From a virus: DNA of 64,000 nt. Location of the stretch: IMG/VR virus record IMGVR_UViG_3300032050_000010; one strand, written 5' to 3'. Both the position numbers and the translations under genes were made by a program. Positions 1 through 64,000 of this stretch are shown piece by piece; position 1 is the first letter of the stretch; every line of letters begins with the position of its first letter. A model generated the notes under the pieces. That model had not been told where the DNA came from. It saw only the letters and a program-made list of their open reading frames with translations, and ran no database searches.

Positions 1-1
1 T

Positions 2-1627
2 CTAAAGGGTGAGGAGAGCCGGCAGGTCCTCCTTCTCATGGGTCCTGTTGGTTCTGGTAAGAGTGCTCTTGCAGATGCTGTCAAGAAGTCACTTGAGAAG
101 GCAGCAGAGCCTATCTTCCATCTTGACGGCTGCCCAGTACGTGAGGAACCACTTCACCTCCTGCCACGTTCACTGCGTGACCAGTTTGAGAAGCTCCTCG
201 GTGTCCAGATCGAGGGTGACCTCTGCCCTGTCTGCCGCCACCGTCTTCTCAATGAGTTCGGCGGAGAGTATGAGAAGTTCCCAGTTGTGCGCAGCGGCTT
301 CTCTCAGCGCGGACGACGCGGAATTTCTGTTGTGCCTCCAATGGATGCCAACTCCCAGGACGTCTCTGCACTTATCGGCTCTGAGGACATCTCAAAGCTC
401 GACAAGTTCAGCGAGTCGGATCCTCGCGTCCTTAACCTCGATGGCGCATTCAACGTCGGCAACCGCGGTGTTGTAGAGTTCGTTGAGATCTTCAAGAACG
501 AGATTGAGTTCCTGCACACGATCCTCACCGCCACCCAGGAGAAGAATGTTCCAACTCCTGGCAAGAATGGTATGCTCTACTTCGACGGTGTGATCCTCTC
601 TCACTGTAACGAGGCAGAGTGGAACCGCTTCAAGTCTGAGCACACCAACGAGGCAGTTCTTGACCGTATCGTGAAGATTGAAGTGCCATACGTCCTTGAA
701 CTCAACCAGGAGATCAAGATCTACGAGAAGATGCTTCGTCGTTCTGACTTCAAGGCACATCTCGCACCGCACACGATCAAGGTCGCAGCGATGTTCTCAG
801 TCATGAGCCGTCTCAAGCCTTCACAGAAGGTTGACATCATGACCAAGATGAAGATCTACAATGGTGAGGAAGTTATTGAGAAGGGCAAGGTTCGCAAGGT
901 CGATATCAAGGATCTCCGTGAAGAAGTTCGCCACGAAGGCATGGACGGTATCTCAACCCGCTTCATCACCAAGGCTATCGACTCTGCACTGACTGACTCT
1001 GATAAGAGCTTCATCACTCCTATGCGCGTTATTGATGCTCTTATCAAGCAGGTGAAGGAGCAGGTTGTTGATGAGGAGAAACGCAAGACATACCTCGAGC
1101 TCCTCCAGAAGTCAATTCGTGAGGAATACCTTAAGATGCTCGAGAGCGAGATTGCCAAGGCCTTCGTCACCGCCTACGAGGAGCAAGCACAGTCGCTCTT
1201 CGACAACTACATGGACAATGCTGAGGCTTACACCACTAAGCAGAAGATGAAGGACCGCGTCACAAATGAGGAACGCGAGCCCGATGAGAAGTTCATGAAG
1301 GCAATTGAGGAGCAGATCGGTATTGTCGGTTCAGCCCGCGATGGCTTCCGTTCTGACGTCACTGCTTACATGTTCACTAAGATGCGTCGCGGTCAGAAGG
1401 TCGACTACAAGTCCTACGAGCCCCTCAAGGAAGCAATTGAGAGCTACCTCATTGCATCAGTGAAGGACATGGCACGCATTGTGACCAAGTCCAAGAGCCG
1501 TGACAATGAACAGCAGAAGAAGTACTCAGACATGGTTGAAACCATGGTCAAGGATTACGGCTACACGCCCGAGTCAGCTGAGGAGACGATCATGTTTGCT
1601 GCAAATAATCTCTGGAGAGACAGCTAA
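2..1627 (+). CDS. prkA: PrkA/YeaG-family AAA+ serine protein kinase (5'-truncated by window edge)
   Basis: Frame is open from base 2 (LKGEESRQVLLLMGPVGSGKS, Walker A). Family motifs GCPVREEPLHL, SDPRVLNLDGAFNVGNRGVVEFVEIFK, NEAVLDRIV and EGMDGISTRF. Confidence 0.9.
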   Translation, partial: LKGEESRQVLLLMGPVGSGKSALADAVKKSLEKAAEPIFHLDGCPVREEPLHLLPRSLRDQFEKLLGVQIEGDLCPVCRHRLLNEFGGEYEKFPVVRSGFSQRGRRGISVVPPMDANSQDVSALIGSEDISKLDKFSESDPRVLNLDGAFNVGNRGVVEFVEIFKNEIEFLHTILTATQEKNVPTPGKNGMLYFDGVILSHCNEAEWNRFKSEHTNEAVLDRIVKIEVPYVLELNQEIKIYEKMLRRSDFKAHLAPHTIKVAAMFSVMSRLKPSQKVDIMTKMKIYNGEEVIEKGKVRKVDIKDLREEVRHEGMDGISTRFITKAIDSALTDSDKSFITPMRVIDALIKQVKEQVVDEEKRKTYLELLQKSIREEYLKMLESEIAKAFVTAYEEQAQSLFDNYMDNAEAYTTKQKMKDRVTNEEREPDEKFMKAIEEQIGIVGSARDGFRSDVTAYMFTKMRRGQKVDYKSYEPLKEAIESYLIASVKDMARIVTKSKSRDNEQQKKYSDMVETMVKDYGYTPESAEETIMFAANNLWRDS

Positions 1628-1664
1628 GATAAAAGTTTGCATTTCTCTGTATAATCAGACAGAA

Positions 1665-2942
1665 ATGCAAATTAGACAACCCAACACTCTCGAGAGAGAA
1701 ACAAGAAGCTCGCTGGTGGATATCTTTGATACCCACCACGCGGGCCCTCTTGCTATTGGTGATCAACAATTTGACGATCTCATTCAAAAGTTCTTTTTGA
1801 ACAAAAGTAAGAGTGAGATCTTTGAGAGAATTGTCAAACCAATGATGAAGAGAAATCTCTATGAAGCAGAGGGTAAATCTGCGGGATCGGCAGAGATTTT
1901 CTTGAAACTATGCGAAATGCATTTTAATCATGAAGGCAATGCTATTCTGTCCAAAATAGATTGGGATAAAACATCACAGCGAATTGCAAAGATGGCCAAG
2001 ATAAGGCCCACCAGATCAGAGATTTTTAGCTTAATTGACAAAAGAAGCACAAAAGATACAGTAGAAGTTCTAAAAGAAGCACTAAGTTTGTCATCACGTG
2101 ATGACATTGTTGAAGTTGTGAGAGCTTATGATGTTAAAACATCAATTACGACAGAATTGGGCTGCACATTTAGTGATATTAAGATTGAACCGCTCTACTA
2201 CACAGTCAAGCCTTGGTCAAAGAACCAGGTCAACATCATTCTGGTTGATGGTGTCATAGAAAAGTCAATCCATGTTGAGCACATCCTTCAAAAATCAAAT
2301 ACTGATAAAGAACCCTACATCATCATTTGTAGAGAAGCAACTGAAGAAGTTAAGAATGTGTGCAGCACAAATTTCTTAAGGCAGACGACTGACGTCATCC
2401 TATGCACCGCACCGTACAGTGAGAAAACAGCACACATCTTCGAGGATTTAAAGGTTGTAACAGAGTGTGAAGTTGTGTCACCAGAGATGGGTGACATTAT
2501 AACTGCGCATATCTATAAGAAAGCATCAAAGGTTAGGAAGGTAAGCATCAGTCGCGGTGCACTTCTCATTGAGAATGATAGAAGCGATAGAATTAAGAAG
2601 CATAGAGAAAGTTTAATTGAGAAAATGAACCAGATCAATGATGATGATGTGACAGATCTAATTAGAAAGCGTCACAAAGCGATGTCTGGTAGGAAAATTC
2701 TAATTAAAGTTGGAAATGACTTGATTATGAAACAGAGAAACATTATTGAGCAGATTGATAAAACGCTGAGAGAAGTTCGTGACGGTGTTGCAAGCGGTAT
2801 TCTGATGAGTTCAGATGCGCTACCCTTCTTAGTTAAAGATGATCTTTATCGCCCCGTGCACAGCATTAAGATTGCAATTGACGCTTATCGATCATTCACT
2901 TCAGTGCTGTCAAACACTGGGTTAATTCTTTTAGAAGAATGA
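1665..2942 (+). CDS. Degenerate chaperonin (GroEL/Cpn60-like) protein
   Basis: GroEL-like apical and intermediate segments (IILVDGVI, PYIIICRE, FEDLKVVTECEVVSPEMGD, KILIKVG, VRDGVASGI). Start moved from 1500 (inside prkA) to the in-frame ATG 1665, which follows TATAAT at 1650. Confidence 0.6.
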   Translation: MQIRQPNTLERETRSSLVDIFDTHHAGPLAIGDQQFDDLIQKFFLNKSKSEIFERIVKPMMKRNLYEAEGKSAGSAEIFLKLCEMHFNHEGNAILSKIDWDKTSQRIAKMAKIRPTRSEIFSLIDKRSTKDTVEVLKEALSLSSRDDIVEVVRAYDVKTSITTELGCTFSDIKIEPLYYTVKPWSKNQVNIILVDGVIEKSIHVEHILQKSNTDKEPYIIICREATEEVKNVCSTNFLRQTTDVILCTAPYSEKTAHIFEDLKVVTECEVVSPEMGDIITAHIYKKASKVRKVSISRGALLIENDRSDRIKKHRESLIEKMNQINDDDVTDLIRKRHKAMSGRKILIKVGNDLIMKQRNIIEQIDKTLREVRDGVASGILMSSDALPFLVKDDLYRPVHSIKIAIDAYRSFTSVLSNTGLILLEE

Positions 2943-2987
2943 TTTACTTTTTCCACCTGGTGTTAATGTTTTAACTAGGAGATAGAG

Positions 2988-3227
2988 ATGGCTACCGATG
3001 CCGATAGAGAGATCAACAATCTTGTTGTAACACTTTCATCTTTTATTAGGGATGTTGTGACTACAAATGTTGCCGAAGCAAAGCAGAAGGGCTTAGTCAG
3101 GGTCGATGATGGTGAGCTTCGCAAGGTAATAAGCATTGCTGCTTCTTCAATCGAGCAAGCCGTGTCAAAGGCACACGGCCAGATCGAGGGAACTAAGCGC
3201 GCACTGAGAGAGGGCCGTGGCCACTGA
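2988..3227 (+). CDS. Hypothetical protein
   Basis: 79 aa ORF with AGGAG RBS, in operon context. Confidence 0.7.
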   Translation: MATDADREINNLVVTLSSFIRDVVTTNVAEAKQKGLVRVDDGELRKVISIAASSIEQAVSKAHGQIEGTKRALREGRGH

Positions 3228-3687
3228 AGGAATTAAGCACTTAATTGAGTGTCACTGCATCCTTCCTCAATATAGGAAGATGGAAAACCCAATCTACCAT
3301 AAGTTTGTGGTTTTCTCTGTTGTTGAGGATGATGTAGTTGAACCAAAATTTGTTCAATGTAACAATTGCTCAATTATTCACAAGATTACAGACATCTGTA
3401 AATCTGAAATTGTTGCAGGGCTTGAATTTTCAAATGCTGTGACAAGAATTGACGAGGTTCGTGAATCGTTACCTGACCAGATTGCATCTTTTCTAGAAAA
3501 AGCCAACAGCGACATGGCAACATGGGAAAATGTTGCTTTTCTTCTAGAGAATAGCTTGGGTGGTTTTGAAGTCCCAATTGCAAAAGAAGCAGTGGGCGGA
3601 CTAACACAGGTCAAGATGTTGTCTGTTGATGAAAAAGGCAAGGTTAAGATCAAAACTGTGACTAGAAATGATTTTTTGGAGCCATAG
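3217..3687 (+). CDS. Hypothetical protein, possible Zn-binding (CHC...CNNC)
   Basis: 156 aa, GTG start overlapping the previous gene, Cys/His pairs. Confidence 0.65.
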   Translation: MATEGIKHLIECHCILPQYRKMENPIYHKFVVFSVVEDDVVEPKFVQCNNCSIIHKITDICKSEIVAGLEFSNAVTRIDEVRESLPDQIASFLEKANSDMATWENVAFLLENSLGGFEVPIAKEAVGGLTQVKMLSVDEKGKVKIKTVTRNDFLEP

Positions 3688-3689
3688 AC

Positions 3690-3923
3690 GTGAAGATAGG
3701 TCAAACTGAAGTTGATAAGAAAGCACGCTCTCTCGCAAAGTGCAGGGAGATCGTTGCAGAGATCAATAATTTTGGCGTTAACGACTTTGAAAGACTACAA
3801 ATAATTCATTTGTTATCTCTAGAATTAGAAGATAGAGATTTAATCAGTGACTTTGCTGAGGTAATTAAAGGATACCGCGGCGACGTCTTTGAAGAGAAGA
3901 AAACTGACTCAATTATTCAATAA
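3690..3923 (+). CDS. Hypothetical protein
   Basis: 77 aa, tightly packed in the operon. Confidence 0.65.
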   Translation: MKIGQTEVDKKARSLAKCREIVAEINNFGVNDFERLQIIHLLSLELEDRDLISDFAEVIKGYRGDVFEEKKTDSIIQ

Positions 3924-3933
3924 AGGAGAAAAA

Positions 3934-4131
3934 ATGGCAAATCTAAGTGACCAGTGGGACCAGCTTAAGGTCCTAGTTGAGAGCCTCGAGGTTGATATTC
4001 GCAAGAGCCTCAACGGCAACAAGTCTGCAGGTGTTAGAGCTCGTAAGGGCCTCCGCCTTGTCAAGAATAGTGCAGCTGATCTCATCCGTACATCACTTGC
4101 ATCTTCTGGCGACACTACAGAGACTGAGTGA
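3934..4131 (+). CDS. Histone H1-like Hc1-family small DNA-binding protein
   Basis: AAGGAG RBS then ATG 3934. The sequence LKVLVESLEVDIRKSLNGNKSAGVRARKGL matches the Hc1 helical core GNK(S/A)A-x-x-R. Confidence 0.7.
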   Translation: MANLSDQWDQLKVLVESLEVDIRKSLNGNKSAGVRARKGLRLVKNSAADLIRTSLASSGDTTETE

Positions 4132-4147
4132 TTTCACTCTAAACATT

Positions 4148-4172
4148 GAAACCCGCCAATTTGGCGGGTTTC
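4148..4172. terminator. Probable bidirectional intrinsic terminator
   Basis: Perfect inverted repeat GAAACCCGCCA-att-TGGCGGGTTTC between convergent genes. Confidence 0.8.
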
Positions 4173-4193
4173 TTGCTATTTGAAAGCTTGAAT

Positions 4194-4415
4194 TTAAAGA
4201 ATGTGCTCAGCAAGCTTCTCTATAACTTTCTTTTCAATTTGACAAATTCTCATTCGAGTAACGCCTAAAATATCACCTATCTGCTGTAGTGATAGCGGCC
4301 CACGCTTTGAAGCTACTAGAGTGCAATTTTGATACTCACTTGAGTTTATCCAGAGCTTGCACGTCTTATTTGCACAATCTTTCTTGCAACTTTCGTGCAA
4401 TTCGAAGCATTTCAT
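4194..4415 (-). CDS. Cys-rich small protein with sigma70 region-4 HTH
   Basis: LSLQQIGDILGVTRMRICQIEKKVIEKL is a region 4.2 HTH. Five N-terminal Cys; GGAGAGG upstream on the minus strand. Confidence 0.8.
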   Translation of the reverse strand: MKCFELHESCKKDCANKTCKLWINSSEYQNCTLVASKRGPLSLQQIGDILGVTRMRICQIEKKVIEKLAEHIL

Positions 4416-4481
4416 GTGTTTATTTGAACCTCTCCATATAATAGTATCAAAAACGCTGTTCTTTTACTATAGCGAGGAATA

Positions 4482-5780
4482 ATGACAAAGTCAAGCACAG
4501 GCAGAAAGACATTCATAGTTGATACATCAGTTCTTCTGTATGACAAGTGCTCAATTCACTCATTCCCAGGAAATGACGTTGTCATTCCTCTTATCGTCCT
4601 TGATGAACTTGATCGTTTTAAGGATAAGCCAGGTCTTCTTGGCGAGTATGCACGTTACGTCAATCGCTACCTTGATGACTTAAGGAAGGTAGGCTCACTT
4701 CACGATGGAGTGAAAATTGACCATGACCAGACAATACGCGTAGATATTGATATTCACCCCATCCCAGACAGCTTAGATGGCAACACAGGTGATAATCGCA
4801 TTATTGCTGCAGCACTTTCGCTGAAGTCTGCATCTGATCAGCCAGTTGTGATGGTCACGAAGGATATCAACTTTAGAGTTAAATGCGACTCACTAGGTAT
4901 CTACTCAGAAGATTACTACAAGGATCGCATCGTCCATGACAAGAGCGAGATCTACTCAGGACAAGCTGAAGTTGAAGCCGTTTCTCCCTCTGTTATTAAT
5001 CAATTTTATGACGATGGAAGCATATCAACAGATCACCTTGACTTTGATCTGAATAGTAACCAGTACGTCACAGTCAAATATGGAAATCAATCACTGATTG
5101 GTGTCCACCGCAGTGGCAATGTTGTGCCTCTTGTCAATAATCTGACAAAAACGATCGGTATCACACCACGCAACAAGGAGCAAAAGTTTGCAATTGACGC
5201 TCTGACACGTGATGACATTAAGCTCGTGTCGATGACTGGCCTCGCCGGATCAGGCAAGACATTCCTCACGCTGATGGCAGGCATGTCAGGTCTCCAGGAT
5301 AAGAGATACGACCGGATAGTCATCACTCGATCCCTGCAGACTGTTGGAAAGGAGATCGGCTTTTTGCCTGGTGACATTGACGACAAGATGAGCCCATGGT
5401 TGTCACCTATTCTTGATAACTTCAGAGTTGCCTTTAAGGATTCGACATACTTTGAGATGATGCGCCAGAAGGGGCAAATCGAGGTATCCCCTCTTGCCTT
5501 CATTCGTGGCAGAACATTCAACAACACATTCTTAATTGTTGATGAAGCTCAGAATTCCACCATTCATGAGCTAAAGACGATCATCACGCGCATAGGTGAA
5601 GGTTCAAAGGTTGTCTTGCTGGGTGACACCGACCAGATCGACACACCCTACCTTGATAGTTTGTCAAACGGCTTAACTGTTATTGTTGAGAAGTTCAAGA
5701 AATTTGATATTGCTGCGCACATTACCTTGATGAAGGGCGAACGCTCAGAGCTAGCTACGTTGGCATCGCAAGTCTTGTAA
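4482..5780 (+). CDS. phoH: PIN-domain PhoH-family ATPase (PhoH2/YlaK type)
   Basis: PIN motifs FIVDTSVLL, VLDELD, DNRII and TKDINFRVK. PhoH motifs GLAGSGKT, IGFLPG, RGRTF, IVDEAQN and GDTDQID. Confidence 0.92.
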   Translation: MTKSSTGRKTFIVDTSVLLYDKCSIHSFPGNDVVIPLIVLDELDRFKDKPGLLGEYARYVNRYLDDLRKVGSLHDGVKIDHDQTIRVDIDIHPIPDSLDGNTGDNRIIAAALSLKSASDQPVVMVTKDINFRVKCDSLGIYSEDYYKDRIVHDKSEIYSGQAEVEAVSPSVINQFYDDGSISTDHLDFDLNSNQYVTVKYGNQSLIGVHRSGNVVPLVNNLTKTIGITPRNKEQKFAIDALTRDDIKLVSMTGLAGSGKTFLTLMAGMSGLQDKRYDRIVITRSLQTVGKEIGFLPGDIDDKMSPWLSPILDNFRVAFKDSTYFEMMRQKGQIEVSPLAFIRGRTFNNTFLIVDEAQNSTIHELKTIITRIGEGSKVVLLGDTDQIDTPYLDSLSNGLTVIVEKFKKFDIAAHITLMKGERSELATLASQVL

Positions 5781-5783
5781 GAG

Positions 5784-5790
5784 ATAGTTA
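5784..5790 (+). promoter_or_regulatory. Candidate late promoter ATANTTA (ATAGTTA)
   Basis: First copy of a motif that recurs just upstream of virion gene starts (see findings). Confidence 0.5.
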
Positions 5791-5809
5791 TCCTTGCAGG
5801 GAATGCAAT

Positions 5810-6124
5810 ATGGGAAGAGTTAAACTAACATCCAGAAATCTTAATAGGTACACGAAAGTGTACCCGTATGTTAGAGCTCAACCTCGTAATGTCTATTTCA
5901 CTAATGAAGAGTTCGTTCTAGAAAGCGCTGTTGTCAACTTTGCAGGAAGTAATACTGTGACTTATACATTCACAAATTCATATTCAACTGTTCCAACTGT
6001 TATTGCAACATCACTTAATGACTCATTCAATGTTTTTGTTAGTTCTGTTTCAACAACACAAGTTGTAATAGGTGCAAGCATACCAAATAGCGACTCTGCA
6101 TCAATTGTGGTGGTAACAACATAA
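5810..6124 (+). CDS. Small beta-rich virion protein (fibre-associated, H-lectin-like pattern)
   Basis: TYTFTNSYSTVPTVIAT...VSSVSTTQVVI pattern; directly precedes the fibre genes. Confidence 0.5.
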   Translation: MGRVKLTSRNLNRYTKVYPYVRAQPRNVYFTNEEFVLESAVVNFAGSNTVTYTFTNSYSTVPTVIATSLNDSFNVFVSSVSTTQVVIGASIPNSDSASIVVVTT

Positions 6125-6357
6125 TGCCCAGAGCAACGACAGTAGAAATGCAGTTTGGAACTGCAACACTTGACTCATCGGGTGTTGGCCCAATACTCGT
6201 TACAGTAGAAGGGACAGATGCTAATATATCAGTAACACTGACACCAAATGAAAATGTAAACATGTCTGCTTATGTAGTATCAAATCCTCTCTACGCAATT
6301 GCATCCACAGAGCAAAGTTCTGTGGACTATAACTACCTCATAGTGAGCTCAACGTAA
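6124..6357 (+). CDS. Small putative virion protein
   Basis: 77 aa, TAATG-coupled on both sides, beta-rich. Confidence 0.6.
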   Translation: MPRATTVEMQFGTATLDSSGVGPILVTVEGTDANISVTLTPNENVNMSAYVVSNPLYAIASTEQSSVDYNYLIVSST

Positions 6358-6947
6358 TGGCATCAAAACCACCAGATTTTAAAGCTTCTGGCGTTAGAGC
6401 CGAACGCCTAATTGCGTCAGGTAGCACAAAGAAGCCGCAACTTCTCATTTTTAATGAGACTGCAGCAGGAAATGATGGTACTACAGTCGATACAAACAGC
6501 TTAAAGCTATCTGGAACAGGATCGGATACGTGGCTCTTTATCTCAGGTGCTATCGGAGGAAATGATCGTGTTACTTTTGGCGGCGATGTATACATGTCAG
6601 GATCTTTGCTGGGTGTTACAGTCTCAGCAACACCTGCATCTCCCGTCAATTCTGTTCAATTCAATAATGCAGGATCATTTGGCGGTTCATCTAATTTAAC
6701 ATTTAACGGTTCAAACTTACTTCAACTTACAGGATCTTTTGGAATTCAAGGATCAATTACACCTGATGCAGATACAACCTACAATTTAGGCTCTTCTAGC
6801 AAGCGTTGGGCAAACGTCTACACAGGTGACTTACACCTCCGAAATGATCGAGGTGATTGGACAATTGTAGAAGAAGAAGATTATCTCTGTGTTGTCAACA
6901 ATAAGACAGGTAAGCGCTTTAAGATGATGCTCCAGCCTCTAGATTAA
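6357..6947 (+). CDS. Short fibre-like virion protein
   Basis: Gly/Ser/Thr-rich. C-terminal RWANVYTGDLHLRNDRGDWTIVEEED...KTGKRFK domain is shared with the next gene. Confidence 0.65.
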   Translation: MASKPPDFKASGVRAERLIASGSTKKPQLLIFNETAAGNDGTTVDTNSLKLSGTGSDTWLFISGAIGGNDRVTFGGDVYMSGSLLGVTVSATPASPVNSVQFNNAGSFGGSSNLTFNGSNLLQLTGSFGIQGSITPDADTTYNLGSSSKRWANVYTGDLHLRNDRGDWTIVEEEDYLCVVNNKTGKRFKMMLQPLD

Positions 6948-6987
6948 AAATTCCATGATATTTAGCCATTGGGTATAGGAGTTACCA

Positions 6988-8832
6988 GTGGCTTTAGTTG
7001 GAAATATCTCAGGTTCAATACAGAACAGTTCGAATATCGGTGTTAGCGGTTCCGTAGTAATAGCAAATCGTCCAGATGCATTGTTTCCAACACTTAACAG
7101 CGTTGGTGGCGACGTTGTCTTCTTTGTGTCTGGATCGAGAGGCGGCAAAGGTGTAACATCTGAAAGAACAGTCTCTGTCTTCGGGGGCGATGCCGTTGTC
7201 AGTGGATCGCTGACAATTGGAACAGGATCAATCACGATCACATCCAATGACATCACATTCCAGGGTGGCATTGCACAGATCTTTAGTGGATCGGGCGGGC
7301 TTACATTTGCTGACTCAAGTGGGACAAAGACACTTTCAGAGATTGCATCAGGAGGTGGGGATGTCACAGGACCTACTAGCTCTACTGATAATGCTATTGC
7401 AAGATTTGATCTAACAACTGGAAAGATCATTCAAAATTCTGATCTTACAGTCAGTGACTTAGCAGGTGGAGCAGGTGGAACAGTAAATCTGGATACTAAC
7501 TCAGCCGCGACAGTCAATCTCTTTACAACAAATGCCACGTCTGTTGTAATTGGTAAGTCAGGTGGTAGCACTGTTACAACAAACGGTAACATCAAAGTGG
7601 GCAGCAACATAATACAGGCTGCTGATGGTGCTACAGCTTTAACTCTTACATCAACATCTGGCAATGTTGCCGTTGCTGGAGAGCTTACAGTAACTGGTAA
7701 TAACATCAAGTCCAGCACAGGTGCAACAGCAATCGCACTTAGTGGTGACAGTGTCACGATACCTGGCGACCTCACAGTCAACGGCACGACAACGACAGTC
7801 AACACAACAAATCTGATTATTGAGGATCCACTTATCTATATGGCTTCATCAAGTGCGCCAGGTACAGTAGGGTATGGTGGTATCGCAATCGCCTCAGGAT
7901 CAGGGGTAACAAATCAAGCACTTGTTTTTGTGAAGGACACAAACGGCACAGAAGCAGTCTGGTCATCCGGACGTCAGGACGTCAAAGCTGGGTCTGAAAC
8001 AACAAACACTAGCTTGACATATCTTCCCATCCGCGCCAGTAAGTTTGAAGTGGGTGGAACAATTGGCGGTGCTGGAAGATCCTTCATATCTTCGTCTGAT
8101 GGTTTCGTCCTCTCTGCAGTCGCAGGTGGTGATCTCTTCTTGAATGCAGCAGCCGGCCCACCAGGATCAAATGGAAACATTACATTTGAAGTTGCAGGAA
8201 CAGATTATCTCCAGGTATCAGGCAGCGGTGGTAATACTGTCGAGATCAAGGCGCCCGCTTTGATACTAACTGCCAGCATTTTAGACACAACAACTGAAGT
8301 TGTACGTGCTTTCAGTTCATCAACATCCATTCGATTGGGTGCTAGTGCTGGAACTACAACAACTATTAGAGGTGGAACTCTTGTTGGTAACCAGGCAATT
8401 CAAAATATCTTTAATGATACGGCGACAACGGTTAATTTTGCAGGAGCAGCAACTACACTTAATGTTGGTGGTGCAACAGGAAACTCAACAGCAAACATCG
8501 CTGTAAGTGATCCAGGTGTAGGCAATACTAAGACGATCAACATTGGAACGTCTGGCGGTGCTAACTCTACTACAAACATCAACTTAGGATCTAGCGCCGG
8601 CGGAACAATCACTGCTAACAGAAGCCTTATTCCTAGCGTTGATGTAACCTATAATCTCGGCGGTGCAAACAACCGCTGGGCAAACATCTACACAGGCGAC
8701 TTGCACCTCAAGAATGAGCGTGGCGACTACACCCTGATTGAGGAAGAGGATTTCCTTTCAATCCGCTTCAACAAGACAGGCAAGCGTTACAAGTTCGTCC
8801 TCGAGCCTGTCCCTGAACTTGATGAGAAGTGA
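6988..8832 (+). CDS. Tail fibre-like protein
   Basis: GTG start with AGGAG RBS. Fibre shaft motifs (GDLTVNGTTTTVNTTNLIIED, GPTSSTDNAIARFD) and C-terminal RWANIYTGDLHL domain. Confidence 0.75.
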   Translation: MALVGNISGSIQNSSNIGVSGSVVIANRPDALFPTLNSVGGDVVFFVSGSRGGKGVTSERTVSVFGGDAVVSGSLTIGTGSITITSNDITFQGGIAQIFSGSGGLTFADSSGTKTLSEIASGGGDVTGPTSSTDNAIARFDLTTGKIIQNSDLTVSDLAGGAGGTVNLDTNSAATVNLFTTNATSVVIGKSGGSTVTTNGNIKVGSNIIQAADGATALTLTSTSGNVAVAGELTVTGNNIKSSTGATAIALSGDSVTIPGDLTVNGTTTTVNTTNLIIEDPLIYMASSSAPGTVGYGGIAIASGSGVTNQALVFVKDTNGTEAVWSSGRQDVKAGSETTNTSLTYLPIRASKFEVGGTIGGAGRSFISSSDGFVLSAVAGGDLFLNAAAGPPGSNGNITFEVAGTDYLQVSGSGGNTVEIKAPALILTASILDTTTEVVRAFSSSTSIRLGASAGTTTTIRGGTLVGNQAIQNIFNDTATTVNFAGAATTLNVGGATGNSTANIAVSDPGVGNTKTINIGTSGGANSTTNINLGSSAGGTITANRSLIPSVDVTYNLGGANNRWANIYTGDLHLKNERGDYTLIEEEDFLSIRFNKTGKRYKFVLEPVPELDEK

Positions 8833-8852
8833 TCTGACCTAATCGTCATAAT

Positions 8853-8880
8853 TCGGCCTCGGTCTTCGGACCGAGGCCGA
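8853..8880 (+). other. 12-bp GC-rich hairpin with cUUCGg tetraloop
   Basis: TCGGCCTCGGTC-TTCG-GACCGAGGCCGA in the intergenic space; no clear U-tract. Confidence 0.85.
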
Positions 8881-8901
8881 TATGTATTACAAGAGGCTAG
8901 A

Positions 8902-11900
8902 ATGGCGCTAATAGGAACTATATCTGGGAGCAACGGTACTTCCACAACAGCAATCTCAGGTTCATTGATCATAGCAGACGAGCCCCTATCGAGATTTCCA
9001 GCTTTGGCGTCGGGTGTTAAGCTCTTTGTCTCAGGAAATAAGACGCCTCTCGGCTCAGACACACCTAACTCAATCTTTGGCGGTGATACATTCGTCTCCG
9101 GCGCTTTTGGCACTGACTCATACATCCAAATGAAGCCAGTTGGCACTCTCGCGATCCCTACCAATACCACCGCAAGTTACATCTACACCTCCGGATCCAC
9201 CAACGACCTCTACTTCACACAGTACCAGCCGGGAACGGGATACACCAATACGACACGACTCAGATGGCTCGAAGGAAATCTGTCTACTGGTCTCCTCCAC
9301 GGCGGTGTCCTCTCGACTGAGAATGGGACAACTACATTCAGCATTACATCGGGCTCCGGTCTGATCATCGACTACAACGCCTCTACAGTCGACGAACCCT
9401 ATCCCACAATAGTTCAAGTCGACTGGCCCGCCTATGTGAGCTCTTCACTTCCCAATATCTCGACAGCAGAGATCACCTATATTGCCATCGATTCTACAGG
9501 CGCGCTTGTCAAGCAGAATACGGCGTACATAGACGGAGACTTCGAGGACAAAATTGTCATAGGTCGTGTCCTCCACCAGAATGGTTCAGTCACTAACGGC
9601 ACCATCACTTCACCCACTGTCGCCTACGGCCAGACAGGTTTTAGAGGTGACTTCATCCGTGCATTCGGGCCTCTTAAGCTCGGCGGTCACGTTGTCTCAG
9701 TCAATGCAACCGCTACCAACCCTCCCACAAATACACAATTTCTCGGTCTTGCGAAGACGGCAGGAGACTCATACGTCGAGGGCAGGAACTACACCACAAA
9801 TCCAAACTCTCCCAACTACATCAAGTCTACAACTGACACTGCTCTAACGACATCGAAGATATACAGGGAGTATGTCAATAGCTCAGGTGTTCCTGTCATT
9901 GACACAGGCGTTGCGAATGCCGGTTACACGGCAGTCGACGTAACGAACTACAATAATGCCGGAACACTCACACCCATAGGCTCAGGAAACAAGTACACAA
10001 TCCAGCGTCTATACTGGTTCCCAAACTCTGTCAATAGAGCAATCTTTGCCTACTATGGCAATGCCATCTACACAACAATTGATGAAGCAGAGGCAGCTAT
10101 TGGGTCTGAGGCTTTCACCGAGGGTGATAATACACGTGACGCAGCAATACTTCTCGGTTATCTTATCGTCAAGGAAGGTGCGACAGATCTCAATAATGCT
10201 ACACAGGCCAAACTTATCCAGGCTGGCCTTTCCAGAGCAATCGCATCTACAGGCGGCGGTGGGAGTGCTACTACACCTGGTGGATCTGACACTTACGTCC
10301 AATACAATGACGGTGGATCGTTCAACGGAACAAACGATTTTAGATTTATCGAAGGAACAGGCACAGTTCTAGCTGCCAATCTATTTGTTACAGGAACCGC
10401 AGCAGGATCGCTGGTCTCATCCGGAACTTTCCAGGTTAAGGGCGGATCTGGAAACATTGTTGGTAGCATCTCAACAGGCGGCATCATCAGCGGATCGAGC
10501 GATCTACAGATCGGTGGAAACATCACTGGCTCAAACCTTCTTATCAATGGTGATATCACAGGATCAAACCTGCGTCTCACAGGAGACATTGCAGTACTCG
10601 GCGGAGACCTGACAACTACAGCCGCAACATTCAATCTCGCGACAAATCTAGGCACACAGCTGAATGTGGGAGGAACGACACCAACAATCAGTATTGGCAC
10701 TTCAACTGGCGCATCAACAGTTGGTATCGCCACTGGTACGAACACTCTCGCAGCCGTGATCAAGAACGTCAATATCGGAACAGGTACAGCATCCACGTCG
10801 ACAGTCCTCGTCAACATCGGATCGTCGGGATCTCTTGGGCGGACGACGCTAAACAATGACGTTTTTCTAACAACAGGGAACATCGTCGGATCTCCGGGAA
10901 GCGGTGGTGTGAACATGATGTCGCTGATCTCCAGTGGTAACATCATTGCGAGACTGGACACTGATAACAGTGCGCCTGGTCACAAGTTTGCTGTACAAAA
11001 CTACAATAGTGCTGACCAGTTCAGCGTAACTGAGACAGGTGATGCTGAGATTGCTAATACTCTGTTTGTAACTGGTAGCATTACAACAAGTGGTAGCCTA
11101 CGGTCAATCAACTCATCAGGCGACGAGGGAGGAGAGATATTCCTCTCGAAGTCCGTCACTAGCACAACACTCACGGGTGGCGTAACAATTGATGTTTGGC
11201 AGAATAGACTGAGAATGTTTGAGCAGGGAGGAAGTGCAAGGGGTTACTATCTCGACATAACAAAGGGTGGTGATTCCGTCACATCTGACCTATTCAGAGG
11301 CGACCCAATGTTCGCCTTCCTGAACAGGAGGATGCTAATTGCGCAGGTTGAGGATAGCGTAGCATCAGGCTTCTTTGGTATGTTTCCTTTCGACATCGCA
11401 ACATCGGTGTCCAATACATCATCTGTGTTAGGAAACTCAGATGCCACTATGGGATTTACCTCTCCGGCGACAGCGAACACTGCAGCAGCGTGGCGGACCA
11501 CTAACACGTGGGCACGTATTGGTCATACGGGAAGGATGAGAGTCAGACTTACGACAGGCTTAGACATAACAAGCCAGACAATTACGTTTGGGCTTGGAAC
11601 AGGAACAAGCACTAGCTCTGCTGGTAACTCATTCTCTTTCTCTCCAGCAGAGTCACAAATCTTAGCTGTCTATAATGCTGGTACTGCAAACTGGCTTTTA
11701 CTGACAAAAGATGGTACAACAGCAAATACAGTGGACACAGGCGTTGCAGTTGCCTCTAACACAGAGTATTTTATTGAGATAATTTTCACAGCCAGCACAG
11801 TGACGTTGAGTGTTAACGGCAGCACGCCGGTCTCAAGCTCCACAAACTTGCCAGCAGCAGGGACATCTTTATACCCAAGAGCCGGTATTAATCCTACAAC

Positions 11901-11967
11901 AAACGCAATCAGAGGAATGTTTATCAGCAGAATGGTTTTCGAGGCTGGTCAAGTCACGTCATATTAA
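8902..11967 (+). CDS. Long tail fibre / receptor-binding-like protein
   Basis: 1021 aa, G/S/T-rich, N-terminus paralogous to 6988..8832, internal GDITGSNL repeats, beta-rich C-terminus. Confidence 0.75.
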   Translation: MALIGTISGSNGTSTTAISGSLIIADEPLSRFPALASGVKLFVSGNKTPLGSDTPNSIFGGDTFVSGAFGTDSYIQMKPVGTLAIPTNTTASYIYTSGSTNDLYFTQYQPGTGYTNTTRLRWLEGNLSTGLLHGGVLSTENGTTTFSITSGSGLIIDYNASTVDEPYPTIVQVDWPAYVSSSLPNISTAEITYIAIDSTGALVKQNTAYIDGDFEDKIVIGRVLHQNGSVTNGTITSPTVAYGQTGFRGDFIRAFGPLKLGGHVVSVNATATNPPTNTQFLGLAKTAGDSYVEGRNYTTNPNSPNYIKSTTDTALTTSKIYREYVNSSGVPVIDTGVANAGYTAVDVTNYNNAGTLTPIGSGNKYTIQRLYWFPNSVNRAIFAYYGNAIYTTIDEAEAAIGSEAFTEGDNTRDAAILLGYLIVKEGATDLNNATQAKLIQAGLSRAIASTGGGGSATTPGGSDTYVQYNDGGSFNGTNDFRFIEGTGTVLAANLFVTGTAAGSLVSSGTFQVKGGSGNIVGSISTGGIISGSSDLQIGGNITGSNLLINGDITGSNLRLTGDIAVLGGDLTTTAATFNLATNLGTQLNVGGTTPTISIGTSTGASTVGIATGTNTLAAVIKNVNIGTGTASTSTVLVNIGSSGSLGRTTLNNDVFLTTGNIVGSPGSGGVNMMSLISSGNIIARLDTDNSAPGHKFAVQNYNSADQFSVTETGDAEIANTLFVTGSITTSGSLRSINSSGDEGGEIFLSKSVTSTTLTGGVTIDVWQNRLRMFEQGGSARGYYLDITKGGDSVTSDLFRGDPMFAFLNRRMLIAQVEDSVASGFFGMFPFDIATSVSNTSSVLGNSDATMGFTSPATANTAAAWRTTNTWARIGHTGRMRVRLTTGLDITSQTITFGLGTGTSTSSAGNSFSFSPAESQILAVYNAGTANWLLLTKDGTTANTVDTGVAVASNTEYFIEIIFTASTVTLSVNGSTPVSSSTNLPAAGTSLYPRAGINPTTNAIRGMFISRMVFEAGQVTSY

Positions 11968-11977
11968 TGGAGAATTT

Positions 11978-12178
11978 ATGATCAAGTCACTAATCTTAGA
12001 AGAAGAAGGCCAGTCCACCGTCGAGTACATGCTGCTCATCAGCGTGATTGTCATCGCGATCGTCGCTGCGGCTTATGTGTTCATCGATCCCTTTAAGCAG
12101 GGTGTACTGGATCTGGCAAAAGACATCAAGAAGATCCTCTCCGACGGCAAGATAGGCAGAGTGGGCACAACTCGTTAA
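11978..12178 (+). CDS. flp: Flp-family (Tad, type IVb/c) prepilin
   Basis: GGAG RBS and ATG 11978. Protein MIKSLILEEEG|QSTVEYMLLISVIVIAIVAAAYVF... has an 11-residue leader ending in Gly, E at +5, Y at +6, then a hydrophobic helix; 66 aa. Confidence 0.85.
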   Translation: MIKSLILEEEGQSTVEYMLLISVIVIAIVAAAYVFIDPFKQGVLDLAKDIKKILSDGKIGRVGTTR

Positions 12179-12208
12179 CTACAATGGGGTCAGAAATACA
12201 ATCTGTTC

Positions 12209-14080
12209 ATGGAAAAACAGATTATCTTTGTTGCTGACCTCTTTGCAGAACAATATGCCGGCGGTGCCGAACTAACTTCAGATGCACTAATTGAAGCATC
12301 ACCCACACTTGTCAAGAAAGTTCACGCAAAGAACTTGACCGTTGAGTTCTTGCAGCAGAATGTTGACGCTTTCTGGATCTTTGGCAATTTCTCATCCATC
12401 AACTGGTCACTGATCCCAGTCATCGCAGCCAATCTTCGTTATGCTGTTCTCGAGTACGACTACAAGTTCTGCCTCCACCGCTCAATTGAGAAGCACAAGC
12501 ACGAGACAGGTCAGGAGTGTGACTGTCACAAGCGACAGCTGGGTCAAATGGTTGCAGGCTTCTACCAGGCTGCGGATGCGATCTTCTGGATGTCTGAGCA
12601 GCAGCGCGCGCGCTATACAGAGCGGTTCCCAAATCTGTTGGGGCACAGGAATTCACATGTCCTAAGCTCTGTATTTGATAGTCGTTTCTTTGAGAAGATT
12701 AATCAACTTAAGAGCAAGACAGTTGATAGAAGCGGCTGGATCGTCCTCGGGTCACAGTCATGGATCAAGGGCTATGAAGACGCTGTGAAGTGGTGTGAGG
12801 ACAACGGAAAGAAGTTTCAAAGCTACTGGGATGTTCCGTACGAGGAACTGCTTGACGTCATGTCAAGATCTGAGGGATTTGTTTATCTTCCACGTGGAGG
12901 TGACACATGTCCGAGAATGGTGATCGAGGCAAAGCTTCTTGGATGTGAAGTCGTTACCAACGACAACGTGCAGCATGCAGCAGAAAAATGGTGGAATGCC
13001 AACCCAGATGATGTCTGTGATTATTTGAAGGGTAGGCCTGATGTGTTTTGGGCGGCCATAAATAATGTGATCCAGCATCAACCGACGCTGTCTGGTTACA
13101 GCACAACCTACAATTGTGTCGATCAAAACTATCCATTCGTCGAGTCGATCACGTCTCTTCTGGATGTCTGTGATGAGGTTGTCGTCGTCGACGGTGGATC
13201 GACAGATGGTACCTGGGATGTCCTAACTGCGATGTCAAATGAGAACCCAAAGCTCAAGATCAAGCAGATCGAGCGTGACTGGAACCATCCACGACACTCT
13301 GTCTTTGATGGTATGCAGAAGGCAGCTGCTCGTGAGCTCTGCACGGGTGACTTCTGCTGGCAGCAGGACGTCGACGAGATAATCCATCAGAATGATTACC
13401 AGAAGATCCGTAATTTGCTCACATCGTCACCCAAGAGTGTAAATCTCATCTGCTTGCCTGTGACAGAATTCTGGGGTAACAAGGGTAAGATCCGGATCGA
13501 CATTAATCCCTGGAAGTGGCGCCTGAGTAGAAACCACCCAGAGATCACGCACGGCATCCCAGCAAGCCTGCGTCGTCAAGATGAGAATGGTGATCTCTAC
13601 TCTGCACCAGGATCAGATGGATGTGATTACATCACACGAAGCACAGGTGATCTAGTTCCAAATGTCAACTTCCATACGCAGCAGACAGAACAATTGCGTC
13701 AAGCTGCTGCGAGAGATCCTGCAGCAAGGCAGCAGTATGTCCAATGGCTGACAGCAGTGATCCAGAACTTACCTGGCGTCTACCACTATTCATGGTTCAA
13801 TCTTCCTCGTAAGATTAGAACTTACAAGAACTACTGGTCACGTCACTGGCAGAGCATGTACAACATCAGCCAGGATGATACAGCAGAGAACAACATGTTC
13901 TTCAATAAGCCTTGGGCTGACGTAAGTGATGATGAGATTGACCAGCTTGCTGCCCGCCTTGAGCAAGAGATGGGTGGTTGGATCTTCCACCGTAAGATTG
14001 ATTGGAACAATCCTACACCGAGTGTTATGATAAATGAAGTAACACATCCGGCTGTGATGGAAGATTATGTCAACTCCTAA
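12209..14080 (+). CDS. Two-domain glycosyltransferase (GT-B-like + GT2)
   Basis: N-half has FVYLPRGGDTCPRMVIEAKLLGC (GT-B type). C-half has DEVVVVDGGSTDGT and QQDVDE (GT-A DXD). Confidence 0.8.
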   Translation: MEKQIIFVADLFAEQYAGGAELTSDALIEASPTLVKKVHAKNLTVEFLQQNVDAFWIFGNFSSINWSLIPVIAANLRYAVLEYDYKFCLHRSIEKHKHETGQECDCHKRQLGQMVAGFYQAADAIFWMSEQQRARYTERFPNLLGHRNSHVLSSVFDSRFFEKINQLKSKTVDRSGWIVLGSQSWIKGYEDAVKWCEDNGKKFQSYWDVPYEELLDVMSRSEGFVYLPRGGDTCPRMVIEAKLLGCEVVTNDNVQHAAEKWWNANPDDVCDYLKGRPDVFWAAINNVIQHQPTLSGYSTTYNCVDQNYPFVESITSLLDVCDEVVVVDGGSTDGTWDVLTAMSNENPKLKIKQIERDWNHPRHSVFDGMQKAAARELCTGDFCWQQDVDEIIHQNDYQKIRNLLTSSPKSVNLICLPVTEFWGNKGKIRIDINPWKWRLSRNHPEITHGIPASLRRQDENGDLYSAPGSDGCDYITRSTGDLVPNVNFHTQQTEQLRQAAARDPAARQQYVQWLTAVIQNLPGVYHYSWFNLPRKIRTYKNYWSRHWQSMYNISQDDTAENNMFFNKPWADVSDDEIDQLAARLEQEMGGWIFHRKIDWNNPTPSVMINEVTHPAVMEDYVNS

Positions 14081-14798
14081 AGTACTAGTCACGATATGCT
14101 GCTACAACCACGGTAAATACCTTAATGAATCAGTTCAGAGTATTATCGACCAGACATACACAAATTTGGATATCTGCATAGTTGACGACGGATCAGATGC
14201 AGACCAGCATATCGGCAGGATAACAAAAGATCTACAGCAAAGAGATGCTAGGATCCGTGTCATTGCATTGCCTAAAAATATTGGTAAGTGGCACGGTCTC
14301 AATGAGGCCATAAGGACGACTGACGCAGTTCTTTGTACATCGCATGATGCAGATGACATCTCGCTTCCTGACAGGATCGAGAGGCAAGTTACGTGCCTCA
14401 TGAAGACACAAACACTTCACAACCTTTGCGGATTTCATCACTGCTGGTCAGAAGATGATGTTGCGAAGATTAAAAGAGATTACACGTCACCGACCGAACT
14501 CCAAGTAGTGGATCCAGAGATTGTCTCAAGAGCAGTTATGACAGGTAGAAGCACGCCAGGAATAAATCATTACTTTACAGGTCAATTTGAGACAGCAGGT
14601 GTTAGTGCGCTATTTTATAGACAGATTTGGGAGATGGGCATAAGATTTAATCCGCCTAGTGCAGGAATTAGAACACTTGTTAGTGAAGATAGTGATTTTA
14701 ATTTTAGAGTAACTGCCCTCTTGAGCAGAACATCGATCCTAGCAGAGCAACCTTACTGCTATAGAAGAAATACTAGCACAAATACGGAACTAAGATGA
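14067..14798 (+). CDS. GT2 glycosyltransferase
   Basis: CYNHGKYLNESVQSIIDQTY, IVDDGSD, HDADD, SEDSDF. Confidence 0.88.
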   Translation: MSTPKVLVTICCYNHGKYLNESVQSIIDQTYTNLDICIVDDGSDADQHIGRITKDLQQRDARIRVIALPKNIGKWHGLNEAIRTTDAVLCTSHDADDISLPDRIERQVTCLMKTQTLHNLCGFHHCWSEDDVAKIKRDYTSPTELQVVDPEIVSRAVMTGRSTPGINHYFTGQFETAGVSALFYRQIWEMGIRFNPPSAGIRTLVSEDSDFNFRVTALLSRTSILAEQPYCYRRNTSTNTELR

Positions 14799-15517
14799 AG
14801 ATTCTTTTTAAGTACCCAACAAGGGGTAGACCACTTAAGTTCTTTAGAGCTTTAGATCGCTACTATGAGCTTATGACAGGGAGCAACTTTGAATTTGTAA
14901 TATCAATTGACAGCGATGATGAGACCATGAACAACCATGAGGTAACATCACTCTTGTCGAGATATCAAAATCTATCACTTATTGTCGGTAACTCAAAAAA
15001 CAAAATTGAAGCAATAAATGCTGATTTGTCAGGAAAAGACTTTGATATTCTAGTGCTTGTAAGTGATGACATGATACCAGAGATAAACGGATTTGACGAT
15101 ATCATTCGCGCTGAAATGGAGAAAAACTACCCCGATCGAGACGGCGTGTTGTGGTTCTTTGATGGATGGAGAAGAGATCTAAACACGCTCTGCATTCTCG
15201 GGAAGAATTACTACGATAGATTTGGCTACATCTATCATCCTGCCTACAAGAGCTTTTGGTGCGATACAGAGTTCACAGAAGTCGCTAATATGCTAAAAAA
15301 GCAGGTCTTCATAGACAATGTCATTATTAGACATCTTCACCCCGATGTAGTTATGCAAGATAAAAATGCTTTCATTAAGTTTAATGAAATTCTTCCTGAG
15401 TTTGTTGAGCACAAGAGCTTTGGGCATGATGCTACATGGCAGAAAAATAGCTTACCAGGTGATCCTGACAAAGACGTATATCAAGAAAGAAGATTTAAAA
15501 ATTTTGATATAAACTAG
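14795..15517 (+). CDS. GT-A fold glycosyltransferase
   Basis: YPTRGRP, SIDSDD, LVSDDMIP, WCDTEF, IRHLH. Confidence 0.7.
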   Translation: MKILFKYPTRGRPLKFFRALDRYYELMTGSNFEFVISIDSDDETMNNHEVTSLLSRYQNLSLIVGNSKNKIEAINADLSGKDFDILVLVSDDMIPEINGFDDIIRAEMEKNYPDRDGVLWFFDGWRRDLNTLCILGKNYYDRFGYIYHPAYKSFWCDTEFTEVANMLKKQVFIDNVIIRHLHPDVVMQDKNAFIKFNEILPEFVEHKSFGHDATWQKNSLPGDPDKDVYQERRFKNFDIN

Positions 15518-15571
15518 GCTTTTTATAGCTTATTCTTCAATAAGATTGAAGACACAAGGAGAAATTAATAA

Positions 15572-16189
15572 ATGGATTATTCCCAGTACGGTGAAGACGA
15601 ATTAATAAGCAATTATTTTAATGGTAGAACCGGTTTTTTTATAGACATTGGCGCAGCTGATGGCATTGAAAATTCTAATACAAGAAAATTAACAGAATCA
15701 GGCTGGTCAGGACTTTTAGTAGAGCCTTGTCGTCATTTTTTTAAACCTCTAAACGCACTTTATGAAAAAGATAGTAATATCAAGCTATACAATGGTGCAA
15801 TCTCTGATTTTAATGGGAAAACTTTGTTTTACGTCTATGAAACAGGTAATGATTCTCAAGGATCAACTATATCAATTGCTCAAAAAGAGGGCATAGAAAA
15901 ATCAAGTTGGTTTACTGGAAAGTTTACGCAGAGCTATGAAGTTGATGTTAAAACGCCGCTTTCCTTAATGAAAGACTATGAAGTTCCACACAATATCCAA
16001 TTTGTTGACATTGATGCAGAAGGTTCTGACATGCAGATATTAAAAGCATGGCCCTGGAATGAATTCAATGTTGAACTCTTTTGTATAGAATTTTCTATGG
16101 GTAAAGATGTGTTAGAAACATTTATGGCATCTAAAGGTTATGTGAACAACATGACATCAGGCGGAAACATGTTCTTTATTAGAAGATGA
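15572..16189 (+). CDS. FkbM-family methyltransferase
   Basis: YSQYGED, FIDIGAADG...SNT, LLVEP, DIDAEGSD. Confidence 0.88.
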   Translation: MDYSQYGEDELISNYFNGRTGFFIDIGAADGIENSNTRKLTESGWSGLLVEPCRHFFKPLNALYEKDSNIKLYNGAISDFNGKTLFYVYETGNDSQGSTISIAQKEGIEKSSWFTGKFTQSYEVDVKTPLSLMKDYEVPHNIQFVDIDAEGSDMQILKAWPWNEFNVELFCIEFSMGKDVLETFMASKGYVNNMTSGGNMFFIRR

Positions 16190-17091
16190 TTATGAAAAAA
16201 GCAATAGTTCTATTTCCTTATAAAGAACGAGATCTAACTGATCTAAGCAATACATCAACAGCAGTTTGCAGACAGCTTGTAAGTCTAGGTTATGAAGTAA
16301 AAAGCATCTCTATGCTTTCTAGCCAGAATGGAGACTATAGAGGTGATGCCGAAAAAGATGCATTTAATCTTTTGAATAGTGGATTCGATGCAAAATTTAT
16401 ACTTGCTTTAGATTACGGACCCTGGCCAGGCACATACTGGAATAAGACAAATTTTCCAAATGTGCATCTTGTGTATGAGTGCGGTGATGAGCCTCAATCA
16501 TTTTATTCTCATTCAAGAAAGGCACACAACTCTGATCTGATCTTGACACCTGACTATCGGTGTCATTCTTTGTATAGTGAAGTCTTTAAAAAAAGATCAA
16601 TGTGGTGGCCGCAATTTGTAATTGATGAAACTTATCTGACAGATTTTAATGATTCTTCTAACATTTGTGTGACTACTTGTGGCGACCGTGGAGATACAAC
16701 ACGACATGTTCAAGATTCACTCAAAGAAAAATTTATCAATAAAAGAGTCTGGGGAAGTGATCATGCAAATTTTCTTGCCTCGGGAAATGTCATATTTCAA
16801 GAAAGCAAGAACAAAGAAATCACAAGAAGAGTTATTGAAGGTGCTTGCCTGGGAAGATGTGTAGTAGCTGACAGACCCGCAGAGTCTTCTAGATATTTTG
16901 ATGTCCTCAAAGAAGACGATGAAGTAATTTGGTACGACACAAAAGAAGAAGCAGTAGAAAAAATCACGTATTTTCTTGATCATCCTGAAGAAGCTCGAGA
17001 AATAGGGCGCAGAGCCAAACTTAGAGTCACTCAAGAACACATGTGCTCAACAAGGATAAAATCTCTGATTGAAAGGATAGAATCACTTTGA
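16186..17091 (+). CDS. GT-B glycosyltransferase (CgeB-like)
   Basis: ITRRVIEGACLG...EAVEKITYFLDHPEEAREIG...EH C-terminal pattern. Confidence 0.75.
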   Translation: MIMKKAIVLFPYKERDLTDLSNTSTAVCRQLVSLGYEVKSISMLSSQNGDYRGDAEKDAFNLLNSGFDAKFILALDYGPWPGTYWNKTNFPNVHLVYECGDEPQSFYSHSRKAHNSDLILTPDYRCHSLYSEVFKKRSMWWPQFVIDETYLTDFNDSSNICVTTCGDRGDTTRHVQDSLKEKFINKRVWGSDHANFLASGNVIFQESKNKEITRRVIEGACLGRCVVADRPAESSRYFDVLKEDDEVIWYDTKEEAVEKITYFLDHPEEAREIGRRAKLRVTQEHMCSTRIKSLIERIESL

Positions 17092-18185
17092 AATCAAAAA
17101 TAAAAATTGCTTTTTATTCTCATGCAATAGACTTTGCAGGCACATGGAGATCACACGAAAGGATCGCCGAAATCTTGCAACACGATGATGTTTACGATGT
17201 TTACATCCTCTATTCAGATGTAGACGATCACAATCGTCTTGAAACAGCTAAGAAAGTCTTACACAATTGCAAATTTATTGAATTTCATAGGACATCTACA
17301 AAGAGAGGTCCCGAGTCAGGGTATGCACCCACTGAATCTAATATTGCAGAAATTGTTAGAGAAAACAAGATAGACGTCTTTCATTTTGCTAGAAGCGGTT
17401 ATTATGAATGGCCATTCACATCTAGAATGTGTCCAATTCAAATTGAAACAAATATCTTCGGTTACATCGACAATAGTGATTATGTTGATGGATCTATAGT
17501 AATTTCAAAATTCTTAAAGATTGAAGAGAGCAAAACTAAAAAGGTCATACCAAATCCAATACCGGCACCAAAACTACATGCAAAAGAAGATTTGAGACAG
17601 CAACTAGGCATTGGCAAAGATGATCTAGTATTTGGCAGAATAGGAAGGCCTGATAATTTTACACCAATTGCTCTTGAGGCCTACAGAGAATTCATTAAAA
17701 CTAGCCAGGTAAAGTCAAAGTATGTTATTATTGGAGCTTGCCAAAAGACAAAAGATTATATTGTTGAAAATGGCATGTCTAATAATGTTCTAATTCTAGA
17801 TTGCACTAATGATGATGAATACATCGAGAGATTTCATAAAACAATCGACATATTTGCACACTATAGATCTGATGGTGAGACATTTGGGACTGCTATAGCA
17901 CAAGCAATGATTCACTCAATACCTGTCATTACACATTATGCGGGACAAAATTCTCAACTTGAGACGATTGGTAACGGTGGTTTTTGTGTCAATTCAGCAA
18001 TTGATTACTATAGATGCATGCATTATCTAAGTAACAGAGACAACTTAAATGTGCTAGCAGACAATGCTAAAAAGTTTGCAATTGAAAATTATGAACAAAA
18101 TTTTGTTGTAAGAGCAATCAAGAATTTTTATAATAAAATTATTGAACAAAAAGGACTTATTCATGAAAAAGATAATTGCTTTTAG
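17088..18185 (+). CDS. GT4 glycosyltransferase
   Basis: FGRIGR and DIFAHYRSDGETFGTAIAQAMIHSIPVIT. Confidence 0.8.
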   Translation: MKSKIKIAFYSHAIDFAGTWRSHERIAEILQHDDVYDVYILYSDVDDHNRLETAKKVLHNCKFIEFHRTSTKRGPESGYAPTESNIAEIVRENKIDVFHFARSGYYEWPFTSRMCPIQIETNIFGYIDNSDYVDGSIVISKFLKIEESKTKKVIPNPIPAPKLHAKEDLRQQLGIGKDDLVFGRIGRPDNFTPIALEAYREFIKTSQVKSKYVIIGACQKTKDYIVENGMSNNVLILDCTNDDEYIERFHKTIDIFAHYRSDGETFGTAIAQAMIHSIPVITHYAGQNSQLETIGNGGFCVNSAIDYYRCMHYLSNRDNLNVLADNAKKFAIENYEQNFVVRAIKNFYNKIIEQKGLIHEKDNCF

Positions 18186-18783
18186 TCTGTGGGGCAATAA
18201 ACCAAGATACACGATTGGTGCGATCAAAAATTCAATTCTGGCAAAAGAGTATTATCCTGGGTGGACAGCAAGATTCTACGTAGGCACCGACGTCGATGAA
18301 TCAATTATCACGTCACTTAAAGAAAATGATGCCGAAGTTGTAGTAATGCCAGCAGTATGCGATTGGACAGGAATGTTCTGGAGATTTTTAGCCGCTTCAG
18401 ACCCTGAAGTAGATGTTATGATTTCAAGAGACGCTGATTCTAGACTTTCACTTAGAGAAAAAGCAGCTGTTGATGAGTGGTTAATGTCTGATAAGCAGTT
18501 TCATATTATGCGCGACAACTCACAGCACAATACTTTAATACTTGGAGGAATGTGGGGCGCTCGAGGTGGTATATTAAAAAATATGACTCATCTAATTGAT
18601 GCTTACAACAAGGGCAATTATTGGCAGATTGACCAGCAATTTCTTAGAGACATTGTCTATCCAATTGTAAGAGATAATGCCATGGTTCATGATGAATATT
18701 TTGAAAAAAAGCCGTGGCCCACACCTAGAATTGGAAATGAATTTGTGGGAGATGCTTTTGATGAAAATGACGTTAGCTTATGA
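18163..18783 (+). CDS. Putative glycosyltransferase-like protein (DXD)
   Basis: IIAFSLWG, GMFWRF, ISRDADSR, GGMWG, DQQFL. Start placed at ATG 18163 after AAGGA. Confidence 0.55.
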   Translation: MKKIIAFSLWGNKPRYTIGAIKNSILAKEYYPGWTARFYVGTDVDESIITSLKENDAEVVVMPAVCDWTGMFWRFLAASDPEVDVMISRDADSRLSLREKAAVDEWLMSDKQFHIMRDNSQHNTLILGGMWGARGGILKNMTHLIDAYNKGNYWQIDQQFLRDIVYPIVRDNAMVHDEYFEKKPWPTPRIGNEFVGDAFDENDVSL

Positions 18784-18795
18784 GGAAATTAATAC

Positions 18796-19683
18796 ATGAA
18801 ATTTATCGCACTCATACCTTTTAAGAATGAAGCCAGATTTCTACCGACATGTTTATCAAGCATAACCAATCTTGTAGATCAAGTAATTTGTATTGATGAT
18901 GGGTCAACAGATAACTCAAAAGAAATAGCAAAAAGTTTTGGTTGTGATGTTTATGACAACAACCAACTAAAAGAAGTTGGCTGGCCTGAACATCATATAA
19001 GAAAAACTTTGCTATCTCTTGGTAGAGAAAATAAAGGAACACATTTCCTTTGTTTAGATGCTGATGAAGCAGTGACGTCACAATTCGAAAAAGTTTGTAA
19101 AGATGTTGTTCTTAAAGAACTTAATCCTGGATTAAGTGTAAAAATGCAGTGGCTAGCACTCTGGAAAGACCAAAATTATTTTAGAGATGACAGATCTGTG
19201 TGGAGTAATAACTTTAAGGATTTTATTTTTGCAGACGATGGTCGTGTTTCATATGACTATGAATTTTTACATGTTAAAAGAACACCTGCACTAGGTGGTC
19301 AATTTATGCTTAATCCAAATTATGGCGCCATACTTCACTACCAGTTTGCTGATTGGAGTTCGTTTAATATTAAGCAAGCTGACTACAGATGTTCTGAATT
19401 AATAAATGACCCCGCAGGAGCCGATAGAATTAATGAAACATATTCTATCACATTTGAGAATGTTGATGTTCAACTTAGACCGATTCCTGACGTATGGACA
19501 ACAAGCATAATAAAACCAGATCTAAAAACAGATTATGTTGATTGGAGACTAACACGCATTTTTTCATTTTTTGAAAAATACGGCGTTGAATTTTTTGAAA
19601 AGTTAAACATTTGGCACATTCAAGTTCTTCATGATGAATTTATTAAAAAGACAGGCAGAGAACCTTGCGGGCTGATTAGATGA
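18796..19683 (+). CDS. GT2 glycosyltransferase
   Basis: KNEARFL, IDDGSTDNS, LDADE. Confidence 0.82.
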   Translation: MKFIALIPFKNEARFLPTCLSSITNLVDQVICIDDGSTDNSKEIAKSFGCDVYDNNQLKEVGWPEHHIRKTLLSLGRENKGTHFLCLDADEAVTSQFEKVCKDVVLKELNPGLSVKMQWLALWKDQNYFRDDRSVWSNNFKDFIFADDGRVSYDYEFLHVKRTPALGGQFMLNPNYGAILHYQFADWSSFNIKQADYRCSELINDPAGADRINETYSITFENVDVQLRPIPDVWTTSIIKPDLKTDYVDWRLTRIFSFFEKYGVEFFEKLNIWHIQVLHDEFIKKTGREPCGLIR

Positions 19684-20363
19684 TATCAGTTATTATACCA
19701 GCTTACATACCGACACGCAAACATCATGATCTTTTTCTTAGGGCATTGGATTCATTAGAGAATCAAGTTTTTAAAAAATTTGAAGTCTTATGTGTTTTGA
19801 ATGGATGTTACACAGATTATGACACTATCATTGATAGTGCACAAAGATTTAATCTCGACATAAGATTTCTGTCTCTGGAGGGTAAAGCCTCAGGAGCAAT
19901 CGCAAGAAATTTTGGTATTAAAAATGCGACACACAGTCTTATAGCACAACTTGATGTTGATGATCAATACCATCCAGAAAAGCTATCAAAGCAAATAGAT
20001 TTTTTTGATAGAAATCCAGGCTACGATTTTGTAGGTACATTGGCTTATTGCTATCACGAACCAGATAGAATTGAAGATTCAGGATTTATGCCTGGTCAAT
20101 ACATGACACATAATCAAATTTCTGATGTAATTAATGTAGAAAATATAATGTGTCATGGCACTGTAGTCTTTAGGAGAGATTCTTTCAATGAACTAGGTGG
20201 GTATAATGAAAAAAATAAGCCGGGTGATGTTTGGCCAGAATTAGGAATAAGAATGTGGGAAGATTGGGATCTTTGGCAGCGTGCAATCAAGCACGGCATG
20301 AAATTTTATAATCTTCCAGAAAGGTTGTATTATTGGTCGGTTAATACTAGTGTAGCAAGGTAA
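19680..20363 (+). CDS. GT2 glycosyltransferase
   Basis: ISVIIPAY, ARNFGI, LDVDD, GGYNE, EDWDLW. Confidence 0.88.
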   Translation: MISVIIPAYIPTRKHHDLFLRALDSLENQVFKKFEVLCVLNGCYTDYDTIIDSAQRFNLDIRFLSLEGKASGAIARNFGIKNATHSLIAQLDVDDQYHPEKLSKQIDFFDRNPGYDFVGTLAYCYHEPDRIEDSGFMPGQYMTHNQISDVINVENIMCHGTVVFRRDSFNELGGYNEKNKPGDVWPELGIRMWEDWDLWQRAIKHGMKFYNLPERLYYWSVNTSVAR

Positions 20364-20462
20364 GTTTTTATTCAATATAAATCATTTATTGATAACGCGA
20401 GTTTTGAATTTAAACATTACAAGCAATATTGATAATATATTTGAAGAAATCTTGAGCTAAGA

Positions 20463-21317
20463 ATGAGTAAAGTGATTGTCAAACTCATGGGCGGTCTAGG
20501 GAACCAAATGTTCCAGTACGCTGCTGCTTATAGGGTAGCTAAAAGACGTGGATCGACAATAATATTTGACACAAATTTTCTTGAAGATAGAACAACGAAT
20601 GTTGTGCATAGAGATTTTGATTTATCAATTTTTAAAAATATCAAATGTGAGATCTGTAATGAGCCAGAACAAAATCAAGGAAAATTTATCATAGATGAAG
20701 AAAAATTTTCAATTCTTTTAAATGAAAATCTTCTTGATCAAATCAATCAAGATGTTTACATTAATGGTTTTTTTCAAAGACATGATCTTGTTGATGAAAG
20801 CTTAAAAGACATCTTTGTTTTTGATGATTATGAAAATGATGGTTGCATTGAGATTGATGAATACGCAAGATGTGCTAATTCATTAATGATAAATGTGAGA
20901 AGAAGCGACTATGTTACGAGACCAAGCACAAATGCTTATCATGGCGTGCTCGAGATGAATTATTTCAAGTCTGCAATCAGTAAATTACCATTTGCACATG
21001 ACAAGATTTTCGTATTTTCTGATGATATTGACTGGTGCATTAATAACTTTAATGATTTTAGGAATGTAAGAGTAGTTGAAAGTAATTTATCTGGAACTAA
21101 ATTTAAAGATAAGATACAGATGATGTCAAAATTCTCAAATATGATAATCCCGAATAGCACATTTGCTTGGTGGGCTGCATGGATAGCTGATATGAATGGA
21201 ATATCAAGAAATATCATAGCACCTGGCACATCACTGTGGTTTGCAGGAGAACCAGGTAAATCTGTAGGTCTTATACCTAAAAATTGGAAAACTTTAGAAA
21301 AAGGAGAACTATTATGA
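20463..21317 (+). CDS. GT11 alpha-1,2-fucosyltransferase-like
   Basis: GGLGNQMFQYA, NVRRSDY, VFSDDIDWC, NSTFAWWAAW. Confidence 0.88.
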   Translation: MSKVIVKLMGGLGNQMFQYAAAYRVAKRRGSTIIFDTNFLEDRTTNVVHRDFDLSIFKNIKCEICNEPEQNQGKFIIDEEKFSILLNENLLDQINQDVYINGFFQRHDLVDESLKDIFVFDDYENDGCIEIDEYARCANSLMINVRRSDYVTRPSTNAYHGVLEMNYFKSAISKLPFAHDKIFVFSDDIDWCINNFNDFRNVRVVESNLSGTKFKDKIQMMSKFSNMIIPNSTFAWWAAWIADMNGISRNIIAPGTSLWFAGEPGKSVGLIPKNWKTLEKGELL

Positions 21318-21946
21318 CCGATTATTCACAGTCTGGCGAGAGCCCAATGTTATGGAATATTTTTGAAAAGATTGGAACTAGAAGTAAATTTGCAGTTGAA
21401 TTTGGAGCATCTGATGGTTTCTGGCTTTCAAATATACGAATGTTTCTAGAAAATGGCTGGAATGGCTTACAAATGGAAGGTATTTCTGAGCCAAAGAATA
21501 ATGTAAAAAATGAGTTTATAACTAAGGAAAATATAAATTCACTATTTGAGAAGTATGAAGTCCCTAAAAATCTAGATTTGCTCTCTATTGACATAGATGG
21601 AAATGACTATTGGATATGGGAAAGTATCAATTATAGTCCTGCTGTTGTAATCATAGAATATAATTGCAACTTTCATAAAGACGTTTCTGTCGCACTTGAG
21701 TATGATGTAAATCATAGATTTGACGGTTCGCACGCTTATGCAGCATCATTCAGAGCATATGATAACCTAGCAAGACAAAAAGGATATTACTTCTATGGTG
21801 AAACAGCGTATACAAATTTGATATTTGTAAGAGAAGAATACAGAGAAGTACTAGGCACGCACCCAAGCATTCGTAATGTAGAAGATCTGCCGATAAAAAT
21901 GCATGGTGGAACGCTCCCGCCTCACAAGCGTTTCATAGGAGTTTGA
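21314..21946 (+). CDS. FkbM-like methyltransferase
   Basis: YSQSGE, VEFGASDG, LSIDIDGNDYWIW. AAGGAG RBS before ATG 21314. Confidence 0.78.
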   Translation: MTDYSQSGESPMLWNIFEKIGTRSKFAVEFGASDGFWLSNIRMFLENGWNGLQMEGISEPKNNVKNEFITKENINSLFEKYEVPKNLDLLSIDIDGNDYWIWESINYSPAVVIIEYNCNFHKDVSVALEYDVNHRFDGSHAYAASFRAYDNLARQKGYYFYGETAYTNLIFVREEYREVLGTHPSIRNVEDLPIKMHGGTLPPHKRFIGV

Positions 21947-21947
21947 T

Positions 21948-22490
21948 GTGACAGCATCAAAAGATTTTTTCAAAAAATTTCCAGGTGATATCTGGGTAGA
22001 AACAGGAACATACTTTGGTGATGGTATTGCACAAGCTCTGGACGCAGGCTTTGAGAGAATTATTAGCATTGAGCTTAGTAAAAGTTTTTATGAAGATGCT
22101 GTAAAAAGATTTCTTAATAATAAGAATGTACAGATTATAAATGCAAGAGCACATGATGTTCTTTTTGATGTACTTAATGACTTGCCTAATGAGAAAATAG
22201 TTTTTTGGCTTGACGCACACTATAGCATGTGTGGTACAGCTGGTGAAGATGATCCAAATCCTATTTTGAAAGAATTAGACGCAATCAAAAGATGGAAAAA
22301 GTCTACTAATTCTCAAACTCCTACTATTTTAATTGATGACATGAGAACTTTCACTTATGATAATTGTGGATTTTCTGAAAAAGAGATATTAGCAGCCCTG
22401 TCTGAGATTGACGTTAATTATCAGTTTAGAAAAGAAGACGGGATGAATGAAAATTTCTTAAATGATGTATTAGTTGCATCTGTAAGTTAA
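21948..22490 (+). CDS. Class I SAM-dependent methyltransferase-like
   Basis: VETGTYFGDG, IISIEL, FWLDAH, ILIDD. Confidence 0.7.
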   Translation: MTASKDFFKKFPGDIWVETGTYFGDGIAQALDAGFERIISIELSKSFYEDAVKRFLNNKNVQIINARAHDVLFDVLNDLPNEKIVFWLDAHYSMCGTAGEDDPNPILKELDAIKRWKKSTNSQTPTILIDDMRTFTYDNCGFSEKEILAALSEIDVNYQFRKEDGMNENFLNDVLVASVS

Positions 22491-22500
22491 AATCCTAATT

Positions 22501-23433
22501 ATGAAAGAAAAAGTTGTAACAGGATGCACAGGTTTACTTGGAAGTGAAATTTTAAGTGCAATACCTACTGCTATTGGAATTAATTCCAATATCTGCGACC
22601 TCACTGAATCGAATCACGCCATCCTCACTTTGGAAGATGGACAAGTAGATGCAGTTATTCATTGCGCAGCTCGTGTCGGTGGCGTGAAATCAAACATCGA
22701 CCACGTTGCTGATTTCTTTGACGACAACGTGAAGATGAACATGAACGTTCTGGATGCGTGTCGTGAGAGGAACTTGAAGCTTGTCTCCGTGCTCTCGACC
22801 TGCATCTATCCAGACGCGCCCTACGTGAAGTATCCGCTCACTGAGGACCAGCTTCACATGGGTCCACCACACCCGTCAAACTTCGGGTATGCTTACGCAA
22901 AGAGGATGCTGGAGGTCCAGAGCAGAGCTTACCGACAACAGTTCGGTTGTAACTTTATTTCAGTCATTCCCAATAACCTCTATGGATTGAACGATAATTA
23001 CGATCTCAACGGGGGGCATGTCATTCCTGCACTCATTCGCAAGTTCCACGAGGCGATGCTTGAAGGCAGGCATGAGGTCATTGTCTGGGGGACTGGGCGC
23101 CCAATACGAGAGTTCACTTTTGCTCGGGACGCAGCTAAGATCATCCTATGGCTTGAAGAAAACTATGATGGTGATGAACCTGTCAACATTGGCAATCCTG
23201 ATTGGGTCTCTATTGAACAGCTTTCTCTGATGATCGGAGAAGAAATTGGATTTGAGGGGCATGTCAAATTTGACACGTCAAAGCCAGATGGGCAATATGA
23301 GAAGCCATCATCAAACAATAAGCTTAGATCTCTTGGCTGGAACGGAGAATATACGCCGCTTCGTGTTGGCCTAAAAGAAACAATTAAATCATTTCAAGAG
23401 AGATACCCAAATATCAGGGGTGTTAGAATATAA
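22501..23433 (+). CDS. fcl: GDP-L-fucose synthase
   Basis: [25 protein letters not shown]...[24 protein letters not shown]. Confidence 0.9.
23421..23429 (+). promoter_or_regulatory. Extended -10 promoter TGnTAGAAT, leaderless for gmd
   Basis: TGTTAGAAT ends 6 nt before ATG 23436; no RBS in between. Confidence 0.5.
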
Positions 23434-23435
23434 GC

Positions 23436-24410
23436 ATGAAATCTGCTTTAATTACAGGTGTAACTGGTCAAGATGGATCTTATCTTGCAGAGCTACTTCT
23501 TGAAAAGGGCTACAATGTAACTGGAATGAAACGAAGGACGTCGCTCTTGTCAACTGACAGAATCGACCATCTTCTTGAACATCCAAACTTTCAACTTGTA
23601 TATGGTTCTATGAATGATGCAGGAGCTTTCTATCGCTTATTTGTAACATATAAGTTTGATGAAGTCTACAACCTAGCTGCACAATCACATGTTCGGGTCT
23701 CATTTGAAGTTCCAGAAGAGACTGTAGATGCAGTTGCAATGGGGCCACTTCGTCTTCTTGAGTGCATCCGGACCATGCAACCCCAGTGTCGTTTCTACCA
23801 GGCATCCTCATCTGAGATGTACGGTGACAACCCAGAACACCCACAGAGTGAAGAGACACGTCTCATGCCAGCATCTCCTTATGCCTGCGCCAAGGTCTTT
23901 GCCCATGGTCTCACTCGAAACTACAGAGAGGGTTACGGTATCCACGCATCTTCCGGCATCCTCTTCAACCACGAGAGCCCTCGCCGTGGTGAGACATTCG
24001 TTACACGCAAGATCACTCTTGCGGCAGCCCGGATCAAACTCGGTCTGCAGGAAAAGATTGCCCTCGGCAATCTCGATGCTCTTCGTGACTGGGGATACGC
24101 AAAGGACTACGTCGAGGCAATGTGGCTTATGCTCCAGCAGGACAAGCCAGATGACTACGTTGTTGCCACCGGTGAGACGCACACTGTCAGGGAGTTCCTA
24201 AATGAGGTCTTTGACATTGCAGGTCTTGATGTCGAAAAGCATCTGGTCATTGATGACAGACTGAAGAGACCTCATGAAGTACCATGGCTCGAGGGAGACT
24301 ACGCAAAGGCAAAGGAAAAGTTGGGTTGGGAACCAAAGACCACTTTTAAGAGTCTTGCAAAGTTAATGTATGAAACAGACTTAGCAAAAGAAACTGAGAA
24401 AATTAGATGA
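23436..24410 (+). CDS. gmd: GDP-mannose 4,6-dehydratase
   Basis: [61 protein letters not shown]. Confidence 0.96.
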
Positions 24411-25360
24411 GTATAGCTGTTATTGGTCAAGGATTTGTAGGAGGAAGTCTTACTACGGTCTTTGCTGAGCGTGGATTTGACGTCTATGCCTACGACAAAT
24501 CTGGAAGATACGCAAAGGGAGCATTGCCTAGTCATGGAGACTTTGCAGCCGGTTATCCAAGCTCCATTAAAGAGCTGGTACTAGATAATGAAGGTGGCGG
24601 AACGCCAGGCTTCTCGAATGTATACTTTGTCTGCCTTCCTACACCCATGTTCGAAGACGGTGCAGCAGACCTCAGCATTGTTGAGAGTGTCCTCGAAGAA
24701 TTAGCTTCAATTCCAGGAGAAAGAATTGCTGTTGTTAAATCTACAGTTCCTCCAGGATCTACAGAAGCATGGAATGAAAGATTTGGCCCGCAAGGGCTTC
24801 ATGTCATTTTCAATCCTGAATTTTTGACAGAAGCAAACGCATTGGAAGACATGCGTAATCAAAATCGAATTATCCTTGGTGGTCCTCGCCCGTGGATTAA
24901 TGAGGTAAAACAGATCTTCCAGACAGCATTCCCAAGAGTTCCTGTTATTAAGACATCTTCTACTACAGCGGAGATGGTAAAGTATGTAACAAATTGTATG
25001 CTCGCTGTGAAGGTCTCATTTGCAAATGAAGTTGCACAGATCTGCGAAGCTCTTGATAAAGATGGGTGCAACATTGACTATGACAAAGTTGTTGAGTATG
25101 CCAAAGTTGATCGTCGCCTCGGCGATACACATTGGTCAGTACCCGGACCTGTTCCTACTCACGATGGTCGATATGTTCGAGGCTTCGGCGGACACTGCTT
25201 CCCAAAGGATATTAATGCTCTCATGAGCGTTGCACGCCAGCATGGAATTGATCCAAAGGTAATGCAGGCTGCTTGGGATAAAAATCTTGAAGTTCGTGCC
25301 CCAGATGATCGTGACTGGGAGCAGCAAGTGGGACGTGCTGTTAGCAAGAGGAAACAGTAA
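24407..25360 (+). CDS. UDP-glucose/GDP-mannose dehydrogenase family (no C-terminal domain)
   Basis: [41 protein letters not shown]. Confidence 0.88.
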
Positions 25361-26253
25361 TGAAAGCGTTAGTAACTGGAGGGGCTGGATTTATCGGCTC
25401 CCACATTGTTGACGCATTAATTTCCCGTGGTGATGAAGTTGTCTGCATCGATGACCAATCAGCCCCACAGAATGAGACATTCTACTGGAACCAGAAAGCG
25501 CTTAATATCATTGATGACATCAGAGATGAAAATCTAAGAAAGTATTATGTCGATGTCGATGTTGTCTTTCACCTTGCGGCACGTTCTCGAATTCAACCAA
25601 CTGTGAACAATCCATCTGAGTGCTTCTCTGTCAACGTGCTGGGAACGCAAGAAGTCCTTGAGGCAAGCAGAATTTGTGGTGTGAAGCGCGTCGTATACTC
25701 AGCATCTTCATCATACTACGGTCATGCCTCAAAACCTCCATTTCTTGAATACGCTCCGAAAGGGTGCGCAACTCCTTACTCACTTTCTAAGTGGCAAGGT
25801 GAAGAAGTCTGCGATCTATACACAAAACTGTACGGTCTCTCGACAATCTCGCTTAGATACTTCAATGTCTATGGCCCACGCGAGCCTTTAAAGGGAGAAT
25901 ATGCGCCCGTAATGGGCTTATTTCTTCGACAGAGAGCGGCAGGTCAACCAATGACTATTGTGGGTGATGGAAGGCAGAGGCGTGACTTTACTCACATTGT
26001 TGATGTAGTTGCTGCGAACTTACAGGCAGCAGATAAGATTGGTGTGACAGGTCCTGTGAATATTGGTACTGGGCGAAACTACTCGATCAATGACCTTGCC
26101 GACATGATTGGTGGAAACCGGGTTTATGTACCAGAGCGTGTGGGCGAGACACGAGAGACGCTTGCAAATAACATGAGAGCCCGTGAAGAGCTTAAGTGGC
26201 AACCTAGAATTTCTCTACGTGACTATCTCAATGAAAAAGTTGAGAACATATAG
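25360..26253 (+). CDS. NAD-dependent nucleotide-sugar epimerase/dehydratase
   Basis: TGGAGFIGSH, YSLSK, RYFNVYGP, GDGRQRRDFTH. Confidence 0.92.
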   Translation: MKALVTGGAGFIGSHIVDALISRGDEVVCIDDQSAPQNETFYWNQKALNIIDDIRDENLRKYYVDVDVVFHLAARSRIQPTVNNPSECFSVNVLGTQEVLEASRICGVKRVVYSASSSYYGHASKPPFLEYAPKGCATPYSLSKWQGEEVCDLYTKLYGLSTISLRYFNVYGPREPLKGEYAPVMGLFLRQRAAGQPMTIVGDGRQRRDFTHIVDVVAANLQAADKIGVTGPVNIGTGRNYSINDLADMIGGNRVYVPERVGETRETLANNMRAREELKWQPRISLRDYLNEKVENI

Positions 26254-26265
26254 TATTATTAGAAC

Positions 26266-27081
26266 GTGACTACGTTCCCAACTGGCAAACCACACGTATC
26301 CTACTCTGAAGTCAAGACATGGAAAGAGTGCCCATGGCGACACAAGCTTGTCTATATTGACAAGATCGACATGTTCAAACCAAGCCCAAACATTGACTTT
26401 GGAACAATTGTCCACGCTGAACTTGAGGATTATCTAGAGCATAGAACTTTCAACCTTGACCGCATGCGTAATGCCATCACGACCACATGGCAGCAGAAGG
26501 GTTTTGAGAAGCCAGAAAACTGGATTAAAGAAGCTGAACAGATCCTAGCTGAGATCCCGCAGTTTCTCGATGACACATTTCCTGATTGGCAGTTCATGGC
26601 GTCAGAGCATGAACTTTACGAAGAGATCCCAGGATCTGATGTCAAGTTCAAGGGTTTCGTTGACGCGATGTTTCGAGCAAAGAACTCGCGCGGTAAAGAG
26701 ATCCTCTGGATCGCTGACTGGAAGACGACATCTGCACGAGGCTGGTCAACTGACAAGAAGCAAGATTTTATCTATCAGGCACAAATTGCACTCTACAAGT
26801 ACTTCTGCTCAAGGAAGTTTGATCTGGATGCAAAAGAGATCAAATGCGGTTTCGTCCTGCTGAAGCGTGGGGCAAAGCCCGGCAAGGCGTGCGAGCTTGT
26901 CGAGGTGTCTGTGGGGCCGAAAGCGTTCGAGAAAGCAACTAAGATGGTCAATTCTATGATCGCAGGCGTCAAGGCAAACAAGCCGATCAAGAATAGGATG
27001 TCTTGCACTTACTGTGACTACAAAAATACTGAGCATTGCAGTGGCTCAAGTGAGTTTGCAGCGTTTACCTCTTATAAATAG
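26266..27081 (+). CDS. Cas4/AddB-like PD-(D/E)XK exonuclease with probable Fe-S cluster
   Basis: ECP, FGTIVH, GFVD, IADWKT, QIALY, C-terminal CTYC-x7-C. Confidence 0.85.
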   Translation: MTTFPTGKPHVSYSEVKTWKECPWRHKLVYIDKIDMFKPSPNIDFGTIVHAELEDYLEHRTFNLDRMRNAITTTWQQKGFEKPENWIKEAEQILAEIPQFLDDTFPDWQFMASEHELYEEIPGSDVKFKGFVDAMFRAKNSRGKEILWIADWKTTSARGWSTDKKQDFIYQAQIALYKYFCSRKFDLDAKEIKCGFVLLKRGAKPGKACELVEVSVGPKAFEKATKMVNSMIAGVKANKPIKNRMSCTYCDYKNTEHCSGSSEFAAFTSYK

Positions 27082-27104
27082 GTGGTTATTATTGAAATAA
27101 CCAC
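27082..27104. promoter_or_regulatory. Perfect 9-bp inverted repeat abutting a start codon
   Basis: GTGGTTATT-attga-AATAACCAC immediately before ATG 27105. Confidence 0.55.
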
Positions 27105-28349
27105 ATGCAGAAGAAAAAAATCATCGTCCTATCGGATCATGCGCTCTCAACATCTGGCGTAGGCACACAGACACGACACTTGCTCAACGGCCTCGTTAAG
27201 AAGGGTGAGTGGACGTTCAGACAGTTCGGTGCCGCCATGAAGCACAACGACTACCGAACTATCGTCGTGAATGAAGATCTCATTATCAAGCCAATTGATG
27301 GTTTTGGTAATAGAGATCTTATTCGTGTTACACTCGCAACTGAGAAGCCAGATGCTATTCTGATCTTCACAGATCCACGTTTTTTCATCTGGCTCTTTGA
27401 GATGGAGGATGAGGTGCATCAGATGTGTCCCATCCTGTGGTGGCACGTTTGGGATAATCATCCATATCCAAAGTTCAATGAGACGCTGTACCAATCCACA
27501 GATTTGATCAACTGTCACTCGTACATGACGTATGAGATGATTAAGGATCGTTTTCCTGACCGGACGAACTTTATTCCCCATGCAATTCCTGATGATGTTT
27601 TCTTTCCATTGAATGATGTAGAGCGCGCCAACTATAAGCGCAACTTGCTCGGCTCCAATAGAATGGATCATTTCGTTGGCATCTGGGTCAACAGAAATGC
27701 AAGGCGAAAGCGCCCATCAGACGTTCTTGCAGCATGGAAGCAGATGCTCGATAAGATGCAGAGAGAAGACGGTCACAAGAAAGCAACGTTGATCATGCAC
27801 ACAGATCCGCTCGATCAAGAGGGGCCAAATCTCTTTGCCGTTGCCGAAGAGTTTGGCATCATGGACAACGTGTTCTTCTCAAAGGATCGCATTGAATTTG
27901 ACAAGATGAACGTCCTATACAATATCTCAGATTGCTGCATCAACATATCCTACGCCGAGGGCTTCGGTTTGGGAACTCTCGAAGCAATGCAAGCAGGAAC
28001 ACCGATTGTTGCTGTCAAGACAGGAGGCCTAACTCGTCAAGTTGTGGATCACAGAGACGGTTCAGAGAACGGGGTCGCTCTGCCTGTTGAACTCCAGACA
28101 CTCGTAGGATCACAGATGGTGCCCTATATCTACGAGGATTACGTCACTATAGAGACTGCTGCCGAAGGCCTCTATAAGCTCTTTAAGAAGTCACCTGAAG
28201 AGAAGAATGAGCTTCGCAAGAAGGTGAGAGATTATGCACTATCTCAATTTTCTTACCAGAAGACGGTTGACGACTGGCACCAGACAATGAAAGATACAAT
28301 AGAGAACTGGAGAAACACCTACAAGCGCTGGGAGGCCAAGGAGATCTAA
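27105..28349 (+). CDS. GT4 glycosyltransferase
   Basis: SGVGTQT, VNRNARRK, AEGFGLGTLEAMQAGTPIV. Confidence 0.9.
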   Translation: MQKKKIIVLSDHALSTSGVGTQTRHLLNGLVKKGEWTFRQFGAAMKHNDYRTIVVNEDLIIKPIDGFGNRDLIRVTLATEKPDAILIFTDPRFFIWLFEMEDEVHQMCPILWWHVWDNHPYPKFNETLYQSTDLINCHSYMTYEMIKDRFPDRTNFIPHAIPDDVFFPLNDVERANYKRNLLGSNRMDHFVGIWVNRNARRKRPSDVLAAWKQMLDKMQREDGHKKATLIMHTDPLDQEGPNLFAVAEEFGIMDNVFFSKDRIEFDKMNVLYNISDCCINISYAEGFGLGTLEAMQAGTPIVAVKTGGLTRQVVDHRDGSENGVALPVELQTLVGSQMVPYIYEDYVTIETAAEGLYKLFKKSPEEKNELRKKVRDYALSQFSYQKTVDDWHQTMKDTIENWRNTYKRWEAKEI

Positions 28350-29506
28350 TGAAGAAGGTAATTGTAAGAGCACCGCTCCTCAGCGTCTCAGGTTACGGTG
28401 AGCATTCTCGACAAATTTTCCAGTGGGCCAAATCTATTGATACGTGGACAGTTCAGACACAAGTTTTGAACTGGGGCAATACATCATGGATAATCAATCC
28501 AGCTGCTGAGAATGGCCTCATCAAAGAGATCATGTCATGCTCGACAAATCAGCCATCAGGATTTGACATCTCTATCCAGGTGCAGCTCCCAAATGAATGG
28601 GATCCCAAGATCGCAAGTTATAACATTGGTGTGACAGCAGCTGTTGAAACTGATCGATGCAACCCAGCTTGGATCGAAGCAGTCAACAAGATGAACGTTG
28701 TCATAGTTCCTTCTGAGCACGTCAAGAAGACACTTGTATCATCTGGTAATGTGACAACACCCATCCACGTGATCGGTGAGTGGTACATGCCTGAGATTGA
28801 TAATGCACCTTCATTTGATTTGCCACTTTCAACTAGCTTCAATTTTCTGATTGTCTCACAAATGACAGCACAGAATAGTTTGGATGATCGAAAGAACATT
28901 TTAGACACATTGAAGTGGATGCTTGACGTCTTCAAGGACAGCAAGGACGTCGGCATCGTCTTAAAGACAAACTTTGGGCGTGGCACAAGAATTGATCGGA
29001 AGTACACGCAAGATAACATTGAAAAGTTTATCAACCAGAATAGACGCGGCCCATACCCACGTATCCATATTCTGCACGGCAACCTGACGTCGTCTGAGAT
29101 CGCAGGGCTGTACAGACACCCAACCATTAAGTGCCTAGTTAGCCTGACAAGAGGCGAAGGGTTTGGCTTGCCCCTCCTCGAGGCATCTGCTTCAGGATTA
29201 CCTGTCATTACGACGAACTGGTCAGGTCACCTTGACTTCATGAAGCTAGGAAAGTTTATCCCAGTTGACTTTACGCTGGTTGACATTCCAGCATCTCGAG
29301 TTGATAATAACATCTTTATGGCAGGCACAAAGTGGGCACAGCCTCTTGAGGCAGATTTCAAGAAGCGGCTATCAAAGTTCAAGGAGAGCTATATCACTCC
29401 TCGTCAATGGGCCGAAGAGCTTGCTGTAAAGTGCCAAAAAACCTTTTCAAGATCTGCAATACTTGATAATTATGCAAAGCTCACAGATGCTTTGGGGATT
29501 AGATAA
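28349..29506 (+). CDS. GT4 glycosyltransferase
   Basis: SGYGEHSR, DRKN, RGEGFGLPLLEASASGLPVITTNWSGHLDF. Confidence 0.9.
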   Translation: MKKVIVRAPLLSVSGYGEHSRQIFQWAKSIDTWTVQTQVLNWGNTSWIINPAAENGLIKEIMSCSTNQPSGFDISIQVQLPNEWDPKIASYNIGVTAAVETDRCNPAWIEAVNKMNVVIVPSEHVKKTLVSSGNVTTPIHVIGEWYMPEIDNAPSFDLPLSTSFNFLIVSQMTAQNSLDDRKNILDTLKWMLDVFKDSKDVGIVLKTNFGRGTRIDRKYTQDNIEKFINQNRRGPYPRIHILHGNLTSSEIAGLYRHPTIKCLVSLTRGEGFGLPLLEASASGLPVITTNWSGHLDFMKLGKFIPVDFTLVDIPASRVDNNIFMAGTKWAQPLEADFKKRLSKFKESYITPRQWAEELAVKCQKTFSRSAILDNYAKLTDALGIR

Positions 29507-29817
29507 TGCTTGTTGCGTTTCTGATCATAACGTGTCTAATCTTGTCAACCTTGCTAGGCATTTCTGCTTACTATAATTACAAGTTTGGCAAGATAATCAT
29601 TAATGTTGAAGACACGATTGAAAGCTCGCTTGATGAGCTTGATGTTGTCTACGGAAGGATCTCTAAGATTTTAGAGATCCCTGTTTTTTTCGACTCTGTT
29701 GAGGTTCGACAGGTCATTGCAGACATTGAAGTTGCACAGCAAACTGTTCTCAAGATTGCAGGTGCTTTAACACAAACGCTAAGGGATAATGATGACACAC
29801 AAGAAGAAGACAGTTAA
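29506..29817 (+). CDS. Membrane-anchored hypothetical protein
   Basis: N-terminal hydrophobic helix followed by an acidic helical domain. Confidence 0.7.
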   Translation: MLVAFLIITCLILSTLLGISAYYNYKFGKIIINVEDTIESSLDELDVVYGRISKILEIPVFFDSVEVRQVIADIEVAQQTVLKIAGALTQTLRDNDDTQEEDS

Positions 29818-30520
29818 ATCATCGTCCCCGGGCGGTATGAAGCTTTACTTCCATGCGGGCACTCATGATGCTATTGTGAGATTTCAAAGTGAGACATGTG
29901 ATGATGAGAGAGAGGCTATCTACGTTCAAGAGATACTCCCAGCATTCGATAAACTTGTAGAAAATCTGATTTTTATACAGGGCTTCAATGTGACGCATGG
30001 TAACTTTGATGATCTTAAGAACGATTGCATCACATTCTTATTTGAGACGCTGAAGAAATTTGACGCTACGCGGGGCACAAAGGCGTTCAGCTATTTCAAC
30101 GTCGTCGCCAAAAACTGGCTCATTGTCAAGAGTCGACAGCGTGCGAAGGCTGCCAAGAGGATGTGCAGCATCGATGACAAGGATGCAATCAGCGAGATCG
30201 ATCTGATTGATCTTGAGAATTACTCAGTCGATCAGAACCAAGATGCCAATTTGATTAAAGAGGACACGACTACTAACATCTTTGTCCTACTTGAAGACAT
30301 CCGGTCAGATATGACGTGTGAGAATGAGATCAAGTGCATTGAAGCAATTAAGAAGATCTTTAATGAGATCGATGACGTGGAGATCCTCAACAAACGGGCA
30401 ATCTTTGTCTACGTTAGAGATATCACAGGTTTGACACCAAAGCAGCTCTCAATCTCAATGTCAAGCATCAGAAAGCGTTATAAAGATCTGATGGTAACCG
30501 GCGAATATGATATTTTCTAG
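29789..30520 (+). CDS. Phage sigma factor (sigma70 region-2; candidate late sigma)
   Basis: DDLKNDCITFLFETLKKFDATRGTKAFSYFNVVAKNWL resembles sigma regions 2.2-2.4. Confidence 0.75.
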   Translation: MMTHKKKTVKSSSPGGMKLYFHAGTHDAIVRFQSETCDDEREAIYVQEILPAFDKLVENLIFIQGFNVTHGNFDDLKNDCITFLFETLKKFDATRGTKAFSYFNVVAKNWLIVKSRQRAKAAKRMCSIDDKDAISEIDLIDLENYSVDQNQDANLIKEDTTTNIFVLLEDIRSDMTCENEIKCIEAIKKIFNEIDDVEILNKRAIFVYVRDITGLTPKQLSISMSSIRKRYKDLMVTGEYDIF

Positions 30521-30529
30521 GAGCTTGCA

Positions 30530-30889
30530 ATGTCATCGATAGACAAGTCACTTGACACGCTTAATGATAAAGAGAAGAAGATCAAGCAATTCTCAGATAT
30601 TCTTGATAGTTTGACATCAACGGAAGATAAGAAGAAGATGCTTTGGAAGGAAGTGTACGAGAATGCTGTCAATGACCGTGAGAATGCTGGCATCCTGTTT
30701 ACTGACACGCTGATGCAGATCAAGGGCAATGCAGCAAATCACAACATCTTGGGCCCAGTAGTTGTCAAATACATCGAGCGCATGTCACGTGCTAACGATC
30801 AAATCCTTAAACTTGCTGAGCTTATCGCGCAGGAAGAGAGCAAGGAGATGAGTATGGATGCTATCTATGATAAGATCGGTGAGAGCTGA
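30530..30889 (+). CDS. Helical hypothetical protein
   Basis: 119 aa with AGGAG RBS, coiled-coil-like; function not assignable. Confidence 0.7.
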   Translation: MSSIDKSLDTLNDKEKKIKQFSDILDSLTSTEDKKKMLWKEVYENAVNDRENAGILFTDTLMQIKGNAANHNILGPVVVKYIERMSRANDQILKLAELIAQEESKEMSMDAIYDKIGES

Positions 30890-32250
30890 TGTCTCTTTTA
30901 ACTAGAGCAGCGGGACCATTTGTCATCCCAAGTATTGACCGTGGTGATAGGCAGACAAATGCTCAAAACACAGCAACAAGCGGTACTGGATTTATCACGG
31001 CAAAGGTGATAGATTTTATATCAGATCCAAAGGCTTTGAGTGAGGAAAGAGTTGACCTCATTAAATCGTCTATTGTCAACAGCGCACATGTCAATGCAAT
31101 GCCTATCAACTCTATCTGGTGTCAGATAATTGAGGCAAATCGTCTTGACCAACACATTGCATACCCATTTTTCCCGGCACATCTTTGCTTTCCTATAAAG
31201 CCTGCTGAGCAAGTTTGGATTTTCTACTCAGCAGTAGATCAAACATACTACTGGATGTGCCGCAAGCCGGGTGACTATATTTCCGAAGATGTAAACTACA
31301 CGCACATCGATCGAATTGTTAATCAGCCAATCACAGCTGGTGGTGCAGGTATCGAACCGCAAATTGGTGCTAGAAGTGCCTTTAATGGAACAACTCAAAA
31401 TGCAGCTAGCTTCCCACAAGGCAAGACAGACAGTGTGTATGAGAAGACGTCAGGTGCATTTCTCAATGATGATCAAATCATCGCACAGTCGGAAGAGTAC
31501 CAGGAAAAATTTATCCAAGAAGCAGTTCCAAGGTTGGTTAGGCAGCCAGGCGACTTTGTTGTCCAAGGCTCCAATAACGCATCAGTTTTGCTTGGATCGT
31601 CTACAAATTCACCTGGCCAAGGAATTGTTGACATTGTTGCAGGACACAAGATAGAGACAATACCTGTCAGAAACACGCGCGGCAACCAAGAAATTGACAA
31701 GACGCAGGCGGCAATCACCGACAGTGCTACTGACTTCATACTTGACAAGTCAAGATTATACCTTGCGATGAATGATAACCCAGACAGCAATTTCTTCATC
31801 AACATTGAAGGCATCAATGGGAGTGGTGAGGGTGCTAGCGCTGTTATCAAGAGCGATCAAGTAAGATTAGTTGCAAGAAACGATGTCAAGATAAAGGCAG
31901 AGAATTCCAATGCTGCTGTCGTCATTAGATCGAATGGTGATATAGTTGTTGTTCCAGGAAGCGAAGGGCAAGTTTATCTGGCAGGGACATCATCAGATCA
32001 GCCCTACCTCAGATATGATCAATTTTCTGATATTATTAAAAGAATTTTAGATATAACAGCTGTTTTACAGTCAAACATACCAATAGTTTCTGCCGCAGCT
32101 GCGGCAGCAGCAGCACCTCCCACGGCATCTACGTCATCAACTGCAGCCGATACAGCCGCAAAAGCAATGGAGGTTCCAATTGATGCTTATACAATACAAA
32201 TCAATGATGCGTTGGAAAGCATAAAATCAAGTATAATTCTGGGATCTTAG
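30889..32250 (+). CDS. Baseplate hub/spike (gp5-like) protein
   Basis: FPIKPAEQVWI (OB-fold-like), PGDFVVQG, IKSDQVRLVAR, and position directly before the gp25-like gene. Confidence 0.6.
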   Translation: MSLLTRAAGPFVIPSIDRGDRQTNAQNTATSGTGFITAKVIDFISDPKALSEERVDLIKSSIVNSAHVNAMPINSIWCQIIEANRLDQHIAYPFFPAHLCFPIKPAEQVWIFYSAVDQTYYWMCRKPGDYISEDVNYTHIDRIVNQPITAGGAGIEPQIGARSAFNGTTQNAASFPQGKTDSVYEKTSGAFLNDDQIIAQSEEYQEKFIQEAVPRLVRQPGDFVVQGSNNASVLLGSSTNSPGQGIVDIVAGHKIETIPVRNTRGNQEIDKTQAAITDSATDFILDKSRLYLAMNDNPDSNFFINIEGINGSGEGASAVIKSDQVRLVARNDVKIKAENSNAAVVIRSNGDIVVVPGSEGQVYLAGTSSDQPYLRYDQFSDIIKRILDITAVLQSNIPIVSAAAAAAAAPPTASTSSTAADTAAKAMEVPIDAYTIQINDALESIKSSIILGS

Positions 32251-32273
32251 CAGTCGAATACTTATAAACTGAG

Positions 32274-32744
32274 ATGGCAGAGCGCAGCTTTAAAAATATC
32301 GGGACGACGGTCACGCAGCTTAGAACAGCTACGCCCACTGTTCCTGTATTTCCAATTGGCATCAAGACACCGATGTCGCTCGGTGGCAATGGTAATCCAT
32401 ACCAGATGCACACGTCTGTTGCTGAACAAGTTCAGGACAACTTGCGTAACATGATCATGACAAACTGGGGTGAGCGTCTAGGCCTGTACGACTACGGTGG
32501 CAATCTTAGGCTAATTTTGGCAGATTATTCGACTAACTCGGACATTGAGACGACAGTCATGCAGTCAATCATGCGAACGGTTGAAAAGTACATGCCGTTC
32601 GTCACACTTGACACATTTGACATGCAGAACCTCCCGTCGACAAGAAACGGGCAGGCAAAATTCCAAATCATAGTAAATTACAGCGTCCCAAAGATCGGCG
32701 CGAATAACCAGAAAGTTAAGATCATACTAGAGGTGATGGGATAA
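32274..32744 (+). CDS. Baseplate wedge / sheath initiator (gp25-like)
   Basis: QVQDNLRNMIMTNWGERL...YGGNL and VEKYMPFV. Confidence 0.85.
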   Translation: MAERSFKNIGTTVTQLRTATPTVPVFPIGIKTPMSLGGNGNPYQMHTSVAEQVQDNLRNMIMTNWGERLGLYDYGGNLRLILADYSTNSDIETTVMQSIMRTVEKYMPFVTLDTFDMQNLPSTRNGQAKFQIIVNYSVPKIGANNQKVKIILEVMG

Positions 32745-34588
32745 TGGCAACAATTCAGCAAAAACTCCGCCAACAGCGCCAGAGATCTTACCTTGGCAAA
32801 GATTTTGATGCTCTTAGGGATAATCTTGCAACCTACGCAAAGAGCTACTACTCTGACCAGATTAAAGATGTGTCAGAGAGCTCTGTTGCGGGCATGTTTA
32901 TTGACATGGCTGCGTACACGGGTGATGTCCTGTCATACTACCTTGACTACCAGTTCAATGAGTTAGATCTCTCATCAGCAACTGATGTAAATAACGTCGA
33001 GAGGCTGATTAGAAGAGCGGGCGTCAAGATCGGTGGTGCATCACCTGCCATCGTCAATGTTAATTTTTATGCAGTAATTCCAGCTCAAGTTGTCAATGGC
33101 AACTATCAACCTAATACACAATATCTCCCAATTATTCAGGCAGGAACTCAAGTTACTTCAAACTCTGGGATCGTGTTTGAGTTGACAGAAGATGTTGATT
33201 TTGGCGTCGTTGATAGCAATGGAAATCTTACTACAGAATACAAGATATTCTCACAGGATGCTGTAGGAAATCCTACAAGATTTGTCATGAAGGGCGTGGG
33301 TATCTGCTCATCAGGACGCATTGCAACAGAAACTTTCACCATTGATGACAGCTTTGTTCCTTTTAGAACAATAACTCTTGCCAATCAGAATGTGTCTGAG
33401 ATTATTGGTGTAACTGACAGCGATGGTAACCAATACTATGAAGTCGAATCGCTTACACACGACGTCGTCTACAAGGCAATGACAAACACCAAGTACGATG
33501 CAGATGTCGTAGAAGATGCACTGTCAGTTATACCTGCGCCGCGCCGCTTCACATCAAGCGGCAGCCGTGTGACAGGTAGAACAACTTTGACTTTCGGATC
33601 GGGTGATGCACAGTCACTCGATGATGATGTCATACCCGATCCATCAGAGCTGGCACTACCTCTGTACGGATCGAAGAAGACGTTCAACAAAGTTTCAATT
33701 GATCCTAATACGCTACTCCAGACAAGGAGCTTGGGTATCTCACCTACAAGCACAACACTTACAGTGTCTTATCGTTACGGCGGTGGATTGAACAATAATG
33801 TGGGTGCAGGAACAATCAACAGCATTTCTCGTCTTGTGCATCGCTTTCCACCTTCGACACCCACAAGCATTGCTTCCACAATTCGAGCAACTTTTGAAGT
33901 TGACAACACAGAGACAGCTGTGGGTGGTGAGGATGCTCTAACGCTTGAGGATCTGAGATCTATCGCGCTTGGTTACGCAAATTCACAGAATAGAATTGTG
34001 ACTAAGCAAGATGCTGCAGCACGCATCTATACCATGCCGTCTAATTTTGGCAGAGTTTATCGTGCAGGTTTCCGTCCAAACCCAGTTAATCCTCTATCAA
34101 CTTTAATGTACGTTGTTAGTCGAAACTCCAGTGGTCAACTTGTGCTATCAAGCGACACTCTCAAGATTAATTTGAGCAAGTACCTCAACGAGTTTAGATT
34201 GATCTCTGACGCAATAGACATTGTTGATGCAGCAATTGTGAACATAAGAGTGAAGTACACAGTGACACTTAACTCGTCTGCTGTGAAGAATACGACACTC
34301 CAGAAGATCAATCAGACACTTAAAGATTACTTCAACATTAAGAATTTCCAAATTGATCAAGGAATTCTAACATCTGATATTATGAACATACTTCTGAATA
34401 CAGACGGTGTCACAACAGTGTCCAATCTTACTTTTGAAAGTGTGAACGGCGTCGTCAACGGAACAGCATACAGCGACGTTGTCTTTAATGTCACCCAGAA
34501 CACTTTAAACGGTGTAATAGTTCCACCACCAGGTGGAATATTTGAAGTTAGATATCCAGATTTTGATATTATTGGTAATGTTAGCTAG
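32744..34588 (+). CDS. Baseplate wedge subunit (T4 gp6 / baseplate J-like)
   Basis: YLGKDFDALR, IDMAAYTGDVLSYYLDYQFNE, LTFGSG, VSYRYGGG, GGEDA, QNRIVTKQD. Confidence 0.88.
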   Translation: MATIQQKLRQQRQRSYLGKDFDALRDNLATYAKSYYSDQIKDVSESSVAGMFIDMAAYTGDVLSYYLDYQFNELDLSSATDVNNVERLIRRAGVKIGGASPAIVNVNFYAVIPAQVVNGNYQPNTQYLPIIQAGTQVTSNSGIVFELTEDVDFGVVDSNGNLTTEYKIFSQDAVGNPTRFVMKGVGICSSGRIATETFTIDDSFVPFRTITLANQNVSEIIGVTDSDGNQYYEVESLTHDVVYKAMTNTKYDADVVEDALSVIPAPRRFTSSGSRVTGRTTLTFGSGDAQSLDDDVIPDPSELALPLYGSKKTFNKVSIDPNTLLQTRSLGISPTSTTLTVSYRYGGGLNNNVGAGTINSISRLVHRFPPSTPTSIASTIRATFEVDNTETAVGGEDALTLEDLRSIALGYANSQNRIVTKQDAAARIYTMPSNFGRVYRAGFRPNPVNPLSTLMYVVSRNSSGQLVLSSDTLKINLSKYLNEFRLISDAIDIVDAAIVNIRVKYTVTLNSSAVKNTTLQKINQTLKDYFNIKNFQIDQGILTSDIMNILLNTDGVTTVSNLTFESVNGVVNGTAYSDVVFNVTQNTLNGVIVPPPGGIFEVRYPDFDIIGNVS

Positions 34589-34596
34589 GAGATGAA

Positions 34597-36108
34597 ATGT
34601 ATTTAGCACTATCAGCAAGTAAGGATACATACATTACCAATAAAATTATTGGGTCATCTTTCCGAGCCACAGATGCAAATCTGGGTCAAGCAGGCACGCT
34701 TGACTTGTTCAAACTGTACGATGAGAACAGGATCGTCGGAGAGACAAATCCAATTGAGCTCTCCAGAATTCTTATAAAGTTTGATTACTCCCCTCTCACA
34801 GCACTCCTTGCTACCAAGCTGAACACAAATGACGCTTCATTCAAATGTGAGTTAGTTCTAAAGGATGTCTATGGTGGCCAACCAACGCCCACTAACTTTA
34901 AACTAATTGTTTTCCCACTATCAAGAAGCTTTGATGAGGGCGTGGGCAGAGACGTTGTCGGTTATAGGGACATTGATGTCTGCAATTTTTTGACTGCATC
35001 TGTCTCAACAGGACAAGTTGAGAAGTGGTATGTGACAGGTGCTAATAAGCAAGGGCTGCTAGGATCTTCTGACATCGACATCATCTCAAGTGGCAACTTA
35101 AATGACGGAAATGGTGTTGTCAATCTTTGGAAAGAGCAGATCTTTGCGTCGGGCGAAGAAGATCTTAGAGTTGATATAACAGACATTGTATCAGGAACGC
35201 TTGCAGGCCTCATTCCTGATCATGGTTTTAGAATATCCTTCTCAGGATCGCAAGAGACAGATGAATTCACGAGATTTGTGAAGAGATTTACGTCTAGAAA
35301 TGCCACAAATGTAGGCAAGCGACCCGGAATTGTTGTCACCTACAATGATCTCGTCCGCGACAACCACAATAACTTCTTTTTCAATGAGACAGGCACGCTT
35401 CTCCTGTCAAACAACGTTAGAGGAATTCCTAGAAACATCCTGTCTGGAACACTTCTCACTCCCATAACAGGCACAAATTGCATGATCTTGACACTAGCGA
35501 CAGGATCTTTTACTAAGCAATTCAATGTCTCACAGCTAAGCTATGGTCAGAACTTTATCACAGGTGTCTACACATCTGACGCTATCCTAAACAGCTTCGA
35601 GAATACAACTGTCTACAATCACCTAATGAGCTCAGGATCGGTTGACTTCACAGAGATATGGGGATCCAATGACGGCAAGGTAGGTTATTTAACAGGATCA
35701 CTCACTGTCTATCGTCCCGATACAGAGCAGTATCATGTTGACCTTGAACGTCTTACAATTAGCATGACAAATATGCGGACGTCATACCAGCAAAATGAGC
35801 AGTACAGATTTAGGATCTTTATAGAGGACATCACAAGGCAGTTTATAGCTAAGAAGCTGCCTTACGAGAACAAGGGAATATTTGTTGAGGACATCTACTA
35901 CCAAGTTCGTGACACCGATTTGAATGAGGTAATTGTGCCATTCCACGATCCAGGAACAGCTGTGTCAAATGACACGTCAAGCCACTACTTTGACTTCAAT
36001 ATGACATCTCTTCCGCGCGGGCGCACATACACTTTTGACTTTAAGATCTTGAGAGAGGGCTCAGAAGTTGTGTTCAAAGACGTTGCAGCAAAATTTAGGG
36101 TGGATTAA
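34597..36108 (+). CDS. Baseplate-region structural protein
   Basis: 503 aa with ASKDTYI and SRILIKFD motifs, located between wedge genes. Confidence 0.6.
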   Translation: MYLALSASKDTYITNKIIGSSFRATDANLGQAGTLDLFKLYDENRIVGETNPIELSRILIKFDYSPLTALLATKLNTNDASFKCELVLKDVYGGQPTPTNFKLIVFPLSRSFDEGVGRDVVGYRDIDVCNFLTASVSTGQVEKWYVTGANKQGLLGSSDIDIISSGNLNDGNGVVNLWKEQIFASGEEDLRVDITDIVSGTLAGLIPDHGFRISFSGSQETDEFTRFVKRFTSRNATNVGKRPGIVVTYNDLVRDNHNNFFFNETGTLLLSNNVRGIPRNILSGTLLTPITGTNCMILTLATGSFTKQFNVSQLSYGQNFITGVYTSDAILNSFENTTVYNHLMSSGSVDFTEIWGSNDGKVGYLTGSLTVYRPDTEQYHVDLERLTISMTNMRTSYQQNEQYRFRIFIEDITRQFIAKKLPYENKGIFVEDIYYQVRDTDLNEVIVPFHDPGTAVSNDTSSHYFDFNMTSLPRGRTYTFDFKILREGSEVVFKDVAAKFRVD

Positions 36109-36110
36109 TC

Positions 36111-39100
36111 ATGGCAGCAAGCGTTGTTAGAACCAATCGCCCCACAGTTTTTACTTCAAATTTGAAGCTTGCGTCCCTGTCTAATCGATACGATGACGTC
36201 ACAATCAGCAACCAAGAAGCTTCAAATATTGGCAATACGGGTTCCTTTAGATACGACCAGATTGGAGCTGCATTAAAGTCGACACAAGAACTCAACATCG
36301 ATTACACACAGCTTGAAAATCACACTTTCTTCAATTCAGCAGTTGCAAAAGTTAACGTTGCATTTGATAGGATAATCAATAACTACCCATTTGACGGTAG
36401 CATCCAAGAGATACAAGATTTTGAAGACAGCTTGACCGGTTATGAGAGGTACATTCTCTCTCAGTTCACCAAGAGTAGAAACTTCTTACTGTTTGATGGC
36501 ACATCACACATTGCAGTCACTGATGCAGCAGGTATCAATTTTCCAACTGTATCAAAGAATGACACAGGCTTAGGAGTTCTTGATCCAAGGACAAATAGCT
36601 TCTCATTTGAGTTATTTTGCTATCCTGCAGCACAGTCAAATGATAATCAGATCATCTTGCAGAAGAGAAAAGATGCGACAACAGCAATTACACTTGCGCT
36701 GTCCCAATCAGCATCAACGACGACATGTGATGCTCTCTTTATTGTCTCGATGGGAAGCATGTATGTGACAGCGTCAGCAGCTGTCAACAAGGGTGAGTTC
36801 AATCACCTCTACTTTGAGTACAGCGCACTTGCATCATCATCATCGCTTACCATCTATCGAGATCTTGAACTTGCATCACCCGAGTCAGATTTTGTCGTAT
36901 TTGACGACTTAAATTTTAGCTCTGCAGATCTTTTAATTGGAACAGGATCGTCACATACAGCGGGTGCATACACATTCATCCCACAGCAGCATCTGTCGGG
37001 TGCTATAGATGAATTAAGATTTTTCCATGATACAAGGTCGCTGGCAGATCTTGAATACAATTGGAAGAAAGAGATTTATGCAACTGCACCCTTGAAACTG
37101 TATTTCAAGTTCAATGAGCCGACAGGATCTTACGCAGCAAGCGATGTTGTCCTCGACTACTCAGGCAATTCTCTGCATTCTTACATCACAAACTACAGTG
37201 ATGCACTGCGTGCTGGAGCAAGTATTGCAAACCCGATGGTCGCTGAAGATCCTGATCGCTGCCCTGTTCTGTTCGCAGATTATCCGGCAACGCTGGCTTA
37301 CAATCAAACTTTACTGGAAGATGCCCGCGACTTTGATGCAGTTAATCCTAACTTGATCACAAAGATCATACCTGCACACTACCTTAGAGAGGGCTTGGTA
37401 AGTCAAGGATTTGCTGATGAAGATGGAACAATCGGCAATGACTTTACGGGAACATCAATCCCAGGAACAGGTGAGATAGGTTCACCCCAGATTATCACGG
37501 CAATGCTTCTCGTCTACGCAAAATTCTTTGACGAGCTAAAGATGTTCGTGGATCATTTCTCAAATCTTGTCCACGTTGATTATGACCAAGACGTGTCTGT
37601 CAGCGACAAGTTTCTGCCATTCCTTGCAAACTATTATGGGTTTGAGGTGCCTTCCTTCTTTAAGACAGCTCTTGGTGAGCAGTTCTACGATGGTAGAAAC
37701 ATCACCCAGAATGATGAGAAATTGGCACAAAATCTTGACTACGTGAGAAAGCAGCTTTGGCGTCGTCTGTTGATAAACATGTCAAGCATCATGCGTGAAA
37801 AAGGAACGAATGCATCTGTTCGATCACTCTTCAACGCAGCAGGCATCATACCTGAGAATTTCTTCACTATTAGAGAGTTTGGTGGCCCAAAGAAGAACTT
37901 TCTTACAGGACGTAGAGAGAATAAGACAGAAATTGCCACAATGCTCGACTTCTCCGGTAGCTTAAATCTAACACCAGGCACACTCAACTCTCAAGGATTT
38001 TCTTCCGTAAAGCCTCACATTATAGGCTCCTTCCTCTCGGGATCGCGTGTCGAGCCAGGATATCCTACAGTTGCTGGAACTCCATCAGACGGTTTGTTCA
38101 CGTCAGGATCATTTACATTTGAAGGCATCTACAAGTACCTGGATCGTCAAGTTCACTTTGCGTCAGAGAGCTTGATGCGTCTTCATGTTACAGGAACGTC
38201 GGCACCGTCTGACGCACATGGTACGCTATTCAACATCATTGCGTCGTCAGGAAGTGAAGAAGGTGACTATTCACTGACACTTTACGGTCGACCGCTGCAG
38301 GGTATTTCAACAAATGTCATCACGCTGCAGCTAACAGGTGTCAACGTCTTTGATGGTGACAAGTGGAACATCGCATTTGGCCGCCAGCGCAGCGATCAGA
38401 TAGGACACGCATCGTCATCCTACTTCCTGCGTGTTGGCAAAAATATCGACACTGAGACAATTGTTACATTCCAGACATCATCTTACTTTTATGATGAAGA
38501 CACATTTGGCACGACCAACGTCCTCCAAAATGTCAGCAGCAATTACAATGCATCAGGAGCATTTGTCGTCATCGGATCGCAGAGCCTGGCATCAGGTGCA
38601 TCATTCTTGAACAGCTACACAGCAGATGCCAAGGTCACTAATTTTACCGGGCGAGTTGCACAGCTCAGAACATGGTCAAAGGCACTAACAGACACAGAGT
38701 TTAGTGAGCACATTCGCAACTTCAAGTCACTCGGTGTTGATGACCCTAAGATCAATTTCTCATTTGATACAGAGACAACAGGCACATTTGAGCGTCTTCG
38801 TGTTGACACAAGCACAGATCAATTTACGACAGGCGCTGATGGAAGTGGACAAATTCAAATCTTTGACTTTAGCCAGAACAATTTGTTCATGTCGGGCCTT
38901 GGATTTGAGGTAAACGCAAGAGTTATCAAGCCAGAGACATTCTACTACTCTCATTTAGCACCTAACTTTGACCAGAGTACGACGACCAATAAAGTGCGCG
39001 TGAGGAGTTTGCAGCGTCCTGAGGAATATGACATCAACACGGCACGCCTCGCACCTGTCTACGACGTCATTAGAAGCGAGGAACCAGAAGATGATCGCCG

Positions 39101-39506
39101 TTTCCTCATCGAGTACTCAGTTGTTAAAGCGCTTAACGAGGATATCATCCGCCTCCTGGCAGATCTTGATTTCTTCAACAACGGTTTGGGAAAACCATCT
39201 TACCTCTACGATGAATACTACCCAGACATTGAACAGCTTCGGAAGATCTACTTCAATCGTCTAACTGACAAGCTCAACTATAAAGTGTTCTTCGATCTCT
39301 TCAAGTGGTTCGACACGTCCTACACAGATCTTGTCAGCTCTTTGATGCCCAAGAAGACACAATTTCTCGGGATCAACTACACAATCGAGTCGCACATGCT
39401 TGAGCGTCATAGGATGCGCTACCTCTACGACCAGCAGTACACACTGGGCACCGTCGCTGTCCAGAATGAGACAGGTGTGGGCTTTGAAACTGGCATCATC
39501 ACATAG
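36111..39506 (+). CDS. Large baseplate wedge protein with LamG-like domains (gp7/gpI-like)
   Basis: LamG-like SGAIDELRFF and FTGRVAQLRTW; gpI-like LPFLANYYG...REKGTNASVRSLF. Confidence 0.7.
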   Translation: MAASVVRTNRPTVFTSNLKLASLSNRYDDVTISNQEASNIGNTGSFRYDQIGAALKSTQELNIDYTQLENHTFFNSAVAKVNVAFDRIINNYPFDGSIQEIQDFEDSLTGYERYILSQFTKSRNFLLFDGTSHIAVTDAAGINFPTVSKNDTGLGVLDPRTNSFSFELFCYPAAQSNDNQIILQKRKDATTAITLALSQSASTTTCDALFIVSMGSMYVTASAAVNKGEFNHLYFEYSALASSSSLTIYRDLELASPESDFVVFDDLNFSSADLLIGTGSSHTAGAYTFIPQQHLSGAIDELRFFHDTRSLADLEYNWKKEIYATAPLKLYFKFNEPTGSYAASDVVLDYSGNSLHSYITNYSDALRAGASIANPMVAEDPDRCPVLFADYPATLAYNQTLLEDARDFDAVNPNLITKIIPAHYLREGLVSQGFADEDGTIGNDFTGTSIPGTGEIGSPQIITAMLLVYAKFFDELKMFVDHFSNLVHVDYDQDVSVSDKFLPFLANYYGFEVPSFFKTALGEQFYDGRNITQNDEKLAQNLDYVRKQLWRRLLINMSSIMREKGTNASVRSLFNAAGIIPENFFTIREFGGPKKNFLTGRRENKTEIATMLDFSGSLNLTPGTLNSQGFSSVKPHIIGSFLSGSRVEPGYPTVAGTPSDGLFTSGSFTFEGIYKYLDRQVHFASESLMRLHVTGTSAPSDAHGTLFNIIASSGSEEGDYSLTLYGRPLQGISTNVITLQLTGVNVFDGDKWNIAFGRQRSDQIGHASSSYFLRVGKNIDTETIVTFQTSSYFYDEDTFGTTNVLQNVSSNYNASGAFVVIGSQSLASGASFLNSYTADAKVTNFTGRVAQLRTWSKALTDTEFSEHIRNFKSLGVDDPKINFSFDTETTGTFERLRVDTSTDQFTTGADGSGQIQIFDFSQNNLFMSGLGFEVNARVIKPETFYYSHLAPNFDQSTTTNKVRVRSLQRPEEYDINTARLAPVYDVIRSEEPEDDRRFLIEYSVVKALNEDIIRLLADLDFFNNGLGKPSYLYDEYYPDIEQLRKIYFNRLTDKLNYKVFFDLFKWFDTSYTDLVSSLMPKKTQFLGINYTIESHMLERHRMRYLYDQQYTLGTVAVQNETGVGFETGIIT

Positions 39507-39514
39507 TTATTACC

Positions 39515-40243
39515 ATGTCATACACACCATTTAACGAGAGCCTTCACGTCATTAGAGGCAATTCCAACCAGGATGGCATAGACATAACTCCTGTAAGCCA
39601 GCTGCTCCAGGGCAATGAGATCAGAGATCCACTACGCCTGAGAAAAGGCTTGCTGCCTTACATGGGAATGCGGTCGATCAGAGTCGATGAGCAAGGGCTG
39701 ATAGATAAATCAATAGAGATCAACGATCTTGGGCAGGATGTCAAAGCATCAACAACCGCGTATGTGGATACCACAGAACGCTGGACACCCGCACAGATCA
39801 TCCAGGGAGATCTGGCAGAGAGCTTTCTCAGTGAGCTTGCCACACGGCAAGTGATTGATGAGAAAAATGATGGTCAAATCAGCATTTTTGATCCCAGTGG
39901 TATTGAAGTTCCCTTCTCTTCACGTGGTTTCAAGGGAAGCCTCAACGGAGAGAACGAGTATATAGGCACACAATTGCTAGATAGCAAATACCAGCTGCTC
40001 GACGGGCTAGATGATTTTCTAGACGGTCAAGAGGAGATTTTAGGAATAACAGTTCCTGCAATCTTGTCCATGAATGACCAGCTTCTAAAGCCCTTCGAAG
40101 ATCTAAGGCACGACGACACGGATCGATTTGGTATCAATATTTTAAACCAGAATGTAAATCTGTATGATCGATATGCGGCAGGAGGTTTTGTGTATGCAGG
40201 CAATGACCGCGACTCAATCGCCTTCGGCGGGCTTAAAGGCTGA
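39515..40243 (+). CDS. Putative virion protein
   Basis: 242 aa in the structural cluster, ATAGTTA motif upstream. Confidence 0.6.
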   Translation: MSYTPFNESLHVIRGNSNQDGIDITPVSQLLQGNEIRDPLRLRKGLLPYMGMRSIRVDEQGLIDKSIEINDLGQDVKASTTAYVDTTERWTPAQIIQGDLAESFLSELATRQVIDEKNDGQISIFDPSGIEVPFSSRGFKGSLNGENEYIGTQLLDSKYQLLDGLDDFLDGQEEILGITVPAILSMNDQLLKPFEDLRHDDTDRFGINILNQNVNLYDRYAAGGFVYAGNDRDSIAFGGLKG

Positions 40244-40245
40244 CA

Positions 40246-42582
40246 ATGTCAACTAAATTTCTTAGAAAAACTGTAAGGCGCATTATAAGAGACAACGACC
40301 AGTTCCAAGATGCGTATCCCAAGCTGATCAGATCATCAGATCCGCTTGATAACGGTATCGACAGTAACTTAAAGTTTTTAGATAATAGGACAATCGTATT
40401 CTCAACAAACAATACGACATTTCCTGCGATGGTTCCCGCTGGATCAACAACGCTACCTTCTAGTTCAATCAGCGCAAATGTTGTTATTGACGCCGCCGCT
40501 GTTGAACAGAGTGTGCAGCTACCAGGCAGCGTGGAGGGGCTTGAGCCTTTCAATGAGAGCCTTTTCAGTATTCCAGGAACAAGTGAATATACAACAACGT
40601 CTTCTCTAGCATACGGCTTCACGTCTGCAGCACGTAACAAGATTGCAATACCGATTGATATTACACCCACCCAAGAAAAGCTTCTCTGTCGCCTGAGATC
40701 GGGAGAAGTAAATACAAATCCTAACAGTGAGTTTTACGGCAAGCCAAGCACAGGATTTTGCTATTTTAATTTTGATTTAAAGCGTTGGGAAGATATTGGC
40801 TTTGGATATGCACCCACTTACGTCGGACATATGGGTAAGTTTACAGGTCACCTCTATTTTATGGCACAGTTCCAGGGAACATCAAACCTTGCCCATATAA
40901 CCAATGCATACGGATCCAGTCAAAATGCAATGACTGCTGTAGGATACAAAAATATTGGTTCACCTACAATGTTCTTTGACGCGCCAAACGCTAGAAGGTA
41001 TTACGCAACGGGTAGTCAGGCATTGTCTCTGTCAAACTACATTGATCAACCGTTCATGCTCGAAAGAGTTGATGTAACTTTGCCATTTGTCGCAAGAAGA
41101 AAACATCCAGGACAACCATTCACATCAAATATAAAAGATGGTGCTTATCGAGATGTTGATAACCTTGTATTTTTTCTCTATAGACAGACACAGCCTCCAA
41201 GTGATCATCCAGACGGAGCTCAAATCGCAAGCCAGCGTTTTCTCATCACAAATGGGTCACTTACATTCTATAATAGTAAAGTTAATGAAGCAGTCAGCTT
41301 TACAACACATAATCCAGAATTTAGCTATGACTATAATATTCCACTAACGTCTATAGTTGCAAGTACTTTTACAGGTTCAGTTACATTCTCAATTTACCCG
41401 AAAGACTATCCAACACAGTTTGGAGGCGTTTCGTCATTCTCATCAGACTCGGGTTACAGCGCTACAACTTATCTTGTTGAAACTATGAATTTTTGGCCAG
41501 GTAGCGTGCAGAATATTGTAACAGCATCTACCGTAGCTGATGTTGATAATGCCGGGTTTTATGTCTACAGAACTAGCAACGCACCTGTAGCAGGAGATGA
41601 TTACGCAGACACAAGATTTAAAGGTTTTGTCTCAACAGACACACGCTTACTGAAAAGAGTCGAGGGATCTTTAATACCATCAAGTGGCATTATAAGCAAT
41701 GACCTACCACAGACAGGCAGCTCACCTTACCTTCTCCTTCCTACAGATCAGTTAATATTTGGAATTGAGTCAGATGTCTGCACAGTTCTGCCTACAGGCT
41801 CTCTGGTATCTCCAGCTGGTTATGACGAATCGTTTTTAAGCCAAACAGGATCATTCTTCAAGCTTCTTGCAGAGAAAGCGCAAGTTACGCTATTCGGATC
41901 ACTCATACAGAGCGGCATCTCTAAGACACACAACAGCCTTAACCAAAATTTAATCTCACCTGCAGTGCACGAGATCATTGCAAATCTACAAGATGATAGC
42001 GACCAGTTTGACGTGGCCGAGAAGAAAACTTTCTATGGTAATTACATTGATAACTACGTGGAAGGTTCGATATTAGATGGCACACGTCGTGTTTATGCTA
42101 GCTTGACAAATGACCCACCATTTCTATCGGGATCATTTACACGTCAAGTTATGTTAGTAGATGAAGAGAAGTCTTATTACCGAGTAGGACCAAGAACAGT
42201 AACACTTGGAATTCCACCTTACGCGTTTTCTTTTGTTGTTCCTTACAGCGGCCTCACGAAACCAAAGAATTATTTTAGATACGATCGATACGGTAATTTT
42301 AGAGACATGATTGAGCAGGCACAAGATTACAGAATATTCAACAAAACCATCTACAAAAAAAGTGGAGGATTTGAAGAACAAGGGCCCGCATACGCCAAAT
42401 TCGTCTTGTCATCATCTGATATACCTGTGTCAGCATCACTGACACAATGTAACAATCTTAGCCCATACATGACAGGAACATTTCCATTTGCTGATGATGT
42501 TGGAACATCAACTTCACGCGGCCCGTACACAACAACGCAGAATAATCCCTTCATTCCGATCACCAACATTTTCAAGACATGA
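40246..42582 (+). CDS. Putative virion structural protein
   Basis: 778 aa, S/T/G-rich, structural context. Confidence 0.6.
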   Translation: MSTKFLRKTVRRIIRDNDQFQDAYPKLIRSSDPLDNGIDSNLKFLDNRTIVFSTNNTTFPAMVPAGSTTLPSSSISANVVIDAAAVEQSVQLPGSVEGLEPFNESLFSIPGTSEYTTTSSLAYGFTSAARNKIAIPIDITPTQEKLLCRLRSGEVNTNPNSEFYGKPSTGFCYFNFDLKRWEDIGFGYAPTYVGHMGKFTGHLYFMAQFQGTSNLAHITNAYGSSQNAMTAVGYKNIGSPTMFFDAPNARRYYATGSQALSLSNYIDQPFMLERVDVTLPFVARRKHPGQPFTSNIKDGAYRDVDNLVFFLYRQTQPPSDHPDGAQIASQRFLITNGSLTFYNSKVNEAVSFTTHNPEFSYDYNIPLTSIVASTFTGSVTFSIYPKDYPTQFGGVSSFSSDSGYSATTYLVETMNFWPGSVQNIVTASTVADVDNAGFYVYRTSNAPVAGDDYADTRFKGFVSTDTRLLKRVEGSLIPSSGIISNDLPQTGSSPYLLLPTDQLIFGIESDVCTVLPTGSLVSPAGYDESFLSQTGSFFKLLAEKAQVTLFGSLIQSGISKTHNSLNQNLISPAVHEIIANLQDDSDQFDVAEKKTFYGNYIDNYVEGSILDGTRRVYASLTNDPPFLSGSFTRQVMLVDEEKSYYRVGPRTVTLGIPPYAFSFVVPYSGLTKPKNYFRYDRYGNFRDMIEQAQDYRIFNKTIYKKSGGFEEQGPAYAKFVLSSSDIPVSASLTQCNNLSPYMTGTFPFADDVGTSTSRGPYTTTQNNPFIPITNIFKT

Positions 42583-42606
42583 TGACACTGTTATAATTAG
42601 AATAGC

Positions 42607-43620
42607 ATGTCTGGTATTCTCGATTCAAAAACACGCATCATGGACGTCGTTCTCACTGTTGAGGGCCGTCGCCAGCTCGCTGCAGGAAAATTTGTCCCAC
42701 AGTTCGCATCTTTTACAGATCGACACGTTTTCTACGCAAAAGATGCTGTGAGTGGTTCAGATGATGCATCTTCATACATCTACTTTGAAGCAGGCAATCG
42801 TGTCCAGGATCAGATCGTCATCGAGAACGACGACAGTGGCTTGTTGGTTCCTTATGACGGCAGTACGACAAGAGTTTCGTCTGATGGCCGAGTTTATTCC
42901 GCATCTATCGATACACTGGCATCACCAGGCGGAGCGGGAACTTACAATCGCGTTAACTATGCACCTGTGACGAGCTCATTTGCATCCATGTTTGAGCTGG
43001 TCAGCGGATCCATCCTTGACAGTCTGACTGAGCAGCAACTCATACAGACGTCACTACCCTACGAGATCTACAGTCAATTCAAGCTGACGACAGGATCTAT
43101 CACTTTCCGAAGAAACAACTTTGTCCCATTTCGTGGAACGCAGCCTGTAGGTCAGATTGGATCACTTGATCCTTTCATGATTGACCGTCAACTCTCTCAT
43201 CTAGATAATTTTCAGTTTTTAGCACCTGTCTACGTAGATGATACTGACATCCAGCAAAATTTGGGTACGTACCTGCCAATCTCTGAAGTAGAACCACTAA
43301 CTTATGATGAGCTAATGCGCAATCTTGTCGGATCAGATCCTCAAGTTTCTCTCAAGGAGAAGATAACTGTTGACTTTGCTGAGACATCTCTTGCGAGTAA
43401 CGTCTTCATGCAGATCTTTGAAGGCTCAACAACAGACAGCACAGGTGTTGAGATGCTCAAGAAACTTGACTGCATTGACTTTGGTGAGTTTAAAGATGAG
43501 AATGACAGGCAGCGCCCGTTCAAGCGCGTATTTTTCGTCGGCAAGGTTTATGCTGCTGACAGCGAGGATAACTTTCAGGCACCTGCCTTCGTCAATCTCT
43601 TTACAATCGTGGCGGAGTAA
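42607..43620 (+). CDS. Baseplate/tail-collar-type protein (paralog of 51582..52286)
   Basis: N-terminus IMDVVLTVEGRRQLA resembles IVDAVLTDLGRQFLA. Confidence 0.6.
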   Translation: MSGILDSKTRIMDVVLTVEGRRQLAAGKFVPQFASFTDRHVFYAKDAVSGSDDASSYIYFEAGNRVQDQIVIENDDSGLLVPYDGSTTRVSSDGRVYSASIDTLASPGGAGTYNRVNYAPVTSSFASMFELVSGSILDSLTEQQLIQTSLPYEIYSQFKLTTGSITFRRNNFVPFRGTQPVGQIGSLDPFMIDRQLSHLDNFQFLAPVYVDDTDIQQNLGTYLPISEVEPLTYDELMRNLVGSDPQVSLKEKITVDFAETSLASNVFMQIFEGSTTDSTGVEMLKKLDCIDFGEFKDENDRQRPFKRVFFVGKVYAADSEDNFQAPAFVNLFTIVAE

Positions 43621-46038
43621 ATGAACACAGTCAACAGCGATCTGATCACGATCATCAAAGATCTCCCACAGTCAAGCATTGACCTCAAAACTGTGACCGT
43701 TGACGATAGACAGTTCTATGAGTACACAGTCAGCTTCTTGGTCGACCAGATTGCAGCTTATGCTGCAAATGTTAGGACGATGCGTGTTGATATTGCTTAC
43801 AAGCGTGTGGGCAAGACATTCGCGCTTCTTGGTGGAAGAACTTTCGCAACAACGAGCGATATCAACAACCAGATCCTCGGCGGTAAAAGGATCCGAAGAG
43901 ATTTCGTCAATGATCGTGATAAAGAACAGCTAGATAACACCATCACGACCCGACGAGCAGACATTTTCTCACGCTCAAGGAAAGTGAGTCGTTTTCGTCT
44001 GCAAGGTTCAAGATTTGTTGATCTTGCAGTCATTGAGAGCACATTTGAGCCCGTTGCAGGCTTGCCCTCTAGTCAAGTATCAAAGATCATCGCATCTGAT
44101 CTTATCAAGAACACACCTCCCGAGGCTACGTCGTCCAGCGGCGTCAACGTGTACTCAAATCTAACTTTGTCAGGCAGAGATCCTGCAAAGCAGATTGTGG
44201 GTGCAAGCCTAGTTGAAGATGCTGAGATTGCTCGCAAGGGAATGGGTGCAGCACAACAGCAGCAGCGCACCATCGGGGGTGCGTTCACAACAACAGCACT
44301 CCAGGGCAACAGGAACAACCTCCTTCCTGCAACTTTAACAGCACAGAAGCGTCAGAAAGTATCAACAGACGTGCTGCTACCGCACACATTTCGAATCCCA
44401 GCATCTTTGACACCGCCCAGCGGTAAATTTACCATCATATGCACGATCAGGAAGGCAAATGGTGACCTTGTCCAGAAGATTGACTTTACAATTAATCATG
44501 CGCGCCAGCTCATCAAAAATAGCGTACCAAGTCAGCTTCCAGCGATCGGCGTCCAATTTGTGTCTAAGACGACTGCACAAGTCAATGTCTTCAACAAAGA
44601 TCCTCGAGTGACTGGGATTAGGATCTACAATCGAGACGTTCCCACCTATCAGTCTGTGGCCCAGCAAGCACCATTCAAGGTCGTTGGAACACTTCCAGCA
44701 GATTGGCGCCAGCAGGCAATCACGAGAAAGTTACCGATCAAGTCAACAACAAATAAGATCATTCGTGCTGTGCCTGTGCTTACATCTGGCATTGTGCTAG
44801 GCAATTTTGAGAGTAAAACGCTGTCTGTGAGAGATGAACTTGTCGCGGGTACAGTTGTCGCAACTGCGAACAAAGGAAATGTGACCATTGAGCTGTTCGG
44901 TGCTCCTGCAAATTACAAGTACGTCCAGTTTGTGCGTCGATCTATCGACAAGAAACAGAAGCAATGGGATAACATACAGACACCACTAAAGATAGGTGCC
45001 GGGATCGCTACAATTGAAGATTTGACAGTCAACACTGAGCGCACATATGAGTATGCTGCCTTCCTGCAGGACACTTACGGTAATATTAAGCGTGCAAGAA
45101 CAACATCCGTGGTTAGAGTTACTGACTACACATCAGGCACGGAAATTAGTGTTACGCAGAAGAGTGTAAATGTCAGCGGTGCGAGCACCACAACAACATT
45201 CAATGTGTCTGTTACACTTACTAAGGATAGTGATACAACAGCAATCCTAAACGCGACGAAAGAGCAGGGAATTGATAACTACTTTGAAGAAGAGACGTTA
45301 AAGTTGTCGGGCGATCTGTCTTCCATCACAAAGGTGAATGTTAGAAGGGTATCGCTCGACACAGGTGAGATCAAAGATCTGGGTGTTGTGACACCTGGAG
45401 ATTTTACTGATACAGCGACTGAGAATGTCGTCTACATCTTTGAGGGCCTCCTACGAGGCCAAGCTGATCTTTTTGAAGAGATAGGTGCAGATAAGACGTC
45501 ACCCCGTGTTTTCAATCCGAGAGATGCTCTCCAGCGAAGTCAAATTGTGTCGTCAAACTTGACGTCAAAACCACAACTTTCAAAAGTTAACTTCACACAG
45601 AAGTTCCTGTCCAAGAAGGCTACGCTGCGGGGAACTTTGTCGTATGGCAACACAAAAGTTACCGATGTCGACACATCAGGTTTCTTGCAAGGGCGTCTAG
45701 GTATCACGGATATATTTGCTGTAAATCAAACAGCTGGATCGACAAATATCAATAACTTTGAACTCGTCACAGTTGATGAAGGCCGCCGCCTCATATCATT
45801 TGATGTAACCAGCACAACCGCACAAAAAGTCATCGACTTCTTTATCATCTCAACGATCAAGGGCGGCGTGAGATCTATCGTTGGAACGTGTCACTACGTT
45901 GACGATAGTGTGCGACAAAATTTCCTTGATGACAAGACGAGGTTGAGGACGGGGCAGATTGCATATGTCGTCACTCCTGTCAAGTACGATGGAACAACGC
46001 TAAATGAGACAACAACGCGTCAATTCGAGGTGGTGTGA
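43621..46038 (+). CDS. Putative virion protein with Ig/FN3-like segments
   Basis: 805 aa; IEDLTVNTERTYEY and QIAYVVTPV FN3-like strands. Confidence 0.55.
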   Translation: MNTVNSDLITIIKDLPQSSIDLKTVTVDDRQFYEYTVSFLVDQIAAYAANVRTMRVDIAYKRVGKTFALLGGRTFATTSDINNQILGGKRIRRDFVNDRDKEQLDNTITTRRADIFSRSRKVSRFRLQGSRFVDLAVIESTFEPVAGLPSSQVSKIIASDLIKNTPPEATSSSGVNVYSNLTLSGRDPAKQIVGASLVEDAEIARKGMGAAQQQQRTIGGAFTTTALQGNRNNLLPATLTAQKRQKVSTDVLLPHTFRIPASLTPPSGKFTIICTIRKANGDLVQKIDFTINHARQLIKNSVPSQLPAIGVQFVSKTTAQVNVFNKDPRVTGIRIYNRDVPTYQSVAQQAPFKVVGTLPADWRQQAITRKLPIKSTTNKIIRAVPVLTSGIVLGNFESKTLSVRDELVAGTVVATANKGNVTIELFGAPANYKYVQFVRRSIDKKQKQWDNIQTPLKIGAGIATIEDLTVNTERTYEYAAFLQDTYGNIKRARTTSVVRVTDYTSGTEISVTQKSVNVSGASTTTTFNVSVTLTKDSDTTAILNATKEQGIDNYFEEETLKLSGDLSSITKVNVRRVSLDTGEIKDLGVVTPGDFTDTATENVVYIFEGLLRGQADLFEEIGADKTSPRVFNPRDALQRSQIVSSNLTSKPQLSKVNFTQKFLSKKATLRGTLSYGNTKVTDVDTSGFLQGRLGITDIFAVNQTAGSTNINNFELVTVDEGRRLISFDVTSTTAQKVIDFFIISTIKGGVRSIVGTCHYVDDSVRQNFLDDKTRLRTGQIAYVVTPVKYDGTTLNETTTRQFEVV

Positions 46039-49000
46039 TGCCTTATGATTATAGAAGTACATTATCTAACTTGCAGGTTCAAGCACAGCGCAATAGAACA
46101 GCAGATACTGCAACTAATGCATTTTCTGATGCACAATCAGCAAGAGAAGAAGCAGGCAGCAGAGGAACAACAGCTGAAGACATTACAGCACGATTAGCGC
46201 AGCGAGGGCCGAGTTTTGGGTCGCCCGGACCGACAATAAATGATAGAGGAACAGCCGCAGGCGCGCTTGCATCTCGATTGGGCCAGCGAGGGCCGAGTTT
46301 TGGGTCAAGGTCAACAACAGGCGCAGTGCGAGGCAGCGTGCAGCAGCGCCAGAACTATGGAAGCATGCTACAACAAATGCTTGAAGACGATCAAGATTAT
46401 AACTTGCTAGATGCTTCATCGCGTGATGTTTACCTCACCGCCTCACATGGATTGACGTCACAGTATCCAGCAATTCTATTGACGACACCTAGAACGGCTA
46501 AAGTTGTAGATGTAGGCTCTGGATTGACAACAACACCGTTCATTATTGATCTCAATAATGAAGTCAAGAAGACAGTTGAGAGTGACGTCAAAGCAGCACT
46601 TGATCAAAACACGGCATTACTGCAGCTTACAACTACCCAATATGATCAGAATGTGCAGATTGCAAGGCAATATTCAGATCTATGCTTACAAACTGCAATT
46701 TCGAAAGATAAGCTGATCAGGCTTCTAAATATTGCAAATGTTGACACAAATCAGAATTCTTACTTTAGATCGTTTAATTTAATTGGAGAACGTTACGACT
46801 ATCTAAGAAGTGTAAGCAGCATTACAGATTATTTGAAGAACATAAATGAAGATTACAACATCAATGTGTTTGAAGTTGGTACAAATACACAATCAATTGC
46901 TCAAATACTGAAGACAGTATATTTTTATTTCTTATTTGGCGAGCTGTCTTTCACTGAAAATTATTCTTTAAACGGACCCTATGCAGCTGCTAAAGAAGGA
47001 ATAGTAGATGGGTACTTGAGTGAATTTTATGTTAATCAGATTAGAAATCTTAGAAAAATTGTACCTGAAATCGTGTCAATTGATGACACAAACGTTAGAT
47101 CAGTTCAGCTGTATGATAATGGCAGCCCAATATTTGGATTTGAACCATTCAAGAATGCAGACAAAATTACAAGCCTTGTTCGCCTAATTCAGAGAGATTT
47201 AACAATTCATGGTTTAAGAAACGAGCAATTTGAAATAACGGGAAGTACAACAGATGTTACAGCTCTAGATGTACTGGGAAATTACACATCGCTGTACACA
47301 CAGATCAAGGATTATGAGCGCGCAACTTCTGAAGATCGTGATGTTGTGTCAATTGGATATAGAAATATTAATGAGATCTTAGAGACATCTGATGCCGTAG
47401 TAGGTTTTCGGTCAGAAACAAGAGCCTCGTCATCACAGAGATTTCGTGATGCTCTCGTTACCGTCGACTCGGGTGGAATTGGATATGGTAAATTTGATGT
47501 TGTCAAAGGTATTGATTACTTAATCTACGACGATCTTTCAAGATCAAACTCATCACTAGAATTTTCTAATCTCTTGAATTCATCAGAACAGTATGATCTT
47601 TACGCAAGACAGATCAACGATCTTGTTTTTAACACGATAGTGCAGAACCAGAGCGCAATTGTTGACAAGATAAAAGATTACTTTTTAAGTTTTATACGAG
47701 GATCAGAGATCAATACAGATGAAATAAGCAGCAGTGGAAGTGCATTCAGAATTGCATGCTTTGTCATGGCTGCAAATGATGATAAAACTATGACGCGCCT
47801 TTTTAGACTGATATGTGCACTTGATAAGAAGATAAATGATGATGATTTAAATCAAGAAGAAATAAGCGCTGCGCGCCTAAAATTGGCTGATGATATTTTT
47901 AGTAAAAGAAATGCTGAAACTGGTGACGGAAATGTCACAATTCTAGGTGCACAAGCAGAGCGTGTCATACAAAGCGTAAATTACTCAACAGTGTTCTCTT
48001 ACATGCAAGATGATGACTCGTCATTTCAAACATTTCACAATGTTGTTAGAGAAACAGAAAGAGTTTTGATTGATGACATAGGAAACTTTCAAAGGTTTTT
48101 TGATGCAAGGACATCTTTTGGTTTGACACTTACTAGAGATGCACGTGCATTTGTCATTTTAAATCTCTTCTTAAGCATCTTTAGAGAGATGAATATAACT
48201 GTTGATTACTCACCCACTGATCAAAAAATGACTGTCAAGTACTATCCAGATCAATTTAAAGCACTAAAACTTTCTATAGAGAATGCCGAACTATCACCTT
48301 CTGATTTAGATACAACTATCAATCAATATCTGGCAAATTCAACCGATTTTGTCAATAGCAATAGAGTTCAAAAATTCAAGGATAGTGTCCGGTACTTACA
48401 GAGCACCTACTTCAATTCAATAGTTCAAAAGATCAACCAGCAAAATCAAGTTTGTCTCGATCTAGTAAATCTTTTGGTCAATCATGCGCAACAGATCAAA
48501 AATCAGGCTCAAGATTTCAAGACAAAAGTTGAAAATGTCGCGCGCCTGCAACGATCTAATCAGCTCCAGAGCACTGAGTCGCTTCTCAACGCTATTCAAT
48601 CAGAGCAAGCTTTTCTTAAGAGAAATATTGTTGATCGATACACAAACCTCTTACGAGGTGCAGCTTATCTTCCAACTGCGATAGATCACAATGTGGGTCA
48701 AGCATTGAATACAAAGACAGCGGTCGCAACTCATCCAGATTTGAACGACCCAATTAGCGACATAGTGACTAGACAGTTCCTAGTAGCTGTTGGGTTGCCA
48801 ACGGGCCTAATGGAGACACTAAGATATCAAAATACTGTGTCAACATCAGAGCACCTTTATAGCATTGATCTAGTATTTAAGAACATCCAGGTTACACAGG
48901 ATGAAGAAGATACACGTACACTTGAGTCGTTTGTGACAAAAGGGTACACATTTTCAACACGTGTCTTTATTAATGAGGGCGCGCAGCAAACAGGTGGAGC

Positions 49001-49715
49001 TGACACTAGAGCAAGTGAACTAAAAAATTACAGTCAGATTTATGGTGCTACAAAGTACAAAATTATTGATGATGCAGGAAACTATCGTGATATCTCAATT
49101 ACTGACCTTGAGAGCATCCTGGGAGATAGTAAAATTGTCAATAACCATCTCATGAGCCATTATGCAAAGCTATTGTTGAAGACGACGGCAGGTATAACAC
49201 TTGATGAGGAGGTTTTTGATCTCATCCCACAAGGTAGACGCTACCCAGATGCTGCACAGGATGCTAATTACACGACAATAGTTGATCGAATTGCAGTCAA
49301 CTATCCAGATACACCGGAAGGCCAGCTCAACAAGGAGCGTGTACTTCGCGATCTATCGAGGTCAATACAGCTTGCACCCGATCAGCACAAGACATCAATG
49401 ATGGTGTCAAAGACGTTTGAAAGGATACATGTGATACCTGTCGACGTCAGTGAAGTTATTGAGCAACTCCAGATCAGCAGAGAAGACATTGCATTTTTAG
49501 ATGTCGTTGCCAAGGTTCGTCTTGAAGCAAGTCAGCCACCCGTCTCATTTGAGGCAGCAACAACACGTAGAAGCTACTCAAATGCGCTCCAGAATGCTTT
49601 GACAACATTTGTGGAAACAGATGTTAGGTCACAAGGCATTGATAGTGTAGGAATAAATGCTGTCGTAGAGACAAGCAATCGATTTGGTGGACGCCTAGGA
49701 GGTAATAACAGATGA
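46035..49715 (+). CDS. Large hypothetical virion-associated protein
   Basis: 1226 aa, overlapping neighbours at both ends; no recognised family. Confidence 0.65.
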   Translation: MMPYDYRSTLSNLQVQAQRNRTADTATNAFSDAQSAREEAGSRGTTAEDITARLAQRGPSFGSPGPTINDRGTAAGALASRLGQRGPSFGSRSTTGAVRGSVQQRQNYGSMLQQMLEDDQDYNLLDASSRDVYLTASHGLTSQYPAILLTTPRTAKVVDVGSGLTTTPFIIDLNNEVKKTVESDVKAALDQNTALLQLTTTQYDQNVQIARQYSDLCLQTAISKDKLIRLLNIANVDTNQNSYFRSFNLIGERYDYLRSVSSITDYLKNINEDYNINVFEVGTNTQSIAQILKTVYFYFLFGELSFTENYSLNGPYAAAKEGIVDGYLSEFYVNQIRNLRKIVPEIVSIDDTNVRSVQLYDNGSPIFGFEPFKNADKITSLVRLIQRDLTIHGLRNEQFEITGSTTDVTALDVLGNYTSLYTQIKDYERATSEDRDVVSIGYRNINEILETSDAVVGFRSETRASSSQRFRDALVTVDSGGIGYGKFDVVKGIDYLIYDDLSRSNSSLEFSNLLNSSEQYDLYARQINDLVFNTIVQNQSAIVDKIKDYFLSFIRGSEINTDEISSSGSAFRIACFVMAANDDKTMTRLFRLICALDKKINDDDLNQEEISAARLKLADDIFSKRNAETGDGNVTILGAQAERVIQSVNYSTVFSYMQDDDSSFQTFHNVVRETERVLIDDIGNFQRFFDARTSFGLTLTRDARAFVILNLFLSIFREMNITVDYSPTDQKMTVKYYPDQFKALKLSIENAELSPSDLDTTINQYLANSTDFVNSNRVQKFKDSVRYLQSTYFNSIVQKINQQNQVCLDLVNLLVNHAQQIKNQAQDFKTKVENVARLQRSNQLQSTESLLNAIQSEQAFLKRNIVDRYTNLLRGAAYLPTAIDHNVGQALNTKTAVATHPDLNDPISDIVTRQFLVAVGLPTGLMETLRYQNTVSTSEHLYSIDLVFKNIQVTQDEEDTRTLESFVTKGYTFSTRVFINEGAQQTGGADTRASELKNYSQIYGATKYKIIDDAGNYRDISITDLESILGDSKIVNNHLMSHYAKLLLKTTAGITLDEEVFDLIPQGRRYPDAAQDANYTTIVDRIAVNYPDTPEGQLNKERVLRDLSRSIQLAPDQHKTSMMVSKTFERIHVIPVDVSEVIEQLQISREDIAFLDVVAKVRLEASQPPVSFEAATTRRSYSNALQNALTTFVETDVRSQGIDSVGINAVVETSNRFGGRLGGNNR
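46161..46306 (+). repeat. Degenerate 84-bp tandem duplication with a 23-bp identical core
   Basis: CAGCGAGGGCCGAGTTTTGGGTC at 46200-46222 and 46284-46306, encoding QRGPSFGS twice. Confidence 0.85.
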
Positions 49716-51532
49716 CCGAGACAGTCATATCAAAACCTGCTTTGTTAGTTGATCTTCCCGAAGTCAGCAGCATAGAAGCAAAGTTCGTCTACAACTTTTT
49801 TACGTCCGATGAGCGTACTAACGAGACGTCTAATGTGTACGGTAGCGTCGGTTTTACATCGACCGACGTTGATCTAACAACATCAACGTATACAGATAAT
49901 ATCGGTACATCGAACATACAAAATGAAACACTCAGAGCGTTTTATGGACGCAACGCTGTCTATCCCAGATTTAACAGAATAACCATCACAAAGCCTCCTG
50001 TCGCAATTGATAGAAACTTATCAATTAGTAGAACAGATATAAAGGGAAATGTTGCTCGAGAAGCTGCGCTTAATGTGTTTGGAAGAGTAGGTGTCAGCAT
50101 TATTGACACAACGCTGGACAAGACAATTTACCGTATCCTGTCAGGGTCAATCACTGCTCTCCAAGATCAAGAAACTAGCAGCGCATCAAGAAGAATTCTT
50201 GATGCCGTCGTGAATAGCATACAGCCCGACGGATACAGATACGCAGTGTCTGATATGCGTCAAATCAAAGTTAGTGCTGTTGAAGAGACACTACGTGGGC
50301 TTGAGTTTGGCTTTTCTTTTCTACCTACTGTTGCAGGAACAGTTGCAGATGCCAGCCTAAGCTCACCGAAGAATGTTTATGCAGATGAGATCTCTAGTAC
50401 ACAAACGGAATTGAATGAAGTGGAAGATCAATCTGTTGCTGGGAGCAGGCCATACGTTCTCAGAACATCTGACTATGAAGCAGATTTTAATTTTATTGAT
50501 GATGCTGTCATTGTCTCACCGACACTCAAGAATAATTTAATCGGCTACATCATTCAAAAGTTTGGCACACGTGACGATGGAACAGTCGACATCTTTAGTG
50601 AGAAGCTTGATCTCAATCCAAATACAACTTCGTTCATCGATCCTGAGATCGCATACGGAAGAAGTTACAAGTACAGAGTGATCTCTCTGTATGCATGTCA
50701 GTTTCAGATGAACCAGCAAGTGACAACAGCATTTGGAACCGAAGAAGATAAAGTTGTGACCAGGTATGCCCTGTTTGCATCAAGAGGATCAGATGCATCC
50801 GTCGTCTGCGAAGAGTACATTGCACCTCCTCCACCCGTTGATCTCGCATTTAGATATCGAGCTGACAATACAGGCTTAAACATTACGTGGAATTTTCCCA
50901 TCAACTTGCAAGCTGACATTAAGAAAATTCAAGTTTTTCGGAGAAGCTCGACTTCTGAGCCATTTCAGTTACTTAGAATGTACGATTTTGACGACTCAGT
51001 TGTCAAGACACCAGATCCAGAGCGTGTACCAGAACGCCTGATAACACGTAGCTTGCTACCCACTACGCTGCACAGAGACACAGAGTTCACTAAGAACAGT
51101 AGGTTCATCTATGCAGTGTGTGCCATCGACGCGCACGGCTACACGTCTAACTACTCAGTGCAGCTTGAAGCATCTTACGATAGATACCGCAATAGGATTA
51201 ACACGCGTGTCATCTCTAGATCCGATGCGCCTAAGCCATACCCTAACATTTTTCTTAACCGTGACACATTTGTCGATACCATGAAGATGTCAGGCTACAC
51301 ACGCCTCAACATTTATTTTGATCCTGAGTACATCAGCATCACAGATGCAACTGGCGATGATCAAGAGCACGTTGTCTTCAACAATAATCGCGGCGATGAT
51401 AACAGTTATAAACTACTTGTTGTTAATACTGACTTCCAGCAGAGCCAAACGCTTGATATTAAGATCAACGATAGTTATGTTGAACCTCCAGTTATCACGC
51501 CTTCGACAGCCCGTGTCTTTAGGCCCACGTAA
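49712..51532 (+). CDS. FN3-domain virion protein
   Basis: FIDPEIAYGRSYKYRV, PPPPVDLAF...LNITWNFP, FIYAVCAIDAHG...SNYS. Confidence 0.65.
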   Translation: MTETVISKPALLVDLPEVSSIEAKFVYNFFTSDERTNETSNVYGSVGFTSTDVDLTTSTYTDNIGTSNIQNETLRAFYGRNAVYPRFNRITITKPPVAIDRNLSISRTDIKGNVAREAALNVFGRVGVSIIDTTLDKTIYRILSGSITALQDQETSSASRRILDAVVNSIQPDGYRYAVSDMRQIKVSAVEETLRGLEFGFSFLPTVAGTVADASLSSPKNVYADEISSTQTELNEVEDQSVAGSRPYVLRTSDYEADFNFIDDAVIVSPTLKNNLIGYIIQKFGTRDDGTVDIFSEKLDLNPNTTSFIDPEIAYGRSYKYRVISLYACQFQMNQQVTTAFGTEEDKVVTRYALFASRGSDASVVCEEYIAPPPPVDLAFRYRADNTGLNITWNFPINLQADIKKIQVFRRSSTSEPFQLLRMYDFDDSVVKTPDPERVPERLITRSLLPTTLHRDTEFTKNSRFIYAVCAIDAHGYTSNYSVQLEASYDRYRNRINTRVISRSDAPKPYPNIFLNRDTFVDTMKMSGYTRLNIYFDPEYISITDATGDDQEHVVFNNNRGDDNSYKLLVVNTDFQQSQTLDIKINDSYVEPPVITPSTARVFRPT

Positions 51533-51581
51533 TATTTAACTTATAACTTCAAGCAAAGAATATTTAGAAACAGGTGTACAA

Positions 51582-52286
51582 ATGGGTTTTCTCAATCAAA
51601 CAACAAACAACATCATCGTTGACGCAGTTTTAACTGACCTGGGTCGACAGTTTCTCGCGAGAAATGATGGTAGTTTCAACATCGTTAAGTTCGCACTAGC
51701 TGACAATGAAGTTGACTACACGGTCATACAGCAGTACGGTCGTCTTGTTGGAAAAGACAAGATCGAGAAGAACACACCAGTGTTTGAAGCTTCAACTAAT
51801 GCAAACATTGCGCTCAAGTACAAGCTGGTAAGCATCTCAAATCCTGCCTTGACATTGCTCCCATCCCTCACACTTGATTACGGATCAGCGATCGTTAATT
51901 CTAATGTCGTGTCGATCTCACGCCTCACACAGAACCCATCCCTCACGATCACTGTTAAGCAGTCGATCACGCAAGGTAACTTTGTCTCACCTGAGCTCAT
52001 TGATAATGCATTTGAAGTTCGAGTCAACGACCTTTTCCTAGGCCTCCAGAACCTCGTGCCCGACTCAGTTGATGCAAGCAACAATGCAACCTACCTTGTT
52101 GACAGGTCGTCAGCACTGTCAAGCGCAAGTGAAGCATCCGGACAGTTCACGCTGCGCCTCAAGACATTCTCTCAGACACTGTTCGACACATACAAGTCAA
52201 GTGGCCTCAATGTTGTTAGAACATACGTTCGTATTACAGGCATCAACTCTGGTGCCGTCAAAGAATTTGAAGTAAGGATCAGCTAG
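51582..52286 (+). CDS. Baseplate/tail-collar-type structural protein
   Basis: DAVLTDLGRQFLA...IVKFALADNEVDY resembles the first half of the P2 gpH N-terminal collar domain. Confidence 0.6.
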   Translation: MGFLNQTTNNIIVDAVLTDLGRQFLARNDGSFNIVKFALADNEVDYTVIQQYGRLVGKDKIEKNTPVFEASTNANIALKYKLVSISNPALTLLPSLTLDYGSAIVNSNVVSISRLTQNPSLTITVKQSITQGNFVSPELIDNAFEVRVNDLFLGLQNLVPDSVDASNNATYLVDRSSALSSASEASGQFTLRLKTFSQTLFDTYKSSGLNVVRTYVRITGINSGAVKEFEVRIS

Positions 52287-52294
52287 GATAAAAA

Positions 52295-53488
52295 ATGCCC
52301 ACATTTAAAGAGATAACTGCTGCAGATATCAAGACTAGCAGATCAGCGCTCAACCAGCTGGTCGACGTCATCCAGAACGACATCTCGAGCTCAGATACGC
52401 GCAAGAAGTATCAAGTGTTCGTCACAGGCGGTATAGGGCCTGGCGTCACATCGTCGCTGTTTCAGACAGTTTTCGACCAGGATTACACTCTTCAGACGGC
52501 AAATGAGGTGCTTGACCTAACAGTAGGCCTCTTCTCAGGTAGCTCAACAGTTGCTGGTAGCACAACTGGCGTCGATTCGGCAGGCAAGCTTCTTTTCCCA
52601 TCACAGTCATTGATGATGAGAGAGAAGATCAACGTCTACCGACAGTTCGCACAGACACTGCTCGGTGATGCAGATGCTCAATTCTCGGCACCGTTCAGCA
52701 ATCCTGCAACAACTGACTACATTGACGAGGCAATATTCGTCAACATCAAGCGCCTATTCGCACGTGACCGCGTCAAACCACAGACATTTGCGATGCAGTT
52801 CTACACGACTGGCGTCGTTGATAGTACAACGTCAGGTCAGCCTGCCTATTCAAATATTGATAGAACATCAACGTCAGGATCAGCCATTTTGACAGATGCA
52901 GGACAAGGGACGCAGTTTGGTTTCGGTGGCCAAGTTGGCGATATTGCATTCTCCACGCTGTCATCTAATGTCGTAGGTAATCTCTTCTACGATCAAGGCA
53001 TCATAGTTCTAGACGCCAAGAAGGTTCTATCAGGGACGCAACATGTGTCGGGAACAATTGACGCTATGTCATCAGGCGGTACAGCAGTAATTGGAAGTGC
53101 AAGTGGAAATCCAAATGCCAAATTTATCCCTGATTTCTTTGTATCAGGATCGATCGATGACATCGTTGACCATCTTGCATCCTGCAGATTTAGCTCTGGC
53201 TCTCTCACAGCGCTGACGTTCCAGAATGTCACCAACATCAATTCAACCTTGGTGTTCTGTCGTGCCACGTCGGATGAGTTCAACTACTCGTCAAATCCCA
53301 CTTTCACTGACGCAGACGGTAATATCATTGTCATCGATGATCCTACGTCTGATCGAACATTCAGCTACATCACAACGGTGGGTCTCTACGATGCAAACGA
53401 TAACTTGCTGGCAGTTGCCAAGATGAGTCGTCCAATCGAGAAGAATGATGAGAAGGATTTGACATTTAGAGTAAGATTAGATTTTTAA
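52295..53488 (+). CDS. Tail/baseplate structural protein
   Basis: C-terminal EFNYSSNPTF...YITTVGLYDANDNLLAVAKMSRPIEK...FRVRLDF. Confidence 0.65.
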   Translation: MPTFKEITAADIKTSRSALNQLVDVIQNDISSSDTRKKYQVFVTGGIGPGVTSSLFQTVFDQDYTLQTANEVLDLTVGLFSGSSTVAGSTTGVDSAGKLLFPSQSLMMREKINVYRQFAQTLLGDADAQFSAPFSNPATTDYIDEAIFVNIKRLFARDRVKPQTFAMQFYTTGVVDSTTSGQPAYSNIDRTSTSGSAILTDAGQGTQFGFGGQVGDIAFSTLSSNVVGNLFYDQGIIVLDAKKVLSGTQHVSGTIDAMSSGGTAVIGSASGNPNAKFIPDFFVSGSIDDIVDHLASCRFSSGSLTALTFQNVTNINSTLVFCRATSDEFNYSSNPTFTDADGNIIVIDDPTSDRTFSYITTVGLYDANDNLLAVAKMSRPIEKNDEKDLTFRVRLDF

Positions 53489-53548
53489 ATCTTTTTTGTC
53501 GTTCTTCTCTTTTAAAGTGCGCGTTATATTTAATCTATAGAGCGCATC

Positions 53549-54451
53549 ATGACGAAATTTGCACCAGTTCAAGTCACCTGCCAGTTCTGCCAAAAGATCT
53601 GGCAGGTTCCCTATAGATCGAGAAGCTCAAAATATTGCTCAAAAGCTTGCTCCAACTCCGGAACAAAACGCCAACGCGTCACGAAGACGTGCGAGCACTG
53701 CGGCACGGAATTTGATGTCATAAAGTTTAGAGCAGAAGATGCTAGATTTTGCACACAGAAATGTGCTTACGATCATCTTTATCAGAGACCTGATGGGCCT
53801 ATAATCATTTCTTGCGAAGGCTGCGGAAGCAATTTTGAGACGACGTTTATCAATAGAGCTCGACGATTTTGCTCTAAATCATGCGCAAATTTAGGTGAAA
53901 GAAATGCATTCTATCATTGTAGAGGTGCAGCAAATCACAGGTTTGGAAAACCTGCTTGGAACAGCGGATTGACAGCTTATACAGACGATCGTGTCAAAAG
54001 AAATTCTGAAAAAGTATCAGATGCCATCTCTCAAAAGATTGTCGACGGTCTTTGGACACATACGGGCTTTAAGACAGAGTGGTACGTATCTAAGAAAGCA
54101 GGCAGAATTTTTCTGCGGTCATCTTACGAAAGTGTTTTTGCAAGGCAACTTGATAATGACAACGATGTAGTAACATTTACATCCGAACCATTAAAGATAC
54201 CCTACACACATGATGAAAGACGAAAGAACTACATTCCAGATTTCTTAGTAGAATATCGCGATGGTAAAAAAGAGATTATTGAAGTGAAACCTTGCACTCT
54301 GGTTTCATCTGATGAAGTGTCTGTAAAGACAAGTGCAGCAATAAAATTTTGCAATGACCTGGGAATTAGCTACAGGATCGTAACCGAAGCCGATTTAGGA
54401 TTGACGCACGCTCGAGGCGATGAATTTAAGGATAATAAAACATGTTTATAG
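53549..54451 (+). mobile_element. Free-standing putative homing endonuclease: 3 Zn-finger repeats + NUMOD3-like + TnsA-like PD-(D/E)XK nuclease
   Basis: Three CxxC-x(16-17)-(Y/F)C(S/T)xxC repeats, NHRFGKPAWNSG, and RSSYE...EPLKIPY...YIPDFLV...IEVKP. Sits between two paralogous structural genes. Confidence 0.7.
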
Positions 54452-54475
54452 TTATAAAGGTAAAAAGAGGGGTAC

Positions 54476-56878
54476 ATGTCATTCATCAAGCTGCAGCCTG
54501 AGAACTTCGACACGTTCTCTCTCACACTGCGGCCACGCGCTGAGTTTGTGTCGTCTTCAAGCGGGATCACAGGATCAGTTCGGTTGATAGAACGGCCGAG
54601 TGCCTATCTTAAGGAAGAAATTGCCATAGGCACTAGAGGAACGACGACGTTTGTAGAAGATCCTACAGGACCTGCATACATCGAGTCACTGAGGCAGGAC
54701 ATAATTGCTAACACTACAGATCGTCCTGCTCTGCTAGATGAGTACATTCGTCTTGTAAATCTCCTAGCTGAGAGTAGGAAAAATGACATCGTCATCCCGG
54801 TGCAGCGTATAACACAGTCGATCGAATTTGATCGCAACTCATTCACTAAAAGCATCATCAAGAATGTCATGATGCCACAGTACCGATCTGTCTACGCAGA
54901 TTGTGACTACTCTTATAAGAACTACCACACGATCAACTTCTTCACAGCATCGACGGTGCCTAGTGATAGCGCAATCATCTATCCAAACATTGATGACCAA
55001 TACACACTGACAGATGCTTTTAGCTTTGATTTTTACATCAATCCGAGGTATTTAGCAGACGCAGGTATTAGCTTTAATGCAGGTGCTATCCTGCACATGT
55101 CGTCATCAATTTGTGTGTCACTACACACAGGATCACACAAGAATGCAGACGGTCAAGTTGATCAATTTCGTCTTGCAGTAGGCTTTCAGCACAGTGCGAA
55201 TGTGCCACTTAACAGTATTGATGTTACGCAGGCAAATGGTTCAAGATCATATCCGCAAGATTTAATCTACGTCAGCGATGATAATCTCTTAAAGCATAAC
55301 AACTGGCATCATGTTTCAATTCGTTGGGGCGCATCATACAACAACGGATCAGGATCTTTCACAATTGATGCTACGACATCTTCTTTCTACTACCCAAGCA
55401 GCTCAATTACAGACACAGCAAATGTAGAAACATTGATCTTGGGAAATCAGTATGTTGGAAGTGATACGACGGCAAAGTTCTTCAACAGCGTAGTTGCTAA
55501 CACAACAACAGGTGAAGGTGTAACGCAACTCGACGGAGGCACAAGCGACCCAGCAGGTTTCACGTTTTCAAGCCCACTCAATGCCGAAATACATGAAGTT
55601 AAAATTTTCAATAGAGTTTTGACAGATACAGAAGTTAGTTACTACAGAACAAATGGCGCCACCGCCAGTACTTCTGGATTGATTTTTTACTTGCCTCCCT
55701 TTTTTACAAACTACGCTGTAAAACAGCAGGAAGATTTTGTCACACCAATAGGTAAATTAAGTGAGATAGCAGGTAAGCCCGCCGCAAAGTTAAATGTTAC
55801 GCCTTTCAACATACCACTTGCTTTTGCTTGTCAAGTTTTTTCTCCTAATCTTCAAAATTTTCTATTTGATCAAGTTTCAAGTTCACCAGCTCAATTTGCA
55901 TCAAGTGGGTTAAACTACGCACCGCGCCTTTATCGCCTAACAGGATCGCTCAATACAACCGTTGTTGACACATTTGCTGTCGATCACTTGCTCAAAGATC
56001 CTGCTTTTGCTAAGCGTGCGTACACAATTTTGCCATGTGACAATGGCTTCATCTCGCCGTCTATAAGCTTGATAACAGACACAGCAGAAGGTTTATATAG
56101 ACAATTTTCACTTGGAATAGATGAAGTAAAAGACAGCATATCACTGTCTAACATAGACACAACACTTGAACCTACATCGCAGGGAACGGGATCGATAGCA
56201 AGGTCAGGAATTGAAAATTATTTAACTCCAACAAACTTCAATTTTGACACGAGCTACTACAGCCTCTTCTCGCGCGGTTATCAAGGGACAGTCACATCAC
56301 TCTTTTCTTTTAACACAACGTCATCATTTGCTGATAGATCAAGCAACCTGTCGACGATCTATCAAGTTAGCAATCTCTATTACGGTAATCAGATATTCCC
56401 GCAGTCATTTACATTATCATCTACAGCACTGACAGGCTCGGGTGATAAGATTAACATCACGCTTAAGGATAACGGCTTTGGGGGTCTCTACCGCGCAGAT
56501 GCAGTCACACCTCCGCCCACTTGGGCGACTGTAGGTAACCTCTTCTACGATGAGGGTCTTGCGATCATCAAGTCACCTCACCTCTACTACTTCGGTAAGG
56601 ACAATTTCTCTGTCTCGTTCAATGGGTCGCAGAATATCCACACATATACTATCGATGTTATTTGTCCAGCTGGAGAGATCAACTCATCATCTAATCCGAG
56701 TTACCTATCATTCCCACCTACAAATGAACAGAATGAAACGGCAGATAACTTCGTGTACATCACGGGCATCAATATTCACGACGACAACTTTAACGTTATT
56801 ATGAGAGCGAACCTGGCACAACCAGTGCTCAAGAGGCCCGATGAAGAGTTTCTCTTTAGAATTAAGTACGACATGTGA
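54476..56878 (+). CDS. LamG-containing tail/baseplate protein
   Basis: NNWHHVSIRW and AEIHEVKIFNRVLT; C-terminus paralogous to 52295..53488. Confidence 0.65.
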   Translation: MSFIKLQPENFDTFSLTLRPRAEFVSSSSGITGSVRLIERPSAYLKEEIAIGTRGTTTFVEDPTGPAYIESLRQDIIANTTDRPALLDEYIRLVNLLAESRKNDIVIPVQRITQSIEFDRNSFTKSIIKNVMMPQYRSVYADCDYSYKNYHTINFFTASTVPSDSAIIYPNIDDQYTLTDAFSFDFYINPRYLADAGISFNAGAILHMSSSICVSLHTGSHKNADGQVDQFRLAVGFQHSANVPLNSIDVTQANGSRSYPQDLIYVSDDNLLKHNNWHHVSIRWGASYNNGSGSFTIDATTSSFYYPSSSITDTANVETLILGNQYVGSDTTAKFFNSVVANTTTGEGVTQLDGGTSDPAGFTFSSPLNAEIHEVKIFNRVLTDTEVSYYRTNGATASTSGLIFYLPPFFTNYAVKQQEDFVTPIGKLSEIAGKPAAKLNVTPFNIPLAFACQVFSPNLQNFLFDQVSSSPAQFASSGLNYAPRLYRLTGSLNTTVVDTFAVDHLLKDPAFAKRAYTILPCDNGFISPSISLITDTAEGLYRQFSLGIDEVKDSISLSNIDTTLEPTSQGTGSIARSGIENYLTPTNFNFDTSYYSLFSRGYQGTVTSLFSFNTTSSFADRSSNLSTIYQVSNLYYGNQIFPQSFTLSSTALTGSGDKINITLKDNGFGGLYRADAVTPPPTWATVGNLFYDEGLAIIKSPHLYYFGKDNFSVSFNGSQNIHTYTIDVICPAGEINSSSNPSYLSFPPTNEQNETADNFVYITGINIHDDNFNVIMRANLAQPVLKRPDEEFLFRIKYDM

Positions 56879-57401
56879 TACGATCCTCGGCCTCGACATC
56901 TCGACGTCATGCACAGGCTACGCGATTGTGACGACAGATGTGGGCAGAGTAGTTGAGGTAGGAAATTTTAAGCTTGACAAGCTTGATGACTTCTTCGATA
57001 AGTGTGATGCTTATAGGACCGCACTCTCGGCAGTTTTTGCAAGGCATGTGGGCATCAAGAAGATCTGCATCGAGGAGAACTTGCAAGCATTCCGGCCAGG
57101 CATGTCATCTGCTAAGACGATCAATACACTCGCTCGTTTTAATGGCGCAGCGTCTCTGATCTCTTACGAAGTTTGCAAGACAAAACCCGTCTTTCTCAAT
57201 GCCACGTCAGCAAGGTCGAAGCTGGGTATCAAGCTTGACCGAAAGTCAGAAGTGTCCACGAAGCAGCAGATCTTCGAGTTCGTCAAACCTCAAATTGACA
57301 TTGAGTGGCCCACCACAAAGACGGGTGGCGTCCAGACATCGTGCTATGATATGTCAGATGCATATGTGCTGGCTCGAGCAGGCTGGTTGAACAAAGAGTA
57401 G
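56841..57401 (+). CDS. RuvC-like Holliday junction resolvase
   Basis: ILGLDISTSCTGYA, ICIEE, DMSDAY. Confidence 0.8.
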   Translation: MKSFSLELSTTCDTILGLDISTSCTGYAIVTTDVGRVVEVGNFKLDKLDDFFDKCDAYRTALSAVFARHVGIKKICIEENLQAFRPGMSSAKTINTLARFNGAASLISYEVCKTKPVFLNATSARSKLGIKLDRKSEVSTKQQIFEFVKPQIDIEWPTTKTGGVQTSCYDMSDAYVLARAGWLNKE

Positions 57402-57415
57402 ACGTATCTTACTAT
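57387..57415 (+). promoter_or_regulatory. Sigma70-type promoter TTGAAC-17-TACTAT, leaderless for primase
   Basis: -35 at 57387-92, 17-bp spacer, -10 at 57410-15, ATG at 57422. Confidence 0.65.
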
Positions 57416-57421
57416 TAAGAT

Positions 57422-58384
57422 ATGACGACTGTCACTTCGACCGAGAAGATAAGATTTCTGCGCGGCATATTTCGTGACATCCAAGTTTCACGAGACGGCA
57501 ACGATTGTGCTGTTCCGTGCCCAAACTGTAAGACACCTGACAAGAAGAAGCTGTCGATCAACGTTGAGACGTGGAAGTACCACTGCTGGGTATGTGGTGT
57601 CAAAGGTGGAAATCTTCGATCGCTCTTTAAGCAGTACTACTCACCCGAAGTTGTTGTCGCTTTTAGAGAGCATTTCGGCATTAGTGACGATGACGCATCT
57701 GAGGTTCCTGTTGTAGAGGTTGTGACACTGCCTGACGGTTTGCAACCTGTTGCACTCGTGGCAAACTCTAAGAACCCTAATTTCAGAGCGACATACAACT
57801 ATCTGATGCGGCGCGGCCTAACTGAGCGCGACCTGTGGTATTGGAAGATGTGTGTCAGCAGTGAGAATAGCTTTACAAGACGCGTCATCATACCCTCATT
57901 TGACTCTGATGGTGATCTTAACTACTACGTCTCACGTTCGATTGATAAGGACACAAAACCTCGCTATGTCAATTCAAAAGCAAACAAGACAGAGATCATC
58001 TTCAACGATTTAATGGTTGATTGGTCAAAGCCCGTCGTGATCGTCGAGGGCGTCTTTGATGCGATCAACGTTGGTCAGAATGCAATCCCAATACTTGGAT
58101 CGTACCTACCGCAATCAGCAGCACTTTTTGCCAAGATTGTGGCAAACAATATTCCGGTGACGTTGGCACTCGACCCCGACGTTGAGGATAAGATGCATAA
58201 GATTGCAGGTGATCTGTACAAGTTCGGCGTCGAGGTCCGTCAAGCAGACATCACAGGTTTTAAAGACATCGGTGAGATGCCGCGTGACGTTGCTAAGCAG
58301 TGTATAGCAGATGCAAAAGCGTGGCATCCAAAGATCAGCATGCTGCACAAAATTAGCAAGATATCAAGTGGATCTATTCTATAG
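57422..58384 (+). CDS. DNA primase (Zn ribbon + TOPRIM)
   Basis: CPNC...HCWVC, RVIIP, VIVEGVFDAI, LALDPD, KDIGEM. Confidence 0.88.
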   Translation: MTTVTSTEKIRFLRGIFRDIQVSRDGNDCAVPCPNCKTPDKKKLSINVETWKYHCWVCGVKGGNLRSLFKQYYSPEVVVAFREHFGISDDDASEVPVVEVVTLPDGLQPVALVANSKNPNFRATYNYLMRRGLTERDLWYWKMCVSSENSFTRRVIIPSFDSDGDLNYYVSRSIDKDTKPRYVNSKANKTEIIFNDLMVDWSKPVVIVEGVFDAINVGQNAIPILGSYLPQSAALFAKIVANNIPVTLALDPDVEDKMHKIAGDLYKFGVEVRQADITGFKDIGEMPRDVAKQCIADAKAWHPKISMLHKISKISSGSIL

Positions 58385-58399
58385 CAGATATTTAACTGC

Positions 58400-58759
58400 A
58401 TGCCTAGTAATCTAAAACTTCGTCGATTCATTCTCAAAGAGATGGCCGATGTGCTCGCAGATGATGCACTCTTCACAAAGCAGACCCCACAAGACGACTC
58501 GCCCGTTGGTGACGTAGGCGACGAGACAGTAGATGAAGGCGGCGACTGCGGTTGCGGTTGCGGTGGAGCACCGGGAGGCTGCGGCGGCAAGAAGAGCGGA
58601 ACAATCACAGCAACTGCGCTCTTCAAGAGAAGCCTCTATGAGATCATCGAAGATGCGATTGGTGTGTACGACCAGTACGATGATGCCGACCAGATAAGCG
58701 ACGAGATGATTGCTGAGATCGAGCACTTCAGCAACAAGCTCAAAGCCTTTAGGAACTAA
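58400..58759 (+). CDS. Acidic hypothetical protein with Gly/Cys-rich motif
   Basis: GGDCGCGCGGAPGGCGG; ATATTTA 5 nt upstream of ATG. Confidence 0.65.
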   Translation: MPSNLKLRRFILKEMADVLADDALFTKQTPQDDSPVGDVGDETVDEGGDCGCGCGGAPGGCGGKKSGTITATALFKRSLYEIIEDAIGVYDQYDDADQISDEMIAEIEHFSNKLKAFRN

Positions 58760-58797
58760 AATATAAATCTAGCTTTTCTTGTCTAAGATTAGAACAT

Positions 58798-61700
58798 ATG
58801 AAAGCGTTCCATATCTCAGACATCCATTTTAGAGGCCTGTCTCGACATGACGAGTATAGGAAGTGTTTCACTAGATTGTTCGACATCGCTCGAAAGGAGA
58901 AGCCTGATGTCTTCTTCGTCGGTGGCGACATCGTTCACTCCAAGACACAGGGCATCACACCAGAGCTGATTGATATTCTGACTTGGTGCTTTGAGACGAT
59001 GGCAGAGATCGCGCCTGTCCACATGATCCTGGGTAATCATGACGGTCTCATCCACAACAAGAGCCGACAAGATGCGATCACACCCATCATCAACGCGCTG
59101 GGAAACAAGCGCATCTACTTGTACAAGAAGTCGGGTGTCTATCCGACGGGCCTGCCTGGCATCAACTGGTGCGTCTTTTCGTGCTTTGACGAGGAGGGGT
59201 GGGACGATGTCAAGCCTGTCAAGGGTGAGATCAACATCGCTTGCTTCCACGGTGCCGTTCGTGGGTCATCGACTGACTCCGACTGGAAGATCAACGGTGA
59301 AGTGACAGCAAGCTTCTTTGATGAGTTTGACTACACATTCCTGGGTGACATTCACAAGCGTCAAAATGTCACAGGCAACGGTGTCATCTCCTATCCTGGG
59401 TCGTTCATCCAGCAGGATTACGGTGAGGATGTCATCAAGGGCTGCCTGCTGTGGGATATTAAGTCATCAGTTGATTACAGCTGTAAGTTCATCCACATCA
59501 TCAACGACTCACCATTTGTAACGATCGGTTACCGCGGTGATCTTGATGAAACTTACCAGATGATCGATAGCGCTCCTACGGGTGCACGTGTCCGCATTGG
59601 CTCCGATGTTCCGGTGCCACCTACAACGCTGCACCTCATTGAATCGAAGCTGCAAGCTGAGAAGTCACCTAAAGAGATTGTCTATAAGATCGCAGATCTA
59701 GACGCTGGCAAAAGCCTGGCAAAGACAAGCGGAACACCCGTCACAGATCTCAGGCAGCCTAGCACAATCAAAGAGTTGATCCGTGACTTCTACAGCGACT
59801 CAGCGTTGCCAAAAGACAAGTTTGAGCGTGTTGATGCAATCGTCGACAGGTACATGAAGTCACTTGATTTGGGTGGTGATGAGGATCGAAACTACAGCTG
59901 GTCACTTGACAAGCTGGCTTTTAGGAACACGTTTGCATTCCGCGGTGATAACGAGATTGACTTTACCAAGTCATCTGGCATCACAGGCATCTTTGGCAAG
60001 AACCGTGCTGGAAAGTCATCCATCATTGGCAGCCTTGTCTACTGTCTCTTCAACACCTCAGATAGAGGATCTCTCAAGAACCTCCACATCATCAATGACA
60101 AGGAGGACACATGTGATGCTGAAGCAGACATTACAGTCAAGGGTGACAAGTACAAGATTTCTCGCAGAACTAAGAAGACAGTCAATAAGAAGGGTGACGT
60201 CAACGTCAACACGACGCTAGGCATCACTAAACTCGACACTGATATGCAGCTAAGTGACGTCTCAGATGAACAGCGTCGTGAGACAGAGAAGGTGCTGCGA
60301 CAGCTAATTGGAACTGCAGATGACTTCTTCATGACATCGCTTGCAGCTCAAGGAAACCTCAATAAGTTCTTTGAGGAGAAGTCGACAGCCCGCAAGCAGA
60401 TCATTGGAAAGTTTCTTAATCTTGACATCTTTGACTCACTTTATGAGCGGTCACGAGAGGATCTTGTACCTCTCCGTGCCTCGTTTAGAGGTCGCCGAGA
60501 CAAGCAGCAGATTGATGCAAAAATTTCTGATGCTGTAAAGATGCTTGCAGTTGAGAGAGAGAAAACTTCTGAACTTGACAATGCACACAGTGATCTTACT
60601 AGGAAGTTAGCAGATCTACGTGTCATTATCAATGGTGATACATCAGTCGAGGCAGCTGTCAAGCTGCGTGAACTCGAGCAGCGCAGGGATCGTCTTGCTG
60701 AGAAGCATAAGGAGTATACATCTCAAATTGAGGATGCCTCCGCACTGCGCGCTAAGCATACAGTTCGCCTTGAGAAGTTCAGTGCACTGAAGGAAAAGTT
60801 TCCTATTGATGAGCTTCGACAGAAAGTTCAATCACAAAGGTCGCTAGAGACAAAGCTCGAAGCTGCAAATAGAGAGCTACAACAGCACCTTAAATCTCTA
60901 GGAAGGCTGAATGAAGATGTTGGAATTCTATCGACTGTTCCATGCGGCGACGAATTTCCAACGTGTCCATTCATCAAGAAGGCGTTTGAGAGCAAGTCAA
61001 AGATTGGCCAGGAGCAGCTAGAAGTTGAAGAGCAGCGGAAGTACATCAAGCAGCTTCAAGCTGATATTAACGAAATAGCCGAGCAAAATCTTGACGAAAA
61101 GGTCAAGAAATACGACGTAATGCTCCAGGAAGAGCGAACACTCCAGTTTGATGTTAGCAAGCTTGATATGAAGATCGAGCATGCAGAGGCATCACTTAAA
61201 ACTGTCAATGTAGATCTTGCTACATGTAATCTTGAGATCGATCGTCTAAGTGCGGTAGTCAACGACTCAGACAGCCTATGCGGTGTCTATGACAGCATCA
61301 AGGAAGTAGAAGAAGAGCTTGAGAAGACACGTAAATTGCAGCTCACAAATGCAAAGAACGTCGGTGCTCATGAGACATCGATCACAACGCTCCAGAGTGA
61401 GAAGGAGACGCTTGAGCGAGATCTTGCTGACCTCGAGATCTTTGAGTTGTTCAACGTCGCCATGTCAAAGAAGGGCCTCCCTTCTCGCCTAATCTCTAAA
61501 CTACTTCCTCTTGTCAATGCTGAGATCCAGAACATTCTACTCGGTGTCTGCAATTTCACAGTCGAGCTTGAGGTTGATGAGGAGTCGAACTCACTTGAAG
61601 TTTACATTAACTACGGTGACAAGCGACGGATAATTGAGCTAGGATCGGGAATGGAAAAGATGATCTCTGCAATTGCGACAAGAGTTGCTCTCATTAATAT

Positions 61701-61917
61701 GTCATCTTTGCCTAAATCCAACATCTTCATCATTGACGAAGGGTTTGGCGCACTTGATGACACCAATCTTGAAGCATGCTCGCGCCTGCTGCGGTCGCTG
61801 AAGAAGCACTTCAACCAGATCCTCATCATCTCACACGTAGATGCAATCAAGGATGCAGTTGACAACTTTGTTGAGATCAACTGGATCGACGGAGGCGCAA
61901 GTGTCAGATACTCCTGA
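58798..61917 (+). CDS. Fused Mre11/SbcD nuclease - Rad50/SbcC ATPase (gp47-gp46 equivalent)
   Basis: Phosphoesterase motifs HISDIH, GGDIVH, GNHD, FHG and GDIH. Walker A GKNRAGKSS, coiled coil, Walker B IFIIDEGFGALD and IISH. Confidence 0.9.
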   Translation: MKAFHISDIHFRGLSRHDEYRKCFTRLFDIARKEKPDVFFVGGDIVHSKTQGITPELIDILTWCFETMAEIAPVHMILGNHDGLIHNKSRQDAITPIINALGNKRIYLYKKSGVYPTGLPGINWCVFSCFDEEGWDDVKPVKGEINIACFHGAVRGSSTDSDWKINGEVTASFFDEFDYTFLGDIHKRQNVTGNGVISYPGSFIQQDYGEDVIKGCLLWDIKSSVDYSCKFIHIINDSPFVTIGYRGDLDETYQMIDSAPTGARVRIGSDVPVPPTTLHLIESKLQAEKSPKEIVYKIADLDAGKSLAKTSGTPVTDLRQPSTIKELIRDFYSDSALPKDKFERVDAIVDRYMKSLDLGGDEDRNYSWSLDKLAFRNTFAFRGDNEIDFTKSSGITGIFGKNRAGKSSIIGSLVYCLFNTSDRGSLKNLHIINDKEDTCDAEADITVKGDKYKISRRTKKTVNKKGDVNVNTTLGITKLDTDMQLSDVSDEQRRETEKVLRQLIGTADDFFMTSLAAQGNLNKFFEEKSTARKQIIGKFLNLDIFDSLYERSREDLVPLRASFRGRRDKQQIDAKISDAVKMLAVEREKTSELDNAHSDLTRKLADLRVIINGDTSVEAAVKLRELEQRRDRLAEKHKEYTSQIEDASALRAKHTVRLEKFSALKEKFPIDELRQKVQSQRSLETKLEAANRELQQHLKSLGRLNEDVGILSTVPCGDEFPTCPFIKKAFESKSKIGQEQLEVEEQRKYIKQLQADINEIAEQNLDEKVKKYDVMLQEERTLQFDVSKLDMKIEHAEASLKTVNVDLATCNLEIDRLSAVVNDSDSLCGVYDSIKEVEEELEKTRKLQLTNAKNVGAHETSITTLQSEKETLERDLADLEIFELFNVAMSKKGLPSRLISKLLPLVNAEIQNILLGVCNFTVELEVDEESNSLEVYINYGDKRRIIELGSGMEKMISAIATRVALINMSSLPKSNIFIIDEGFGALDDTNLEACSRLLRSLKKHFNQILIISHVDAIKDAVDNFVEINWIDGGASVRYS

Positions 61918-62143
61918 TGTCACTCCGTTATTCTGTCTTGTCTGTGAGACAGTGATGGTTGGGCAAGATGATGTTGACTACCACAGGCTGTTTCAGTGCT
62001 GCACGGAGTGTGGCATGAAGTGGGCCGAGACGAACCGCTCACAATGGTTGATGGGATGGCGTCCTAACAGAGATGAAGTGGATGCTGAAATTATTAATAG
62101 AAGATCGCACATACTTAACGAAATAGATATACTAAGAGGATAG
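61901..62143 (+). CDS. Small Zn-finger protein
   Basis: GGAGG RBS at 61891 and GTG 61901; CLVC...CCTEC. Confidence 0.65.
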   Translation: MSDTPDVTPLFCLVCETVMVGQDDVDYHRLFQCCTECGMKWAETNRSQWLMGWRPNRDEVDAEIINRRSHILNEIDILRG

Positions 62144-62147
62144 TCGC

Positions 62148-62531
62148 ATGCTTTCAATGCAACAAGTAAATACACTCGGGCAGCTTATCGACACAACTTT
62201 CGGTAAAAGCTCAACAACAAATGCACCGACGGTGTCAATAAAGATGACGCTCCAAGGCAACTCTCTCATCGTTAAGTACACAACGCTGGTTCACTTTGCT
62301 TCCGAGCAATCCATGAGAGAGCAGTCAAAAGAGCTGGAGCGCGCTGCAGTTCAGCTTACTAAGAAGTCGATTGATCAAGTTGAGAAAGATTTCAAGAGAA
62401 TTGAAGGTAAGACACTCAATCTCAAGAAGAAGACGTCTGACAACGGCATCGAGCTGATCAGTATGTCACCTTACAATCCACGTAAAGTTGCATACTATAG
62501 ATTTAATACGACATATGAAATCGATGTATGA
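62148..62531 (+). CDS. Hypothetical protein upstream of terminase
   Basis: 127 aa with GAGGA RBS and ATACTTA upstream. Confidence 0.7.
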   Translation: MLSMQQVNTLGQLIDTTFGKSSTTNAPTVSIKMTLQGNSLIVKYTTLVHFASEQSMREQSKELERAAVQLTKKSIDQVEKDFKRIEGKTLNLKKKTSDNGIELISMSPYNPRKVAYYRFNTTYEIDV

Positions 62532-64000
62532 ACACGAGCAACAAGTCAAGACAAGTATCTGAGATTATACGCTGTGGCAAAGATCCGGCGTATTTTTTCA
62601 ATAACTACGTAAAGATCCAGCATCCAACTAAGGGAACGATCCCATTTAAGACGTTCCCATTTCAAGATGACTGCGTCAATGACTTCATAGAAAATCGATT
62701 TACAGTCATTGTCAAGAGCAGGCAGCTTGGCTTGTCAACTCTTGTTGCTGCATATTCTGTTTGGCTTGCGCTCTTCCAGAAAGACAAGAATATCCTCATC
62801 ATCGCAACTAAGCTGGGTGTTGCCCAGAACTTCATTAAGAAAGTGAAGACAATGGTGAGTAACCTTCCGCCGTGGATGGTGCTCCCGCAGATCACTCTCA
62901 ACAACCGGCAGATGATCGAATTTAGTCATGGATCTTCGATCAAGGCTGTTCCCACATCAGAAGACGCAGGTCGTTCTGAGTCGTTGTCGCTGCTGATCAT
63001 CGACGAGGCAGCATTCGTTAGAAACTTTGATGAGCTATGGACAGGCTTATATCCAACGATCTCAACTGGTGGTCGTGCTATTGTGCTTTCAACACCTAAC
63101 GGTGTGGGTGGACAATACTACAAGCTTTTCACTGAGGCTGAGTCGGGCTTAAACGAATTTAAGGCCATCAGGCTGAACTGGGACGTTCATCCTGAACGTG
63201 ATCAGGCGTGGTTCGAGAAAGAGACAAGAAATCTATCCGCTAAAGAGATCGCTCAGGAGTACTTGTGTGACTTCGCTGCGTCAGGTGAGACGTTCCTCAA
63301 TGACGACGACATCAAGTGGATTAGCAAGATTATACGACCTCCAATTGATCGCGGCGGGCCAGATAGAAATGTCTGGATCTGGAAACACGCGCTGTCAGAG
63401 CACAAGTACATCGTCTCTGCTGACGTTGCAAGAGGCGATGGGAAAGATTACTCAACTTTTCACGTCATCGATTGCACTGAAGGTGAAGTAGTCGCTGAGT
63501 ACAAGGGTAAGATTGCACCAGATAAGTTTGGTGAACTCTTAAATGAGTATGGTTTGCTGTACAATAAGGCGCTAATGTGCCCTGAGAATAACTCATTTGG
63601 ATATGCAACCATAGTCAAGCTTAAAGATCTAGGCTACCCAAAGATGTACTATAACAAGAACAAGTCTGTCTACATCGGCGACTATGTTCCACCTGCTGAG
63701 ACAGAGCTGGCAGGTTTTACAACGAGCGGCAAGTCAAGAAACCAGATCCTCACAAAGCTCGAAGAGGTCATCAGAAACAAACAGCTTCTAATATACTCGT
63801 CTCGTTTCTATGAAGAGTTGAAGACATTTGTCTGGAATGAGAACAAAGCACAGGCAATGAAGGGAGAGAACGACGATCTTATTCTCTCGCTCGCCATCGG
63901 AACTTGGCTCTATGATGCATCAAATGACTATGGTAAGGACTCAGATAAGTTAAACAATGCAATGCTTGCCGCGATGGGTTTTAAGAACAAGCAATTTAAT
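62528..64000 (+). CDS. terL: Terminase large subunit, T4 gp17-like (3'-truncated; absent from ORF track)
   Basis: Hand translation from ATG 62528 (ATGA overlap): DPAYFFNNYVKI, KSRQLGLST, LLIIDEAAF, LSTPNG, QEYLCDF, SADVARGDGKDYS, NDDLILSLAI. No stop before the window end. Confidence 0.93.
   Translation, partial: MNTSNKSRQVSEIIRCGKDPAYFFNNYVKIQHPTKGTIPFKTFPFQDDCVNDFIENRFTVIVKSRQLGLSTLVAAYSVWLALFQKDKNILIIATKLGVAQNFIKKVKTMVSNLPPWMVLPQITLNNRQMIEFSHGSSIKAVPTSEDAGRSESLSLLIIDEAAFVRNFDELWTGLYPTISTGGRAIVLSTPNGVGGQYYKLFTEAESGLNEFKAIRLNWDVHPERDQAWFEKETRNLSAKEIAQEYLCDFAASGETFLNDDDIKWISKIIRPPIDRGGPDRNVWIWKHALSEHKYIVSADVARGDGKDYSTFHVIDCTEGEVVAEYKGKIAPDKFGELLNEYGLLYNKALMCPENNSFGYATIVKLKDLGYPKMYYNKNKSVYIGDYVPPAETELAGFTTSGKSRNQILTKLEEVIRNKQLLIYSSRFYEELKTFVWNENKAQAMKGENDDLILSLAIGTWLYDASNDYGKDSDKLNNAMLAAMGFKNKQFN

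Follow-up and report, generated by a model that had tools for sequence, protein, structure and literature searches.

The 64,000-nucleotide stretch of viral DNA analyzed here in its entirety (IMG/VR virus record IMGVR_UViG_3300032050_000010), hereafter referred to as the window, carries a genuine Flp-type (type IVc) prepilin gene, flp. The window comes from a very large, uncultured phage of fresh water, and its phage nature is evident from a gp6-like baseplate wedge gene (phrog_6, 9e-22), a PhoH gene, and a tail-fibre gene. We regard it as somewhat probable that flp is a host-derived homolog of Flp major pilins, kept by very large tailed phages as an auxiliary gene that would feed the Tad machine of the host.

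The flp gene and its product

The ORF is intact on the + strand from its ATG (11978–11980) to its TAA (12176–12178), and together with the GGAG motif that precedes it, bears out the original prediction of a complete 66-aa prepilin with its own ribosome-binding site (Table 1). Its placement was also as predicted, with 10 nt between the stop of the fibre gene and the flp ATG, and a 30-nt gap between the flp stop and the start, at 12209, of the GT2 ORF that opens a glycosylation locus. By Pfam matches, this locus runs to ~29.5 kb and encodes GT2, GT4, and GT11 proteins, an FkbM-methyltransferase, a GDP-mannose dehydratase, an epimerase, and a UDP-Glc/GDP-Man dehydrogenase. When all six frames were scanned for G-x4-E with a hydrophobic stretch behind it, flp proved to be the sole prepilin-like ORF of the window. 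Promoter-like sites were no commoner around flp than in shuffled sequence (4 found versus 4.6 expected), and flp is probably co-transcribed with the fibre gene, as judged from the spacing. The identical protein in the same fibre-flp-GT arrangement was found on independent ENA, JGI, and Logan contigs; therefore, flp is not an assembly chimera, and the possibility of a chimeric host insert is refuted.

Table 1. Features of the flp region, in window coordinates.
Feature	Position	Strand	Basis
flp, Flp-type (type IVc) prepilin gene	11978..12178 (stop included)	+	Translation, motif, family alignment A1, AF2 model
GGAG ribosome-binding site, 5 nt 5′ of the flp ATG	11969..11972	+	Read in the sequence
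Predicted leader peptide MIKSLILEEEG, residues 1-11	11978..12010	+	Leader variation and conservation from G11 onward
Predicted mature pilin, 55 aa	12011..12175	+	AF2 helices, identity to bacterial orphan copies
1021-aa tail-fibre gene (upstream context)	8902..11967	+	phrog_16641 tail fiber protein, 1.1e-12
Gene for a 623-aa GT2-domain protein, opening the glycosylation locus (downstream context)	12209..14080	+	Glycos_transf_2, 1.6e-08

Several other genes of the window lie further from flp. A PrkA/YeaG-like "serine kinase" or AAA protein is encoded at 38-1627 (+; phrog_22605, 4.6e-131) and shares ~35% identity with genes from Thermus phages and huge uncultured phages. Two small genes were mapped onto the window from sister contigs (L019 and JGI 3300042691): a 65-aa gene with a Pfam match to histone H1-like Hc1 (~3934-4131, +), and a small antisense Sigma70_r4 ORF just upstream of PhoH (~4194-4415, −). 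Finally, a PD-(D/E)XK nuclease gene (PDDEXK_1, 1.7e-26) occupies 26266-27081 (+) within the glycosylation locus, with sugar-nucleotide enzymes on one side and two GT4 genes on the other.

From its N-terminus onward, the flp product consists of an acidic leader with G11 as its last residue, the residues QSTVEY, a hydrophobic run of ~20 residues, a kink at D-P, and a C-terminal half that is charged. The Flp motif G/XXXXEY is present within the 66 aa as G11|Q-S-T-V-E16-Y17, and residues 18–36 are hydrophobic. The leader is predicted to be cut after G11 by a prepilin peptidase, and the predicted mature pilin is laid out as a hydrophobic alpha1N, a D37-P38 kink, a charged helix 2, and a flexible GRVGTTR tail. 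An AlphaFold2 (AF2) model built on alignment A1, which comprises 31 diverse family members, is all-helical, with helices at residues 2–33 and 36–56 and a mean pLDDT of 83. In the same alignment, E16, Y17, and G42 are invariant, and G11, Q12, M18, and V23 are at least 90% conserved.

Profile searches gave a divided answer to the original expectation that an Flp HMM would recognize the protein. Eight of the 31 family members match Flp_Fap weakly (best E 0.0025), and 22 of the 31 match Class_IIIsignal weakly (best 2.4e-5). The window pilin itself (P0001) has no match to Pfam PF04964 Flp_Fap, an absence that weakens membership and does not exclude it, given that short hydrophobic proteins score poorly in profiles. 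No Pfam gathering threshold was reached by P0001, whose sub-threshold matches are Class_IIIsignal (0.0049; 17.2 bits against a cut-off of 23.7), DUF4244 (0.042), and Flp1_like (0.12); PHROGs and NCBIfam returned no match. A profile search of PDB sequences with the pilin and a Foldseek search of the PDB likewise returned nothing, and VIA-align retrieved generic long helices only (Z about 5.5), none of the three being informative for a helical protein as short as 66 aa. When 1.84 billion representatives were searched exhaustively, 240 clusters emerged at E <= 1e-3.

Phage relatives and their gene order

A word-indexed search retrieved 579 metagenome protein clusters, the best 120 of which are 86–100% identical to the window pilin, and many metagenome copies are labelled "Flp pilus assembly pilin Flp" by JGI automatic annotation. 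Contigs that encode the exact protein reach 266 kb, and a contig of 310 kb encodes a close variant; IMG/VR contributed 18 loci with 83–91% identity. CheckV rates related phage records of 72–132 kb as 24–40% complete, which corresponds to genomes of roughly 200–370 kb. Absence or decay of the gene in all relatives, a result that would have spoken against the original prediction, was not seen: flp is intact in 26 phage loci and 579 metagenome proteins.

At least three phage contexts, with GC contents of 0.37–0.57, carry flp. In group A (GC 0.38–0.42), which is the type of the window, fibre or PA14-like fibre cassettes are followed by flp and then by the 623-aa GT gene. In group B (GC 0.53–0.57), flp is followed by a gene for a DUF2608/HAD-like protein and then by one for a 1260-aa protein, and in group C (GC 0.38), a gene for a small secreted protein precedes flp. 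Both of the latter groups are phage-like, with strong PHROG matches. The fibre-flp-GT order that had been expected in relatives was kept in group A, to which it is confined, and was not found in the other groups. In some sister phages (L001-L003, L012-L015, and L017; e.g., L003:8712-10000), one or two extra fibre-like cassette genes lie between the long fibre gene and flp; these cassettes have an N-terminal M.G+.S.FAGP motif and variable lectin-like C-termini, and are absent from the window.

Within the flanks compared (up to 10 kb per side of flp), 9 of the 18 IMG/VR loci hold no homolog of any protein from the window's first 34 kb, glycosylation genes included. The link to glycosylation is therefore not general, and the functional tie to the neighboring glycosylation locus that had been proposed was not borne out. 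Tail-fibre or receptor-binding-type genes adjoin flp or lie near it in 11 of 19 contexts, and the region upstream of flp looks like a swappable receptor-binding locus.

Searches of 50,697 phage records with the pilin DNA (megablast) and by tblastn found nothing, and no cultured relative of the window phage exists. The best matches to its structural genes are about 30–35% and come from an uncultured 484-kb phage, from Flavobacterium and Microcystis phages (baseplate), and from Thermus phages (kinase).

Bacterial relatives, ancestry, and probable host

One genome per species was scanned, which brought up 112 bacterial relatives; the best 80 were kept, as 79 loci. The titles of the respective MAGs read Deltaproteobacteria, Myxococcota, or "proteobacterium", and many of the MAGs come from lakes, judging by the isolate names in those titles. 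Of 81 genomes sampled from the phylum Myxococcota, only 6 yielded a family member, and the family is therefore lineage-restricted.

The closest cellular copies are orphans that lie outside of Tad loci, have the same length as the window pilin, and are 70–80% identical to it overall (E about 1e-30). In the mature part, the closest bacterial copies are 79–93% identical to phage copies; over the 56-residue stretch from G11, the window pilin is 79–84% identical to bacterial orphan copies, and a sister-phage pilin is 93% identical to that of bacterial locus L045. The orphan copies also have a phage-like leader pattern of 10 aa, M..LI.DEEG|QSTVEY. On more than 20 MAG contigs, the orphan gene has the same neighborhood of OmpA-like, aldehyde dehydrogenase, flp, metallophosphoesterase, sulfatase/TPR protein, and NAD-dependent DNA ligase genes. 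The genomes in question are 5–10 Mb in size, with a GC of 0.65–0.73 (contig GC of 0.64–0.73). Several of the MAGs are titled Klebsiella or Enterobacterales (L036, L038, L042, L043, and others), organism names that are evidently wrong; these have a GC of 0.64–0.73 and Myxococcota-type synteny around the orphan flp. Mis-binned phage contigs were considered as a source of the MAG copies and rejected in view of the GC of 0.65–0.73 and the conserved housekeeping synteny. Moreover, similarity of MAG loci to the tested phage proteins was limited to flp, plus two unrelated phage proteins in six other loci, which also argues against mis-binning.

More distant paralogs of the family tie it to the Tad system. 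Each of five host-type genomes (5.3–10.4 Mb; local GC 0.57–0.72) encodes 4–8 family members and 9–18 T2SSE ATPases, and distant paralogs adjoin TadA/CpaF-type T2SSE ATPases in three of the genomes (G006, G009, and G010). At L106, a 59-aa Flp paralog with 43% identity to the phage pilin is encoded in the order Peptidase_A24, flp, RcpC/CpaB, secretin, CbiA/ParA-like::T2SSE fusion (CpaE::CpaF), and T2SSF. This is a canonical Tad locus, and since it holds a paralog of the family, the family is a bona fide Flp family. Two divergent Flp paralogs per locus are frequent in host-type genomes (L047, L066, L067, L069, L071, L074, L081, and others), with C-termini of ..GTG..R versus ..DGSGN.R; such pairing suggests a major pilin accompanied by an adapter or minor Flp.

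Among phage copies, the leader varies (10–15 aa), and the sequence from G11 onward is nearly invariant. Pairwise comparison of the mature region gave a median dN of 0.065, a median dS of 1.18 where computable, and a median dN/dS of about 0.05, with synonymous saturation in 36 of 91 phage pairs; in one pair, the proteins are 100% identical and the DNA is 81% identical. To judge from these figures, flp is old in these phages and under strong purifying selection.

A non-pilus membrane role, in which flp would encode a holin/antiholin-like lysis factor or membrane anchor whose likeness to Flp reflects descent only, is highly unlikely on this evidence. Like many holins, the protein combines small size with a single hydrophobic helix and a charged tail at its C-terminus; its gene has a late-gene position, and it received no PHROG, NCBIfam, or above-threshold Pfam assignment. 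Holins diverge fast, however, and the degree of host identity and the low dN/dS reported above extend to the surface-exposed C-terminal half of the mature protein. Furthermore, variation is confined to the predicted leader, a prepilin-like pattern.

Base composition bears on the origin of the gene. The GC3 of phage copies ranges from 0.21 to 0.82 (0.21–0.29 in group C and L016, and 0.62–0.82 elsewhere), as compared with 0.82–0.97 in bacterial copies, and that of the window copy, at 0.66, is the highest of 52 window genes (mean 0.42, sd 0.11). The window gene is 81–83% identical at the DNA level, over about 160–180 nt (E about 1e-40), to copies in the five host-type genomes; the only other DNA match between window positions 1-60000 and these genomes is a weak PhoH P-loop stretch. 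The GC3 and the DNA similarity together indicate a GC-rich donor. A rapidly built tree of low resolution unites the phage sequences in one group with bacterial L045 and L070 (SH-aLRT 90), nested among orphan copies; the phage copies may have had a single origin.

The raised GC3 and the DNA-level likeness to bacterial copies both fit horizontal acquisition, as would also be expected of a neutral passenger, i.e., a recently captured host fragment that is functionless for the phage. This explanation is barely credible in view of the intactness of every copy examined and the occurrence of flp in three different phage contexts. In addition, some copies (GC3 0.21–0.29) show full amelioration of codon usage, and the protein is conserved despite saturation at synonymous sites.

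The original observation that the window holds no other tad gene was borne out, and it extends to five related phage records of 72–132 kb, in which neither an A24 peptidase nor a T2SSE ATPase was found. Tblastn searches with the tad-locus proteins of the putative host matched only Flp in the window and 26 phage loci. Overall, no prepilin peptidase, ATPase, platform, secretin, or minor pilin was detected in the available phage DNA, which consists of incomplete records (fragments, CheckV 9–40%) and leaves room for machinery genes elsewhere in the genomes. Any pilin function of the phage flp must therefore rely on host machinery, and host-type genomes do encode Tad machinery, as exemplified by L106.

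The pilin had also been expected to identify the host lineage, and its 70–80% identity to copies in GC-rich freshwater Myxococcota-type MAGs agrees with that expectation. A second gene speaks to the same question. In eight IMG/VR loci, a conserved secreted protein of 78–103 aa is encoded next to flp or near it (L004:9744-10001 (+), and also L005/L008, L006, L011, L015, L017, and L018). It matches the NCBIfam model "adventurous gliding motility protein CglF" at E 1.5e-15 with 57 bits, which is below the 90-bit cut-off. Homologs that are 54–67% identical occur in all five host-type genomes, and in the three bacterial loci read, they lie between a TPR protein and a conserved ~490-aa protein; NCBIfam matches at one locus identified the flanking proteins as GltE-like and GltG-like. 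Neither the window nor five group-A phage fragments, all of them incomplete, yielded this gene. The CglF-like gene points, independently of flp, to gliding Myxococcota hosts, and as far as gene content can tell, the pair shows these phages to be collectors of small subunits of host envelope machines. The probable hosts, as suggested by flp and by the CglF-like gene of relatives, are GC-rich freshwater Myxococcota-type bacteria. The phage GC of 0.37–0.57 lies well under the 0.65–0.73 of the closest bacterial genomes and counts against this assignment, and no spacer-like matches to window positions 1-60000 were found in the five host-type genomes.

Candidate functions and comparison with known systems

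The mature phage pilin closely resembles its bacterial counterparts at the residues that matter for assembly. Phage and host copies are virtually the same over the first 25 residues of the mature part, and G-1, E+5, and Y+6 are kept. Every residue of the phage copies occurs in some bacterial copy, and no position has disjoint residue sets. Mature position 46 (D56; codon 12143-12145) is Asp in all 12 distinct phage pilins, as compared with Thr or Ser in 43 of 46 bacterial orphan copies and Asp in two, and may represent a lost O-glycosylation or contact site, or another functional difference. A phage-specific "poison" substitution was sought and rejected, as no residue is unique to phages. Taken together, the identity of alpha1N, the conserved G-1, E+5, and Y+6, the lack of any phage-specific residue, and the 93% identity to L045 favor a candidate assembly-competent subunit over a dominant-negative one. 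The original prediction, in which the phage would hijack the host Tad pilus by feeding its own pilin into it, thus gains support from the authentic Flp sequence and the lone gene, while its further suggestion of a dominant-negative or antigenically swapped subunit sits poorly with the host-identical N-terminus and the retained cleavage and assembly residues. The consequences that it envisaged, such as exclusion of competitors or altered adhesion or predation, may still apply.

According to the reading that we prefer, flp would be transcribed alongside the late tail-fibre genes, and the prepilin would be inserted into the host inner membrane and cleaved after G11 by the host's A24 (TadV/CpaA-type) prepilin peptidase. 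The host's Tad-type machine would then polymerise the phage pilin as a working subunit rather than a poison. The most likely benefit would be sustained piliation of the infected cell once host gene expression declines, the major pilin being the bulk, high-demand component of the pilus, in what would be a parallel to phage psbA. The maintained pili could conceivably be used for adhesion or, in predatory myxobacteria, for Kil-like prey contact. Late co-transcription would be equally compatible with sustained piliation and with a role in lysis or adsorption.

Pili are known phage receptors, and phages are also known to shut pili down. For example, Tip of D3112, Aqs1 of DMS3, and Zip are phage proteins that act on the host type IV pilus by binding assembly ATPases or regulators, thereby abolishing pili. 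It is conceivable that the phage Flp pilin interferes in a comparable way, by competing with or capping the host pilin or by titrating the peptidase or platform, such that Tad pili would be lost or altered and superinfection by pilus-dependent phages, or re-adsorption of progeny to the dying cell, blocked. The frequent proximity of flp to fibre and receptor-binding-type genes suggests an adsorption link, pilus-using phages commonly shut pili off, and both the uniform Asp at mature position 46 and the residues at positions 27–28, which differ from the host majority, would suit such a role. We nevertheless consider interference somewhat unlikely: Tip, Aqs1, and Zip are unrelated to pilins, and morons often adjoin tail-fibre genes, which explains the position of flp without recourse to function. 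Moreover, the pilin has neither a phage-unique residue nor a defect in its cleavage and assembly residues, and in one phage copy the mature part shares 93% identity with bacterial L045.

A broader version of the supply of working subunits would also take in the CglF/GltF-like gene. In this unlikely scenario, set in gliding and possibly predatory freshwater Myxococcota, flp and (in sister phages) CglF/GltF would be "auxiliary surface-machine genes" that supply a Tad/Kil-like pilus and an Agl-Glt-type motor, respectively, and the virocell would continue to adhere, move, or kill prey, thereby feeding a long and costly infection.

Strongly conserved and plentiful in freshwater metagenomes, flp provides a concrete host hypothesis, namely GC-rich freshwater Myxococcota, for an orphan clade of 200–370 kb phages. 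To our knowledge, few phages are known for such hosts. If the subunit is really assembled, the concept of auxiliary genes would be widened from metabolism to cell-surface machines, and one 66-aa protein with one cleavage site makes for a simple, testable system.

As far as literature searches reach, no published description of an Flp pilin encoded by a bacterial phage was found. The nearest published case of a virus-supplied pilus subunit is the haloarchaeal provirus SNJ2, whose type IV pilins, PilA1 and PilA2, are assembled by host machinery (PMC12426801). Like SNJ2, the window phage has a virus-encoded pilin without genes for assembly machinery: its flp lies in a context of baseplate wedge, fibre, and PhoH genes, and neither A24 nor T2SSE was present in the five incomplete related records. 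In contrast to the window phage, a giant tailed phage of bacteria with an Flp pilin, SNJ2 is temperate, infects archaea, and has type IV pilins of the archaeal kind that are experimentally proven to form surface filaments.

A second comparison is with KilP (mxan_5121) of Myxococcus xanthus, which serves the Tad-like Kil predation pilus as its major pilin and whose gene is an orphan located outside both kil clusters (PMC12075869, PMC8460266). Compared by description, KilP and the orphan Flp family are both Flp-type, orphan, fully helical, and of the same phylum, with a G/XXXXE motif. KilP differs in being annotated as 97 aa, versus 66 aa for the phage pilin, and the Tad locus at L106 has a CpaE::CpaF ATPase, whereas the Kil system has one of the FHA-fused KilF type.

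Finally, the phage protein is a new member of the Flp family. It resembles the Flp/Fap major pilins (PF04964), such as Caulobacter PilA and Aggregatibacter Flp1, in its size, its acidic leader ending in G, its G/XXXXEY motif, and its hydrophobic alpha1N followed by a short amphipathic helix, and bacterial members of its family are found in Tad loci. Unlike those pilins, it comes from a giant phage of the lytic type in which no tad gene was found, and the best Pfam match of P0001 is the archaeal-type Class_IIIsignal, below threshold. With the orphan Flp proteins of Myxococcota-type MAGs (L027-L049, e.g., L045, L046, and L027), it shares a ..KIG..GT.R tail, its length, and its leader pattern; the bacterial orphans reside in a housekeeping region with a GC3 of 0.82–0.97, whereas the window flp resides in a fibre/GT region with a GC3 of 0.66.
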